A stretch of 63,672 bases of DNA, the filler included, from Octopus bimaculoides (lineage: Eukaryota): NCBI RefSeq assembly GCF_001194135.2. It is 6 parts of 6 records of this genome, joined end to end, with 100 filler letters (N's around TTAATTAATTAA, not from the genome) between each part and the next. Parts side by side here need not be neighbours in the genome. Positions count along the whole stretch, not along the records: positions 6,367 to 38,199 come from NC_069005.1; 5 more parts are not named here. One strand, 5' to 3'. Position numbers and translations under genes: made by a program. A model generated the notes under the pieces. That model ran no database searches and was not told the origin of the DNA. It saw nothing but the letters and a program-made list of their open reading frames with translations. Of the stretch, positions 1-63,672 are shown one piece after another (position 1 is the first letter of the stretch; every line of letters starts with the position of its first letter).

Positions 1-32
<32 letters not shown>

Positions 33-39
33 TATTATT

Positions 40-70
<31 letters not shown>

Positions 71-76
71 TTATTA
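1..76. repeat. (AAT)n switching directly to (ATT)n microsatellite
   Basis: About 10 AAT units then ATT units; the two halves are mutual reverse complements. Confidence 0.9.
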
Positions 77-947
77 AAATCTTAAACAAAATCATTCTTC
101 AGAAGTACTCGAAAATTTAAGCAGAAAAGTTCCCTGAAATAAGATCACAGATGCTTTTGATTTTCGTTTTATTTATTAACTTTTTCATTTTCTTTTTTGC
201 AGGATTGTTCCCTTTGTGTGTGTGTGTATGTGTGTGTGTGTGTGTGTGTGTTTGTGTGTGTGTGTATGTGCGTTTGTGTGTGTGTGTGTGTGTGTGTGTT
301 AGTTCGTGCGTACGCGCGAGTGTGTGAGTGTGTATGTGTGCGCGCTTTTGCCTTCCCTGTGCGTGTATGTTTGTGTAATATTTGTTTATACCTTGATTTA
401 TATATCATTTTACTTTCGTTTTAACCTTCAAATATAACATTTTAGTTGATGTGTAGCATTCGGCTGTAATCTAGCAGAAAATCATTCCAAACCCAAATAT
501 GGCTACACACGATTGAATTCGTTGTTTATGGAAAGCAATGCCAAATGTTATGGTGACGGAAATCTAGCATATTGTCTAGTTTTACGTTTTTATTTTCATG
601 TCTCAACATAAATCATTATTTTCACTATTTTATCAATAAAAACATGAAACAATCTAAACGAATACGCGATTTGAGTGATATAATATACATACATATATAC
701 ATATAAACGTATGCATTTATATTCATATGCATGTGTGTGTGTGTGTACGTATGTGTATGTGGACATATATACACAAAGGTGTGTGTCTGTGCGCGTGTGT
801 GTATGTTGTCAGACACGTTTCCATTGCGTAAAATATCTGATATTTCGTGTTCTTATTTTGCTATAATTCCTTTTGCTTTTGCCTTTCGTGTAAAGTACAC
901 TCAGCATACTTCTATTTCACTGACGCTCACATATTAGCATATGTGTG

Positions 948-1011
<64 letters not shown>

Positions 1012-1319
1012 CGCACACACACAAACACAGACACACACTTATATTCATGTTTATGCATACCCCCACACGCACATACATATGTATATGATGATTGCAGGTG
1101 ATTCCAGTCTCCTTGTGTTTCCTCGTTGTCAATGCCATTTCTGACTCTCCGTCCATAACCTCTCAGATGACTACTCAATTCCGTTGCAGAGCTGCATGGT
1201 TTGAAGCATATGTGAGTAACAGAAGTTGTCACTTCTTGTGCACTTTCAACGGGATAAGTCTGAGATGTCACCCTCTTCCGTCGTCAGAGGACTGTCAGTT
1301 GATGGAATGAAAATGGACT

Positions 1320-1630
1320 GGCCCTCTATCAGTTACGACGACAAGGGTTCCAGTTGATCCGATGAACGGAACAGCCTGCTCGTGAAATTAACGTACAAGT
1401 GGCTGAGCACTCCACAGACACGCGTACCCTTAACGTAATTCTCAAGGAGTTACAGTCTGACACAGAATGTGACAAGGCTGGCCCTTTGAAATACAGGTAC
1501 TACTCATTTTTTCCAACTGAGTGGACTGGAACAACGTCTTGCACAATGACACAAATGCGTCGCCGGGAATCGCACTCACGACCTTACAATCGTGAGTTGA
1601 ATATCCTAACCATTAAACCATAAAGAGGCA
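1320..1630 (-). mobile_element. tRNA-derived SINE, chimeric (core shared with 9108-9746 copies, tail shared with family B)
   Basis: Minus strand has a decayed tRNA-like head, core CCAGTCCACTCAGTTGGAAAAAATGAGTA, then GTACCTGTATTTCAAAGGGCCAGCC...GGATCAACTGGAACCC matching the tails at 35520-35690 and 36460-36630. Confidence 0.8.
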
Positions 1631-2135
1631 TCCGTACACCACTGCATTATAATGATAAATGCTTGTGCAGCACGTGATTAGTGATCGAAACCATGTGACC
1701 AGTAATCNNNNNNNNNNNNNNNNNNNNNNNNNNNNNNNNNNNNNNNNNNNNNNNNNNNNNNNNNNNNNNNNNNNNNNNNNNNNNNNNNNNNNNNNNNNNN
1801 NNNNNNNNNNNNNNNNNNNNNNNNNNNNNNNNNNNNNNNNNNNNNNNNNNNNNNNNNNNNNNNNNNNNNNNNNNNNNNNNNNNNNNNNNNNNNNNNNNNN
1901 NNNNNNNNNNNNNNNNNNNNNNNNNNNNNNNNNNNNNNNNNNNNNNNNNNNNNNNNNNNNNNNNNNNNNNNNNNNNNNNNNNNNNNNNNNNNNNNNNNNN
2001 NNNNNNNNNNNNNNNNNNNNNNNNNNNNNNNNNNNNNNNNNNNNNNNNNNNNNNNNNNNNNNNNNNNNNNNNNNNNNNNNNNNNNNNNNNNNNNNNNNNN
2101 NNNNNNNNNNNNNNNNNNNNNNNNNNNNNNNNNNN

Positions 2136-2205
<70 letters not shown>

Positions 2206-4985
2206 TAGATATTTTTTATAGGTTTATCGCACATATATTTTTTACACATTTTTTTCTGTATTCTACCTTCCACTCTACTTTTTTCCTGTTTGTATATAAA
2301 CGTGTACATGGGACCTTTTGTGCGCGCTTGTGGATGTGTGCGTATATAGACGTGTGTATAAACCTTTTTTGCGCACGTGTGTATGTGTGTGAGCGTGTTG
2401 CGTGTGTGTGTGTGTGTGTACGAGCTTGTATGCGGGTATGTATATACTTTTTGGTGAATGTGTGGGTGAGCATGTGTTTCAAGTGAGGGTGGATGAGGAT
2501 ATACATATAGGCGCATGTACGTGTGTGTGCGGGCGCGCATGTACGTGGGTGTGCGGGCGCGCACGTGTATGTATGAACTGTACGTTTACGCAAATACTAT
2601 GGACATTTTTACTCCCTTACCTTTACTCCCTCCCCTCACTTAGCGGTCATTCTAATAGCTCTTTTGTCTTAATAACGGTCATTCACTGAGTAATTTCCCT
2701 TTGTTTAACGGTCATTTTCATAACATTTGTTTCGATGACCAGATAATTGAAGAGATGGTGGCGTGAGTTTCTGCTCTGACATCCGAAACTCGGAGTTTTA
2801 TCATGGCTACCGAATAATTGTCACATATCATCTACTGATAAATTCCTCTATTTACATAATATCGAGGTCACTTTCTTTCTTTTGTTGTCTTACCTTTACC
2901 CCTCGCTGGTCACATGTGTCCACTTACTAATTCTTTTCTTCCTTGGTTATCACCGAGCAAACACTCGAACTTACTTCGTCCCACTTCCAGTTCGTTGCTT
3001 CACAGCGTTCAATATACATATAATTTTTCACGTCTGGCCGTATAGCTTTTTCCGTTTGCTTTGCTGTCTTATTTTCTTTTCTGTTTGTTTCCCTGTCTTG
3101 TTTTCTGTCCGGCACTACATTCCTCCATGGTACAAGTTTAATTTGTGTATACAAATTTAATTAGTGGTCCGTGGGAAGAGCCATTTTAACGATGCGTCCT
3201 GCCCTACTCTTCGAAACGCCTGTGTTAGAATAGGGGTAGCTGATGAAGGAAAATGTTCTCTATGTGGCCTGTGTGTGTTCTGTACTCTGGTTATTATTAT
3301 TTTTTGTCTACGTTTTGTTTGCAATGTCCTGTACCCAGATATGCACCTATATGTACAGGTAGACGTAGGTATGCACATACCTGTACGTATATATGCATAT
3401 ACTCATTTATTATTTGTTTTATATATATATATATATATATNNNNNNNNNNNNNNNNNNNNNNNNNNNNNNNNNNNNNNNNNNNNNNNNNNNNNNNNNNNN
3501 NNNNNNNNNNNNNNNNNNNNNNNNNNNNNNNNNNNNNNNNNNNNNNNNNNNNNNNNNNNNNNNNNNNNNNNNNNNNNNNNNNNNNNNNNNNNNNNNNNNN
3601 NNNNNNNNNNNNNNNNNNNNNNNNNNNNNNNNNNNNNNNNNNNNNNNNNNNNNNNNNNNNNNNNNNNNNNNNNNNNNNNNNNNNNNNNNNNNNNNNNNNN
3701 NNNNNNNNNNNNNNNNNNNNNNNNNNNNNNNNNNNNNNNNNNNNNNNNNNNNNNNNNNNNNNNNNNNNNNNNNNNNNNNNNNNNNNNNNNNNNNNNNNNN
3801 NNNNNNNNNNNNNNNNNNNNNNNNNNNNNNNNNNNNNNNNNNNNNNNNNNNNNNNNNNNNNNNNNNNNNNNNNNNNNNNNNNNNNNNNNNNNNNNNNNNN
3901 NNNNNNNNNNNNNNNNNNNNNNNNNNNNNNNNNNNNNNNNNNNNNNNNNNNNNNNNNNNNNNTATATATATATATATATATCTTTATGAATTTGTGTTTT
4001 GTGTTACAAGATTCCTGATATGAAACCGTGTGTTGAAACAGATATTGTTATATTTCGTGATGGTCTATTTGTTTTTGACAAAAAAAGTGACCATCTCGAA
4101 ATACAAAATACATACATACATACATGCAACATACATACATACATACATACATATATGCATACATATATATATATTGTATGTGTATATATATATTGTATGT
4201 GTGTGCATGTGTATATATATTCTCGTACTAAGTTAGATACTTATCGACTGTTCATCTGTCGAAGAAAATGAATTAGGATACTAATCAGTATGATGAAGAA
4301 GTTCAAGTTAGCAGTTATTAATGTTGCCGACTAGACTACGTTCCCATCTAACACAAAGACCTGGCATGTGATCTAGTTAATTCAGAAGCAAATTGATTTT
4401 TATCTGCAGTTACAATATCGTCACATGAGATTCGATAAGAAAAAGATTGAAGCCTGAAACGATAGCTAAAAACGAACATAGTGAGACTGTACTTAGTTCA
4501 TCAAATGCAAAATTATTGTCCACGTAAAAGCATGCCTTTACATGGACAATAATTTCGTCAAAGAAAATGTGAATATTCCGTAGAACTTTAGTAGACAAAA
4601 GACCACCAATAGCACATAATACGCTTTGATCATTTGCCATGAGAAAAAATTGACAATGATACTGTAATTATCGACGTAGCTATATAAAATGACTATAACG
4701 TTTTGTTGAAATGAACTAAAATGAAAAGATCCCTTGATGTACTTGCCGAACCGTGAATAATAAAGACAGGAGTTATNNNNNNNNNNGAACCGTAAATAAT
4801 AAAGACAGGAGTTATTGCAGGAACGAAACTGTGTATTTTCACAGAAGACTTTGTCTTTCATCTCATCGAGGCCGATAACATAAGCACCAATCAAGTGCTG
4901 GGGTTGATTTGCTGGACTCCTCCACACCCGTATCCGGAAGCCTTGTGCCTACCTTAGAAATTATGATTTCTATTGTTGCTAGTGT

Positions 4986-5030
<45 letters not shown>

Positions 5031-5032
<2 letters not shown>

Positions 5033-5540
5033 CAGCGAAATGTCAGAATCGTTAGCACGCCGGAGAAAATACTTAGCAGCATCAGCCTTACGTTTTGAGT
5101 TCAAATTCCGCCGATGTCTACTTCGTCATACCAATCCTTTTGGGGTCGATAATATAAATACCAATTGAAAGCTGGGGTCACTGTAATTATCTATCTCCCT
5201 CCCGCAAAATTGCAGACCTTGTAGAAAGGAATATTACTAAGGTGGTAAGAGCTAGTAGAAGTTCAGAGCACCGGCAAAACGATTTGCAACATTTGTACAG
5301 ACAATTGACAATTTAAATTCAAATACCACCCCAGTCGGCATTGCTTTTCTTCGTGTCGAGGTCAGTAAAATAAAGTACCAGTGAAGGACTGTAGTCGAAG
5401 CAATCGACTAACTCTTTACGCAAACATTGATGGCCTTATGCCAAATTATGAAGCAATTATAAGGCAGTGAGCTAGCAGAATTGTTAGGACAACGGACAAA
5501 ACATTTGCGACGTTTTATCCCTCTTTACTTTCTGAGCAAT
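5031..5540 (+). mobile_element. Cluster of three decayed family-F SINE copies
   Basis: Each resembles the F consensus GGCGGTGAGCTGGCAGAATCGTTAG...GAGTTCAAATTCC...GGGGTCGAT seen more clearly at 17447 and 41146; the first follows an (ACT)n run. Confidence 0.65.
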
Positions 5541-5553
5541 TTTAACTGGAAGT

Positions 5554-5726
5554 TTTAGTCGATGCTATGGAACCCAATACTTGACTGGTACTGTATTTCA
5601 ATGAACCCGAATTGAAGGGTAAAGTTGACTGTGGTGTGATTTGAAACTAGGAAATAAAGAGCCGGAAGAAATACTGCATGCTATCATGTCCAACACTCTA
5701 ACGATTGTGCCAGTTTTCTACCCTTC
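5554..5726 (-). mobile_element. Family-F SINE, diverged
   Basis: Minus strand reads AACTGGCACAATCGTTAGAGTGTTGG...TTTCAAATCACACCACAGTCAACTTTACCC...GTACCAGTCAAGTATTGGG, homologous to the other F copies. Confidence 0.7.
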
Positions 5727-5730
5727 TGCG

Positions 5731-5792
<62 letters not shown>

Positions 5793-5866
5793 CAACAACA
5801 ACAACAACAACGACAACAACGACAACAACAACAACAATAATAACAATAATAATAATAATAATAATA

Positions 5867-6266
5867 ACATGGTTTAACAATGGTTTAACATTCCTGCTTC
5901 CAAAAAATGAGGAAACAAACGAACCAAAAAATTATCGACCCATACCCTGCTTAACAACAATGTATAAGACGCTAACATCTGTCCTAACCGAGTACACCTA
6001 TAGTTTTTTAATAGAAAGTAGCATATTCCCTAATGAGCAAAAGGGATGTAAACGTGGATCTTATGGTTGTAAAGATCAGCTACTCATCAATAAGATGATC
6101 TTAGAAGATTGTCACAAGCGACACAAAAACTTGTCAATAGCCTGGATAGACTACAAAAAGGCCTTTGATAGGCTACCACATAGCTGGATTAGGAAATGTC
6201 TGGAAATGTATTAAATAGCTCCTACTCTGCGTAACTTTTTATCTGTAAGTATGAGATCACGTTGAA
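5867..6266 (+). mobile_element. R4/Dong-clade non-LTR retrotransposon, reverse transcriptase N-terminal fragment
   Basis: Frame from 5870 reads WFNNGLTFLLPKNEETNEPKNYRPIPCL...EQKGCKRGSYGCKDQLLINK...WIDYKKAFDRLPHSWI, typical RT motifs of RLE-type LINEs. One stop (TAA 6212-6214) then IAPTLRNFL; truncated by a linker; preceded by (AAT)n. Confidence 0.88.
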
Positions 6267-6366
6267 NNNNNNNNNNNNNNNNNNNNNNNNNNNNNNNNNN
6301 NNNNNNNNNNTTAATTAATTAANNNNNNNNNNNNNNNNNNNNNNNNNNNNNNNNNNNNNNNNNNNN
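6267..6366. other. Artificial assembly linker N44-TTAATTAATTAA-N44
   Basis: Exactly 100 bp; the palindromic 12-mer at 6311-6322 gives stops in all six frames; five identical copies in the window. Confidence 0.95.
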
Positions 6367-6409
<43 letters not shown>

Positions 6410-7080
6410 TTTTACAGAGAAAGATAGAGATAGAGAGAGAGAGAGAGAGATAGAGAGAGAGAGGTTAGGAAGGAGAGAGAACGAGAGAGAGGGGGGGAAA
6501 GGTGAAAGAACAGTTACATGGCAGTCAGTCGAGACGTGTTTCCATATCATTACTATTTGCAATAATCACACCGTGTGCACGTGATCAGAAAATGTTAGCA
6601 TTTAGGAAAAGTTCGTGCAGCTGTCACTGCCAAACACCACCACCACCACCACGACCGCAACTACTGCTACTACTACCACTCCTACTACCAGCAGCATCAG
6701 TACCACCACCATTGTCACCATCACCACCACCATCACCACCACCGCCACCACCAGCATCGTTATCAGTATTCCACCTACCACCCTCACCGATTCTTCCACC
6801 ACCCCGATGTCGTTTTTATTTTTGTATTTTATGTTATTTCTTTCCTTTTTTAATCTTTTTATTTATAGAATATATCTGTCAGACTCCCAGACAATCTTAG
6901 TCAGTTCCAAAGCTAAAGTTAGAGCAGTCCTGTCGTCTGCTCAGAACTAGATCATAGTTATTATACATATATATATATATTGTATATACCCACTTACCGA
7001 TTGTTATATTTATATATATATATATACATATATATACACACACATAAATATATTGTTATTTTTATATATATACACTCACT

Positions 7081-7122
<42 letters not shown>

Positions 7123-8077
7123 GTCTCTGATATCTGGGGGCTATATGCAGATGCAGAATATTTAAGGTAGGCCACGTTTTAATAATAATTTCTTAAGATT
7201 TCTTTGTATATCTGACGGAGTAAAGGAAGATGTGGATTGTCTGTGATGTAGTATTGTTCATGCGTTTCACCCTAAAGGATGCTAAGGGGGTGGGGATCAT
7301 GTGAATCTAATCTAAATAGATTTAAATTAACCCTAAACTGGGTATCCTAACCAGCCAAAATGTGAACCTGGATCGCCAGAATGGGACTCCTATGTGTGTA
7401 ACACAGCATACTTTTTTTGGTTTATAACTTGATATGCGAATAAAAAGATAGTTCCCTTCATAAAAACGTGTACACCAATTAATGAAATCAATTATGCACC
7501 CACACACCCTTTCATTTGAAATTTAATTGTTATGTACCACCATCATAATCATTATTTTCTTCATATTGATATCAGCTTCAATGCTGCTGCTACTGCTGCT
7601 ACTACTACTGCTTTTACTACTACTACTACTGCTTTTACTACTACTACTACTGCTTTTACTACTACTACTAATACTATTGAGTGAGAGAGCGTCACACGCC
7701 ATCAAAGTGATGCTAGGATACAAATATACAAAGCCAATAAACCCATCATGAGTACACGTCTACTTAGAGTACACCATGCACATGCATCACAACCATATGT
7801 GCATGACATGGTGACATCATATCAAGACAAACAGTGCATAGCCTTAGAAGTGGGGCCCTAGTCCCTGAATAAGGGTTGTTTGAGGATGATAAATGAAACA
7901 CCCATGTTTCCAGGGGTGAATTATTCAAACCCCAAAGAATCCCTCTCACCACATGGCTGTGATGCTCCCCCACCACTTCTGCTCACAATCAGAGATGCAC
8001 ATATTGTCAGCCACTAAGGGACATGCTCAGCTGATTATGGTCAAGTAGCTGACAAGCAAATCTGTAGTATTGAGCAA

Positions 8078-8220
8078 GAGTTCAAATTCCACGAAGGTCG
8101 ACTTTACCTTCCATCCTTTCAGAGTCAATAATAAGTACCAGTTGAACACTGGGGTCGGTGTAACTAACTCGTCCCCTCTTGCAAAATTTCTGCCCTTGTG
8201 GCAAAATTTGAAGCCACTTG
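8078..8220 (+). mobile_element. 5'-truncated family-F SINE ending in (ATT)n
   Basis: GAGTTCAAATTCCACGAAGGTCGACTTTACCTTCCATCCTTTC...GTACCAGTT...CTGGGGTCGG followed by an ATT array. Confidence 0.8.
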
Positions 8221-8278
8221 TATTATTATTATTATTATTATTGTTATTGTTATCATTTTTATCATTATTATTATTATA

Positions 8279-8312
<34 letters not shown>

Positions 8313-9107
8313 CTAAGATTCCAGGCTTTGTGCCAAAATAACAAAATGTGCTACACTTATAATGTATGTACAAACATAGAACAGGGCTAGCTATAATATT
8401 TTGTTTCAGAGAAACTTGAAACGTTCACACACATCGTTCTGAGCATGCTTTATTTTTGACAAGCACAGTATCTTCAGAGAAGTTTCTCTCCAACACAAAA
8501 AACATTACAGCCAGCAAAGCTTTTACTTTTCTATTTTCGTTATAAATGAAATACACATCGTTGTTTTAATCCAGTGCTGTTTATTGATTATTAAAATGTG
8601 TATATTGATTTAACTCCTGCCTGCTTCCATACAAATCAACGAATATTTTCTTCGCTGATTTCTATACTGGAGCAAAAGCACAGAGTGACCGGTGGCGTTT
8701 GTCACTGAGGAGGTTAAATTAATCCAAAAAACCAGTGTCGGATGATTCGCTGGCATTATTCTGAGCGAGTTCTGTCTTTAATGCACTAAGCCATGTAAGA
8801 AAAGTTTTTCTGAAGCAAAAATATTATAGTAAATGCTGTTTAATGTTTTTATAAACATCCAGAATATTATACGCATCGTAATTTAATGTAATAATGTTTC
8901 AAGTACATATATTGATATTTTTCATCATTTTCATCATATTTAGAAAGCATCAGAAAAAGTGTCATGTTATATAACCTTGACAAAATGTGCCCCAATGCAA
9001 AATTTCAGCTCCCTAGATACGAATTTGTGGCCTACAGCTTTAAACATAATGCAAACAGGGATACATATACATGATGCAAACATACATGTTTATGTATATT
9101 TGTACAT

Positions 9108-9450
9108 TCTGAGACCCCTTTCGGTCATGACTGACCATGGGTTTGCATCTGGAAAGTTACCATCCCAGGCTCAAGTCCGGGCAAGGTTGTTTTATTATGG
9201 AAGACCGACAGTCGCCCATGCATACCAGCCTCCCCTCTCCACACCACCAGTGTTATCCAAGAGAAAGACAAGGGTTGATACAGCTTGGCACCAGTGATGT
9301 CACAACTCATTTCTACAGCTGAGTGAACTGGAGCAACGTGAAATAAAGTGTCTTGCTCAAGAACACAACACGCAGCCCGGTTCAGGATTCAAACTCACAA
9401 CCTCATGATCGTAAGCTCGACGCTCTAATCACTGAGCCATGCGCCTTCAC
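9108..9450 (-). mobile_element. tRNA-derived SINE (family D)
   Basis: Minus head GTGAAGGCGCATGGCTCAGTGATTAGAGCG...GAGTTTGAATCC (A/B boxes), core GTGTTGTGTTCTTGAGCAAGACACTT...CCAGTTCACTCAGCTG, distinct tail. Confidence 0.8.
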
Positions 9451-9497
9451 TTTGTACATTCATAATACATATATAGGTACATAAAAAAAAAAAATAA

Positions 9498-9746
9498 ATG
9501 CACCCTTTTAAAGCCTAGCCAGGCTCATGGGCCCGGTTTCCCGGTTTCAATGGCGTACGTGTTCCCCAGCTGGACGGGACGCCAGTCCATCGCAGCATTA
9601 CTCATTTTTGCCAGCTGAGTGGACTGGAACAACGTGAAATGAAGTGTTTTGCTCAAGAACACAACACATCGCCCGGTCCAGGAATCGAAACCACAATCTT
9701 ACAATCATGAATCTGACACTTTAATCACTAAGCCATGCGTTTCCAC
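9498..9746 (-). mobile_element. tRNA-derived SINE (family C)
   Basis: Same head and core type as 9108-9450 but tail ATGCTGCGATGGACTGGCGTCCCGTCCAGCTGGGG...GGCTAGGCTTTAAAAGGGTGCAT. Confidence 0.8.
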
Positions 9747-10354
9747 ATATAGGTACATACAAACACATAAATATATATATCTATGCAAGCACACACATAC
9801 ATGATAATGTACAAACCTATATAGATACTTCTTATGCATACATTTATGCGTATATACATACATACAGACAGACAGACACTTACAGACATACATACCTTCC
9901 CACATACGTATATATCTTTACATACATACACACATACTTGCATAGTCCCTTTTATATATCACAGTATTATCAACTGATGTTATTGTTTAGCCCAAGGTCA
10001 GTTCTGACTGAGTAGACACATGATCAAAGATCTTGTAGCTGTCATGTTGTATATGATCAACTATAATTCCCTTGGTGTTTCTGTCAATCCATGGCTGAAC
10101 GAAAATCTTGATATGCCATCATCATCTTATTGATGCTGGTTGCAGAGTTACCTGTTGACAGAGGCCAGCAATGGTTGATAAAATAACAGTCAAACTTTGA
10201 GGTGAATATATTCAATTATATCCCCTGCTCCGAGAGTGTGTCCTTGGTTCAGTGTTAGAAATAAATAACAGATGTTTACTTGGTTTATTTATTTCAGACT
10301 CCTTCACATGTTGTAAGGGTGTTACGTTAGATTTAGTTAAATGATAAACAGTTT

Positions 10355-10655
10355 AGGCGCAGGAGTGGCTGTGTGGTACGTAGCTTGCTGACCAACCACA
10401 TGGTTCCGGGTTCAATCCCACTGCGTGGCACCTTGGGCAAGTGTCTTCAACTATAGCCTCGGGCCGACCAAAGCCTTGTGAGTGGATTTGGTAGACGGAA
10501 ACTGAAAGAAGCCCATCGTATGTGTGTGTGTGTGTGTGTGTGTGTCTGTGTTTGTCCCCCCCACCATCACTTAGCAACCAATGTTGGCGTGTTCATGTCC
10601 CCCTAACATTAGCGGTTCGGCAAAAGACACCGATAAAATAAGTACTAGGCTTACA
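10355..10655 (+). mobile_element. tRNA-derived SINE (family A), head plus body, runs into gap
   Basis: AGGCGCAGGAGTGGCTGTGTGG...GGTTCCGGGTTCAATCCCACTGCGTGGCACCTTGGGCAAG; multiple homologous copies in the window. Confidence 0.88.
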
Positions 10656-11151
10656 NNNNNNNNNNNNNNNNNNNNNNNNNNNNNNNNNNNNNNNNNNNNN
10701 NNNNNNNNNNNNNNNNNNNNNNNNNNNNNNNNNNNNNNNNNNNNNNNNNNNNNNNNNNNNNNNNNNNNNNNNNNNNNNNNNNNNNNNNNNNNNNNNNNNN
10801 NNNNNNNNNNNNNNNNNNNNNNNNNNNNNNNNNNNNNNNNNNNNNNNNNNNNNNNNNNNNNNNNNNNNNNNNNNNNNNNNNNNNNNNNNNNNNNNNNNNN
10901 NNNNNNNNNNNNNNNNNNNNNNNNNNNNNNNNNNNNNNNNNNNNNNNNNNNNNNNNNNNNNNNNNNNNNNNNNNNNNNNNNNNNNNNNNNNNNNNNNNNN
11001 NNNNNNNNNNNNNNNNNNNNNNNNNNNNNNNNNNNNNNNNNNNNNNNNNNNNNNNNNNNNNNNNNNNNNNNNNNNNNNNNNNNNNNNNNNNNNNNNNNNN
11101 NNNNNNNNNNNNNNNNNNNNNNNNNNNNNNATATATATATATATATATACA

Positions 11152-11287
11152 TATATACGACAGGCTTCTTTCAGTTTCCGTCTACCAAATCCACTCACAA
11201 GGCTTTGGTCGGCCCGAGGCTATAGTAGAAAACACTTGCCCAAGGTGCCACGCAGTGGGACTGAACCCGGAACCATGTGGTTGGTAA
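11152..11287 (-). mobile_element. Family-A SINE head region
   Basis: Near-exact reverse complement of about 10390-10520. Confidence 0.88.
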
Positions 11288-11394
11288 TTCTGGGAAAAAC
11301 TGAAATAAAAACCCCCAAAGAACTGCATTACTGTTACATGCGCAGCATCAACAGTTTTCTGTCCCTGTATCTTTCCTCTTGCTTGGAAAGCATA

Positions 11395-11940
11395 CTCAGA
11401 GTAGGTCAGATCAGCATCACTAGTGTTGCTACTTTTGTGCACCTTTCAATGATAAACACACTAGAAAGCAGCACTGTCTTCGTCCTCTCCGCCCTCGTCT
11501 TCTTCTTTGAGTGGTACTTGAAGAAGTCGATTGAGAGTTTGGCCAGAAAGGAAATGGTCTCTCTTCAAACCTTCCAGACAAGGTCACTGTGCAATCTCTT
11601 TGACCACAGTCACAAGTAGAGGAAAACTAGCCACCTTTCCTTGTCCCCACTCCACCCTCAATAAAAAAATATTCTGCATCGATTTTCACTGTAGATTTGG
11701 CCCCACAGGCGAAAGTAACCATTCTCTATAAGCTCACAAGTCCCTAGTGCAGTTACATTGTACAATAGCACGGTTTCATTCACCTGCATGCATCTTAGAC
11801 AAATTCAGCTGTTGGCACTTCCATGTCTGTAGAACTTGTGTTGAACAGGAAATGCTTCACTGTAGCACTGCCATGCTAAGGACTTTTAGATGTTGTTCAT
11901 AGTCTTTCACTTGAAAGTTCTTCAGAAGAGGTTGCTCAGA
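11395..11940 (-). mobile_element. Decayed L1/Tx1-like LINE ORF2 C-terminus (zinc knuckle region)
   Basis: Minus-strand fragments in shifting frames: CLRCMQVNETVL (11767-11801), AIVQC..RDL*AY.E.LLS, LVTVVKEI, FLSGQTL, DFFKYHSKKKTRAER. These resemble the Cx2C..ETxxH..C knuckle and tail of L1/Tx1 ORF2. Confidence 0.5.
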
Positions 11941-11942
11941 TA

Positions 11943-12029
11943 TTTGCCGAACCGCTAAGTTATGGGGATGTAAACACACCACCATCGGTTGTCAAGTGAT
12001 GGTGTGGGGGGACAAACACAGACACACAA

Positions 12030-12062
<33 letters not shown>
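11943..12062 (-). mobile_element. Family-A SINE body fragment
   Basis: Reverse complement matches TTTGTCCCCC..CCATCACTTGACAACCGATGGTGGTGTGTTTAC...TAACTTAGCGGTTCGGCAAA at 10550-10625 and 14122-14190. Confidence 0.85.
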
Positions 12063-12692
12063 NNNNNNNNNNNNNNNNNNNNNNNNNNNNNNNNNNNNNN
12101 NNNNNNNNNNNNNNNNNNNNNNNNNNNNNNNNNNNNNNNNNNNNNNNNNNNNNNNNNNNNNNNNNNNNNNNNNNNNNNNNNNNNNNNNNNNNNNNNNNNN
12201 NNNNNNNNNNNNNNNNNNNNNNNNNNNNNNNNNNNNNNNNNNNNNNNNNNNNNNNNNNNNNNNNNNNNNNNNNNNNNNNNNNNNNNNNNNNNNNNNNNNN
12301 NNNNNNNNNNNNNNNNNNNNNNNNNNNNNNNNNNNNNNNNNNNNNNNNNNNNNNNNNNNNNNNNNNNNNNNNNNNNNNNNNNNNNNNNNNNNNNNNNNNN
12401 NNNNNNNNNNNNNNNNNNNNNNNNNNNNNNNNNNNNNNNNNNNNNNNNNNNNNNNNNNNNNNNNNAAAAACACGGAGAAAAAATATTGAATAGTGTTCAG
12501 TCAATGGTCAATCATAATAATGGCTGACCGGAAGTTAGAAATTCTTTTTTCAGGAGAGCTAAGAAAAGGGGGAGATAACAAACGGTGATCGAAGAACGAG
12601 GGGCTGTGTGTGTGGGAGATAGAATGCTGGTGATCTTGACGTATGTAGTGTGAAAATGGGGAGGGGAGAAAGGAGTTGGTCAGTTGTAGTGT

Positions 12693-12851
12693 GGCTTCTT
12701 TCAGTTTCTATCTACCAAATCCACTCACAAGGCTTTGGTCGGCCCGAGGCTATAGTAGAAGACACTTGCCCAATGTGCCACGCAGTGGGACTGAACCCGG
12801 AACCATGTGGTTGGTAAGCAAGCTACTTACCACACAGCCACTCCTACGCCT
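12693..12851 (-). mobile_element. Family-A SINE complete head
   Basis: Reverse complement AGGCGTAGGAGTGGCTGTGTGGTAAGTAGCTTGCTTACCAACCACATGGTTCCGGGTTCAGTCCC... Confidence 0.88.
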
Positions 12852-13025
12852 ATAAAACTTCTTATTGAATTGTGATTTGTCCAACATCATTTGAATTATA
12901 GGATACAGCTTCTTGTTCAGTACTGTTAACATTTGGTTCTTGGATGGTAAGACATACCACAACTCTTGGTGTAATAACTCTGTTGAATACCCAGGTGGCA
13001 GGACATTTCACAGATCCTTATTTAA

Positions 13026-13248
13026 CCCTTTAGCATTCAGATTTTTCTGTCAAAAGCAATGCTTATTCATTCACATTGTTTTGAATTAATCATGGATTGT
13101 CTCGTAGCTTTGAGATTTTGATTATGCGATTGTTTATTTTTTTAGAATGACATTGTCAATTAGGTGCGAGAGGCCAGATCAAGCCAGTTCAAACAGAAAA
13201 CAGGTGGAATATTTTCGCCAGATATGGCCAGTTTAAATGCCTAAAGGG
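13026..13248. mobile_element. piggyBac-like MITE
   Basis: TTAA at 13022-13025 and 13249-13252 flank terminal inverted repeats CCCTTTAGCATT / AATGCCTAAAGGG (one extra base); no ORF. Confidence 0.75.
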
Positions 13249-14100
13249 TTAACACTCTCACCCAGTCCTTACATGAAAAGACATAACACAATTTCTGGTT
13301 TAACATCACCACCTTATTCTACCCATTTTAATATCATAAAGCACTCCTTGGGATGTCTATAGTAGAATTCTCTGTTCTAAGTACCTGAATCTACCCCACA
13401 TTTGTTTGCTTTTTTTGTTTTTTCTTCCGGTAGACATTAATCAACAGATGTTCAGGTTGGCCATTATTAATACCAATGTAACCTGTTTGGTGGTGTTGGG
13501 GTGGAACAGCAAAGATCAATGTTACTGTTCCTTTCTCCTTGAAATAGCTCATACAAATGTTGTTACAATGATTCAGGCTATTCTATCACGTGTAAAGCCA
13601 ATGTTAATAATCATAATAATAATAATAATAATAANNNNNNNNNNNNNNNNNNNNNNNNNNNNNNNNNNNNNNNNNNNNNNNNNNNNNNNNNNNNNNNNNN
13701 NNNNNNNNNNNNNNNNNNNNNNNNNNNNNNNNNNNNNNNNNNNNNNNNNNNNNNNNNNNNNNNNNNNNNNNNNNNNNNNNNNNNNNNNNNNNNNNNNNNN
13801 NNNNNNNNNNNNNNNNNNNNNNNNNNNNNNNNNNNNNNNNNNNNNNNNNNNNNNNNNNNNNNNNNNNNNNNNNNNNNNNNNNNNNNNNNNNNNNNNNNNN
13901 NNNNNNNNNNNNNNNNNNNNNNNNNNNNNNNNNNNNNNNNNNNNNNNNNNNNNNNNNNNNNNNNNNNNNNNNNNNNNNNNNNNNNNNNNNNNNNNNNNNN
14001 NNNNNNNNNNNNNNNNNNNNNNNNNNNNNNNNNNNNNNNNNNNNNNNNNNNNNNNNNNNNNNNNNNNNTATATATATATATATATATATATGTATATCTC

Positions 14101-14322
14101 TGTATATGTTTGTGTGTCTGTGTTTGTCCCCCCAACATCACTTGACAACCGATGGTGGTGTGTTTAGGTCCCCGTAACTTAGGGGTTCTGCAAAAGAGAC
14201 CGATAGAATAAGTACTAGGCATCCAAAGAATAAGTCCTGGGGTCGATTTGCTCGACTAAAGGCGGTGCTCCAGCATGGCCACAGTCAAATGACTAAAACA
14301 AGTAAAAGAGTAAAGAGAGTAT
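14101..14322 (+). mobile_element. Family-A SINE body and tail
   Basis: ...AAGAATAAGTCCTGGGGTCGATTTGCTCGACTAAAGGCGGTGCTCCAGCATGGCCACAGTCAAATGACTAAAACAAGTAAAAGAG. Confidence 0.85.
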
Positions 14323-15954
14323 AATAATAATAATAATGATAATAATTATAATGTTTTATTTTTCAATATGTTTTCGAAGAATGTGACAGTTCTCTATTTT
14401 AATCGGGTGTGGTTCAGGTATGAACGTCATAGGAATGGTGTGGGTGTAACGGGAGTGGTGTGCACATGATAGGACCGTGTGAATGCAATCATTGGTGTAC
14501 ATCCGTGTCTGTGATATCTATGGTATGGACCCCTGCAGTTGGGGGTTCCATATAAGATGTGGTTTTGGTGGGTGGGGGGCCCATGCAAGCAAAATTGTGA
14601 ATTAGGATTTTGAGGCGTGATGTAAAAAAATTTGCTTTAGACATATTTATAGCAAGAAACAGCAAAATTCTTTAGTTCATCCTCACTTCTGATCAAGGTA
14701 GACATAGAGGTTGGTCAGTAAACTTAAAGACAGGAATCTTATTGACAAATTAAATAGGAATTTTGAAAGAAGTATCTAGAAATGTCGGATGGCTATTGGG
14801 GGTCCACCAGAATAGGATAGTAATCAAAGGGGTCCATAGATTTAAAAAAAATAAAAAAAATTGGTGTAAGTTGAAAGAAATGTCAGCCTTTAAGTTTTGT
14901 TTCGTTAGTTGTTTTTTATGATGATAGCAACNNNNNNNNNNNNNNNNNNNNNNNNNNNNNNNNNNNNNNNNNNNNNNNNNNNNNNNNNNNNNNNNNNNNN
15001 NNNNNNNNNNNNNNNNNNNNNNNNNNNNNNNNNNNNNNNNNNNNNNNNNNNNNNNNNNNNNNNNNNNNNNNNNNNNNNNNNNNNNNNNNNNNNNNNNNNN
15101 NNNNNNNNNNNNNNNNNNNNNNNNNNNNNNNNNNNNNNNNNNNNNNNNNNNNNNNNNNNNNNNNNNNNNNNNNNNNNNNNNNNNNNNNNNNNNNNNNNNN
15201 NNNNNNNNNNNNNNNNNNNNNNNNNNNNNNNNNNNNNNNNNNNNNNNNNNNNNNNNNNNNNNNNNNNGTGTTGGTGGTAGTGTTGTTGTTGTTGTGGCGG
15301 TGACGGCGGCAGTAGTGGTGGTGGTGGTTATTAGGAAGTTAGGTTGTCACCTTCATATATCCGCACTGCAACGTGATATCAGGGCCAGAGCTCTGAGGTT
15401 GCAGGTCAACTTGATCACCCAGTTCAACAGATGGGATCATTGGATCTTTAATTATAATTGTTCATCTGTACAGAAGGACTTTAATAGGAGCCTTATGTAA
15501 CCAACAGAACCATGACTAACAGACAGACATCAAGCTAGTTTGACAGATAGGCAGCAAAACACAGAATCACACACACACACACACACACATCTATGTAATT
15601 AAAGGAAAGTCAAATACTTAATATATGAGGACCAGTTGGTGAAACAGTTTGCCAATTAACAGACAGAGAAAGGACTTGAAAACTATATAATTTTGGCATG
15701 GAAATAATTCAATAATTAACGAATTTAAAATAATTCACTAATTGACCAATTAAAATTATTCACTAATTAGAAAATTTAAAACCATTACAGGTATAATTTC
15801 AATGTTTAATTGTTTTTTTTCTTGCAATCTCCATTAAATAGTTTGGATAAGTCTTAATTATGTGTTTGTACATGCTGCACTCAAAGGAAAAACCCTAATG
15901 TACATCTGCTTGTGTGTGTGAGTGTGTGTGTGTACATATATATTATGTCATATC

Positions 15955-16108
15955 AGTATGCTGGTGTGTTAACATCCTCATAACTTAGTGGTTCGGCAAA
16001 AGATACCAACAGAATAAGTTCTAGGCTTACAAAGAATAAGTCCTGGGGTCAATTTGCTCAACTAAAGGCGGTGGGCCACAGTCAAATGACTGAAACAAGC
16101 AAAAGAGT

Positions 16109-16110
<2 letters not shown>
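15955..16110 (+). mobile_element. Family-A SINE tail
   Basis: Homologous to 14150-14310 with an internal deletion. Confidence 0.8.
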
Positions 16111-16158
<48 letters not shown>

Positions 16159-16361
16159 AATCCAAGAAAGTTAGGAGTTGTGAATCCAACCCACTAAGGG
16201 ATAATATCTATCCGATATACTGCCGGAAGGATATCCAATTACTATTACACTAGTGTTTTTACCAAGTACAATAAATGGGTGCAGGTAAAAGGAAATTTTA
16301 CCCTTGATTTATATGGCAATAAGAAAATGGAGGGGAATATGTGGTACTCATCAACTTGCAG

Positions 16362-16720
16362 ACATTGTATTATGTCAATTTGCCTGTTTATTTTTCAACT
16401 AAGATGACAGGACAATAAAAACAATATACAAACACATATGACATATTATGTCATATCAGTAATAAAAATTAAAAAGGACATTAGTGACCGAAGAAGGGAC
16501 AATGTCTTACAGTTGTTTCAGCCTAGAGGTGACAGATAGAATGAGGCATGTCACTCTAGGCTGAAACAGCTGTAAGACATTGTCCCTTCTTCGGTCACTA
16601 ATGTCCTTTTTAATTTTTATTACTGATATGACATAATATGTCATATGTGTTTGTATATTGTTTTTATTGTCCTGTCATCTTAGTTGAAAAATAAACAGGC
16701 AAATTGACATAATACAATGT
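16362..16720. repeat. 359-bp near-perfect inverted repeat (long hairpin)
   Basis: 16362-16534 pairs with 16549-16720; one mismatch (T/G, wobble-compatible), one single-base bulge, 14-nt loop. Confidence 0.95.
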
Positions 16721-17390
16721 ATATGTGTATTTTTTCGCCTTCCTTCTTGGACTATTTATGAGTCAAGGGGCATGTAACATCAATTATATAGCAAATCTGG
16801 TTCACCTTGTCCACTACCACTAGGTCCAGTTTGTTATGCTCCAGTATCTGATCTGTTTGGATTGGGAAACCCCACAGGATTTTGCAGATCTCTGACTCCA
16901 CCACTCTATGCAGTTTGTGCCCATACCATGTTGCCTCTCTCTAAACCCCACTTTTCACACACTTTCGCTACCTCACAGTGCTGCCACAACTCATAATGAT
17001 CTTGGACAAGTCTAAGGCATTTATTCATGATATTGGCAAAGGCTTCCTCTACTCTATTACAGATGCGGCACAGTGGAAACACTCGCTCATTCCTAAGCTT
17101 GACCTTTCAGCTTCTGGCCAAAGCTTGGTCTTGCGCTGCAAGTATGGTGCTCTCAGTGTCTTTTTGCAGTGCTCCTTTCTTCAGCCAGTCCAATCTGTTT
17201 TCCATTAACTTCAGTTGTACTTACATGGAATTGCTTACAATGTCCCTTGTTGCATTCCTGTCCCTTTTTGCTTCATGTCCCTTTTGTATTTCTTGTTTTG
17301 TTTTGATTTATTCTTCTTTGCTTTCAATCTGCTCTCATCCCTAAATGACACTAGCATGCTTTCCTTACTTTGGGGGTCCGCATCTCAGTT
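16721..17390 (-). mobile_element. R4/Dong-clade LINE fragment: CCHC knuckle and restriction-like endonuclease region
   Basis: Minus translation WLKKGALQKDTESTILAAQDQAL...LCRICNRVEE...VVESEICKILWGFPIQTDQILEHNKLDLVVVDKVNQICYIIDVTCP...KEGEKI, with stops and frameshifts. Confidence 0.88.
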
Positions 17391-17446
17391 ATCCTCCTCC
17401 TCCTCCTCTTCCTCCTCCTCCTCCTCATCATTATTATTATTATTGT

Positions 17447-17665
17447 AAGGCGGTGAGCTGGCAGAAGCATTAGCACGCCAGGCGAAATGCTTAGCAGTAT
17501 TTTGTCTGTCTTTACGTTCTGAGTTCAAATTCCACCAAGGTCGACTTCACCTTTCATCCTTTTGGGGTTGAGAAATTAAGTACCAGTTGCATACTGGAGT
17601 CGATCTAATCGACTGGTCCCCTCCTCTAAAATTTCAGGCCTTGTGCCTTTAGTAGAAAGGATTAT
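17447..17665 (+). mobile_element. Family-F tRNA-derived SINE flanked by (TTA)n and (ATT)n
   Basis: AAGGCGGTGAGCTGGCAGAAGCATTAGCACGCC...GAGTTCAAATTCC (B box)...GTAGAAAGGATTATT. Confidence 0.88.
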
Positions 17666-17689
17666 TATTGTTTTTGTTGTTGTTATTAC

Positions 17690-17738
<49 letters not shown>

Positions 17739-18790
17739 TTANNNNNNNNNNNNNNNNNNNNNNNNNNNNNNNNNNNNNNNNNNNNNNNNNNNNNNNNNNN
17801 NNNNNNNNNNNNNNNNNNNNNNNNNNNNNNNNNNNNNNNNNNNNNNNNNNNNNNNNNNNNNNNNNNNNNNNNNNNNNNNNNNNNNNNNNNNNNNNNNNNN
17901 NNNNNNNNNNNNNNNNNNNNNNNNNNNNNNNNNNNNNNNNNNNNNNNNNNNNNNNNNNNNNNNNNNNNNNNNNNNTATATAACTTCGAAGTCGCTGTCAA
18001 CAACATTCTTGTAATAAATTTATTCTCTACAAACGTGTTAAGTAATCCATCAGATTAATGTAAAAATTGTTATTACAACTGAACATGAAAATAAACAAAC
18101 AATATATATATATGTTTATATATATACATATATTTATATATACACACATATATACAGGTGCGCTGTGCTTAATCTATGTGTGTGTATATTTGTATTCAGA
18201 AGCGAGTATAGAAAGACAGATAGATAGAATGACAAGCAGATAGGGAGTCGTGTAGACAACCGTTCCTCTCTTTCTTTTGTCTAGAACAGTTTATCAATCA
18301 GCTGACAAGAGAGCTGCTGAACACGCGCTGGAAGCGTGGATCGGACCTGAATACGGCGTGATTGCTGAAATGGTTGCACTGCAACACTTAACTTACTCAT
18401 CACTCACATTGATTCACTCACTCACTTGCTTGCTTACTCATTCACTCACTCACTCACTCTCTGTCTTTTTCTCTCTTCACACCACATAGTCGTACACTTG
18501 TCTCATTGCATGCCGTTACCTATTAGAAATAGCAGCTAAATCTCCTTTAATGCATGCATTCCTTCAAAGATAAATAAAAAGATATTAACATCGGATAATT
18601 ATAATACTAGATAAATAATATATGCGAATTAAAGACGAGATGGTCAAAGCTGGAAAGTCTTTTAACATAAGTTCCTGTTGATAACAGTCGTTCAAAGTGA
18701 TTATTTCTTTTCGTTCTTAGTCAGCTATTATGTATGATATACACACCTGTAAATTGTATGCACATGTATGTATATAGGCATATATATTTA

Positions 18791-18996
18791 TGTGTGTGTG
18801 TTTGTATCCCCACCACCGTTTGACGACCGGTGTTGGTGTATTTGCATCCCCCCGTTACCTAGCGGTTCGGCGAAAGAGACCGACAGAATAAATACCTGGC
18901 TTAAAAAATAAGCGCGGGGGTCGATTCAGTTGACTGAAGATTCAAGGTGGTGCCCCAGCATGGCCGGAGTCTCATGACTGAAACGAGTAAATGATA
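18791..18996 (+). mobile_element. Family-A-related SINE tail variant
   Basis: TAGCGGTTCGGCGAAAGAGACCGACAGAATAA...AAGGTGGTGCCCCAGCATGGCC...ATGACTGAAACGAGTAAA. Confidence 0.75.
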
Positions 18997-19008
18997 CACA
19001 CATTCAGT

Positions 19009-19060
<52 letters not shown>

Positions 19061-19412
19061 TAGACAGGTAGGTAGGTAGATATAGACAGACAGATAGATA
19101 GATAGATAGATAGATAGATACATAGATAGATGCAAGTATTGTATTTTGGGACGGTCATTTTTTTTTTTTTTTGCCAAATAAAGACACACTATTATATTCG
19201 TTCTTCACTCGTTTACTACTGTTTTTTATTCTAACTCATGTTCACTGCCCGGAAATCTTTCTTCACACATCTGTGACCTCTTCGGCGACACTTTCCGTTC
19301 TCGTGTATCCTTCTGTTCCGCTTAGTCCATTCTCAACACAAATTCATACATGTGCAAGATTATATGTTTAGGATTATATTTACAAGAAAAAAAGATGACA
19401 AAGGAATAACGG

Positions 19413-19604
19413 ATTATCTTACGAACTTCATTAGCTTACAGCTGTTTCCATTATAAGATGCTGTGGACTCATAGTTGAGTGCCTGAATAACAATATATAG
19501 CTTCATCAGAGCCTCAGACATGAAGTGCACTTAGGTACTCATCTAAGAGTCCGCCGCGTCCAGTAGCGGAAACTGCTGTAAGCTAATGAATGTCATAAGA
19601 TAAT
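19413..19604. repeat. 37-bp inverted repeat enclosing a degenerate hammerhead-like motif (possible Penelope pLTR relic)
   Basis: Arms 19413-19449 and 19568-19604 match at 33/37. Minus strand carries CTGATGA (19503-19509) and GAAACAGCTGTA (19437-19448). Confidence 0.6.
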
Positions 19605-19741
19605 TATTCCATTATCATCGTTACCCTCAACTGCCACCACCTCCGCCTCTGTCTTTGTGGCGTCCTGTCATTTACATAAACGTACATTGACTCATACGTA
19701 CACATATGTACACATGCTCACACAAATGCATACAAACATCA

Positions 19742-19791
<50 letters not shown>

Positions 19792-19938
19792 ACCCACACC
19801 CACGTCTATGCACACATGAATACACATGTATACGCGCACACCACATACACGTGGTTGGTATTGACAGTTTTATGTCTGACCGACATTAATCTTAAATTTG
19901 AGTGTCGCACCTCGTTACATTTACTAACACCCCCACCT

Positions 19939-20013
<75 letters not shown>

Positions 20014-20813
20014 GCATGTTACTGTACACCAATTGGGTGTANNNNNNNNNNNNNNNNNNNNNNNNNNNNNNNNNNNNNNNNNNNNNNNNNNNNNNNNNNN
20101 NNNNNNNNNNNNNNNNNNNNNNNNNNNNNNNNNNNNNNNNNNNNNNNNNNNNNNNNNNNNNNNNNNNNNNNNNNNNNNNNNNNNNNNNNNNNNNNNNNNN
20201 NNNNNNNNNNNNNNNNNNNNNNNNNNNNNNNNNNNNNNNNNNNNNNNNNNNNNNNNNNNNNNNNNNNNNNNNNNNNNNNNNNNNNNNNNNNNNNNNNNNN
20301 NNNNNNNNNNNNNNNNNNNNNNNNNNNNNNNNNNNNNNNNNNNNNNNNNNNNNNNNNNNNNNNNNNNNNNNNNNNNNNNNNNNNNNNNNNNNNNNNNNNN
20401 NNNNNNNNNNNNNNNNNNNNNNNNNNNNNNNNNNNNNNNNNNNNNNNNNNNNNNNNNNNNNNNNNNNNNNNNNNNNNNNNNNNNNNNNNNNNNNNNNNNN
20501 NNNNNNNNNNNNNNNNNNNNNNNNNNNNNNNNNNNNNNNNNNNNNNNNNNNNNNNNNNNNNNNNNNNNNNNNNNNNNNNNNNNNNNNNNNNNNNNNNNNN
20601 NNNNNNNNNNNNNNNNNNNNNNNNNNNNNNNNNNNNNNNNNNNNNNNNNNNNNNNNNNNNNNNNNNNNNNNNNNNNNNNNNNNNNNNNNNNNNNNNNNNN
20701 NNNNNNNNNNNNNNNNNNNNNNNNNNNNNNNNNNNNNNNNNNNNNNNNNNNNNNNNNNNNNNNNNNNNNNNNNNNNNNNNNNNNNNNNNNNNNNNNNNNN
20801 NNNNNNNNNNNNN

Positions 20814-21018
20814 ACAGGCACAACAGAAACAGGAAGTAAGAGTGAGAGAAAGTTGTGGTGAAAGAGTACAGCAGGTTCGCCACCATCCCCTGCAGGAGCC
20901 TCGTGGAGCTTTTTAGGTGTCGCTCAATAAACACTCACAACGCCTGGTCTGGAAATCGAAACCACGATCCTATGACCGCGAGTCCGCTGCCCTAACCACT
21001 GGGCCATTGCGCCTCCAC
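20814..21018 (-). mobile_element. Family-B tRNA-derived SINE (head intact, tail in gap)
   Basis: Minus GTGGAGGCGCAATGGCCCAGTGGTTAGGGCAGCGGACTCGCGGTCATAGGATCGTGGTTTCGATTTCC with A and B boxes; homologous to 35356 and 36288. Confidence 0.88.
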
Positions 21019-21064
21019 ATAAGGCTCAATAAAGCAATTAAAAAATATATATATGATTTTTTTT

Positions 21065-22276
21065 TCAACCATTAATAGAAACACCCTTCTTCTTTATGAC
21101 ATCTTTCCTTCAGTCAATGAGCTTTTTAATGTCGCCTTCATGAAATTCCTTAGGTTTACAAGTGAAAAAGGAAATTAGCTCATTTTTTACTTTTGCTCTT
21201 GAAGTAAGTCTTCATCAACTCAAAGGTTCTTTCTTTTAAACTTATAATGAGATGGCAATCTCTAGGCGCGAAGTCCTGGAAATATGATGGATAAAACGTA
21301 ATTTCTCAGGCATATTTTTCTAGCTGATCTTTGGTCTTTTGTGCAATATGATGTCTAGCGTTATCGTGATGAAGGGTGACTCCCATTCTGTTTGTTAATG
21401 ATGAACGTTTTTGCTGCAAAGCTGCTTTCAAATATGTTAGCTGTTGGCCAGTATCCATCACCTGTTATTGTTGGATTATCGTGTAGCAGTTTGTGATGAA
21501 TTATTCCAAGCATATTCCACCATACACTCAGAAGAATCTCCCTTGGATGCAGGCCACTTCTGGACTTCTGAGCTGGTTCTTCACCACGACCGAGCCGTTG
21601 ACGTTTTCTCTTGACATTATCGTGAAGAATTTATTTTTCCTCTCCATTAATGACTCTATTCGAAAAACAAGACATTTGCTGCCTAGGATATGTCAATGAT
21701 GCACAACGCTCAACACACTGTTTCCGATTGTCTGCAGAGAGATCATTCCGGACCAATTTCCCAACCTTTGACACTTTACCAAGCCTCTTCAATTCACGTT
21801 GAAGCCCGTGCTTAGTTGCCGAACTGTACCAGTCGGGTTTGCTTCAACGGTGGCTTCCAACACATCAGGATCCAACCCTCTTGGATGTCCTTCACCAGGG
21901 CCGGCTCAAAGTACCGGCAACTCGAGCAGTCACCCAGGGCACCATGTGTTAGGGGACGCCAAGGAAGGTGCGACAAAGACAAGGAAATGTCCACGACCGT
22001 CAGCTTGTACACGCCAAAGTTTAGCTTGCCCGGGGCGCCAGCAACCCTAGGACTGGCCCTGCCCTGCCTTCACTTGATTTTTCCTGCTAGCTGCAGTCCT
22101 CGTTTCTGAATCATAAAAACCATCTTCTGCATGTTTTTTCAGTCACTATGCCATCACCAGAAGTGTTTTGGGGGTGATTTTGCTGCTACGCTTACACTAT
22201 TCCCTTTTTTTGTAAAAAAAAAAAGAAAAAAAAATTAAATTACTTAACGAATGTGTTCTTTGCTTGGAGTGAACAT
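21065..22276 (-). pseudogene. Mariner (DD34D-type) transposase, full length but decayed
   Basis: Minus fragments MFTPSKEHIR; VTEKTCRRWF; GHPRGLDPDVLEATVEANP; GKVSKVGKLV; NGEEK*ILHDNVKRKR; GLHPREILLSVWWNMLGIIH; LHHDNARHH; YFQDFAPRDCHL; FFTCKPKEF. Length about 345 codons after removing the nested MITE; candidate TIR TA|TCAGGTTGTATCG read from 22430 downward. Confidence 0.9.
21896..22066. mobile_element. hAT-like MITE nested in the mariner ORF
   Basis: TIRs CAGGGCCGG / CTGGCCCTG. CCTTCAC is duplicated at 21889-21895 and 22067-22073 (8 bp with one mismatch); excision rejoins the transposase frame EKSSEGHPR. Confidence 0.82.
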
Positions 22277-23405
22277 GGGGCCAACACAACAACTTCGATT
22301 GTGATAAAATTAACAAAATCTGAAAGAAAACTATATATTTATGATTTTGTCGTATTTCCGATAGAATTGAGAAGTTAAACATCTTTAAATCTAACTTGAA
22401 AACGGATAGAATTTTCGATACAACCTGATATCAATTTTCTATTTTTGTATTCTGACTTAAAGTAACGTCAGCACAAGGTGTACATTTCAATCCTGAAAGA
22501 TCGATACAATATTTAGATAACGGTCATATGTTGAGGTCCGAATCATTCATCAGTTACTACTCCACATACACAGACTTTTGTCACAAGAATGTATATCAAA
22601 GTGAGGAATCGAAGTAAAAAGAAATCGGTGACATTTGATAATCGAAGAAAGTATCGATGAAAAGACTTAGATATCAACTGATCCTTTTGTTAGATCCTTT
22701 GTTTTTTCATCATATGTGTGCGTGGGTATGTGTGTATATAAAAAAGAGATTTGAAATATTTTCTAAATTCAACGTCGATTCAGGAAAAAATAATAATAAT
22801 AAAGACAATATATCCCAAAAAGAAATGATAGTTGTAGGATGGTTAGAAAATCACGGATAGAGTAGTGGGAAGAGAGAATGTATGATAAATCAAAGTTAGT
22901 CAGCTTATTCTGATGCTGGTGTACATTTCAAAAGTTTAGCAGGTACTTGTGAAGGTGTGGGCATCTCGTACATATCTCTGATCTTGTGATAACAGTTTAG
23001 GAAATAGACGTAACTGTTGATGTTATGTACGCTGAGCCGTTTTCATCTTTAGATAAGTTGCATCATTTAGATCGATTTATGTATGGTCTACTCATCACTA
23101 AGGTTTTCCACTTGATGTCTTTTTAAATGCCAGATGTAACCTGAAGGAACAGGATATTGGCTTTGACATCAGGTGGACATAATAGAAAGGAGCATACACA
23201 AATTAGTCTAAAATGGGCAACTTATGTACAACTGTATTGAGTACACTGTTCGCAATAGTGTGAATTCATTTACTATATATATATGTATATATAAGTTTAT
23301 ATATANNNNNNNNNNNNNNNNNNNNNNNNNNNNNNNNNNNNNNNNNNNNNNNNNNNNNNNNNNNNNNNNNNNNNNNNNNNNNNNNNNNNNNNNNNNNNNN
23401 NNNNN

Positions 23406-23445
<40 letters not shown>

Positions 23446-23495
23446 TATAAGCGGAGATAAAGAATACATACACCACTCGTTTTCGGCGTAACAAA

Positions 23496-23530
23496 AACCC
23501 TAACCCTAACCCTAAACCTTAACCCTAACC
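23496..23530. repeat. Short interstitial telomere-type (CCCTAA)n
   Basis: AACCCTAACCCTAACCCTAAACCTTAACCCTAACC. Confidence 0.75.
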
Positions 23531-24024
23531 ACCGGGTGTGCGTATCCTTTACCTTCGCCTACATATACATACATACTCATATTTGTAACTGTACACGTTT
23601 GTTTATACAAACGCGCGCGGGCGCATGCAACCATAGGCTTTTAATATCTTCAAAGCTTAACCATTATAGAAACAGCTATCTATTTCAAAAATGTTTTGAT
23701 ATTTTTCCTGAATGTTACGTAAAATTTTTGAGAAGCGTGGAAATTAAGTTTCTGTGATGTATATATTTATAAATAAATAAATATATCTATATATCTCTCT
23801 CTCTATATATATATATGAAGGGAGAAAGAGAGGGTGTAGAGTGAGAGAGAATTGTTTCACTCTATATATATTTCTTGTACATACATATTTTGTAAGTGTG
23901 TGTGTGTTTAGAGAAAATCTGGAGGATAGGAAAAAGTGGATAACGACACGGTTTTGGAGTCAGCCACTGGGCACGTGGACTATGTTGTGTTTATGAGTAA
24001 GAAACAATACATCTGATTGTATAT

Positions 24025-24100
<76 letters not shown>

Positions 24101-24342
24101 GCGCGCATACACACAGCCTTCTCTTCCTATCAGGCAATAACAGCATGTTTATACCATGTGGCTGGCTGATGAAGCAGCCCACTGCTACGACGACCACAAT
24201 TACGAGCTGTGTTCACGGTATTGCCAGTGACTGTTCACTCGCTGATCACGCACTCAACTAACGTCCTTGACAGTTAATACAGCTGCCATGACCGACCAAA
24301 ATTGAAGCTTAACACGAGGTAGACGCCTCTTTCCAGCCAAAC

Positions 24343-24352
24343 AGCCAATCAG
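24343..24352 (+). promoter_or_regulatory. CCAAT box in CpG-enriched region upstream of the MDR gene
   Basis: AGCCAATCAG fits the NF-Y consensus about 370 bp upstream of the ATG. The pyrimidine tract and TAG at 24710-24712 could be an acceptor for a 5'UTR intron. No transcript evidence. Confidence 0.35.
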
Positions 24353-24721
24353 ATTTCAGTAAATTTCGGGGTAAACAAGCACATTGAATCAACCCGGTTT
24401 CCTTAGAAGCTTCTTCAGTGCGTCACTACATCCAGAGCTGGAAGCATCGTCTCCTTATCGATCTGATACAAAACCAATACTTTTATATTTCTTTCTGCAT
24501 ATATAAATATATGTAGAACTGACAACTTTATACAACAATTTTACGTTGCATTCACAACGACAATTTGATTTAATATTTTAAACCTGAGAAAGAAAGCCCT
24601 TTATTTGTCTTTAAGGACAATTAGGGATTTTTCTGTTATATTTTTGGAAGGCAGACTGAGACGTCGTTAATTATCCTTCACTTTTTTGTTTATCGTGTTT
24701 TTACCAAAATAGTTCCTCGCC

Positions 24722-24847
24722 ATGCCACAGCTTGAAGTTCTTTCCAACAACGAAATGAATCTGAACAGGAATTTAGGCTTGCTGCAAGCTTCTGTATCTT
24801 CTATTCTGCAACAACCTGAGGTACCCAAAGGTGGTGCACTTGTTAAG
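24722..24847 (+). CDS. MDR gene exon 1 (MPQLEVL...PKGGALVK)
   Basis: ATG with in-frame upstream TAG; donor AAG|GTAAAT, phase 0. A second in-frame ATG at 24755 is an alternative start. Confidence 0.8.
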
Positions 24848-27846
24848 GTAAATATCTTTCATTTAGTTTCCTTCGTTTAAATATCGTTTGAAAATAATTT
24901 AGTGAAAAGAAAAAAATAATATCAATAAATTAATAAATAAATTTAAATGTAATAAATCGATAAATTTGTAATTGATAAGTAAAATAATTCTGTAATTTGA
25001 ACTTGGAATTCTTTGGATCAAATTTCGAATATGACAATCGACATTACTTTTCAAGTTTTTCTTTTATTAATTAAGGAATGCAAGATCGGTATTCTGAACT
25101 TCGGCTTGTTTTCATATATGAAACAACAGCTGATATAATATTGTTAAGACTGTGACGACTTGAGTTATGCCTTTTGGAGAAAAACAAGGGGTTATTTATA
25201 CAAATTCTCTGAACCCCCTTAACGGATTAATTCATATATGAAAACCTACTTAGATTCATAGCACAGTTCTTGCATAATAGATAGACATGTTGTAACATGA
25301 GTTTAACACTAATAAATTTATTTTAATCAATGATGCAATATCATTTTGTAACTGAAGTTTTATTGTTGCTGCAGGTGTGTTTCGCTGGTGCCTGCTATTC
25401 TGAGGGACATGTACGTAGGAAGGGCTACCGACCTCGTTTTCCTGGTTACGAAATATCTGGCATCATTTATGAGGTTTGCAACTCTCTCCCTAACCGAAAC
25501 CTCAATCCTGGAGATCGGATCATCCTTTACCCCGACGAAGAAATCGCTGATTCTGGGTAAGTCTGCCATTCTATTAAAAACTATTTGGTACATTATTGTT
25601 TTGGAAATTCGTTTTAATATTTTCTGGTATTTTATGGATGTATATTTGGTAGAGATGGACTATATGTAATCTGAACCTTTCCCCCCCGTATTTATTAATT
25701 TTTTTACGGAATCCCACGTTTTAGGCTATGGAGATTCCGATTCTGAAAAAAAAATTTTTGAAAAATTTCAATCCCCGCCCCCGACCAAGCAGGCTATTTA
25801 CATGCTAGAAATAACAGCCAAATCTCACAAAACTAGCGTTAGGGTTACGGTCAGGGTTAGGGTTTGAGTTAGGGTTAGGTTTACCCTGTGGATCTATATA
25901 AAAACCGGGGAGGGGAATCGAAATTTTGAAATTGAGATTTTTGAAAATCTTTTTTCAGAGCCTAAAACGTGGGATTCCGTAAAAAAAAACAAAATTTAAA
26001 AGGGGGGGGGGGTATACCCAGATTACATATACTCCATCTCCACCGTTTTGTGAATATAGGATAAAATTCTCTAAATGTAGTGTATTGTTTTCGATATGTT
26101 TTGGACTCGTTTCGCTATAATTAGGGTGCGAATGTTACGGCCGATTTCAATAGAGAAACACGGACGTCAATAACAATTTCTAAAGAAACAAAGAAAAATA
26201 TTTCAAATATGTGAATCTTAGTGTCCCCGGGTTTAGAAAAAGGTAGTTTACTTTAAAAAAAATTGAAGGAAAAATTACGGTGATTTTTCGAGTAAATAAT
26301 CCAGAAAATGAAAAAAAGTTATCCTTTTTCCGTTCCTATGAAATAGTGTGGAACTTCGAAAGACAGCTATACCAAAACACCATCCACTATAATGTTTTTA
26401 AGTATAAAATATATATTTAGCAAATGCTGTATTATGGGATCCAAATGTAGTAATAGCTCCACACTATTCTTATATACAGGGTGTCCACAAAGTCTGGGTA
26501 CATGGAGATTAACACATACTTTAAGAAATTATTATTTCTTATATTTAATTGTTTATGTTATGATTTTATTTACTTCCATGTACCCAGACTTTGTGGACAC
26601 CCTGTATAAATAAAATAGATTTGTTGCTCTGTGCACGTTGCAGCAGCAGAGATATCTTCAATTTATTTTATGCAATTAGATATTTGATACCTTAAAAATG
26701 ATGATATTAAATTATATATATTTAATGTATTATTCCTTATATTGTATGTTGTTTTTCTGGGTTGTATTTGTGTCGTGAAAACGTTCGGTTGGTTCCTAGT
26801 TATGTTTGGATCCAGTAACCAATTTGGAACAAAAATAACTGAAGTAAACTTTAAAACTTCATAAAATATTAATGTCGAGTCAAACGAATAATGAATAGGA
26901 AGCATTTAACTTGGGGATTAAATCCAACTTGATGTATTTTTCGTTTTTCTCCCTCATTTAATATGAAACCAATTAAAATATGATTTAAAAAAAGCCTATA
27001 TTATGACGTACTCAGTTAAACTTCGTGTGAGTTAGATATTAAAAAATGAATAATAGCAGGAGCTAATTTTTTAATGATTATATATTATAAATATTATTGG
27101 TAGCAGTTCCTCTTAAAGGTTTTAAATGCACAGCAACAATAGATAAAGGCACTAGCTATACGTTCACTAGATTTGCTCAATGAAAAAAAAAAAACCTATC
27201 AAATTTCTCTCAAATCGCTATTAGTCTTGCGTAAGGACACATTACATATTGTAGTCCGACATATTCTAACGAAATAAGAAGAAAAACAAAAAGACAAGGT
27301 AGTGATAAGGCAAGCCTGCTGGGTCGGTGCTGTCACTGGGTTTTTTAAACACAAAGTTGTCTTGTAATAGTTTCTTGTTAGGGGTTACTTGGCAGCTTGT
27401 TGTTCTGCTATGAAAGTATGTCACGAAAGCTGATTGGTTAATTTCTCCACCTTACCTCCCTCTCCTCCATTAAACTAGGATAATTTATGCAATTTATCAA
27501 TGAATTCAGGGTAAACATGTAGTCCTGTTTACAACGGCTTTATTTGTTATGATGTCAGAACAGAAAGTAAAAAAACCAGTTCTTCAGTTTCGTAATTTTT
27601 TTTTCTTTTTATAAATTCTCTGTATTGTCCGGAAAGAACGATAACATTATTATAATTTACTGATGGCCTTGGGCCAAAATTAGAATTTTAATTTGCTGTT
27701 GATCTTATTTACTATCGCCCTCCACTCTTGTGTTTTAATCTATCTAAACCAGTGTTTTTAGTTTTTCGTCCTTGTGCTCTTTGCAACTTGAGGAAAATTA
27801 TCATTGAGGTCAACCTCGCCTTTCATCCTGGGGTTGATGGTATTAA

Positions 27847-27889
<43 letters not shown>

Positions 27890-30800
27890 NNNNNNNNNNN
27901 NNNNNNNNNNNNNNNNNNNNNNNNNNNNNNNNNNNNNNNNNNNNNNNNNNNNNNNNNNNNNNNNNNNNNNNNNNNNNNNNNNNNNNNNNNNNNNNNNNNN
28001 NNNNNNNNNNNNNNNNNNNNNNNNNNNNNNNNNNNNNNNNNNNNNNNNNNNNNNNNNNNNNNNNNNNNNNNNNNNNNNNNNNNNNNNNNNNNNNNNNNNN
28101 NNNNNNNNNNNNNNNNNNNNNNNNNNNNNNNNNNNNNNNNNNNNNNNNNNNNNNNNNNNNNNNNNNNNNNNNNNNNNNNNNNNNNNNNNNNNNNNNNNNN
28201 NNNNNNNNNNNNNNNNNNNNNNNNNNNNNNNNNNNNNNNNNNNNNNNNNNNNNNNNNNNNNNNNNNNNNNATTTTTGGCAGTTACTCTGAATTCTTACCA
28301 GTAAGTGATGTGTCCAAGATATACCAAATTCCTTCTAACATGTCCTTAGCAGTCGCTGCCATGATACCCGGAGGTGGCCTAACTGGCTTCAGTGCCGTCC
28401 TCAAGGCTAAACCACATATCGAAAAACTTGCTGAAGTCAAACGTAAGTTTTTAACACAATCTGACATATTTTCACATATTTTGAACTCTAGTTTTCAACT
28501 GTAATCAATTCAGCAGTGTTTTGCTGGGATGGGGGGAGGGAGAGCGGTGGATTAATTTCTATATAAGATAGAAAGCGAATGAGTAATAGGGATATGTAAA
28601 TGATTATACGGGGAAACTTTATCACCAGAAGTCGAAGCTATTTTGTTTGAGAAGGTAGCTTGACCAGCTAGATATAGCAGCCAGATCACTTTTAAAAATG
28701 GAAAAACATTTCGAAAAAATAAAATTTCGATCGGGATAGCGGTCGTAGTTGGGGAGTCTAATTGATGAACATTGACCTGGTGTTAAATAATCATTTTTGG
28801 TCATATGTCTGCTATATGAAAGTTGACCTTGGGCTAAACTATTTTTTTTTTGTTCGTATTATGCTGTTGTCTTTCTAATTTTTTTTTTATATAAAATTTT
28901 ACTCACCTGACGTTTGTTTTATTTTGTACAGCTATTGTAAACGTGTTAGTGGTCGGAGCAGGTGGTCTGGGACTCTGGACTCTCAGAATGGCTGAATATT
29001 TGCTTGGAGAACACAATACCAACGTCCGAGTGTTTGTGGCTGACAGCAATGTAAGTAGACTATAATGAGATTTACGTTTAGAATGCTTTATAGTAATTCT
29101 AAATCGTTGTAATGCTAGCTCCAGTTAAGCATGTATTGTAGCCTTGTTATACAACCTGGCGCCCTTCCAGCCCCTAACCCATACCTGTTTTCAAGTAAGG
29201 GTTCTCTTAATTCCTCAATCAGGGTTGACCTGTGTCTAAATAACTAGTGATTTCTGGCATCTGACCCAGTTGAGTAAAGTAAGGTACCTTATATTTCAGG
29301 ACCTTATGCAGTGTGGTTTGATCTATCAACTGTTACGTTTGAAAGGAAATTGCATAAAGTTTCGTGTGTACTGATCATTTCTGGTTTATGGATTGCTGAT
29401 TCATAATAATAATAATCCTATTCCTCAAATGTCCTTATAAATCTGTGCTGTCGACAGACAATTCACAGCTGGACTAATATTTGCCATAGTAGAAATCTAG
29501 ATTGCCCCCCCCCCTCTCAAAGTTAATGGAAATAAATACCTGTAATATTCTAGGTGTTTTTGCCTCAAATAACTATCCCAATCCACCACCTCAAAAAATT
29601 TAGAAAATTGTATTTGTCTTGTGAAATAAAATTCCTTACAAGTTTTTATCACCATTTCAGATTGACCGCTTGTTAACTGCTCAGGATCACGGCTGTTACG
29701 ATATCATCCACTGGAATGAAGAAGGTACGATACTATATCTGTTTCTATTTTAAGGGGGTTTGCCTTTGACATTCCTACTTTTACATAGAGTTCAGATAGC
29801 AAAGTTTTTAACTAGGTTAGCCATTGAGACATCGAGTTCAACTTTTTGTTGGATTGGGTGTTCCTTGTTAAAGTACAACATCAGTTTGGTTTAGATGTAG
29901 AATGACATAACCTGGTGAAGAACTTGCTAATTAATACTATAATTGATAGTAACTTTTTACTGACAGGTTTTCTGAGCCATTGACTGTCAGACCTCAATTG
30001 ATATAAGTACTTTATTATGGGACAATTTTATATTGCCCCTGTCTGCCTTTGCACTTTGTGTAGCTTCTGAAAGAATATTTGCAAAATTATTTTCATATTC
30101 AGTAGGTCTGACAAAAAAAATAAAAAAATATTTTAATGCAGAAAAAAAAACAATACAAGAAGTTCCAATAGAAAGTTGAGGACATTTAAAAAATAAAAAA
30201 AATAGCTGTTGCTTATTTCTTGTTGCAAATAATTCTAGTCTTCAAATGACATTTTCATCTTATAATTTTTTAAATTTTTTGCAGACCATGAAGAATACAT
30301 TTGTGAACGAACAATTGAAGCTTGTCATGGTGGTCTTGATGTTGTCATTGATTTTGTTAGTTCACGTCGTACAATGAACAGATCTCTGCAAGTCCTCAAT
30401 AGAGTAAGTATATCTATTCTAACCTCTATCTGTTGTCCATCTTTTTTCTACTGGATATTTGTCGAACTTAACCTTAGGTTGACCAAGGTCTTGTGAGGGA
30501 AGTTTAGTACACTGAAACTATAAGGAGCTCTGATGGAGGGACCATTCCTGTTTTCCGATACTGTAGACTTAGTTTGTTTCCCGATTTAACGCCATAATTT
30601 GGCCCTTAAGTGCCCATTAAAAAAGTTCTCTACTTTGTAAACATTCAGGTTAAGTCTCCAGTTTGAGGATATTTTCTTTCTAACCATTCTTGGGGTTCTC
30701 TGGGAGTGTTTATAGGTGCTTCCCTGGAATGAGCCTTACTTAGATTCATTTTCATTCCTTTTCATTTCATTTAGTAAAATCAGCTAATGCTCTCTAGAAG

Positions 30801-32801
30801 GGCTTGATCTTGAATGAAAAAGGTTGATAGATGAATGTCACAACCCTTGCCCTTTTAATGACATAGGTGTGTTTCTGAAATCGTCTGTAATACATGACTG
30901 TATAACTTTAGCATTTAACTTCACAAATGTACCTCCCCACCTGCCTGGCTCCGATAGAAACATGAATATCACAAGCTTTTTATTCTTTTATTATAATTAT
31001 TATTATTAAAGGCAGTTGAGCTGGCAGAATCGTTAGCATGCCAGACAAAATGCTTAGTAGTATTTCATCTGATGCTACATTCCAAGTTGAAATTCCACTG
31101 AGTTCGACTTTGCCTTCCTTCCTTTGAGGGTCAATGTAATCGACTAGTGTCCCCTTCCCACAAATTTTAGGCTTTGTGCCTACGGTAGAAACGATTATTA
31201 TTATTATTATTATTAAAGGCGGTGAGCTGGCAGAATCATTAATATGCCGCACAGAAAGCTTAGCTGTATTTTGTCTGTCCTTATGTTCTGAGGTTGACTT
31301 TGCCTTCCATCCTTTCGGGGTCGATAAATTAGGTACCAGTTTCGCACTGAGGTCGATCTAATCAATTCATACCCTCCCCCAAAATTGCAGCCCTTGTGGC
31401 AAAATTTGAAACCATTATTATTGTTGTTATTATTATTATTATTATTATTTTCTCTTGTAAAATAGATATATTTGTGTTAGGTTTGTGGGACTATATGAAC
31501 ATTTGACATTGACCTTTTTTTTTTCCCCCCTTTGTGTATCAACAGGAAGGTCTCATCATCGTAGGCGGAAGCTCAGTCACAGAAATGAGTATCAACTTAA
31601 ATGTATTATCTGCTAAACAGCAGAGTATCACCAGTATACCTAAAGGATCTCCAGAAGAATTAGCAGAATTAGTACAGTGCGTGGCATCTGGACGGGTAAG
31701 TTTTCTGCTCCTATCTACCTCTCTCTTTCTCGTTTTGTTCATTCATCAAAACATCTAACACTTGCTGAATCCTACCTTTCAACAACATAATTAAAACCAT
31801 TAACCTTAAGCCTGAAGTTTGATTGACTCAAGGTTGTTTGCTCTGTTCCCTAATCCACCAGTTGCAGGTTCAGTGGTGTTCTGTATATTTTACAGAAGCA
31901 ACTTGTAATTAGAGCCATGTAACTATCTGTAAATATAGGTCCATTTTCCCATTTAGCTTAGATTAGATGAATGATGTTATTGAGGCATTATTACCTTGCT
32001 TGGAAATGGGTGAGGATTGGTAACAGAAAAAACATCTGGGCACTTAAAGTCTGCCTCAACAGATTGGATCACATGGACCTGGAAAAGTGGACATTTGGTG
32101 ATTTAGTGAGTGTGTGTGTGTGTGTGTGTGCATAAATAGTCATTTTATGTCTGTTTTTCATACTGCAATGGTTATTAAACTGGTCATCACAATCCAGGTC
32201 AGTTCTTATTTTGTTACTGCCCATTTAGATGGGCTGGTGAACTGTAGAAAACTCTGCCAAATCAGATTGGAGCCTGGTGTAGCCATCTGGTTCACCAGTC
32301 CTCAGTCAAATCGTCTAACCCATGTTAGCATGGAAAGCGGACGTTAAATGATGATGATAATGGCATTCATCCATAAAAACCATACCAGAACAGCTAATGG
32401 AGCCTGGTACAGCCCCCGGCCTTACCAACTCTGGTCAAACTGTCCAACTTACACTGGCCTGGAAAACCGGCATTAAATGATGATATATATATATATAAAC
32501 ACCCACTTAGATTCATTTCAGTAAACATTGGTGTATATGTAGTAGACACACATAGATATAAATAAATATACACACACATATATAAATAAATATACACACA
32601 CATATATAAATAAATAAACATACACACTTCCCTGCATTTTATTAATGAAATATTTCTCTTTATTTATTTTGACAGGTCAGTCCACCAACGTATGCTGTAT
32701 TTCCTGTTGAAAATGCAAATCAAGTGTTTGAAGATTTAACACTAGCCAGAATCACAGGACGAGCAGTCTTGCGGCTAGGGAACACAAATGTTGACAATTA
32801 A
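24722..32801 (+). CDS. Medium-chain dehydrogenase/reductase (alcohol dehydrogenase-like, resembles 6-hydroxyhexanoate-DH/CAD-like subgroup), 8 exons, 348 aa
   Basis: join(24722-24847,25375-25556,28282-28442,28932-29050,29661-29724,30285-30403,31546-31695,32676-32801) = 1047 nt, no internal stop, all GT-AG with matching phases. Motifs ALVKV..AGACYSE, PGYEISG, GDRI, SGYSEF, GAGGLG, DVVIDFV, GSPEELAELV, ITGRAVL. Confidence 0.92.
25375..25556 (+). CDS. MDR gene exon 2 (VCFAGACYSEGH...PGYEISG...GDRIILYPDEEIADS)
   Basis: Acceptor TGCAG|, donor GG|GTAAGT, phase 2. Confidence 0.92.
25647..26044. mobile_element. Foldback-like MITE with long TIRs and internal TTAGGG repeats (intron 2)
   Basis: GAGATGGACTATATGTAATCTG vs CAGATTACATATACTCCATCTC; 29-bp perfect IR at 25699-25727 / 25959-25987; degenerate TTAGGG run at about 25838-25880. 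Confidence 0.75.
26477..26604. mobile_element. Tc1/mariner-type MITE, 128 bp (intron 2)
   Basis: Perfect 30-bp TIR CAGGGTGTCCACAAAGTCTGGGTACATGGA, flanked by TA on both sides. Confidence 0.92.
28282..28442 (+). CDS. MDR gene exon 3 (YSEFLPV...AAMIPGGGLTGFSAV...EVK)
   Basis: Acceptor GGCAG| just after a gap; donor C|GTAAGT, phase 1. Confidence 0.9.
28932..29050 (+). CDS. MDR gene exon 4 (VLVVGAGGLGLW...VFVADSN), Rossmann motif
   Basis: Acceptor TACAG|, donor AAT|GTAAGT, phase 0. Confidence 0.93.
29661..29724 (+). CDS. MDR gene exon 5 (IDRLLTAQDHGCYDIIHWNEE)
   Basis: Acceptor TTTCAG|, donor AAG|GTACGA, phase 1. Confidence 0.9.
30285..30403 (+). CDS. MDR gene exon 6 (HEEYICERT...GGLDVVIDFVSS...VLNR)
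   Basis: Acceptor TTTGCAG|, donor AGA|GTAAGT, phase 0. Confidence 0.92.
31008..31200 (+). mobile_element. Family-F SINE in intron 6
   Basis: AAAGGCAGTTGAGCTGGCAGAATCGTTAGC...GTAGAAACGATTATT; ATT arrays on both sides. Confidence 0.85.
31215..31413 (+). mobile_element. Second tandem family-F SINE in intron 6
   Basis: AAAGGCGGTGAGCTGGCAGAATC...CATCCTTTCGGGGTCGATAAATTAGGTACCAG; ATT arrays on both sides. Confidence 0.85.
31546..31695 (+). CDS. MDR gene exon 7 (EGLIIVGG...KGSPEELAELVQCVASGR)
   Basis: Acceptor AACAG| after a long pyrimidine tract; donor CGG|GTAAGT, phase 0. Confidence 0.92.
32242..32484 (+). mobile_element. Two tandem retroposon 3' ends with (GAT)n tails (intron 7)
   Basis: First copy is nearly identical to 34784-34903 (...ACCCATGTTAGCATGGAAAGCGGACGTTAAATGATGATG); second copy diverged. 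Tail is RTE-like from recall. Confidence 0.75.
32676..32801 (+). CDS. MDR gene exon 8 (VSPPTYAVFP...ARITGRAVLRLGNTNVDN*)
   Basis: Acceptor GACAG|; stop TAA at 32799-32801; C-terminal GRxVL motif typical of MDRs. Confidence 0.92.
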   Translation, partial: VSPPTYAVFPVENANQVFEDLTLARITGRAVLRLGNTNVDN

Positions 32802-33090
32802 GGAAGCATCCTTACCTCCCTATTAAGACAGACTTTCTTACGTCCGAGAAGAATCTGTTTTTAACCTTTTCACTTCAAAAAGGCTGTGATCTATCAAACA
32901 TTTTGAACTTGTTCTCCTTGCACACCAGTATCGTAAAATATATTCCTGCTGATATTTTGGTCGTGCAGAACAATTATCTAAATGACAGCAACAAATGACT
33001 ATTGCTGCACAGTTGGCTCCTACAATCATTGGTGATAATTCTAGGACAAGGTTGTCTCTCCACCTTTTTTTTTTTTTTTTTTTTTTTTTA

Positions 33091-33096
33091 AATAAA
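33091..33096 (+). promoter_or_regulatory. Candidate polyadenylation signal AATAAA
   Basis: AATAAA about 290 nt after the stop with U-rich sequence downstream; unverified. Confidence 0.35.
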
Positions 33097-33201
33097 TTTT
33101 TTGTTCTCAAAGTTACCTTTGACTTTTTGACACACATTTGCCAGCAGTGTGGATGTATTTGTAGTGGGGGGAATTTCCCCCCAACAAATTTCCATATTAG
33201 A

Positions 33202-33251
<50 letters not shown>

Positions 33252-33339
33252 CTCTCTGCTGGAAAAAAAATTTTTGTTTATTGTGTGGAGGGCACGTGAG
33301 AGCAATTTGTTGTAGTAGTATCATATTGATGCTATATGG

Positions 33340-33376
<37 letters not shown>

Positions 33377-34485
33377 TGAAGCTGTCTGAAATGCACACAC
33401 ATTTATATATATTGTGATATATTAATGATTAGCAGCCAATTCCCAAATCTCTTGTCAGTTTAGTCAACAGAAATTAAATTCTCGACCCAAATTCTTCATT
33501 GTCACACACATACAAATACATCAAAGAAAAGCTTCTTCTTTGATAGAATATATATATATATATACACACACATATATACATACACATATATACATACACA
33601 TGCACACATATGTATTTATATACAATGGGTCTATGATAGTGAAAGCTTGACTAAACTTCTTGCAGCTTCAAAGCCTCATTGCATTTGGGGATTTTTTTAT
33701 ACCATTCATGATGTGATGTGCTGAAATTTTGCTGATAGTTTGACCATGAGTAGTTTGGCTATGGTATTTTGACCACGGGAAATAGCTAGTGCACTTCAAC
33801 TTCTTTGCATTCCTAGAATCTCGGACTCTCTGTCATCTTCGGTAGTCCTAAGGGAAACTTAGTTCAACCTTGTCAAACCGACAACCCTCTTCGCTTCCAA
33901 CTATCCAGCTTGTTCACAAAGAGTTTTGTGACGATGGATTGATTTTTCTTTTCTTTTTCCATACTGATTACGTCTATTTGCTGTCTGTTACACCCAGGTA
34001 ATTGGCAATGCCATATTTCCTGTTTCAAAAATCAGTGATTGTATGAGCTCAGTGTTTATCGAATTCATACAAAGAAACTGGAAGTCGAACCAAGAGAAAA
34101 ACTTAACCGAACATGACTTAGAGTTGTTAGTTTAATGTGAAAGTATCCAACATTTCTCTCTATAGTGTTGATTTAGTAAACCGTGAATTTGAATGTGGTC
34201 TCCCTGACCCCTAATCCTTGCTCCTTCTCCACCTTGATTTATGTTGAGATACTGTAGATTGAATGGTCTTCTAGACGCATGACTGACCAGCTGGTCTATT
34301 ACACTGATATTATGTCTGCTGACAGCAGGGCTTTCAACAAATTGTAGACTTATAAAGTGTACAAATTTCACTTTCATTTATATATATTAAAAAATGTATA
34401 AAACCAGAATAAATTATTTTGTATAATATAATTGGCTTCTTTCTGTTTTCTTTATTTAAATCTTTCCAATTGTTTTAATGTCCAA

Positions 34486-34588
34486 ATAATGTTCACCAAG
34501 ATAAAAAAACGAGACCGTCCAGAAGAGCTGCAAGAGATTCCGAAGTCGTCTGGAGTCCATGGTTGAAGCTGGCGATTTTGTTGAATAT
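34486..34588 (+). mobile_element. Tc1/maT (DD37D-like) transposase C-terminal fragment
   Basis: ETVQKSCKRFRSRLESMVEAGDFVEY (34511-34588) resembles the AC..FR.RLE.V.EA.G..IE end of such transposases. Confidence 0.5.
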
Positions 34589-34670
34589 GTAGGGACCCGT
34601 ACGATGCAAGGTGACGAAAATAGCTCTTTAGTACATCACACGGCTGATGCAATAAATATATAATTAAAAT

Positions 34671-34903
34671 ACACCATTTTGAGCATGGCCGTTGCCAGTA
34701 CTACGTGACAGGCTCTCGTGCCGGTGGCATGTAAAAGCACCCACTACACTCTCTGAGTGGTTGGCGTTAGGAAGGGCATCCAGCTGTAGAAACTCTGCCA
34801 AATCAGATTGGAGCCTGGTGTAGCCATCTGGTTTCACCAGTCCTCAGTCAAATCGTCCAACCCATGCTAGCATGGAAAGCGGATGTTAAACGATGATGAT
34901 GAT
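34671..34903 (+). mobile_element. Retroposon (SINE or LINE) 3' portion with (GAT)n tail
   Basis: GGCGTTAGGAAGGGCATCCAGCTGTAGAAACTCTGCC...GGAAAGCGGATGTTAAACGATGATGAT; second copy at 32242. Confidence 0.8.
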
Positions 34904-35355
34904 AAACAGTACATATATAAGCGCCAGAGAAAAAAAGGAGAGACAACCATGTAGAATGTCCAAATATAATGACACAAATTTGACTAACTGAATTGGAGAA
35001 ATAAAACCAAGACATACAGATGTAGATGTACACATACATATAAAGTGGATCGAAAGTCATGCACCAAAACACCTCACGTTTTATTTATATTACGTTATTT
35101 TTCATTTTGTTCATTAAGTACATGGATATTCATCGTTTTATTTATTTTATTCAATTTTAGAAAAACTGATGCATATCTTTGATGCTTCCAGATTGTAATT
35201 AAGGTTATTTTGTGCATGACTTTTCGCCCAATTATATATGTATATATATATATATTCGGCGATCTAAAGCCTGAAGGAGATTGGCTTCTGTTAGGGGTCT
35301 TAAGTCTTACATGGAACCAAATCAAACTGATTTAAATAAGATATATTCATTCATA

Positions 35356-35690
35356 GTGGAGGCGCAATGGCCCAGTGGTTTCGATTCCTAGACCAGGCGT
35401 TGTGTGTGTTTATTAAGCGAAAACACCTAAAGCTCCATGAGGCTCCGGCAGGGGATGGTGGCGAACCCCGTTGTACTCTTTCACCACAATTTTCTCTCAC
35501 TCTTACTTCCTGTTTCTGCTGTACCTGTATTTCAAAGGGCCAGCCATGTCACGCTGAATATCCCCGAGAACTACGTTAAGGGTACACGTGTCTGTGGAGT
35601 GCTCAGCCACTTGCATGTTAATTTCACGAGCAGGCTGTTCTGTTGATTGGATCAACTGGAACCCTCGTCGTTGTAACCGACAGAGTGCCA
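35356..35690 (+). mobile_element. Family-B SINE (deletion inside tRNA head)
   Basis: GTGGAGGCGCAATGGCCCAGTGGTT|TCGATTCC; body and tail homologous to 36288-36637 and 20814-21018. Confidence 0.88.
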
Positions 35691-36287
35691 ACCAGGCAAA
35701 GGTCACAAATGGAACCATTAATGTAATGGAATACATGTTCTTTAATGATTTAGTCAATCTCATTGTTAATGCCATCAAATTTTTTAACATCACATATATT
35801 TGGAGGGTGACATGGTTTACATATATTGAATACGATAATGTTGTTAAATGATATAATTGAATAGAAGAAACGGATTTGGTATATGACTAAGTTTGTCATG
35901 TAGCAAACTGACTAAAGCACTGCAAATGAGGCTCAGATCTGAGCCAACGAGTGGTCACTTGATTTGATAGAGATAGTTGCCAAATTTGCAAATCACACCC
36001 CACTGAATTGAAAAAAGTAGAACACCGAGCATAAAGTGGTCTTAGATTTAATGTCTGAAAATACGACTGGATTGTCATAGCTGCAATGTCATTGATCGTA
36101 TAGTAGCCATAGGGTTTTATAACAGCTCTGGTATAAATCGTTGAACTGTGGTGAGTACATGTTGTTAACGTCGAATGTCACCAAACTTTCTATTTTGTTA
36201 GACTGGACGCCTAACTCAGCAATGCTGTATCTCACAAACTAACGTTATGCAGTAAAATCCATATTAAAATATTTGTAGTGAACCAAG

Positions 36288-36637
36288 GTGGAGGTGCAAT
36301 GGCCCAGTGGTTAGGGCAGCGGATTCCCAGACCGGGCGATGTGAGTGTTTATTGAGGGAAAACACCTAAAGCTCCACGAGGCTCTGGCAGGGGATGGGTG
36401 GCGAACCCTGCTGTACTCTTTCACCACAACTTTCTCTCACTCTTACTTCCTGTTTCTGTTGTGCCTGTAATTCAAAGAATCAGCCTTGTCACACTGTGTC
36501 ACGCTGAATATCCCCAGGGTACACGTGTCTGTGGAATGCTCAGCTGCTTGCACGTTAATTTCACGAGCAGGCTGTTCCGTTGATCAGATCAACTGGAACC
36601 CTCGACGTCGTAAGCGACGGAGTGCCAGCATCAACAA
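36288..36637 (+). mobile_element. Family-B SINE (different head deletion)
   Basis: GTGGAGGTGCAATGGCCCAGTGGTTAGGGCAGCG|GATTCCC...GGAACCCTCGACGTCGTAAGCGACGGAGTGCCA. Confidence 0.88.
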
Positions 36638-37104
36638 TGAACCAAGAAATGTTAATTACATATGTAATGAGGAAAAATTGTTCATTGTGGTCAATAAAGA
36701 GGAGGACTATTCTGAAATTGTAATGGAGTTAATGTAAAATGTCTGTCTCAAGAGCAGCCAAAAAGTCCCAGTTTTTATTACTCAATATCGTGGTGGTGGT
36801 TGTATAGGGAACTAGCTCTGTTTAAGCTGGCCTTTTACGACGTGATAATTGTCTATTGTTGTTTTGTTGTTTATACACCTAAGTCAACTAACTCATCGAA
36901 CTAATTCATGACCTAAAATAACAATTCTGTCAGTTTCATTTTGCAATTCTTCCAGTTTTGTTCCTATTGATGTAGTATTATTGCTAATTATGGAAATGAA
37001 ATTTTTTTTTTGCCTTAAATTAATAAATAAAAGCTAATAGCTACATTACTCTGACATATCCTTTGTTAATTTCAAGGGGTAGCATCTTATTTAAAAAACT
37101 CAGC

Positions 37105-37343
37105 AGCTATTTCTTATTTCTTTACTGCCCACAAGGAGCTACCCACAGAGGGGACAAACAAGGACAGACAAACGGATTAAGTCGATTATATTGACCCCTA
37201 GTGCATAACTGGTACTTATTTAATCGACTCCGAAAGGATGAAAGGCAAAGTCGACCTCGGCGGAATTTTGGACTCAGAACGTAGCGGTAGACGAAATACC
37301 GCTAAGCATTTTGCCCGGCGTGCTAACGTTTCTGCCAGCTCGC
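37105..37343 (-). mobile_element. Family-F SINE with alternative tail
   Basis: F head and core on the minus strand but tail ...CCTTGTGGGCAGTAAAGAAATAAG instead of (ATT)n; abuts a family-A tail fragment at 37344-37400. Confidence 0.85.
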
Positions 37344-37399
37344 AGGTGGGTACTCCAGCATGGCAGCAGTCTAATGACTGGACTGAAACAAGTAACAGA

Positions 37400-37453
<54 letters not shown>

Positions 37454-38199
37454 GTATATATATATGTATATATATATATGTACGTACGTGTGTGTGTGTC
37501 TTTCTGTCTGTGTTTGTCGATTCATTCGGCTAAAAAATTATTCAAGGTGGTGCACCAGAATGGCCGCAGTCTACTAATGACTGAAACAAGTAGAAGATAA
37601 AAGTTATATACTACCCTAGCTGCAGCGCAGTGGGACTGAACCTGAAAGCATGCAGCTGCAAAACAGGCTTCTTAACCACATAGCTGCGCTTGTGCCTACA
37701 TTGCAGGGATTTTCCATTTGTTTTCTAGGAATAAATAATCTTACACACACACACACTTACATAAAGAATAACACAGTATTTGGGTAGTGAATAATGTGCA
37801 CACCCCTTTAATGAATAGTTTCTAATTTTGGCAGAAGGCCAGTGATTTTGAGGGGTGGTGTGGGTAAGTTAGCATGAATCTCATTCACATATTCACAATT
37901 GCCTGGGACTTAATTTGACTCAAACAAAAAGGCTTTCTCACTTTGTTAATGACGGGGGAAAAAACACATGCATAACACATAAAAAAAATATGAATGACTG
38001 TGTGTGTGAGTGCAGGTGTGTATGTTAATGTATGTGTGTGTGAGTGCATGTGTGTGTGAGTGCAGGTGTGTGGTTATGTATGTGTGTGCTGTGTCTGTGT
38101 TTGCGTACACCTTTGCATGCGTCTACATACTCATTTACCACGCTGCTGCTGCTACTACTACTTCCACCACCACCACCACCACCACCACCACCACCACCA

Positions 38200-38299
38200 N
38201 NNNNNNNNNNNNNNNNNNNNNNNNNNNNNNNNNNNNNNNNNNNTTAATTAATTAANNNNNNNNNNNNNNNNNNNNNNNNNNNNNNNNNNNNNNNNNNNN
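38200..38299. other. Artificial assembly linker
   Basis: N44-TTAATTAATTAA(38244-38255)-N44. Confidence 0.95.
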
Positions 38300-38340
<41 letters not shown>

Positions 38341-38610
38341 CATATATATTATACGAAATGTCGATGGACGGATTAACCTCGGAAATGTATATTCGAATAT
38401 ATTTTCACAATCTAATTTATGTTTAATTAATTATAGACACCCTCAGTTAAAAGTATTTCGCTTAGAGGAATTAAGACGTTCCCTATGTAATACATTTGTA
38501 TGCATATTCCAGACAAATATTTATGAACACATTCACCCAAATATATGAAACCAGATAGACAGTTACAAAGGTTGAGAGGCAGACGGACAATTCTTCAGAC
38601 AGACGAACAC

Positions 38611-38691
<81 letters not shown>

Positions 38692-39419
38692 CAGATAGGC
38701 TGAATGTGAGACAAATTTATAGTTTTGCGCAGACATATAATTAGTCAAGTTCTCTCCGTTCACATAATTCTTACAAAGCAATTTAGCATTAGTTATACAC
38801 ATAAATATGTGTGTGCCTCTGTGTGTGTGTGGGTGAGGGCTTGTGTGTGTATTCTTGTGTGTATGTATGTATGTATATNNNNNNNNNNNNNNNNNNNNNN
38901 NNNNNNNNNNNNNNNNNNNNNNNNNNNNNNNNNNNNNNNNNNNNATATATATATATATATATATATATACATATCTATCTATCTAACTGTCTGTCTGTCT
39001 ATCTATCTAATGATCTATCTATCTAGAAAGTTATGGATGTATGTGCGTCACTGTGTTTGTGTATGTTTATCTGTATGTGTGTGTGTCTGCTTTTGTGTAT
39101 GATTCGTTTCTACATGATTTTGTGTGTATGTGCATGAAGACGGAGTAAATATAATTTCATATTTCCATATTACCTATAAGTGTGTGGAGATAGAAACAGA
39201 ATAATGTGACGCCGCGTTTCCATATATTATCCTATCATACATCTTCAGTCTAAATATCTTTTGTCTTATACGACGGGCTTGTATAAGCTCAGTAATTATC
39301 GAACTACTGAAATATCTATAGAAGTAAATATAGCAGAAATGTCTTACGGAAATTATTATTCATTGACAGTTATCTATCTATGTCACTCTCAGTGTGTAAA
39401 TGTAATGGTACACACACAT

Positions 39420-39451
<32 letters not shown>

Positions 39452-39464
39452 TCACACACATGTT

Positions 39465-39496
<32 letters not shown>

Positions 39497-40226
39497 CTTA
39501 ATTTCTTATATTTATACTAAGAGGGATAGATACATACAAGCATATATATGATTATGTTTATATATATATAAGGTAAAAATCTAAAAATTAATATTGCCTA
39601 TAAATATTAAAATACGAAATATTGATTAATATATAATATATTTATCTTAATATTTATTATTATGTTAATATGATATATTTATCTTAATAAATATATTGCC
39701 AGAATTTAGTTTCCAGAGATTTTTCCGTCTTTGTTACCGATATGAACCTGAAATTATTATATTCATTGAGCGCTCAGCTAAAATGCATTGCGCAGAAAAT
39801 ATTTTTCTTGTATCTACACTATATACTGAAGTCCAGCATTTGCAACCCTTTGTGTGCATGAGTAAGTGTACAACTGGGCAAGTGTATGTGTGGGAGAGAT
39901 GGTGCCATATATGTTATTGGCTCAAGTGAGAAGGCGTGAAGGAACACGATCGGAAATAAAATTCTTAGAGCAAATTCCTTCATAGTTTATTTCATTTTCG
40001 CTAACATACCACATTTTCTATAGTATATAAACTATTGAAGGATCCACTTAAGCATGCACTCAAGTCATATTACACATACACACACACACACACACATATA
40101 CACACGCACATATACATACATATATACATACATTCACATATACACATACATATTTATGCCCAATTTAGAGTAGTTGCTGTGCTAGGGAGCAAAATAATGC
40201 GATAGACACTGTGAGAGTACTTCTCA

Positions 40227-40261
<35 letters not shown>

Positions 40262-40272
40262 TCAATAATAAA

Positions 40273-40319
<47 letters not shown>

Positions 40320-40324
40320 CAACA

Positions 40325-40545
40325 ATAATTCTTTCTACAGGAAGCACGAGGCCTCAGATTTGGGAGAAGAGATTATTTAAGGCGATTAGATCGAACTCAG
40401 TACATAACTGGTATTTATTTAATCCACCACGAAAGGATGAAACGCAAAGTCGACCTCGGAGGAATTCGAAATCAGAACGTAGTAACAGACGAAATACCGC
40501 TAAGCATTTCGCCCGGCGCGCTAACGACTCTGCCAGCTCGTCGTC

Positions 40546-40547
<2 letters not shown>
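40325..40547 (-). mobile_element. Family-F SINE within AAT arrays
   Basis: Reverse complement AAGACGACGAGCTGGCAGAGTCGTTAGCGCGCCGGGCGAAATGCTTAGCGG...GTAGAAAGAATTATT. Confidence 0.88.
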
Positions 40548-40634
<87 letters not shown>

Positions 40635-40683
40635 AATTATTATTACTGTTGTTGTTGTCGTTTTATTATTGTTGCTATTGTTG

Positions 40684-41110
40684 TTCAGTAGTCTTATTTT
40701 TATAACGTGCTTTCACGTCACTACCGAGCGCAGCTCTGTGTGCCTTGGGTATGTGCTGTGGTTTGCTGTGATGCTCTTATGCTTACTGTATTGAAAGTGT
40801 TTTATGTAGGACGTGTGCAGTACCCAGTAGTGCAATTTTCTGCATTTTATATATACTTGTAAGTCACGCTGCTTTTGTTATGTATTTGTCTGAATTTTTT
40901 TTTATCATACCTAATGTGCCTATTATGATAGGAATTGTTTCTGTTTTTAGACTCCACATCCGAGCTACCTCTATTTCGAGATCTTTGTATTCTGAAAGTT
41001 TCTCCATTTCTTTTAGAGAAACGTTGTCATCTCTTGGTATTGATACATCGATTAGAGACGGTTTTTTTTTCCTGCCACCTCTGACAACTATATCCGGCCT
41101 GCTAGTCTTG
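40684..41110 (-). mobile_element. R4/Dong-clade LINE 3' end (RLE endonuclease C-terminus plus 3'UTR), 5'-truncated
   Basis: Minus translation SRPDIVV...LIDVSIPRDDNVSLKEMEKLSEYKDLEIEVARMWSLKTETIPIIIGTLGMIKK...QKIALLGTAHVLHKTLSIQ* (stop 40783-40785), i.e. PD..D..K motif; ends in AAC/AAT repeats. Confidence 0.9.
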
Positions 41111-41141
<31 letters not shown>

Positions 41142-41145
41142 ATTT

Positions 41146-41368
41146 AGGCGGCGAGCTGGCAGAATCGTTATCACGTCGGAAAAAATGTGTAGCGGGTATT
41201 TCGGCCGACTTTACGTTCCGAGTTCAAATTCCTCGGAAGTCGACTTTGCCTTTCATCCTTTCAGATTCGATGAAAAAATTACTAGTCGAGTACTGGGGTC
41301 GATTTACTTGAAAAACCTCCTCCTCGAACATTTCAGGCTTTGTGCCCATAGTAATTAAGAGTATTATT
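41146..41368 (+). mobile_element. Family-F SINE
   Basis: AGGCGGCGAGCTGGCAGAATCGTTATCACG...GAGTTCAAATTCC...CTGGGGTCGAT; follows (ACT)n. Confidence 0.88.
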
Positions 41369-41984
41369 NNNNNNNNNNNNNNNNNNNNNNNNNNNNNNNN
41401 NNNNNNNNNNNNNNNNNNNNNNNNNNNNNNNNNNNNNNNNNNNNNNNNNNNNNNNNNNNNNNNNNNNNNNNNNNNNNNNNNNNNNNNNNNNNNNNNNNNN
41501 NNNNNNNNNNNNNNNNNNNNNNNNNNNNNNNNNNNNNNNNNNNNNNNNNNNNNNNNNNNNNNNNNNNNNNNNNNNNNNNNNNNNNNNNNNNNNNNNNNNN
41601 NNNNNNNNNNNNNNNNNNNNNNNNNNNNNNNNNNNNNNNNNNNNNNNNNNNNNNNNNNNNNNNNNNNNNNNNNNNNNNNNNNNNNNNNNNNNNNNNNNNN
41701 NNNNNNNNNNNNNNNNNNNNNNNNNNNNNNNNNNNNNNNNNNNNNNNNNNNNNNNNNNNNNNNNNNNNNNNNNNNNNNNNNNNNNNNNNNNNNNNNNNNN
41801 NNNNNNNNNNNNNNNNNNNNNNNNNNNNNNNNNNNNNNNNNNNNNNNNNNNNNNNNNNNNNNNNNNNNNNNNNNNNNNNNNNNNNNNNNNNNNNNNNNNN
41901 NNNNNNNNNNNNNNNNNNNNNNNNNNNNNNNNNNNNNNNNNNNNNNNNNNNNNNNNNNTATATATATATATATATATATATATT

Positions 41985-42015
<31 letters not shown>

Positions 42016-42559
42016 GTGTGTGTGTGTATGTATGTGATAGTGTGTGTAGTGTATGAATGTGTGCATGTGCGTGTGTGTGTTTCGAAGCATATGCACTCAT
42101 TCATACAGGGGACTGTGCGGTTTTCTACAGATGACGAAAATGGACATCCAATTTCGTGTATGACGATTTGTTACACCTTCAAAGTATGATCTCAAGAAAC
42201 AAAAAGAAAAACAAATAAGCATACAAACCAAAGAGTCTCATACGCACAGAATCAATCACATATACAAGCGCACAAGCATGCAAGCGCTCTTGTGCACCCT
42301 CACGCACGCGCGTGAAGGCACACACACAAACACCCACATACTCGCGTTCTTGCTCAAGATTTAAAGTTAAGAATAAATTTTAACCTAAATTTTAGGTTAA
42401 AAATCTAATTTGGTTTTCTTACTTTGTTGAAACTTAGTTGAGTATTCCTTAAATAGTTTATTACTGCGACATATATTGCCATATACTATCTGACTGCTTC
42501 TTCTGTTTGTACACATATGTCTGTGTGCACATAAACAATACACTTGCAAGTGTCTTTAT

Positions 42560-43016
42560 GGTAATGATCGCATAGTTCCCGGTTGAGTCTCACTGCACCA
42601 TGGTACCTGGGGCAAGCGCCTACTTTTATATCCTTGGGCCGACCGAAACCTTCCAAGGATTCCTAGACAGAAACTGAAAATGCCTGTTCTAAATGCCTCT
42701 GTGTGTATGTGTGCGTTTGTGTGTATGTGTGTGTGTGTGTATGTGTGTGTGTTTGTGTATGTTTGTGTGTGTATGTGTGTGTGTATGTCTATACGTGTGT
42801 GTGTATATGCGTGTGTACGTGTGTGTGTGTGTCTTGGCAAGTTATGTTGGTATAACCCCCATAAATTAGTGGTTCGACAAACAAATTTTAATAGAACAAG
42901 TATCAGGTTTATAAAAATAAAAAGAAGTGCTGGCATGGATTCGTTTGTGAAAAATTCTTCAAATTGGTGTCCCAGTTTAACTGCAATCTAATGACTTGAA
43001 ACAAGTAAAAGAAAAA
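42560..43016 (+). mobile_element. Old, diverged family-A SINE with expanded internal (TG)n
   Basis: Head remnants (GGGCCGACCGAAACC, GAAACTGAAA), (TG)n, TAGTGGTTCGACAAA, tail AATGACTTGAAACAAGTAAAAG in family-A order. Confidence 0.65.
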
Positions 43017-43445
43017 CAAAAATGAAAGATATAGATTTCTATATAAATATGTGTTTATATATATCTTAACACACACGTTCACACACACATACATTCGTTC
43101 GGCAAAATCATTTAAAACAGTTCTGTGGCCTGGTCGCAACGCACTGTTTCAAATATGTAAAGGAATAAAAAAAAAATCAAATATGTGCGTGCGTGCGTGT
43201 GTGTGTATGTATTTGTATGCGTAGAGTGTATACACAGATAGATAGATAGATAATATATCTTCTAGCTTCTCGCATCAATGAAAACTGTTTTGCATGATAA
43301 AGAGCTAGTTAGAAAAATAAGATTTTACTCAACAAAAATACACGCATACGAATACACACATACACATATAATAATGTTTAACTATATGTATATGTGTGTC
43401 CATATATATGCATATATGTATGCTAAATGTATATATACATGTATG

Positions 43446-43484
<39 letters not shown>

Positions 43485-43494
43485 NNNNNNNNNN

Positions 43495-43553
<59 letters not shown>

Positions 43554-43799
43554 CATATATAAACTTTATTAATGAGGGTAGAAATTGATATTAATCAATT
43601 AAAAGCAGTGGCTAAATTTTTACTGAGAACATATTTTTTTCGTGGTAAGATGATTCGGCAACTATTTCTAGCATATAGGAGTCCACTTTTGCTGGTCATT
43701 CCTCTTATGTGTATGTAATATATACATATATATATATACATACATATCTACATGTATGGATACACTAATTTAGGTATGTATATATATATATATATATAT

Positions 43800-43899
43800 N
43801 NNNNNNNNNNNNNNNNNNNNNNNNNNNNNNNNNNNNNNNNNNNTTAATTAATTAANNNNNNNNNNNNNNNNNNNNNNNNNNNNNNNNNNNNNNNNNNNN
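43800..43899. other. Artificial assembly linker
   Basis: N44-TTAATTAATTAA(43844-43855)-N44. Confidence 0.95.
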
Positions 43900-44630
43900 T
43901 ATATATATATATATATATATATCGCCGGATTGGCTTAATCGGATGATTACAGTTCAAAAGGTCACGTGGCGTCTAGAAAAGTCTTCCCCATCGTTTTTTT
44001 CTTTTTCGGTTTTGTGTTTCCGAGAGCAAATTTGTTGGGTTCCACTTTGCCTTTTATAGTTTCAAGTTTCAAAATACGGTCGCCTCGTCAGTCCCATTCA
44101 AAAACATATGACGTTTTTCCGGAGCGAGAAATCAATATACAGTGTTTAATGTATTTCATAGAATTTTCTAGAATACGCAGACTAATATAAAAGGAATCTT
44201 GCTAAAATACTCTCCAAGAAGCAACCGAACGTGGAGTCTAGCTCGTGGTCGGTGGATCTGCGAAAAATAGAAATCATATAACCCTAAAATGACAATATTC
44301 TTTCTTAAATAAGTGGCTGCTGCATTAAAGAACTTAATCTTTTAAACAAAGCGTAATTTTCACAGTTAGAGTAACTTTCATTAGAAGTCTCCATTCGATC
44401 AGCTTTGTCTTGAAGCTTAGCTAAGGGAGGACGAGCAAATACTTATAGCGGTCACCCTTTTAACTACATATAGAGCTCACATATATCAAGATTTACTCAT
44501 TTAAACAATTCACACATTAACATGATCATTTACACAATCATGAGCACTAATTCACATCAAATGTATGGAAGCATGAATATGCACACGTTTTCACACCCTT
44601 ACAAAGTTATTGGAAAGGTACTGGCACCGA

Positions 44631-44694
<64 letters not shown>

Positions 44695-46559
44695 NNNNNN
44701 NNNNNNNNNNNNNNNNNNNNNNNNNNNNNNNNNNNNNNNNNNNNNNNNNNNNNNNNNNNNNNNNNNNNNNNNNNNNNNNNNNNNNNNNNNNNNNNNNNNN
44801 NNNNNNNNNNNNNNNNNNNNNNNNNNNNNNNNNNNNNNNNNNNNNNNNNNNNNNNNNNNNNNNNNNNNNNNNNNNNNNNNNNNNNNNNNNNNNNNNNNNN
44901 NNNNNNNNNNNNNNNNNNNNNNNNNNNNNNNNNNNNNNNNNNNNNNNNNNNNNNNNNNNNNNNNNNNNNNNNNNNNNNNNNNNNNNNNNNNNNNNNNNNN
45001 NNNNNNNNNNNNNNNNNNNNNNNNNNNNNNNNNNNNNNNNNNNNNNNNNNNNNNNNNNNNNNNNNNNNNNNNNNNNNNNNNNNNNNNNNNNNNNNNNNNN
45101 NNNNNNNNNNNNNNNNNNNNNNNNNNNNNNNNNNNNNNNNNNNNNNNNNNNNNNNNNNNNNNNNNNNNNNNNNNNNNNNNNNNNNNNNNNNNNNNNNNNN
45201 NNNNNNNNNNNNNNNNNNNNNNNNNNNNNNNNNNNNNNNNNNNNNNNNNNNNNNNNNNNNNNNNNNNNNNNNNNNNNNNNNNNNNNNNNNNNNNNNNNNN
45301 NNNNNNNNNNNNNNNNNNNNNNNNNNNNNNNNNNNNNNNNNNNNNNNNNNNNNNNNNNNNNNNNNNNNNNNNNNNNNNNNNNNNNNNNNNNNNNNNNNNN
45401 NNNNNNNNNNNNNNNNNNNNNNNNNNNNNNNNNNNNNNNNNNNNNNNNNNNNNNNNNNNNNNNNNNNNNNNNNNNNNNNNNNNNNNNNNNNNNNNNNNNN
45501 NNNNNNNNNNNNNNNNNNNNNNNNNNNNNNNNNNNNNNNNNNNNNNNNNNNNNNNNNNNNNNNNNNNNNNNNNNNNNNNNNNNNNNNNNNNNNNNNNNNN
45601 NNNNNNNNNNNNNNNNNNNNNNNNNNNNNNNNNNNNNNNNNNNNNNNNNNNNNNNNNNNNNNNNNNNNNNNNNNNNNNNNNNNNNNNTATTTATATTTAT
45701 ATATATAAATGAAAGTAAATAAAATAAAGGAATGAATATATTTATATGGGTTGGAACGAAAGATGTATGCATGCAAAGGAACTTGTATTAAATAAAACAA
45801 TGGATGACCAAAAGTTATGTCAAAATGAGAAAGTGAAAGAAAAATATTTTATTCTTTTATATTCTATTGGTTTCAACTAGAAGTTGGAACTATTCTGGGA
45901 CATCGCCATTAGCGTTAAAGCTTGTTTGTTTTAGACTCATTTCCTGGTTCTATGTCCGCAACGTTAGAGAAAGAAATTTAAAAGGAGAAATATGAAAAAC
46001 TTGAAAGTGAAAAGAAAAAGTAACAAGAAATATAAAATGATGTGAGAGTGACATGTGCAGAAGGGAGTGTTAACGACTACGAGAGAGAAGTGAAATATGA
46101 GTGAAAGAAAATCTAAGAATAAAAGCATAAATGAAATAAATACATGAACCAGAATGTTAAAACGCGAAATGAAAGAAGAGATGAGGTTAATGCGAACGAA
46201 AATGAGAGTGAAATTACAATTGAAAGAAGTAACACGCGGGAAAGAACAACTGAGAAAGGTAAAATAAAATTAATAAAAAAAAACAAGCGGAAGAAACGAC
46301 AGATATGAAAACGTTAAATGAAACATATGGGAAGGAAAATGAAAGTAAAATGAAGAAAATTAGATACGTGAAAAACGAAAGTAAAAGTGAAATAGAAGAA
46401 AATAAATACAAGTTAGAAATGGTATAGTTTATAGAAGTAAAGGAAGTACTATATTCCATTGAGAGGGAATGGTCGAAGTAGTGATGGAGGGACAAGANNN
46501 NNNNNNNNNNNNNNNNNNNNNNNNNNNNNNNNNNNNNNNNNNNNNNNNNNNNNNNNNNN

Positions 46560-46657
46560 NNNNNNNNTGTATATGTATTTGTATGTATGCATATATATGT
46601 ATATACAGATATATATGTATATGAAAAACTTGATATGATATATATATATACACACGC

Positions 46658-46688
<31 letters not shown>

Positions 46689-47039
46689 TACGTAAATGCT
46701 ATGTATGTAGATGTGGGTGTGTCGCTTCAGTGTGTACTGCGTGTATTTCTCTGTCAACAAGGACGCGAAACGATATCAAGATTTTGGTAGGAGATTATCA
46801 ACGTATGGTAGTAGTAAGAGTAAGGGGTGAGGTGGGGGATTCGGACTGAGGAGTGAAAGACAAGTAAATGTGAAGGAGGGGGATTTTCATTTCGTTGTTC
46901 TTTTTCCTGTGTTTTGACTCTTTCTTGCCATCTCTTCTCAAATATCTATCAATTTCTCCCTTCTCATATTTTAAACTCGATATTCTCTGTTTATTAAAAC
47001 CAAGAATTACACAAAAGACGTCTCTCTCTCTCTCGCTCT

Positions 47040-47084
<45 letters not shown>

Positions 47085-47476
47085 ACTCTCAGTCCCTCTT
47101 TCACTATTTATATACAATACATCACTTTCTCTCCCCAGCCTCTCTTTCTTTCGTTAGTCACTGTTTCTTTTTCTCACCTTTTAATGTCTCCGTTCTCTTC
47201 GTTCATTTTCCTCACCGAGTCTCTTCATCTTTTCTCCCTTTCTCGTTTACTTTCTCTTTTACTATTCATTTATCCTGTTGATTTCATCTCACTCAGTCTC
47301 TATTTGTCTATCAAATTGTCTATGTGCTTGCCTGTCTATGTATGTCTTTCTATCGCTTGCCTTTTCTCTGTCTCAAAGTTCCTATTATCTCTCATATTCC
47401 TCTACATTCTTCTGTTAATCAATCCCTGTAACTCCATTCAGTCGAGACCCTCATATATATATATATATATATATAA

Positions 47477-47540
<64 letters not shown>

Positions 47541-49155
47541 GCATCTATATATGCATATAGATGTAGGTATGTACATACATATACGTATATATGCATATAC
47601 TCACATATTATTTGTATTATTATATGATCGAACGCACGCGTCACCCTTGCAAGTATATATATATGTGTGTATGTATGTGAGTGTGTGAGTATATGTATGT
47701 ATACACACACACGCATATATATACATGTATATATACATAAACACACACTCGCGCACACACACACACATACTCACACATACACACACTCACACACACATCC
47801 CTCTGTGAGTGCCTTTAGTTGTCATAAGTCTATCGTTATTTTCATTTTGTACGTGGCTCTCTCGTGGTTTTCAAGCACTCTAACAACAAACACACGAATT
47901 CTCCTATTTCTGTAGAGCGACACAATGTGGGAGCCTATATATGATCGCACGACCTGCTTGAAACAACAGCCAGGTAAAGTTACACGACAGTATTAAGGAG
48001 CAAAAACAAAAAAACGAAACAAAACAACAACAAAAAAAAAATCCGCCGCAAATTGGAGAATGTAGTCCAAAGTAATATCTAAGAAGGGAATGAAAATGAA
48101 AGAATAAAAGAAGCTACGGTTATGTTTTCAGGAACGATTTTTTTTCCATGATGAGCCTACGCGATTGTGACTGACGTGGAATTAGAACAGGACAGTCACC
48201 AACAAAACGAACTCACCCATTAGAAGGCAACGAAGCTATATATATATATATATATNNNNNNNNNNNNNNNNNNNNNNNNNNNNNNNNNNNNNNNNNNNNN
48301 NNNNNNNNNNNNNNNNNNNNNNNNNNNNNNNNNNNNNNNNNNNNNNNNNNNNNNNNNNNNNNNNNNNNNNNNNNNNNNNNNNNNNNNNNNNNNNNNNNNN
48401 NNNNNNNNNNNNNNNNNNNNNNNNNNNNNNNNNNNNNNNNNNNNNNNNNNNNNNNNNNNNNNNNNNNNNNNNNNNNNNNNNNNNNNNNNNNNNNNNNNNN
48501 NNNNNNNNNNNNNNNNNNNNNNNNNNNNNNNNNNNNNNNNNNNNNNNNNNNNNNNNNNNNNNNNNNNNNNNNNNNNNNNNNNNNNNNNNNNNNNNNNNNN
48601 NNNNNNNNNNNNNNNNNNNNNNNNNNNNNNNNNNNNNNNNNNNNNNNNNNNNNNNNNNNNNNNNNNNNNNNNNNNNNNNNNNNNNNNNNNNNNNNNNNNN
48701 NNNNNNNNNNNNNNNNNNNNNNNNNNNNNNNNNNNNNNNNNNNNNNNNNNNNNNNNNNNNNNNNNNNNNNNNNNNNNNNNNNNNNNNNNNNNNNNNNNNN
48801 NNNNNNNNNNNNNNNNNNNNNNNNNNNNNNNNNNNNNNNNNNNNNNNNNNNNNNNNNNNNNNNNNNNNNNNNNNNNNNNNNNNNNNNNNNNNNNNNNNNN
48901 NNNNNNNNNNNNNNNNNNNNNNNNNNNNNNNTCCGATCTTCTTTTTTTATTTTGTTGACTGTGCTGTTCTGCAAAAGGTTGTATGGAAAAAAATAGACAG
49001 ACAGACAGACAGATAGGTAGATAGATAAATAGATAGAAGTTTGGATGGACAGATAGATAAACAGCTACATACAGAGATGGGTTATTAGATAGGTAGATAA
49101 ATAAATGGATAGATAGATAGGTAGAAAGATAGATAAGAGGAAAGACAAACAGCTA

Positions 49156-49195
<40 letters not shown>

Positions 49196-50054
49196 NNNNN
49201 NNNNNNNNNNNNNNNNNNNNNNNNNNNNNNNNNNNNNNNNNNNNNNNNNNNNNNNNNNNNNNNNNNNNNNNNNNNNNNNNNNNNNNNNNNNNNNNNNNNN
49301 NNNNNNNNNTAGATAGATACATGGACAGATAGGCAGGTACATAGAGTGGGAGACCAAAAGACAACCAATTAGTCGCATATAGAGGAGAGATAGACTGACC
49401 GATAGATAAATAGACCGACGTGCTGTCCGGCATTCGCGATCATTAACGCCTCTTGACACACACCTGCACTTACATATACGACGCATACATGCACATTGCG
49501 CACATTACACACACACACACGTGCGCTCTTGCACACATACACACACACATCCAACTCCACCGCACACACATTTCTATACGTTGGTCTGTACGTGGTAGCC
49601 CAAGTTTCTAGAAATAGCAACCAAATCTTTCGAGAGTTGTACTATACTGCCTTTCAGAATGATAAATATCGCATTGGAGAATGCAGAACAACAAATGAAT
49701 AAATAAATGGGATGGTCATGACTGGAATGCTATTGATCGAAGGCCCACTCAAACAGGAATAAAAGAGGGTCTAAACGATGAAATCACCAACATCGACAAC
49801 TAAAACGACGACGACGCTCAAACCACTTCTAACACGACCACCACCACCAATAACAACAACCACGGAAATACCAAAACTGTATACATAGATATACAGGCAC
49901 ACACGCATACAATCAAACACGTGCACATACAGACATACGTGCATTCTCTCTCTTTTCACTTTCACTTTCTCTTTCTCTCCTCTCTCACACACAGTCACTC
50001 ACACATATGCGTTACACTCCAGATCAAACTTCTACATACATAAGTTTTTGAATG

Positions 50055-50102
<48 letters not shown>

Positions 50103-50429
50103 GTCTATCTATCTGTCTATCTATCTATCTATCTATCTATCAACTTACCTGTATAAAATAAAATATATATATAAGTATGTATGTATACATGTATGCATAT
50201 ATGTATATGCATATTAGCGGTTAAATATATTGAACTAAAAATCCCCTTCATATGGAATAGTTGAATCCAAAATTCGAACGTTTTCATTATATATTTATTA
50301 TGTATTATTTATATATTTGTCTACTTGCAGTCACACTGTTAACAACGATTTATTTCACGTCTCTCGAAGTTTCCAAATTCCTATGACGTAAACAACATAT
50401 GTGTGTGTGTATGTGTGTGTGTATGTGTG

Positions 50430-50489
<60 letters not shown>

Positions 50490-50492
50490 TAT

Positions 50493-50539
<47 letters not shown>

Positions 50540-50965
50540 TAGATATATGTATACTTAAATATATACAGATACCTCTACGTAACATTAGACAAACATACAT
50601 ATGCACGAATAAAACAAAGAGGAAAAAGCCGCATATATCGATATATATTCATCTATCGAATACTTACTTTTACAATCATTTCATCATACACTGATTGTAA
50701 ATAAAGAGGTGTTACCCCGCAAATATAAAAAAAAGAAAGAGAAATGGTGAGAGGCTTAGAATGAAACGGAGAGAGAGTAAGAGAGAGAGAGAGACAGAGA
50801 GTGTGAGAGAAGGAGAGAGAGGAATATATTTATAAAGCGAGAGCGATCGAGAGATAGAAAGAGAGAGTGAGAAATATTGAAAAAGAGAGATAAGTGATAG
50901 AGCGAAATACCAAATGACAATAGAGAAAGAAATAGGAAAATACAGAGTGAAAGAGAAAGAGAGGA

Positions 50966-51008
<43 letters not shown>

Positions 51009-51161
51009 AATCAGTGAGTGAGTGAGTGAGTGAGTGAGCTAACGGATGTACTACTAAAAGCCGATGCGAGCCTTTAGAGAGATTAGCTGAAAACCACCCT
51101 AGCCGGGAAGAAAGGGACATAGGGAGAGATACGTCATACATGTCCATATATGAAATTGTTG

Positions 51162-51197
<36 letters not shown>

Positions 51198-52664
51198 CAC
51201 TTAAGGCCAGTGTAAACTAAAAAATAAATAAAATAATAATAAAAAATAAACAAAAAAAAAAATTATCCGAACCATTTTGCCGGAATTCTACCGCAATGGA
51301 GGAAGTAGCAGCTATGAAACCGTATATGTCTTCACCAGACCAAGTATCATTGTCGAGACGGTCGAGTGGAAAATCCACCAGGGTTTCGCCCTCAACAAAG
51401 CTCGCACGAGCCGCTGCAAAAAAGGTACGGATTATGTATGCACACAAACAACCACATACAGACACATACACACACATGTACATACATACCGGCGTGCACA
51501 AAAACACATACGTGTGCACTCACAGGTACACACACATATACATGGACATACACACACATGTACACACATGCGCGCACACACACAAACTCACAAACGCAAA
51601 CACACACGTGTCCGTATATACAAACATATATACGGATACTTTTGACCACTAGTATACAGACACGAACGTATAGAAACGCGCGCGCGCACATGCATCGATA
51701 CACATTCATACACACCACACATACGCACACATATATGTGTGTGTGTACATATATATATATATGCATGCATGTGAATTACGATACACATATATGCATACAT
51801 ACAGGGTGTCATTAAAAAAAAAAACCGTATATATATATATACATATGTCTGTGCACGTCTATGTACACATATATTGATATACACGGCCATACATTCACGT
51901 ACATACAGATACACATGTAGATTTACATGCATACAAGCTTGCACCGAAAAAGCATGCATACATACGTACATACATATGTGCATATGTACATGCATGTATA
52001 TAAATATATTTACATATATACACACTTACACGCACAGAGACACATACATACATACATACATACACACATGCATACATACATACATACATGCATACATACA
52101 CAGACAAACATATATACATACATACAGTCATACATACATACATACATACAGTGAGACCTGCCCGGTCCGATGGGAAGTATTATCTATAAGAAGAACATTA
52201 AAAATATACAAGACTTTTTTAAAGTTATAAATATCATTCTTCACTCAACTTGTTTCCCAAATTCAAGGAATGGAGAGTTTTGTCTTTCTTAGGCCACCAC
52301 CATCTTACTAGAAATTAAATAATTGCTAAAAATTATTAGGTACCAATTATGTAGACATACATGTATGCTCATAAACATAGATACATAATTAAACCACTCA
52401 TATGTATGTATGCATGTGTGTATGTATATGTATGCCATATATACATATATGTGTGTGTGTGTGAGTATACACATGCTTATATAAATATGTACTTATTTAT
52501 ACACACACATATATATCAAGGCGGTGCTCCAGCATGGCCGCAGTCAAATGACTGAAAGAAGTAAAAGGATAAAACAATATAAATATAAACATATGCATAC
52601 ACATACACAGATATATATATAATATAATATACAAACATGCAAAGATACATACATACATGCATAA

Positions 52665-52718
<54 letters not shown>

Positions 52719-53800
52719 ATATATCACATGATCATACATAAATTCATATATACATAGAAGCAGCAGGCATACGTGCATAGAAGAAGTATATGTATGTATC
52801 TATACATAAATCTTGACCGGCAAGGATTCTGCGGAAATCACCAAATGATAGGTGGATACTTACATACCTTATATAGATACAGTTATACACACACGCACAC
52901 AGACACACAAACACGCGTGCACATAAGCACGTATATATCATTACAAAATATACGCACCTGCATATCTACAACGTGTGCATTCATATATTTACATAGACAG
53001 ACATATACTTATAGAAACCGGCACACGTATAGATGCATGCATGCATTCGATCACAGACCCGTATATATTCTTACACATATATGGACATACAAATAAACAC
53101 ATACACACACACACACATGCACACACACACACACACATGTATATACACATGTATACATCTAGAGATAAAATCCACATGCATGCCGAAATATACATATATA
53201 CGTACACATGAACGTATATCCATTCAATCCATTCACAAGAACAGATGGATTTATAGATACATAGAAGCTTATAAGTATACATACACACCGGAATAGTTTT
53301 GTACATGCATACATGCTACACAAATGCCTCCTTAGATACACAGACACACACATGCATATATACACAAAATCCATACTTAGATATATATTCAATTGCATGA
53401 ATATGCGCTTAAATATACACAGATGTGCAAACGTACACACATACATAAATATATATATATATATACGTACACACACTTAAAAGAATAAGAACCAACACAC
53501 ATATATACATGTACGTACGCACATACACTTAGATNNNNNNNNNNAACGTACACACATACATAAATATATATATATATATACACGTACATACATACCTACA
53601 GACATACACACAGGCTTACACATTCATATATGCATATACACGAACGTACGTAAGCCTACATACTTGTATACATGTGTGTGTGTATAGATATATGCACACA
53701 CACACACATATATACATATATTTATACACACATGTGTGTGCACATAACACTCTCATTAGACATACTTTATTAAATCTCTTTTATTTTATAAATATTTAAA
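46560..53800. repeat. Region dominated by compound microsatellites (TA, CA, GA, TAGA, TACA)
   Basis: Directly visible dinucleotide and tetranucleotide arrays with short unique islands. Confidence 0.85.
51296..51424 (+). CDS. Candidate isolated coding exon of an unidentified gene (MEEVAAMKPYMSSPDQVSLSRRSSGKSTRVSPSTKLARAAAKK)
   Basis: GC-richer unique island; ATG in GCAATGG context, donor AAG|GTACGG. An antisense exon model (51292-51413) is also possible. Confidence 0.4.
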
Positions 53801-54545
53801 CACCTTTTCAAAAATAATTTCTTGAATTGTAACATTTTATGATGTTTTTGTATTGTTGTTTTCGCCGTGTTCTTGTTGATTAAACTGTCGTTGATTCATT
53901 ATTTTCATTATTGGTCAGCCACCGGTCAAGCAATGATCAACAGATCTTTATGGGAAAATTACGTTCCAATCGTGACCAACCGTAGTGAAGCTTAACGTGT
54001 TTAAAAGTGAATCAGCTTCTATATAACCTAAGTGAACTGGAGACGTTTGTATGTAATTTGAGACAGGCTTGGTTGTTATTTCAGGCATATCGTGTGACCT
54101 CATACAGGCTCACTTGCAGACTAGTTGAGTGTTTGGTTCATTAGCTAGTGATTTCGTCCGACCCGGCTAAGTAGCGGTTTAGCAAACATACGATGAAAGG
54201 CGTTCCAAAGGTGACCATTACATCTTTAAAATTCCCATTTTTTATTCTGTACATTATAGAATGTGTCCTTGTAAAAATACAAAAGAATAAAATTTGAATT
54301 GAATGTGATTTAACTGCTATTTCAGGGAGACAACGGGCTTCACTACAGTACATGGTTAGTTGTTGTTGGTGTTGTTGTTGGTGTTGTTGTTGGTGTTGTT
54401 GTTGGTGTTGTCGCTGTTGTTATTTATCTCCAAGGCAACCCTGACTGAAAGGAGTTTGATCAAACACTTCAAACCATGTTTTTAAAGAATTTATTCTAAA
54501 AATGAGAGAACAATATAATTATTATTATTATTATTATTATCATCA

Positions 54546-54608
<63 letters not shown>

Positions 54609-54714
54609 GAATAAATCATTATTAATAAAAGAAATCATAATCGTCATCGTGAACATCTTCCGCGTCATCATTCATCCTCATCATCATCATCGTCGTCGTC
54701 GTCGTCGTCGTCGA

Positions 54715-54761
<47 letters not shown>

Positions 54762-56423
54762 TCATCATCATCATCACTAACACAACCGACCCCTCCCCCT
54801 CCGACCACCATCATCATGGTCGTCCTCATCAGTATTATCATCATCATCATCACCATCGTTATTATTAATATCATCGTTGATAAATATGTGGCAGTACATT
54901 GTACGAGGCATCTTGCTGCAGGTCAACGACCAACGACCACATACGGACACACATACACACACACACACGCACACACATTTACACACGCACACATACATGC
55001 ACCTGTCCACACGTGCGCGGCCTCGCGGCAGTCCTTATTGTTATATCCTTGGTCAGCACCGATAAAGCATATTTCTAAACTAAATCACATCCCGCCGTGC
55101 CGATCACCACGACAGAATATATATCTAGCCTCACACTACGGTACGGTGCAATTCGACAAACATTTGGCTGCTATTTCTAGCGGATCGAACGACCACGTAG
55201 ATTTCGCCACGTTTGGCTCGTTGATTCTGTATAGGCGGTGGCCTGTTAGCTTCTTGTTGCTGTAGGTTTTCACTGCTGTCGTCATCAGCGGTAACGCTAT
55301 TGTTGTTGTTGCTGTTGTTGTTATTGTTGTTATGTATATTGTTGCTCTTCACTTTGTTTTCACTGGATCACGTTTTCTTAACTTTGTGTGTGTTCAGAGG
55401 ACAGAACCGACCCAGCATATGGGGACACTTTGTTAGATAAAATGAAAACATAGAAATGGAAATATAAAAAATAAAGTCAATACTGTCACACGCATGCTTA
55501 TACATACATACATACATAAATATATAAATAAATAAATATATATATATATATATGTATGTATATACATATATATATATTTCTGTGTATCTGCATTTGCATA
55601 CGTATCATCTATCTATCTATCTATCTGGCTAGCTGTCTATTATCTGCGTGTCCGTCCGTCTATCCGCCTGTCTATCTCTCTGTCTATTTATCTATCCACA
55701 CACACACACACACACACTGGTTGTATTAAACGGGGGTAGATCTAACACTCCGCCCTGCTTAACACCTTCACCTTCTTCGTTTATAGAGGATCGCATTCTT
55801 TTACGATTAGTGAGTGATTCACGCCAGGCTCCTATTTAAGAATAACTCCCCATGTTTATCCCACATATCCCATAATCCTTGAATACCCTGAAAAAGTAAA
55901 TCGCAAGGGCGTGCCCTTTTGCAGAGCACGAAAGCAGTGCAAAACACTAAAAGAAAAATGTGGATCTTAATTGAACGTGATAGAACGGTACCAATGATTG
56001 ATGTTGTCATATTTGGCGATGTATCATGACGGCAAAGTCAGGAGTTTTAAGACAGGGGCTGATTTTTTTTTTTTTGAAATGTGCTGACAACAAATGACAT
56101 GTAGTTTGCATGTGATGTATGTGACATAGAACACACTTGACACGGGCTGTCTTGAGGCAAACAACACGTTTACGTACACATAAAGACAATCTCTTGCACT
56201 CGTAGTCTTTATCCCCCCTCTCTCTCTCTCTCTTTCTATCTCTCTCTCTCTTTCTCTCTCTCTTTGCGTGTGTGTATGTATGTATGTACACGTAAAACAG
56301 AAAATAGAGAGAAAGAGAGAGATAGAGAGAGAGAGAGAGTGAGAGAGCGTCAGATTGATAGATGGCTTTGTATATATGTATATATATATACATAAATCTA
56401 TCTATAAATCTATCTATCTATCC

Positions 56424-56477
<54 letters not shown>

Positions 56478-57040
56478 TTTTCTTTCTTTCTTTCTTTCTA
56501 ATTCTCTCCTCCAACTCTCTCTCTATATATATGATATACATAATACATACATATACTGTATACATGCATATTTATATATGTATGTATGTATTAATATATG
56601 TGTGTAAGCTAGACTTACACATACACACACACACGCACACATACATATCTATATGCTTAGCTCACACACACAGAGAGACACGCAGAGATATACACGTGCT
56701 CGTCTGAAACATACAACGCATCATTAACTGTTGAGAGAAGCTTCTACACGATCGATCTTCACAAGTTAGAAATACCAACGAAAATCGCTCTCACACCACA
56801 AAGATTCTCTTAAAACAATAAACAAATGAATCTGAACGTAACCTTAGAAGCAGTAGTTGTGATTACACAAAAAAAAATACGTGATGGATGGTTAAAAGCA
56901 GAAAGCGTAACGGTTTTTGATCATTTATCAGCTCCATCAGAGCTGACAGAGAAAGAAAAATTAAGAAGACGACACATACAACACATGCATGGACACTTTA
57001 AAAGAAACATGCACAAACACACACGCATACAAGTGAATAC

Positions 57041-57098
<58 letters not shown>

Positions 57099-57198
57099 NN
57101 NNNNNNNNNNNNNNNNNNNNNNNNNNNNNNNNNNNNNNNNNNTTAATTAATTAANNNNNNNNNNNNNNNNNNNNNNNNNNNNNNNNNNNNNNNNNNNN
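57099..57198. other. Artificial assembly linker
   Basis: N44-TTAATTAATTAA(57143-57154)-N44. Confidence 0.95.
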
Positions 57199-57242
<44 letters not shown>

Positions 57243-57261
57243 GTATGTACACATATGTATA

Positions 57262-57299
<38 letters not shown>

Positions 57300-58109
57300 G
57301 TATATATATACATATATACATACAGACACACACACACACACACACACACATATAACACGTATATATCGTATAAATTATATTCCACTACCATCCTCAGTAC
57401 ATTCACTTGTGGTGTGTCAGCGTGTATGTGTATGAGTGTGTGTGTATATATATGCATATGAGTATGTGTGTATGTATGTTTTTATGTATGCAGACAGAAA
57501 GAGAAAGCGAGTGGGAGAGAGAGAGAAAGAGAGAGAGAAAGAGATAGAGAGAGAGTGTGTGTGAGATAGCTGCATGCATACAAAGATTTATGTCTATGTA
57601 TACGTATATCATTATATTCCTACATGCATAGATAAACATATAGACACATATATTTTGCCATCTATGTGTACATATTTGTGCTTAAGAAACGGAATTAATA
57701 TGAAAAGAAAATGGCGAACGAAACGAGACAAAATTTGTTTTAACGCCTTCCATTGAAAAATAAGCATTTTGTATTGGCGTTTTATTGTTTATTTGTACAA
57801 TCATTTCCCATTTGGACAATGTCAGTTTGTAATGTTCATATTTTATATTTTTTCCTTCTTTCCTTTTTTCTTTTTTTGNNNNNNNNNNNNNNNNNNNNNN
57901 NNNNNNNNNNNNNNNNNNNNNNNNNNNNNNNNNNNNNNNNNNNNNNNNNNNNNNNNNNNNNNNNNNNNNNNNNNNNNNNNNNNNNNNNNNNNNNNNNNNN
58001 NNNNNNNNNNNNNNNNNNNNNNNNNNNNNNNNNNNNNNNNNNNNNNNNNNNNNNNNNNNNNNNNNNNNNNNNNNNNNNNNNNNNNNNNNNNNNNNNNNNN
58101 NNNNNNNNN

Positions 58110-58149
<40 letters not shown>

Positions 58150-58828
58150 CATACACGTGTGTGTGTATGTGTGTGTGTGTGTGTGTGTGTGTAGAAAGAG
58201 AGAGAGAGATAAATAGACAGTCACATACATATAGATGGATTGATGGATGGAGATAGATAGATAAGGTTTAAATTGCGATAGTTAGAAAGCCAATTCAATG
58301 CAAATTGAAACATAGGAATGAAAATTGAAGCAAGGAAGAGAACAAGGAGGAGGAGGCCGGCTAAAAGGTAGATTGTTGGGATATCTGGTACAAACATGTA
58401 GAGAGAAAACTACATCTCAAAGAAAATGGTGTCTATTCTCTATTCTGTCTTAACGTAGAGTTAAGGGGAATCTTCAATTAAATATGGTTTGGGTTTAGAA
58501 TCACCTCTCACCAGGTTTCCTATTTAAACTTTGTGGGTTCATAAAATAACCAGCGCCCGATAGACGTACTTGTCATGTGTGTGAAACTATTAATTGTGTG
58601 TGTAATACACGTGGAGTGAAAGAGACACACATATATACATTTGTTAATATATGTCTATATATATATATAGGTATATATAGGTATATATATATATTAATGT
58701 ATATATATAGATGCAGATGTATATATACATACAGATATATACATATATACACACAAATGCATATATATCCAAACTTACATACCCATATATGAAAGCATTG
58801 TATTTCCATATTAAGATATGTACTTATA

Positions 58829-58912
<84 letters not shown>

Positions 58913-58991
58913 CATTTCAATAATTGTGAATTCACAATTGTTTCCTCAGTAAACTCTCATTCCCCTACCACTGACTCCTATTTTTTTACAG

Positions 58992-59015
58992 CTCTATGAT
59001 ATGGTCTTAGAAATG
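58992..59015 (+). CDS. Candidate 24-nt microexon (LYDMVLEM)
   Basis: Branch-point CTGAC (58971-58975), T-tract, ACAG|, 24 nt open only in phase 0, then ATG|GTAAGA. Confidence 0.4.
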
Positions 59016-59330
59016 GTAAGACGATTCCAAGAAATACTGCAGTGGAATTTTTAGCAGCATCTGCAATGGACACTTGCTTAGGAAATTTTTGAATAATAAA
59101 AATAACAAGAAATTGGCTCGACGCCATTTTTCGGACATTTTGTATAAAGTTAATTTGTGAATTTCTATATGTTTGTGTTGGTATGTCTGTATTTCTATTT
59201 ATTTGTGTGCACGCGTATGTTTAATTGTGTGCGTGTATTTGTGTTCGCCTGTATGTGCATAACTATGTATATATGTGTATGTTTTGCATGGTCGAATGGT
59301 GCGTGTATATATTTGTGTGACTCTAATATA

Positions 59331-59369
<39 letters not shown>

Positions 59370-59803
59370 TATAATATATATATAATATATATATAATATA
59401 ATATAATATATATATAATATAATATAATATATATATAATATAATATAATATATATATAATATAATATAGATATAATGTAATACATATGCATTTATATATA
59501 TGCATGCAGATAGTTAAATAGATAGATAGATAGATACACACATACATACATATATACATACATACATACATATGTTGTACATGTTTACATACGTACNNNN
59601 NNNNNNGTTTACATACGTACGTACATATGTAGGCGTATGTATGTGCGTATACATATTTGTGTGTGTATATACATATGTGTGCGTATAGATATAATATCTT
59701 AGTCATATGGATCTATGTCTTTCTATACATATATAATTAAAGCCTGTGTCACTCTATACATGCAAATATCTATATAAGTGTATGTAAGTATGTATATATG
59801 TAT

Positions 59804-59856
<53 letters not shown>

Positions 59857-60139
59857 CATGTATTGTGTGTTATGTATTCATAAATCTTGTATCATTTATC
59901 TTTTACTTGTTTCACTCATTAGACTACGACCGAGCTGGGGCACCGCCTTCAAGAATTTTAGTGCGATAGATCGATAAAAAAATCCAGCTGAATTATAAAT
60001 GTTAAAAGGAAAGAAATATTATTATATAGATATGTATGTATGTATACGACGGGTTTCATTCAGTTTCCGTACACAATTTTTCTCAACGGATGCAGCCAAT
60101 CAACGCGACTGGTTTAATTTTTTCAGTATACTTCCGCCA

Positions 60140-60625
60140 AGACGACGATCCAATCATCCTCAAAATAACACCAGCTCTCCTGCCAAGAAACTGCACCTGG
60201 ATGGGCACGGGGTCCTGGCCGCCGTGCGGAGCTTCCTCTCGACCAGAAGTACATACACATCTCCGCGTGAATCTACTGCCAAAGACTTCGGATAGCATCC
60301 AATCTCTTCTTTGCCGAGATGAAAACCTTCCCCACTCCACTCTGAAGGATACCATTAAAAGTAGCCATGATACTTTCAATTTCCTCTCGCAGCTGTAACC
60401 TGCTCTTCTTCGCTCACAGCTAATATAACTGTATTTCCCATCGCTGTTGAAACCTCCAGAACCCTCGGTTCCCGGATAACGCGTTCCTCCTAGGTCCGGA
60501 TTAGGGTGTCGCGCCTGACACTAAGCTCTGTTAGGTGGAATGGTTTCCGCTTCAGATATTGGTTGGATGTTCTTCCTGGCAACGTTTCCGCTAGATTGGC
60601 AGAGCTGACATAAATTGTTCAATAG
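60140..60625 (+). mobile_element. Possible decayed CRE-like non-LTR retrotransposon C-terminus
   Basis: GC-richer island with fragments RRAELPLDQKY, VFPIAVETSRTLG and LDVLPGNVSARL, weakly resembling the AE..K..KY / F.PIAVETLG / QRGNAA motifs of CRE RLE domains. Confidence 0.3.
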
Positions 60626-61078
60626 AGGATTCAACAATGGATGCTGTGGTTTGTTCTCTCGGTTTTGTTTTTGCTATGAACATGCAATTTCTGAATAAAA
60701 TTCTGCTATTTATATCTATTATTTCAGTAATATTTCTTTATTTTTGGTTTTACATACTATACTATATTTAACCAGAAATATCTAAAAGAAAAAAAAATGT
60801 ATAGCTATATACCTGTGTATTAAGGTGTGTGTGTGTGTGTGGGGGAGAGAGAGAGAGAGAGAGAGAGAGAGCAAGCAATGGATTTCATTTTACGAGTTAC
60901 TGATTACAAAAATTCCCCACAAAACCTTAGCTCTCCTCGCATGTGACATGTCAAACAAAGTTAGGGCAGGTACTTAATATGTGAATAACTTGCCAATAAT
61001 AATAATAACAATAACAATAATAAAATAATAATAATAAGAAGAAGAAGAAGAAGAAGAACAAGAACAACAATAATAATG

Positions 61079-61124
<46 letters not shown>

Positions 61125-61221
61125 TAATAAGCAACAGTTTGAAAAGAAAGGAAAGTCTGTCCAATCTTCATTCCTTTTTCCTTGGTAAACATTAATAAGA
61201 CAATACAGACTGTACTTATTT

Positions 61222-61321
61222 NNNNNNNNNNNNNNNNNNNNNNNNNNNNNNNNNNNNNNNNNNNNTTAATTAATTAANNNNNNNNNNNNNNNNNNNNNNN
61301 NNNNNNNNNNNNNNNNNNNNN
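61222..61321. other. Artificial assembly linker
   Basis: N44-TTAATTAATTAA(61266-61277)-N44. Confidence 0.95.
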
Positions 61322-63672
61322 ACGAACGTATGAAGGAAAGAACGAACCTAGGAAGGAAAGAACGAACGTAGTAAAGAACGGGCAAACGTAGGAACGAACG
61401 AACGAACGAACGAACGTAGGACTCAAAGAACGAACGTAGGAAGGAAAGAACGAACGTAGAAAGGAAAGAACGAACGTAGGAACGAACGAAGGAACGTAGG
61501 AAGGAAAGAACAAACGTAGGAAGGAAAGAACAGCGTAGGAAGGAACGTAGGAACGAAAGAATGAACGTAGGAAGGAAAGAACGAACGTAGGAAGGAACGA
61601 ACGGACGTAGGAAAGAAAGAACAAACGTAGGAAGGAAAGAACGAACGNNNNNNNNNNNNNNNNNNNNNNNNNNNNNNNNNNNNNNNNNNNNNNNNNNNNN
61701 NNNNNNNNNNNNNNNNNNNNNNNNNNNNNNNNNNNNNNNNNNNNNNNNNNNNNNNNNNNNNNNNNNNNNNNNNNNNNNNNNNNNNNNNNNNNNNNNNNNN
61801 NNNNNNNNNNNNNNNNNNNNNNNNNNNNNNNNNNNNNNNNNNNNNNNNNNNNNNNNNNNNNNNNNNNNNNNNNNNNNNNNNNNNNNNNNNNNNNNNNNNN
61901 NNNNNNNNNNNNNNNNNNNNNNNNNNNNNNNNNNNNNNNNNNNNNNNNNNNNNNNNNNNNNNNNNNNNNNNNNNNNNNNNNNNNNNNNNNNNNNNNNNNN
62001 NNNNNNNNNNNNNNNNNNNNNNNNNNNNNNNNNNNNNNNNNNNNNNNNNNNNNNNNNNNNNNNNNNNNNNNNNNNNNNNNNNNNNNNNNNNNNNNNNNNN
62101 NNNNNNNNNNNNNNNNNNNNNNNNNNNNNNNNNNNNNNNNNNNNCGTAGGAACGAACGATTGAACGTAGGAAGCAAAGAAAGAACGTAGGAAGGAAAGAA
62201 TGAACGTAGGACGGAAAGAACGAACGTAGGAATGAACGAACGAACGTACGAAGGAAAGAACAACGTAGGAAGGAATGTAGGAACGAACGAACGAACGTAG
62301 GAAGTAAAGAACGAACGTAGGAAGGAAAGAACGACCGTAGGAAGGATAAAACGAACGTAGAATGGAAAGACCGAACGTAGGAACGAACGAACGAACGAAC
62401 GTAGGAAGGAAAGAACGAACGTAGGAAGGAAAGAACGAACGTAGGAAGGAAAGAACGAACGTAGGAACGAACGAGCAAACGTATGAACGAACGAACAAAC
62501 GTAGGACTCAATGAACGAACGTAGGAAGGAAAGAACGAACGTAGGAACGAACGAAGGAACGTATGAAGGAAAGAACGAACGTAGGAAGGAAAGAACGAAC
62601 GTAGGAAGGAAAGAACGAACGTAGGAACGAACGAGCAAACGTAGGAACGAACGAACGAACGTACGACTCAAAGAACGAACGTAGGAAAGAAAGAAAGAAC
62701 GTAGAAAGGAAAGAACGAACGTAGGAACGAACGAAGGAACGTTGGAAGGAAAGAACGAACGTAGGAAGGAAAGAACAGCGTAGGAAGGAACGTAGGTAAG
62801 AACGAATGAACGTAGGAAGGAAAGAACGAACGTAGGAAGGAAAGAAAAACGTCGGAAGAAAGGTAGGAAAGAACGAACGGACGTAGGAAGGAAAGAACTA
62901 ACGTAGGAATGAAAGAACGAACGTAGGAAGGAACGAACGGACGTAGGAAGGAAAGAACAAACGTAGGAAGGAAAGAACGACCGTAGGAAGGAACGAACGA
63001 ACGTAGGAACGAAAGAATGAACGTAGGAAGGAAAGAAATCACGTAGGAAGGAAAGAACGAACGTAGGAACGAACGAACGAACGTACGAAGGAAAGAACGA
63101 ACGTAGGAAAGAAAGAACGAAAGTAGGAACGAACAAATGAACGTAGGAAGGAAAGAATGAACGTAGGAAGGAAAAGAACGAACGTAGGAAGGAAAGAACG
63201 AACGTAGGAACGAACGAATGAACGTAGGAAGGAAAGAATGAACGTAGGAAGGAAAGAACGAACGTAGGAAGGAAAGAACGAACCTAGGAAGGCAAGAACG
63301 ATCGTAGGAACGAAGGAATGACCGTAGGAAGGAAAGAAGGAACGTAGGAAGGAAAGAACGAACGTAGGAAGGAAAGAACGAACGTAGGAACAAACGAACG
63401 AACGTAGGAACAAACGAACGAACGTAGAGGGGAAATAACGAACCAAGGAATGTTAGAACGAACGTAGGAAGGAAAGAACGAACGTAGAAAGGAAAGAACG
63501 AACGTAGGAAGGAAAGAACGAACGTAGAAAGGAAAGAACGAACGTACGAACGAACGAACGTAGGAAGGAAAGAACAACATAGGAAGGAACGTAGGAACGA
63601 ACGAACGAACGAACGTAGGAAAGAAAGAGCGAACGTTGGAAGGAAAGAACGAACGCAGGAAGGAAAGAACGA
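61322..63672. repeat. Complex minisatellite, main unit GAACGAACGTAGGAAGGAAA (20 bp) with variant units
   Basis: Tandem array visible to the window end, built from 4-nt modules; internal gap 61648-62143. Confidence 0.97.

What the first reader, a model, noticed from the sequence alone, without database searches (positions are those of the whole stretch)
24722..32801. Intact ADH-like gene that has lost its zinc sites: candidate pseudoenzyme or zinc-independent MDR
Seen: a clean 348-aa spliced ORF. Against the classical Zn-ADH pattern, only the first catalytic ligand survives (C49 in GACYSE, normally GxCHSD). The GHE His is Tyr (GY67E, 25447-25449), and the third ligand in CSGLT/CAGxT is Gly (G133, 28370-28372). 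The CxxCxxC..C structural-zinc lobe is missing between GDRIILYP and DSGY. GAGGLG (165-170) and an acidic residue at the end of the next strand (D194) are kept, which usually indicates NAD(H) binding. Established: MDRs lacking zinc act as quinone/enoyl reductases, RNA binders or lens crystallins (zeta-crystallin), and cephalopods have recruited other enzymes as crystallins. Inference: this gene is maintained for a non-classical function.
Basis: partly seen in the sequence, partly recalled or inferred. Interest (0 to 1): 0.72.

Follow-up and report, generated by a model that had tools for sequence, protein, structure and literature searches.

The report
Octopus zinc-less ADH-like gene (Drat family)
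This is an intact, strongly conserved octopus gene from an old protostome branch of the alcohol-dehydrogenase superfamily (known in flies as the stress gene Drat) whose members all lack both zinc sites; it is a real and mildly interesting case, already annotated, and not specific to cephalopods.

Summary
Eight GT-AG exons (24722-32801, + strand) give a 348-aa protein that is 100% identical to RefSeq XP_014787951.1, "alcohol dehydrogenase [Octopus bimaculoides]". C49 is kept, the catalytic His is Tyr67, the third ligand is Gly133, and the roughly 25-residue four-Cys structural-zinc lobe is absent. GAGGLG and D194 are kept.

The assembly gap hides no exon:
- Exons 2 and 3 join in frame.
- The gapless O. 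sinensis sequence matching the gap has stop codons in all three frames.
- Argonauta intron 2 has no lobe-like ORF.
- A Sepia pharaonis transcript joins ...EIADSG|YTEF directly.
- None of 63 relatives has the lobe.

The gene belongs to a family that includes insect Drat/CG1600. That gene is hypoxia-induced, protects against hypoxia when over-expressed, and is required for ethanol-induced apoptosis. His67 occurs in 0/63 family members, C49 in 62/63 and E68 in 63/63. All named zinc-less members are protostomes. The nearest relatives keep every zinc ligand and the lobe; they come from amphioxus, a tunicate, a hemichordate, a starfish, a sponge and the annelid Owenia (which also has a zinc-less copy).

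dN/dS within cephalopods is about 0.03 (dS saturated; pN/pS 0.07-0.12). The likeliest function is a zinc-independent NAD(H)-dependent reductase or redox-linked stress protein. The biochemistry is unknown, and nothing supports a crystallin role.

The parts
24722..24847 (+). Exon 1 (ATG, codons 1-42)
   Evidence: The donor is GT. The N-terminus MPQLEVLSNNEMNLN matches the Argonauta, O. sinensis and Sepia orthologues.
25375..25556 (+). Exon 2: GACYSE (C49 at 25393-25395), PGYE (Y67 at 25447-25449, E68 at 25450-25452), GDRIILYPDEEIADSG. The donor is phase 2.
   Evidence: Ligand equivalence comes from the alignments.
25557..28281 (+). Intron 2, containing the assembly gap at 27890-28270 preceded by a (CA)n microsatellite at 27848-27889. 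It holds no hidden exon.
   Evidence: The equivalent gapless O. sinensis stretch (L005 4944-5284) has stops in all three frames. The Sepia transcript L002 joins the flanking exons directly.
28282..28442 (+). Exon 3: YSEFLPV...AAMIPGGGLTGF (G133 at 28370-28372, in place of the third catalytic Cys)
28932..29050 (+). Exon 4: Rossmann beta-alpha-beta with GAGGLG (28955-28972) and D194 (29042-29044)
29661..29724 (+). Exon 5: IDRLLTAQDHGCYDIIHWNEE (invariant W214 at 29712-29714)
30285..30403 (+). Exon 6: DHEEYICERTIEACHGGLDVVIDFVSSRRTMNRSL. Carries the family-specific residues E220, E225, R226, C231 (30323-30325), R246 (30368-30370) and R250 (30380-30382).
31546..31695 (+). Exon 7: EGLIIVGG...AKQQSI (Q283 at 31621-31623)...ASGR
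32676..32801 (+). Exon 8: VSPPTYAVFP...ITGRAVLRLGNTNVDN plus the TAA stop (32799-32801)

Best explanation
The locus is the Octopus bimaculoides orthologue of a protostome-wide subfamily of medium-chain dehydrogenase/reductases. [quoted passage not shown]

Origin. The subfamily descends from a classical two-zinc alcohol dehydrogenase. Its closest relatives, in deuterostome invertebrates, a sponge and the annelid Owenia, still carry CH[ST]D, GHE, a 4-Cys lobe and LPCSGLT. The zinc-less branch most likely arose by an old duplication. It lost the catalytic His, usually the third Cys, and the entire structural-zinc lobe.

Shown here:
- the intact gene model;
- the absence of a complete zinc ligand set;
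- the family membership;
- strong purifying selection;
- retention of the ADH two-domain fold (AF2 model of the 92%-identical Argonauta orthologue) and of the GxGxxG dinucleotide motif.

Inferred:
- The protein binds no catalytic or structural zinc and still binds NAD(H); D194 favours NAD over NADP in lophotrochozoans.
- It works either as a zinc-independent hydride-transfer reductase on an activated C=C, C=N or quinone-type substrate, as plant DPAS does after substitutions at the same two ligand positions, or as a redox-state-linked stress protein.
- The near-invariant Cys49, Glu68, Arg246 and Arg250 would form the new functional site.
- By analogy with fly Drat, the physiological context is probably tolerance to hypoxia and metabolic stress.
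For: Gene model and identity.

No missing exon.

Ligand mapping to solved Zn-ADHs.

Family conservation over 63 sequences:
- His at position 67 in 0/63.
- Segment G88 to Y104 is 16-24 residues in all 63, with no CxxC motif.
- C49 in 62/63 and E68 in 63/63.
- G165 in 57/63, G167 in 61/63, G168 in 56/63.
- D194 in 46/63.
- W214, E220, D240, R246, R250 and Q283 invariant.

Selection: pN 0.046 against pS 0.67 versus Argonauta, and pN 0.085 against pS 0.735 versus Sepia.

Link to Drat. [quoted passage not shown] Published CG1600/Drat qPCR primers encode IASYHFA, NECLYE and RFHDIE, which occur exactly in the drosophilid members.

Sister group. A profile search and table split the hits cleanly into a zinc-less class and a full-zinc class. 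Named zinc-less members are all protostomes. Full-zinc members come from Branchiostoma, Styela, Ptychodera, Asterias, Sycon and Owenia. The zinc-less class is a single split in NJ trees, with 68/100 bootstrap support after removing the diagnostic columns.

Fold. The AF2 model has pLDDT 85.2 and pTM 0.84. The best Foldseek matches are Zn-ADHs such as AdhP 4gkv and 4eez, with the zinc-less DPAS 8b27 also among the hits.

Precedent. DPAS lacks the catalytic zinc because of substitutions at the same His and Cys positions, yet it is an active reductase (PMC12224309).

Fly phenotypes: PMC2670512, PMC4040708, PMC9616736, PMC6787081.
Against: - No biochemical data exist for any family member in the literature I could reach.
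- Zinc absence is inferred from ligand loss, not measured.
- The Ser/Thr proton-relay position (51) is variable across the family, and D194 is Ser in insects. Cofactor preference, and even cofactor binding, may therefore differ between lineages.
- Eleven of 63 members keep Cys at position 133, so some lineages could still bind a metal through Cys, Glu and Cys.
- dS is saturated, so omega is only approximate; pN/pS of 0.07-0.12 is the safer bound.
- The tree is a simple NJ analysis with moderate support.
- I could not inspect model coordinates.
Confidence: 0.72

Rival explanations
1. Pseudoenzyme or redox sensor. The protein keeps the ADH fold, and perhaps NAD(H) binding, but catalyses nothing. 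It would act as a scaffold or sensor coupling the NADH/NAD+ ratio or thiol redox state (Cys49) to stress and cell-death pathways.
For: - All classical catalytic elements except Cys49 and Glu68 are gone, and the Ser/Thr48-equivalent is not conserved.
- The class-specific invariant residues form a charged surface-like helix and loop (E220, E225, R226, R246, R250) in the coenzyme domain.
- Fly Drat phenotypes are regulatory or stress-type. It is required for ethanol-induced apoptosis although Adh and Aldh are not, and it is induced by hypoxia and dehydration.
- Insects carry a Ser-rich low-complexity insert next to Cys49.
Against: - GxGxxG and the overall cleft-forming residues are conserved as in active MDRs.
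- Zinc-less ADH-lineage enzymes such as DPAS are fully active.
- Very low dN/dS spread over the whole length is typical of enzymes.
Confidence: 0.2
2. The protein still binds a catalytic metal through an alternative ligand set (Cys49, Glu68 and another residue or water) and is a variant metallo-dehydrogenase.
For: - Cys49 (62/63) and Glu68 (63/63) are retained long after the other ligands were lost.
- Eleven of 63 members also keep Cys at position 133.
- Sorbitol dehydrogenase-type MDRs use a Cys/His/Glu set (my own knowledge, not tested here).
Against: - Octopus has Gly at 133 and Tyr at 67.
- Position 67 is hydrophobic or aromatic in most members (Y, F, L, V, I, M) and is never His, Cys or Asp (Glu in one of 63).
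- No conserved replacement ligand appears in the class-specific list.
Confidence: 0.05
3. Assembly or annotation artefact: the zinc lobe sits on an exon hidden in the 27890-28270 gap, or the gene is a decaying pseudogene.
For: A gap lies in intron 2 exactly where the lobe would be encoded. The acceptor is only 11 nt from the gap edge.
Against: - The gapless O. sinensis equivalent has stops in all three frames.
- The Argonauta intron has no such ORF.
- The Sepia transcript joins the exons directly.
- 63 of 63 relatives lack the lobe.
- dN/dS of about 0.03 excludes decay.
Confidence: 0.01
4. Cephalopod lens crystallin recruited from an MDR, analogous to zeta-crystallin.
For: One source names a gastropod homologue 'zeta-crystallin-like', an automatic label.
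Against: - The family predates cephalopods by hundreds of millions of years and is conserved in eyeless and lens-less taxa, including bivalves, bryozoans, nematodes and tardigrades.
- It is closer to Zn-ADHs than to QOR/zeta-crystallin: PDB E about 1e-13 against 2.6e-7 for 1qor, and TIGR02824 scores 67.8 bits against a cut-off of 296.8.
Confidence: 0.02

Closest known systems
[quoted passage not shown]
   Same: - Same family: 32-37% identity over about 90% of the length, E 1e-45 to 1e-60.
- Same signature: G[AV]CY, PG[YF]E without His, no Cys lobe, [HQ]WNE, DFxxxxRxxxR, PPP...GRA[IV]L.
- Published CG1600/Drat primers encode peptides present in the drosophilid members.
   Different: - Insects carry a 20-50-residue Ser-rich insert after Cys49.
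- Insects have Ser instead of Asp194, Thr or Ala at position 133, and GTGGLA instead of GAGGLG.
- The functional data (hypoxia tolerance, ethanol-induced apoptosis, glial induction on dehydration) exist only for insects.
Classical tetrameric Zn-ADHs (E. coli AdhP 4gkv, Geobacillus ADH 1rjw/6iqd, Sulfolobus ADH 1jvb) and the unnamed animal 'alcohol dehydrogenase-like' group in amphioxus, Styela, Ptychodera, Asterias, Sycon and Owenia
   Same: - Same fold: Foldseek E about 1e-22, TM about 0.7.
- These are the best sequence matches outside the family.
- Shared motifs: LLIVGAGGLGLW, AD, [IV]xW, DFV, PPP, GRAV.
   Different: Those proteins keep C-H-[ST]-D, GHE, the third Cys (LPCSGLT) and a 40-46-residue lobe with 4-6 Cys. 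The octopus protein has C-Y-S-E, GYE, PGGGLT and a 17-residue connector with no Cys.
Plant DPAS (dihydroprecondylocarpine acetate synthase; PDB 8b27, 8b1v)
   Same: - It is an ADH-lineage MDR that has lost its catalytic zinc through substitutions at the same two coordination positions, the His and the third Cys.
- It works as an NADPH-dependent 1,4-reductase (PMC12224309).
- It appears among the structural matches.
   Different: - It is an independent origin inside the plant CAD clade.
- I did not find it stated in the text read that DPAS retains the structural-zinc lobe.
- It keeps the Ser/Thr acid-base residue.
- It shares only about 20% identity with the octopus family.
Zeta-crystallin / quinone oxidoreductase (QOR, PIG3) MDRs
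   Same: No zinc ligands, no structural lobe, and a comparable length. Automatic annotation pipelines often give family members these names.
   Different: - The relationship is more distant: 1qor E 2.6e-7; TIGR02824 67.8 bits against a cut-off of 296.8; PRK10754 42.5 against 348.
- From my own knowledge, QORs have Asn or another residue, not Cys, at the position of Cys49.
- The Drat family clusters with Zn-type ADHs instead.

Membership tests
Drat-type zinc-less MDR subfamily (protostomes) | High-scoring full-length similarity to insect Drat and to the mollusc, annelid, brachiopod, bryozoan and nemertean members | tested here: met
   molluscs 55-64% identity (E down to 1e-145); insects named Drat 32-37% (E 1e-45 to 1e-60). 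The next-best solved ADHs reach only E about 1e-13.
Drat-type zinc-less MDR subfamily (protostomes) | Signature: G-A-C-Y, P-G-[YF..]-E (no His), 16-24-residue connector instead of the Cys lobe, [HQ]-W-N-E, D-F-x-[ST]-[ST]-x-R-x-x-x-R, Q283 | tested here: met
   The octopus protein has GACY, PGYE, a 17-residue connector, HWNE, DFVSSRRTMNR and Q283.
Drat-type zinc-less MDR subfamily (protostomes) | Falls inside the zinc-less clade in a tree | tested here: met
   The zinc-less class forms one split in NJ trees, with 68/100 bootstrap support once the diagnostic columns are removed. The method is simple, so this is moderate evidence.
Drat-type zinc-less MDR subfamily (protostomes) | Stress-linked function (hypoxia, ethanol, dehydration) as in flies and bees | not testable with these tools
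   Only literature on insects is available. There are no cephalopod expression or phenotype data here.
Classical zinc-dependent alcohol dehydrogenase (MDR) | GroES-like domain plus Rossmann two-domain fold; Pfam ADH_N and ADH_zinc_N | tested here: met
   ADH_zinc_N 50 bits, ADH_N 26.9 bits (only just above the cut-off of 23.5, and truncated). Searches give the AF2 model and Foldseek matches.
Classical zinc-dependent alcohol dehydrogenase (MDR) | Catalytic zinc triad Cys / His / Cys (or Glu) | tested here: not met
   Cys49 is kept, His is replaced by Tyr67, and Cys by Gly133. His occurs in 0/63 family members.
Classical zinc-dependent alcohol dehydrogenase (MDR) | Structural zinc lobe with four Cys | tested here: not met
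   The connector is 17 residues with no Cys, against 40-46 residues with 4-6 Cys in the zinc-type relatives. No hidden exon exists.
Classical zinc-dependent alcohol dehydrogenase (MDR) | GxGxxG dinucleotide fold and an acidic residue at the end of beta-B (NAD preference) | tested here: met
   GAGGLG 165-170 and D194. Actual cofactor binding was not tested.
Classical zinc-dependent alcohol dehydrogenase (MDR) | Equivalog-level match to a named enzyme (AdhP, Ahr, TDH and others) | tested here: not met
   The best match is AdhP NF006940 at 70.3 bits against a cut-off of 344. All 21 NCBIfam hits fall far below their cut-offs.
Zeta-crystallin / quinone oxidoreductase | Sequence membership (TIGR02824 PIG3 family, PRK10754 QOR) | tested here: not met
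   67.8 against 296.8 bits, and 42.5 against 348 bits; 1qor E 2.6e-7, weaker than the Zn-ADH matches.
Zeta-crystallin / quinone oxidoreductase | High expression in the lens (crystallin role) | not testable with these tools
   No tissue expression data were available. The Sepia transcript comes from a whole-animal library.

The most novel reading that the evidence does not exclude
Drat-type proteins are not enzymes. They would be NAD(H)- or thiol-redox-sensing pseudo-dehydrogenases that arose once in early protostomes from a zinc ADH. The near-invariant Cys49, freed from zinc, would act as a redox-reactive switch. The invariant Arg246/Arg250 and acidic-helix surface would act as a partner-binding site. 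Together they would couple hypoxic or ethanol-driven NADH/NAD+ shifts to cell-survival decisions. The octopus gene would then be the lophotrochozoan representative of an unrecognised stress-signalling module.
Probability: 0.15. Interest if true: 0.7.

Novelty: new member of a known kind. Interest (0 to 1): 0.35.

Why it matters
The gene itself is ordinary in being already annotated and conserved. The wider comparison gives three useful results.

1. The labels 'alcohol dehydrogenase' and 'zinc binding' attached to this octopus gene and to fly Drat/CG1600 are almost certainly wrong. PMC2670512, for example, states that CG1600 is 'involved in zinc binding'. No family member has a complete zinc site.

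2. Among named sequences, the Drat family is confined to protostomes. It is a zinc-less offshoot of a zinc-ADH group that survives in deuterostome invertebrates, a sponge and at least one annelid. This is a clean natural case of metal-site loss followed by more than 500 million years of constraint.

3. The analysis points to residues for studying Drat's unknown biochemistry: Cys49, Glu68, Arg246, Arg250 and Gln283. That biochemistry matters for hypoxia tolerance and ethanol-induced cell death in flies.

Tried and rejected
I used the 92%-identical, equal-length Argonauta orthologue P0001 as the first row instead.
- The chromosome-level O. bimaculoides record (L004) carries the same gap, so it could not resolve it. 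The O. sinensis locus L005 did.
- I looked for a lobe exon three ways: blastn between the octopus and Argonauta introns, a CxxCxxC scan, and tblastn with a lobe sequence recalled from memory. None found anything meaningful.
- Rfam found nothing in the piece.
- The primary Drat paper (Chen et al. 2012, Cell Death Differ) is not held. Its findings are cited second-hand from PMC4040708.
- No held paper discusses the zinc ligands of Drat/CG1600.
- A first mafft L-INS-i run timed out and was replaced by --auto.
- At a strict threshold, the search for class-specific positions gave only A48 and R246. A looser threshold was needed to obtain the fuller list.
- Crystallin recruitment and a hidden exon were both considered and rejected (see the rival explanations).
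- I could not inspect model coordinates, so no geometric test for alternative metal ligands was possible.
Full report
**1. What is in the sequence**

The piece (6367-38199) is AT-rich eukaryotic DNA, 37% G+C, with many assembly gaps and microsatellites. On the + strand, eight open segments with canonical GT-AG borders assemble into a 1047-nt CDS. The exons are 24722-24847, 25375-25556, 28282-28442, 28932-29050, 29661-29724, 30285-30403, 31546-31695 and 32676-32801.

The 348-aa product is 100% identical to XP_014787951.1 / XP_052832747.1, "alcohol dehydrogenase [Octopus bimaculoides]". It is 99% identical to the O. sinensis / O. vulgaris protein. The same 8080-bp gene lies on CM046625.1 of GCA_001194135.2 and carries the same gap.

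**2.

- C49 at 25393-25395
- Y67 at 25447-25449
- G133 at 28370-28372
- GAGGLG at 28955-28972
- D194 at 29042-29044

HMMER alignments to solved Zn-ADHs put C49 on the first catalytic Cys, Y67 on the His of GHE and G133 on the Cys of "lCaGvT". They jump over about 24 residues of the target between query residues 91 and 100, which is the structural-zinc lobe. Pfam sees a truncated ADH_N (residues 36-95, 26.9 bits) plus normal ADH_zinc_N and ADH_zinc_N_2 domains. No NCBIfam equivalog comes near its cut-off; the best is AdhP at 70 bits against 344, and PIG3-type QOR scores 68 against 297.

**3. The gap**

Five independent lines show that no exon is hidden in the gap.
- Exon 2 ends in phase 2 (..GAT TCT GG|GTAAGT). 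Exon 3 starts 11 nt after the gap (TTTGGCAG|T TAC TCT), giving DSG-YSEF in frame.
- In the gapless O. sinensis locus L005, the window's flanks align up to position 4943 and from 5285. The roughly 341 nt between them contain stop codons in all three frames and no Cys-rich ORF.
- The Argonauta hians locus L001 has the same eight exons and a 4.6-kb N-free intron 2. That intron has no block conserved with octopus and no lobe-like ORF.
- Intron-less transcript contigs of a protein 85% identical read ...GAAATTGCAGATTCTGGTTATACTGAATTC... (EIADSGYTEF) without interruption. One of them, SRR3011300, is a Sepia pharaonis whole-animal transcriptome (PMC5541922).
- None of 63 aligned relatives has the lobe.

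**4. Selection**

Nei-Gojobori counts give pN 0.046 and pS 0.67 against Argonauta, and pN 0.085 and pS 0.735 against Sepia. The estimated omega is about 0.03. Because dS is saturated, the raw ratio pN/pS of 0.07-0.12 is the conservative figure. The gene is under strong purifying selection and is not a decaying pseudogene.

**5. The family**

The homologue search returned many molluscs at 55-64% identity. It also returned Owenia (annelid), Lingula (brachiopod), bryozoans and nemerteans at 40-50%. [quoted passage not shown]

Published qPCR primers for D. melanogaster CG1600/Drat encode IASYHFA, NECLYE and RFHDIE. These peptides occur exactly in the drosophilid members of my alignment. The insect branch is therefore Drat.

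Conservation across 63 sequences:

| Position | State |
|---|---|
| 49 | Cys in 62/63 |
| 67 (His in Zn-ADHs) | His in 0/63; Y, F, N, M, L, V, I, S, E or T instead |
| 68 | Glu in 63/63 |
| 133 | G 30, C 11, T 10, A 7, S 4, N 1 |
| Connector G88-Y104 | 16-24 residues |
| GxGGxG | largely intact |
| 194 | Asp in 46/63, Ser in insects |
| W214, E220, D240, R246, R250, Q283 | invariant |

The Ser/Thr proton-relay position (51) is not conserved. Zinc-lessness is thus an ancient, clade-wide character and not an octopus event.

**6. Where the family came from**

A profile search of 1.8 billion representative proteins found 136 clusters with E below 1e-30. Tabulating the diagnostic columns split the hits cleanly into two classes:
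- A zinc-less class with G[AV]CY, PG[YF]E, a 16-18-residue connector with 0-1 Cys, and DFxxxxRxxxR.
- A full-zinc class with CH[ST]D, GHE, a 40-46-residue lobe with 4-6 Cys, and LPCSGLT.

Named zinc-less members are all protostomes. Beyond those listed above, they include a copepod, a tardigrade, a nematomorph and a nematode. Named full-zinc relatives come from Branchiostoma, Styela, Ptychodera, Asterias, the sponge Sycon and the annelid Owenia, which also has a zinc-less copy.

In NJ trees the zinc-less class forms one split, with 68/100 bootstrap support after removing the diagnostic columns. Its sister group contains the amphioxus and Owenia zinc-type proteins. The simplest reading is an old duplication of a zinc ADH, followed by loss of both metal sites in one copy before protostomes radiated. 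The tree method is crude, so this remains an inference.

Residues conserved in the zinc-less class but not in its zinc relatives are A48, Y50, G134, E216, E220, E225, R226, C231, R246, R250 and Q283.

**7. Structure**

The spliced octopus protein could not be submitted to the structure tool. I modelled the Argonauta orthologue instead, which has the same length, 92% identity and identical diagnostic residues. The model has pLDDT 85.2 and pTM 0.84, with low confidence only in residues 1-22 and in the loop 53-58 after Cys49.

The best Foldseek matches in the PDB are zinc ADHs: L. lactis 4eez, E. coli AdhP 4gkv, Geobacillus 6iqd and R. ruber ADH-A, with TM about 0.7 and 19-24% identity. The zinc-less plant enzyme DPAS (8b27, 8b1v) is also among the hits.

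**8. How it probably works**

What is shown: the ADH fold, an intact dinucleotide motif, no complete zinc ligand set, and strong constraint.

What is inferred: the protein is metal-free and still binds NAD(H). Classical alcohol oxidation is unlikely because there is no Lewis-acid zinc and the Ser/Thr relay is not conserved.

The best precedent is DPAS. Substitutions at the same His and Cys positions remove its catalytic zinc, and the enzyme performs NADPH-dependent 1,4-reductions of iminium and enal substrates (PMC12224309).

Fly genetics place Drat in stress physiology:
- It is induced by constant and intermittent hypoxia, and is protective when over-expressed (PMC2670512).
- It is required for ethanol-induced apoptosis (PMC4040708, citing Chen et al. 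2012).
- It is induced in glia by dehydration (PMC9616736).
- It tracks hypoxia and aggression in the bee brain (PMC6787081).

My confidence in each claim:

| Claim | Probability |
|---|---|
| Family assignment and zinc-lessness | about 0.9 |
| Still an NAD(P)H-dependent, zinc-independent reductase | about 0.55 |
| Non-catalytic redox or partner-binding protein | about 0.2 |
| Residual metal binding through other ligands | about 0.05 |
| Crystallin role | about 0.02 |
| Hidden-exon artefact | about 0.01 |

**9. Comparison with known families, and novelty**

The gene is a member of the Drat subfamily: similarity, signature and clade were all tested and met. It is not a member of the classical Zn-ADHs in the functional sense, because both zinc-site tests failed. 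It is not a member of the QOR/zeta-crystallin family either, because the model cut-offs were not met and it is closer to the Zn-ADHs.

It is already annotated in RefSeq, so this is a new (cephalopod) member of a known but biochemically uncharacterised kind. I found no held paper noting that the Drat family lacks the zinc ligands. The hypoxia paper repeats the automatic "zinc binding" annotation.

The interest is moderate. Correcting the annotation, the protostome-only distribution and the list of constrained residues are all useful. None of them is very surprising for the MDR superfamily, where zinc loss has happened repeatedly.

Noticed in passing
window 21364-21843 (- strand): A degenerate mariner-type transposase fragment. 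The open stretch 21364-21630 hits Pfam Transposase_1 (PF01359) at E 3e-13. The adjacent stretch 21634-21843 looks like the N-terminal part by eye but has no Pfam hit.
   Followed up: partly
window 16362-16528 / 16554-16720: A long, near-perfect inverted repeat: 167-nt arms, 99% complementary, 25-nt loop, made of complex sequence rather than microsatellite. It could be a foldback element or MITE, or an assembly artefact.
   Followed up: no
window 17447-17523, 31010-31086, 31216-31292; also 8132-8293, 17577-17738, 31330-31491: Interspersed SINE-like repeats at 69-83% identity. Two families each have copies inside intron 6 of the gene as well as upstream of it (families D3 and D4).
   Followed up: no
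window 35383-35690 and 36322-36627; related piece near 20813-20934 (- strand): A repeat about 310 bp long, duplicated about 940 bp apart at 89-90% identity. A third related copy abuts the gap at 20042-20813. All share the open stretch '...LHEAPAGDGGEP..LFHHNFLSLLLPVS..'. It has no Pfam hit and is probably an uncharacterised octopus repeat.
   Followed up: no
window 10337-10527, 11149-11299, 12693-12869, 37614-37674: Copies, in both direct and inverted orientation, of a short repeat containing 'GCAGTGGGACTGAACCCGGAACCATGTGG'. It may be a tRNA-derived SINE core (D5, D9, I15, I16). Rfam found no tRNA or other RNA family at gathering threshold.
   Followed up: partly
related proteins P0093, P0098, P0104, P0107, P0118, P0119 (alignment A1, columns about 146-200): Insect and collembolan Drat proteins carry a 20-50-residue Ser-rich low-complexity insertion directly after the conserved Cys49. 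Lophotrochozoans lack it. In the AF2 model of the Argonauta orthologue (which lacks the insert), the corresponding loop, residues 53-58, has low confidence.
   Followed up: no
related proteins P0064 versus P0149 and P0155 (Owenia fusiformis): The annelid Owenia has both a zinc-less Drat-type protein and two full-zinc relatives. The two classes are therefore paralogues, at least in spiralians. Whether octopus keeps a zinc-type copy was not checked.
   Followed up: partly
locus L002 469-1599 (Sepia pharaonis transcript): The 376-aa call for P0002 starts at an upstream ATG inside what is probably the 5' UTR. The conserved start MPQLE is at L002 553 and gives 348 aa, as in octopus.
   Followed up: yes
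public annotation of the family: Sources give this one orthologous group at least eight different names: alcohol dehydrogenase, quinone oxidoreductase, zeta-crystallin-like, cinnamyl alcohol dehydrogenase 6/8, geraniol dehydrogenase 1, NADP-dependent ADH C1, zinc-type ADH-like C1773.06c and VAT-1 homologue. All are automatic labels and none is supported by the diagnostic residues.
   Followed up: yes
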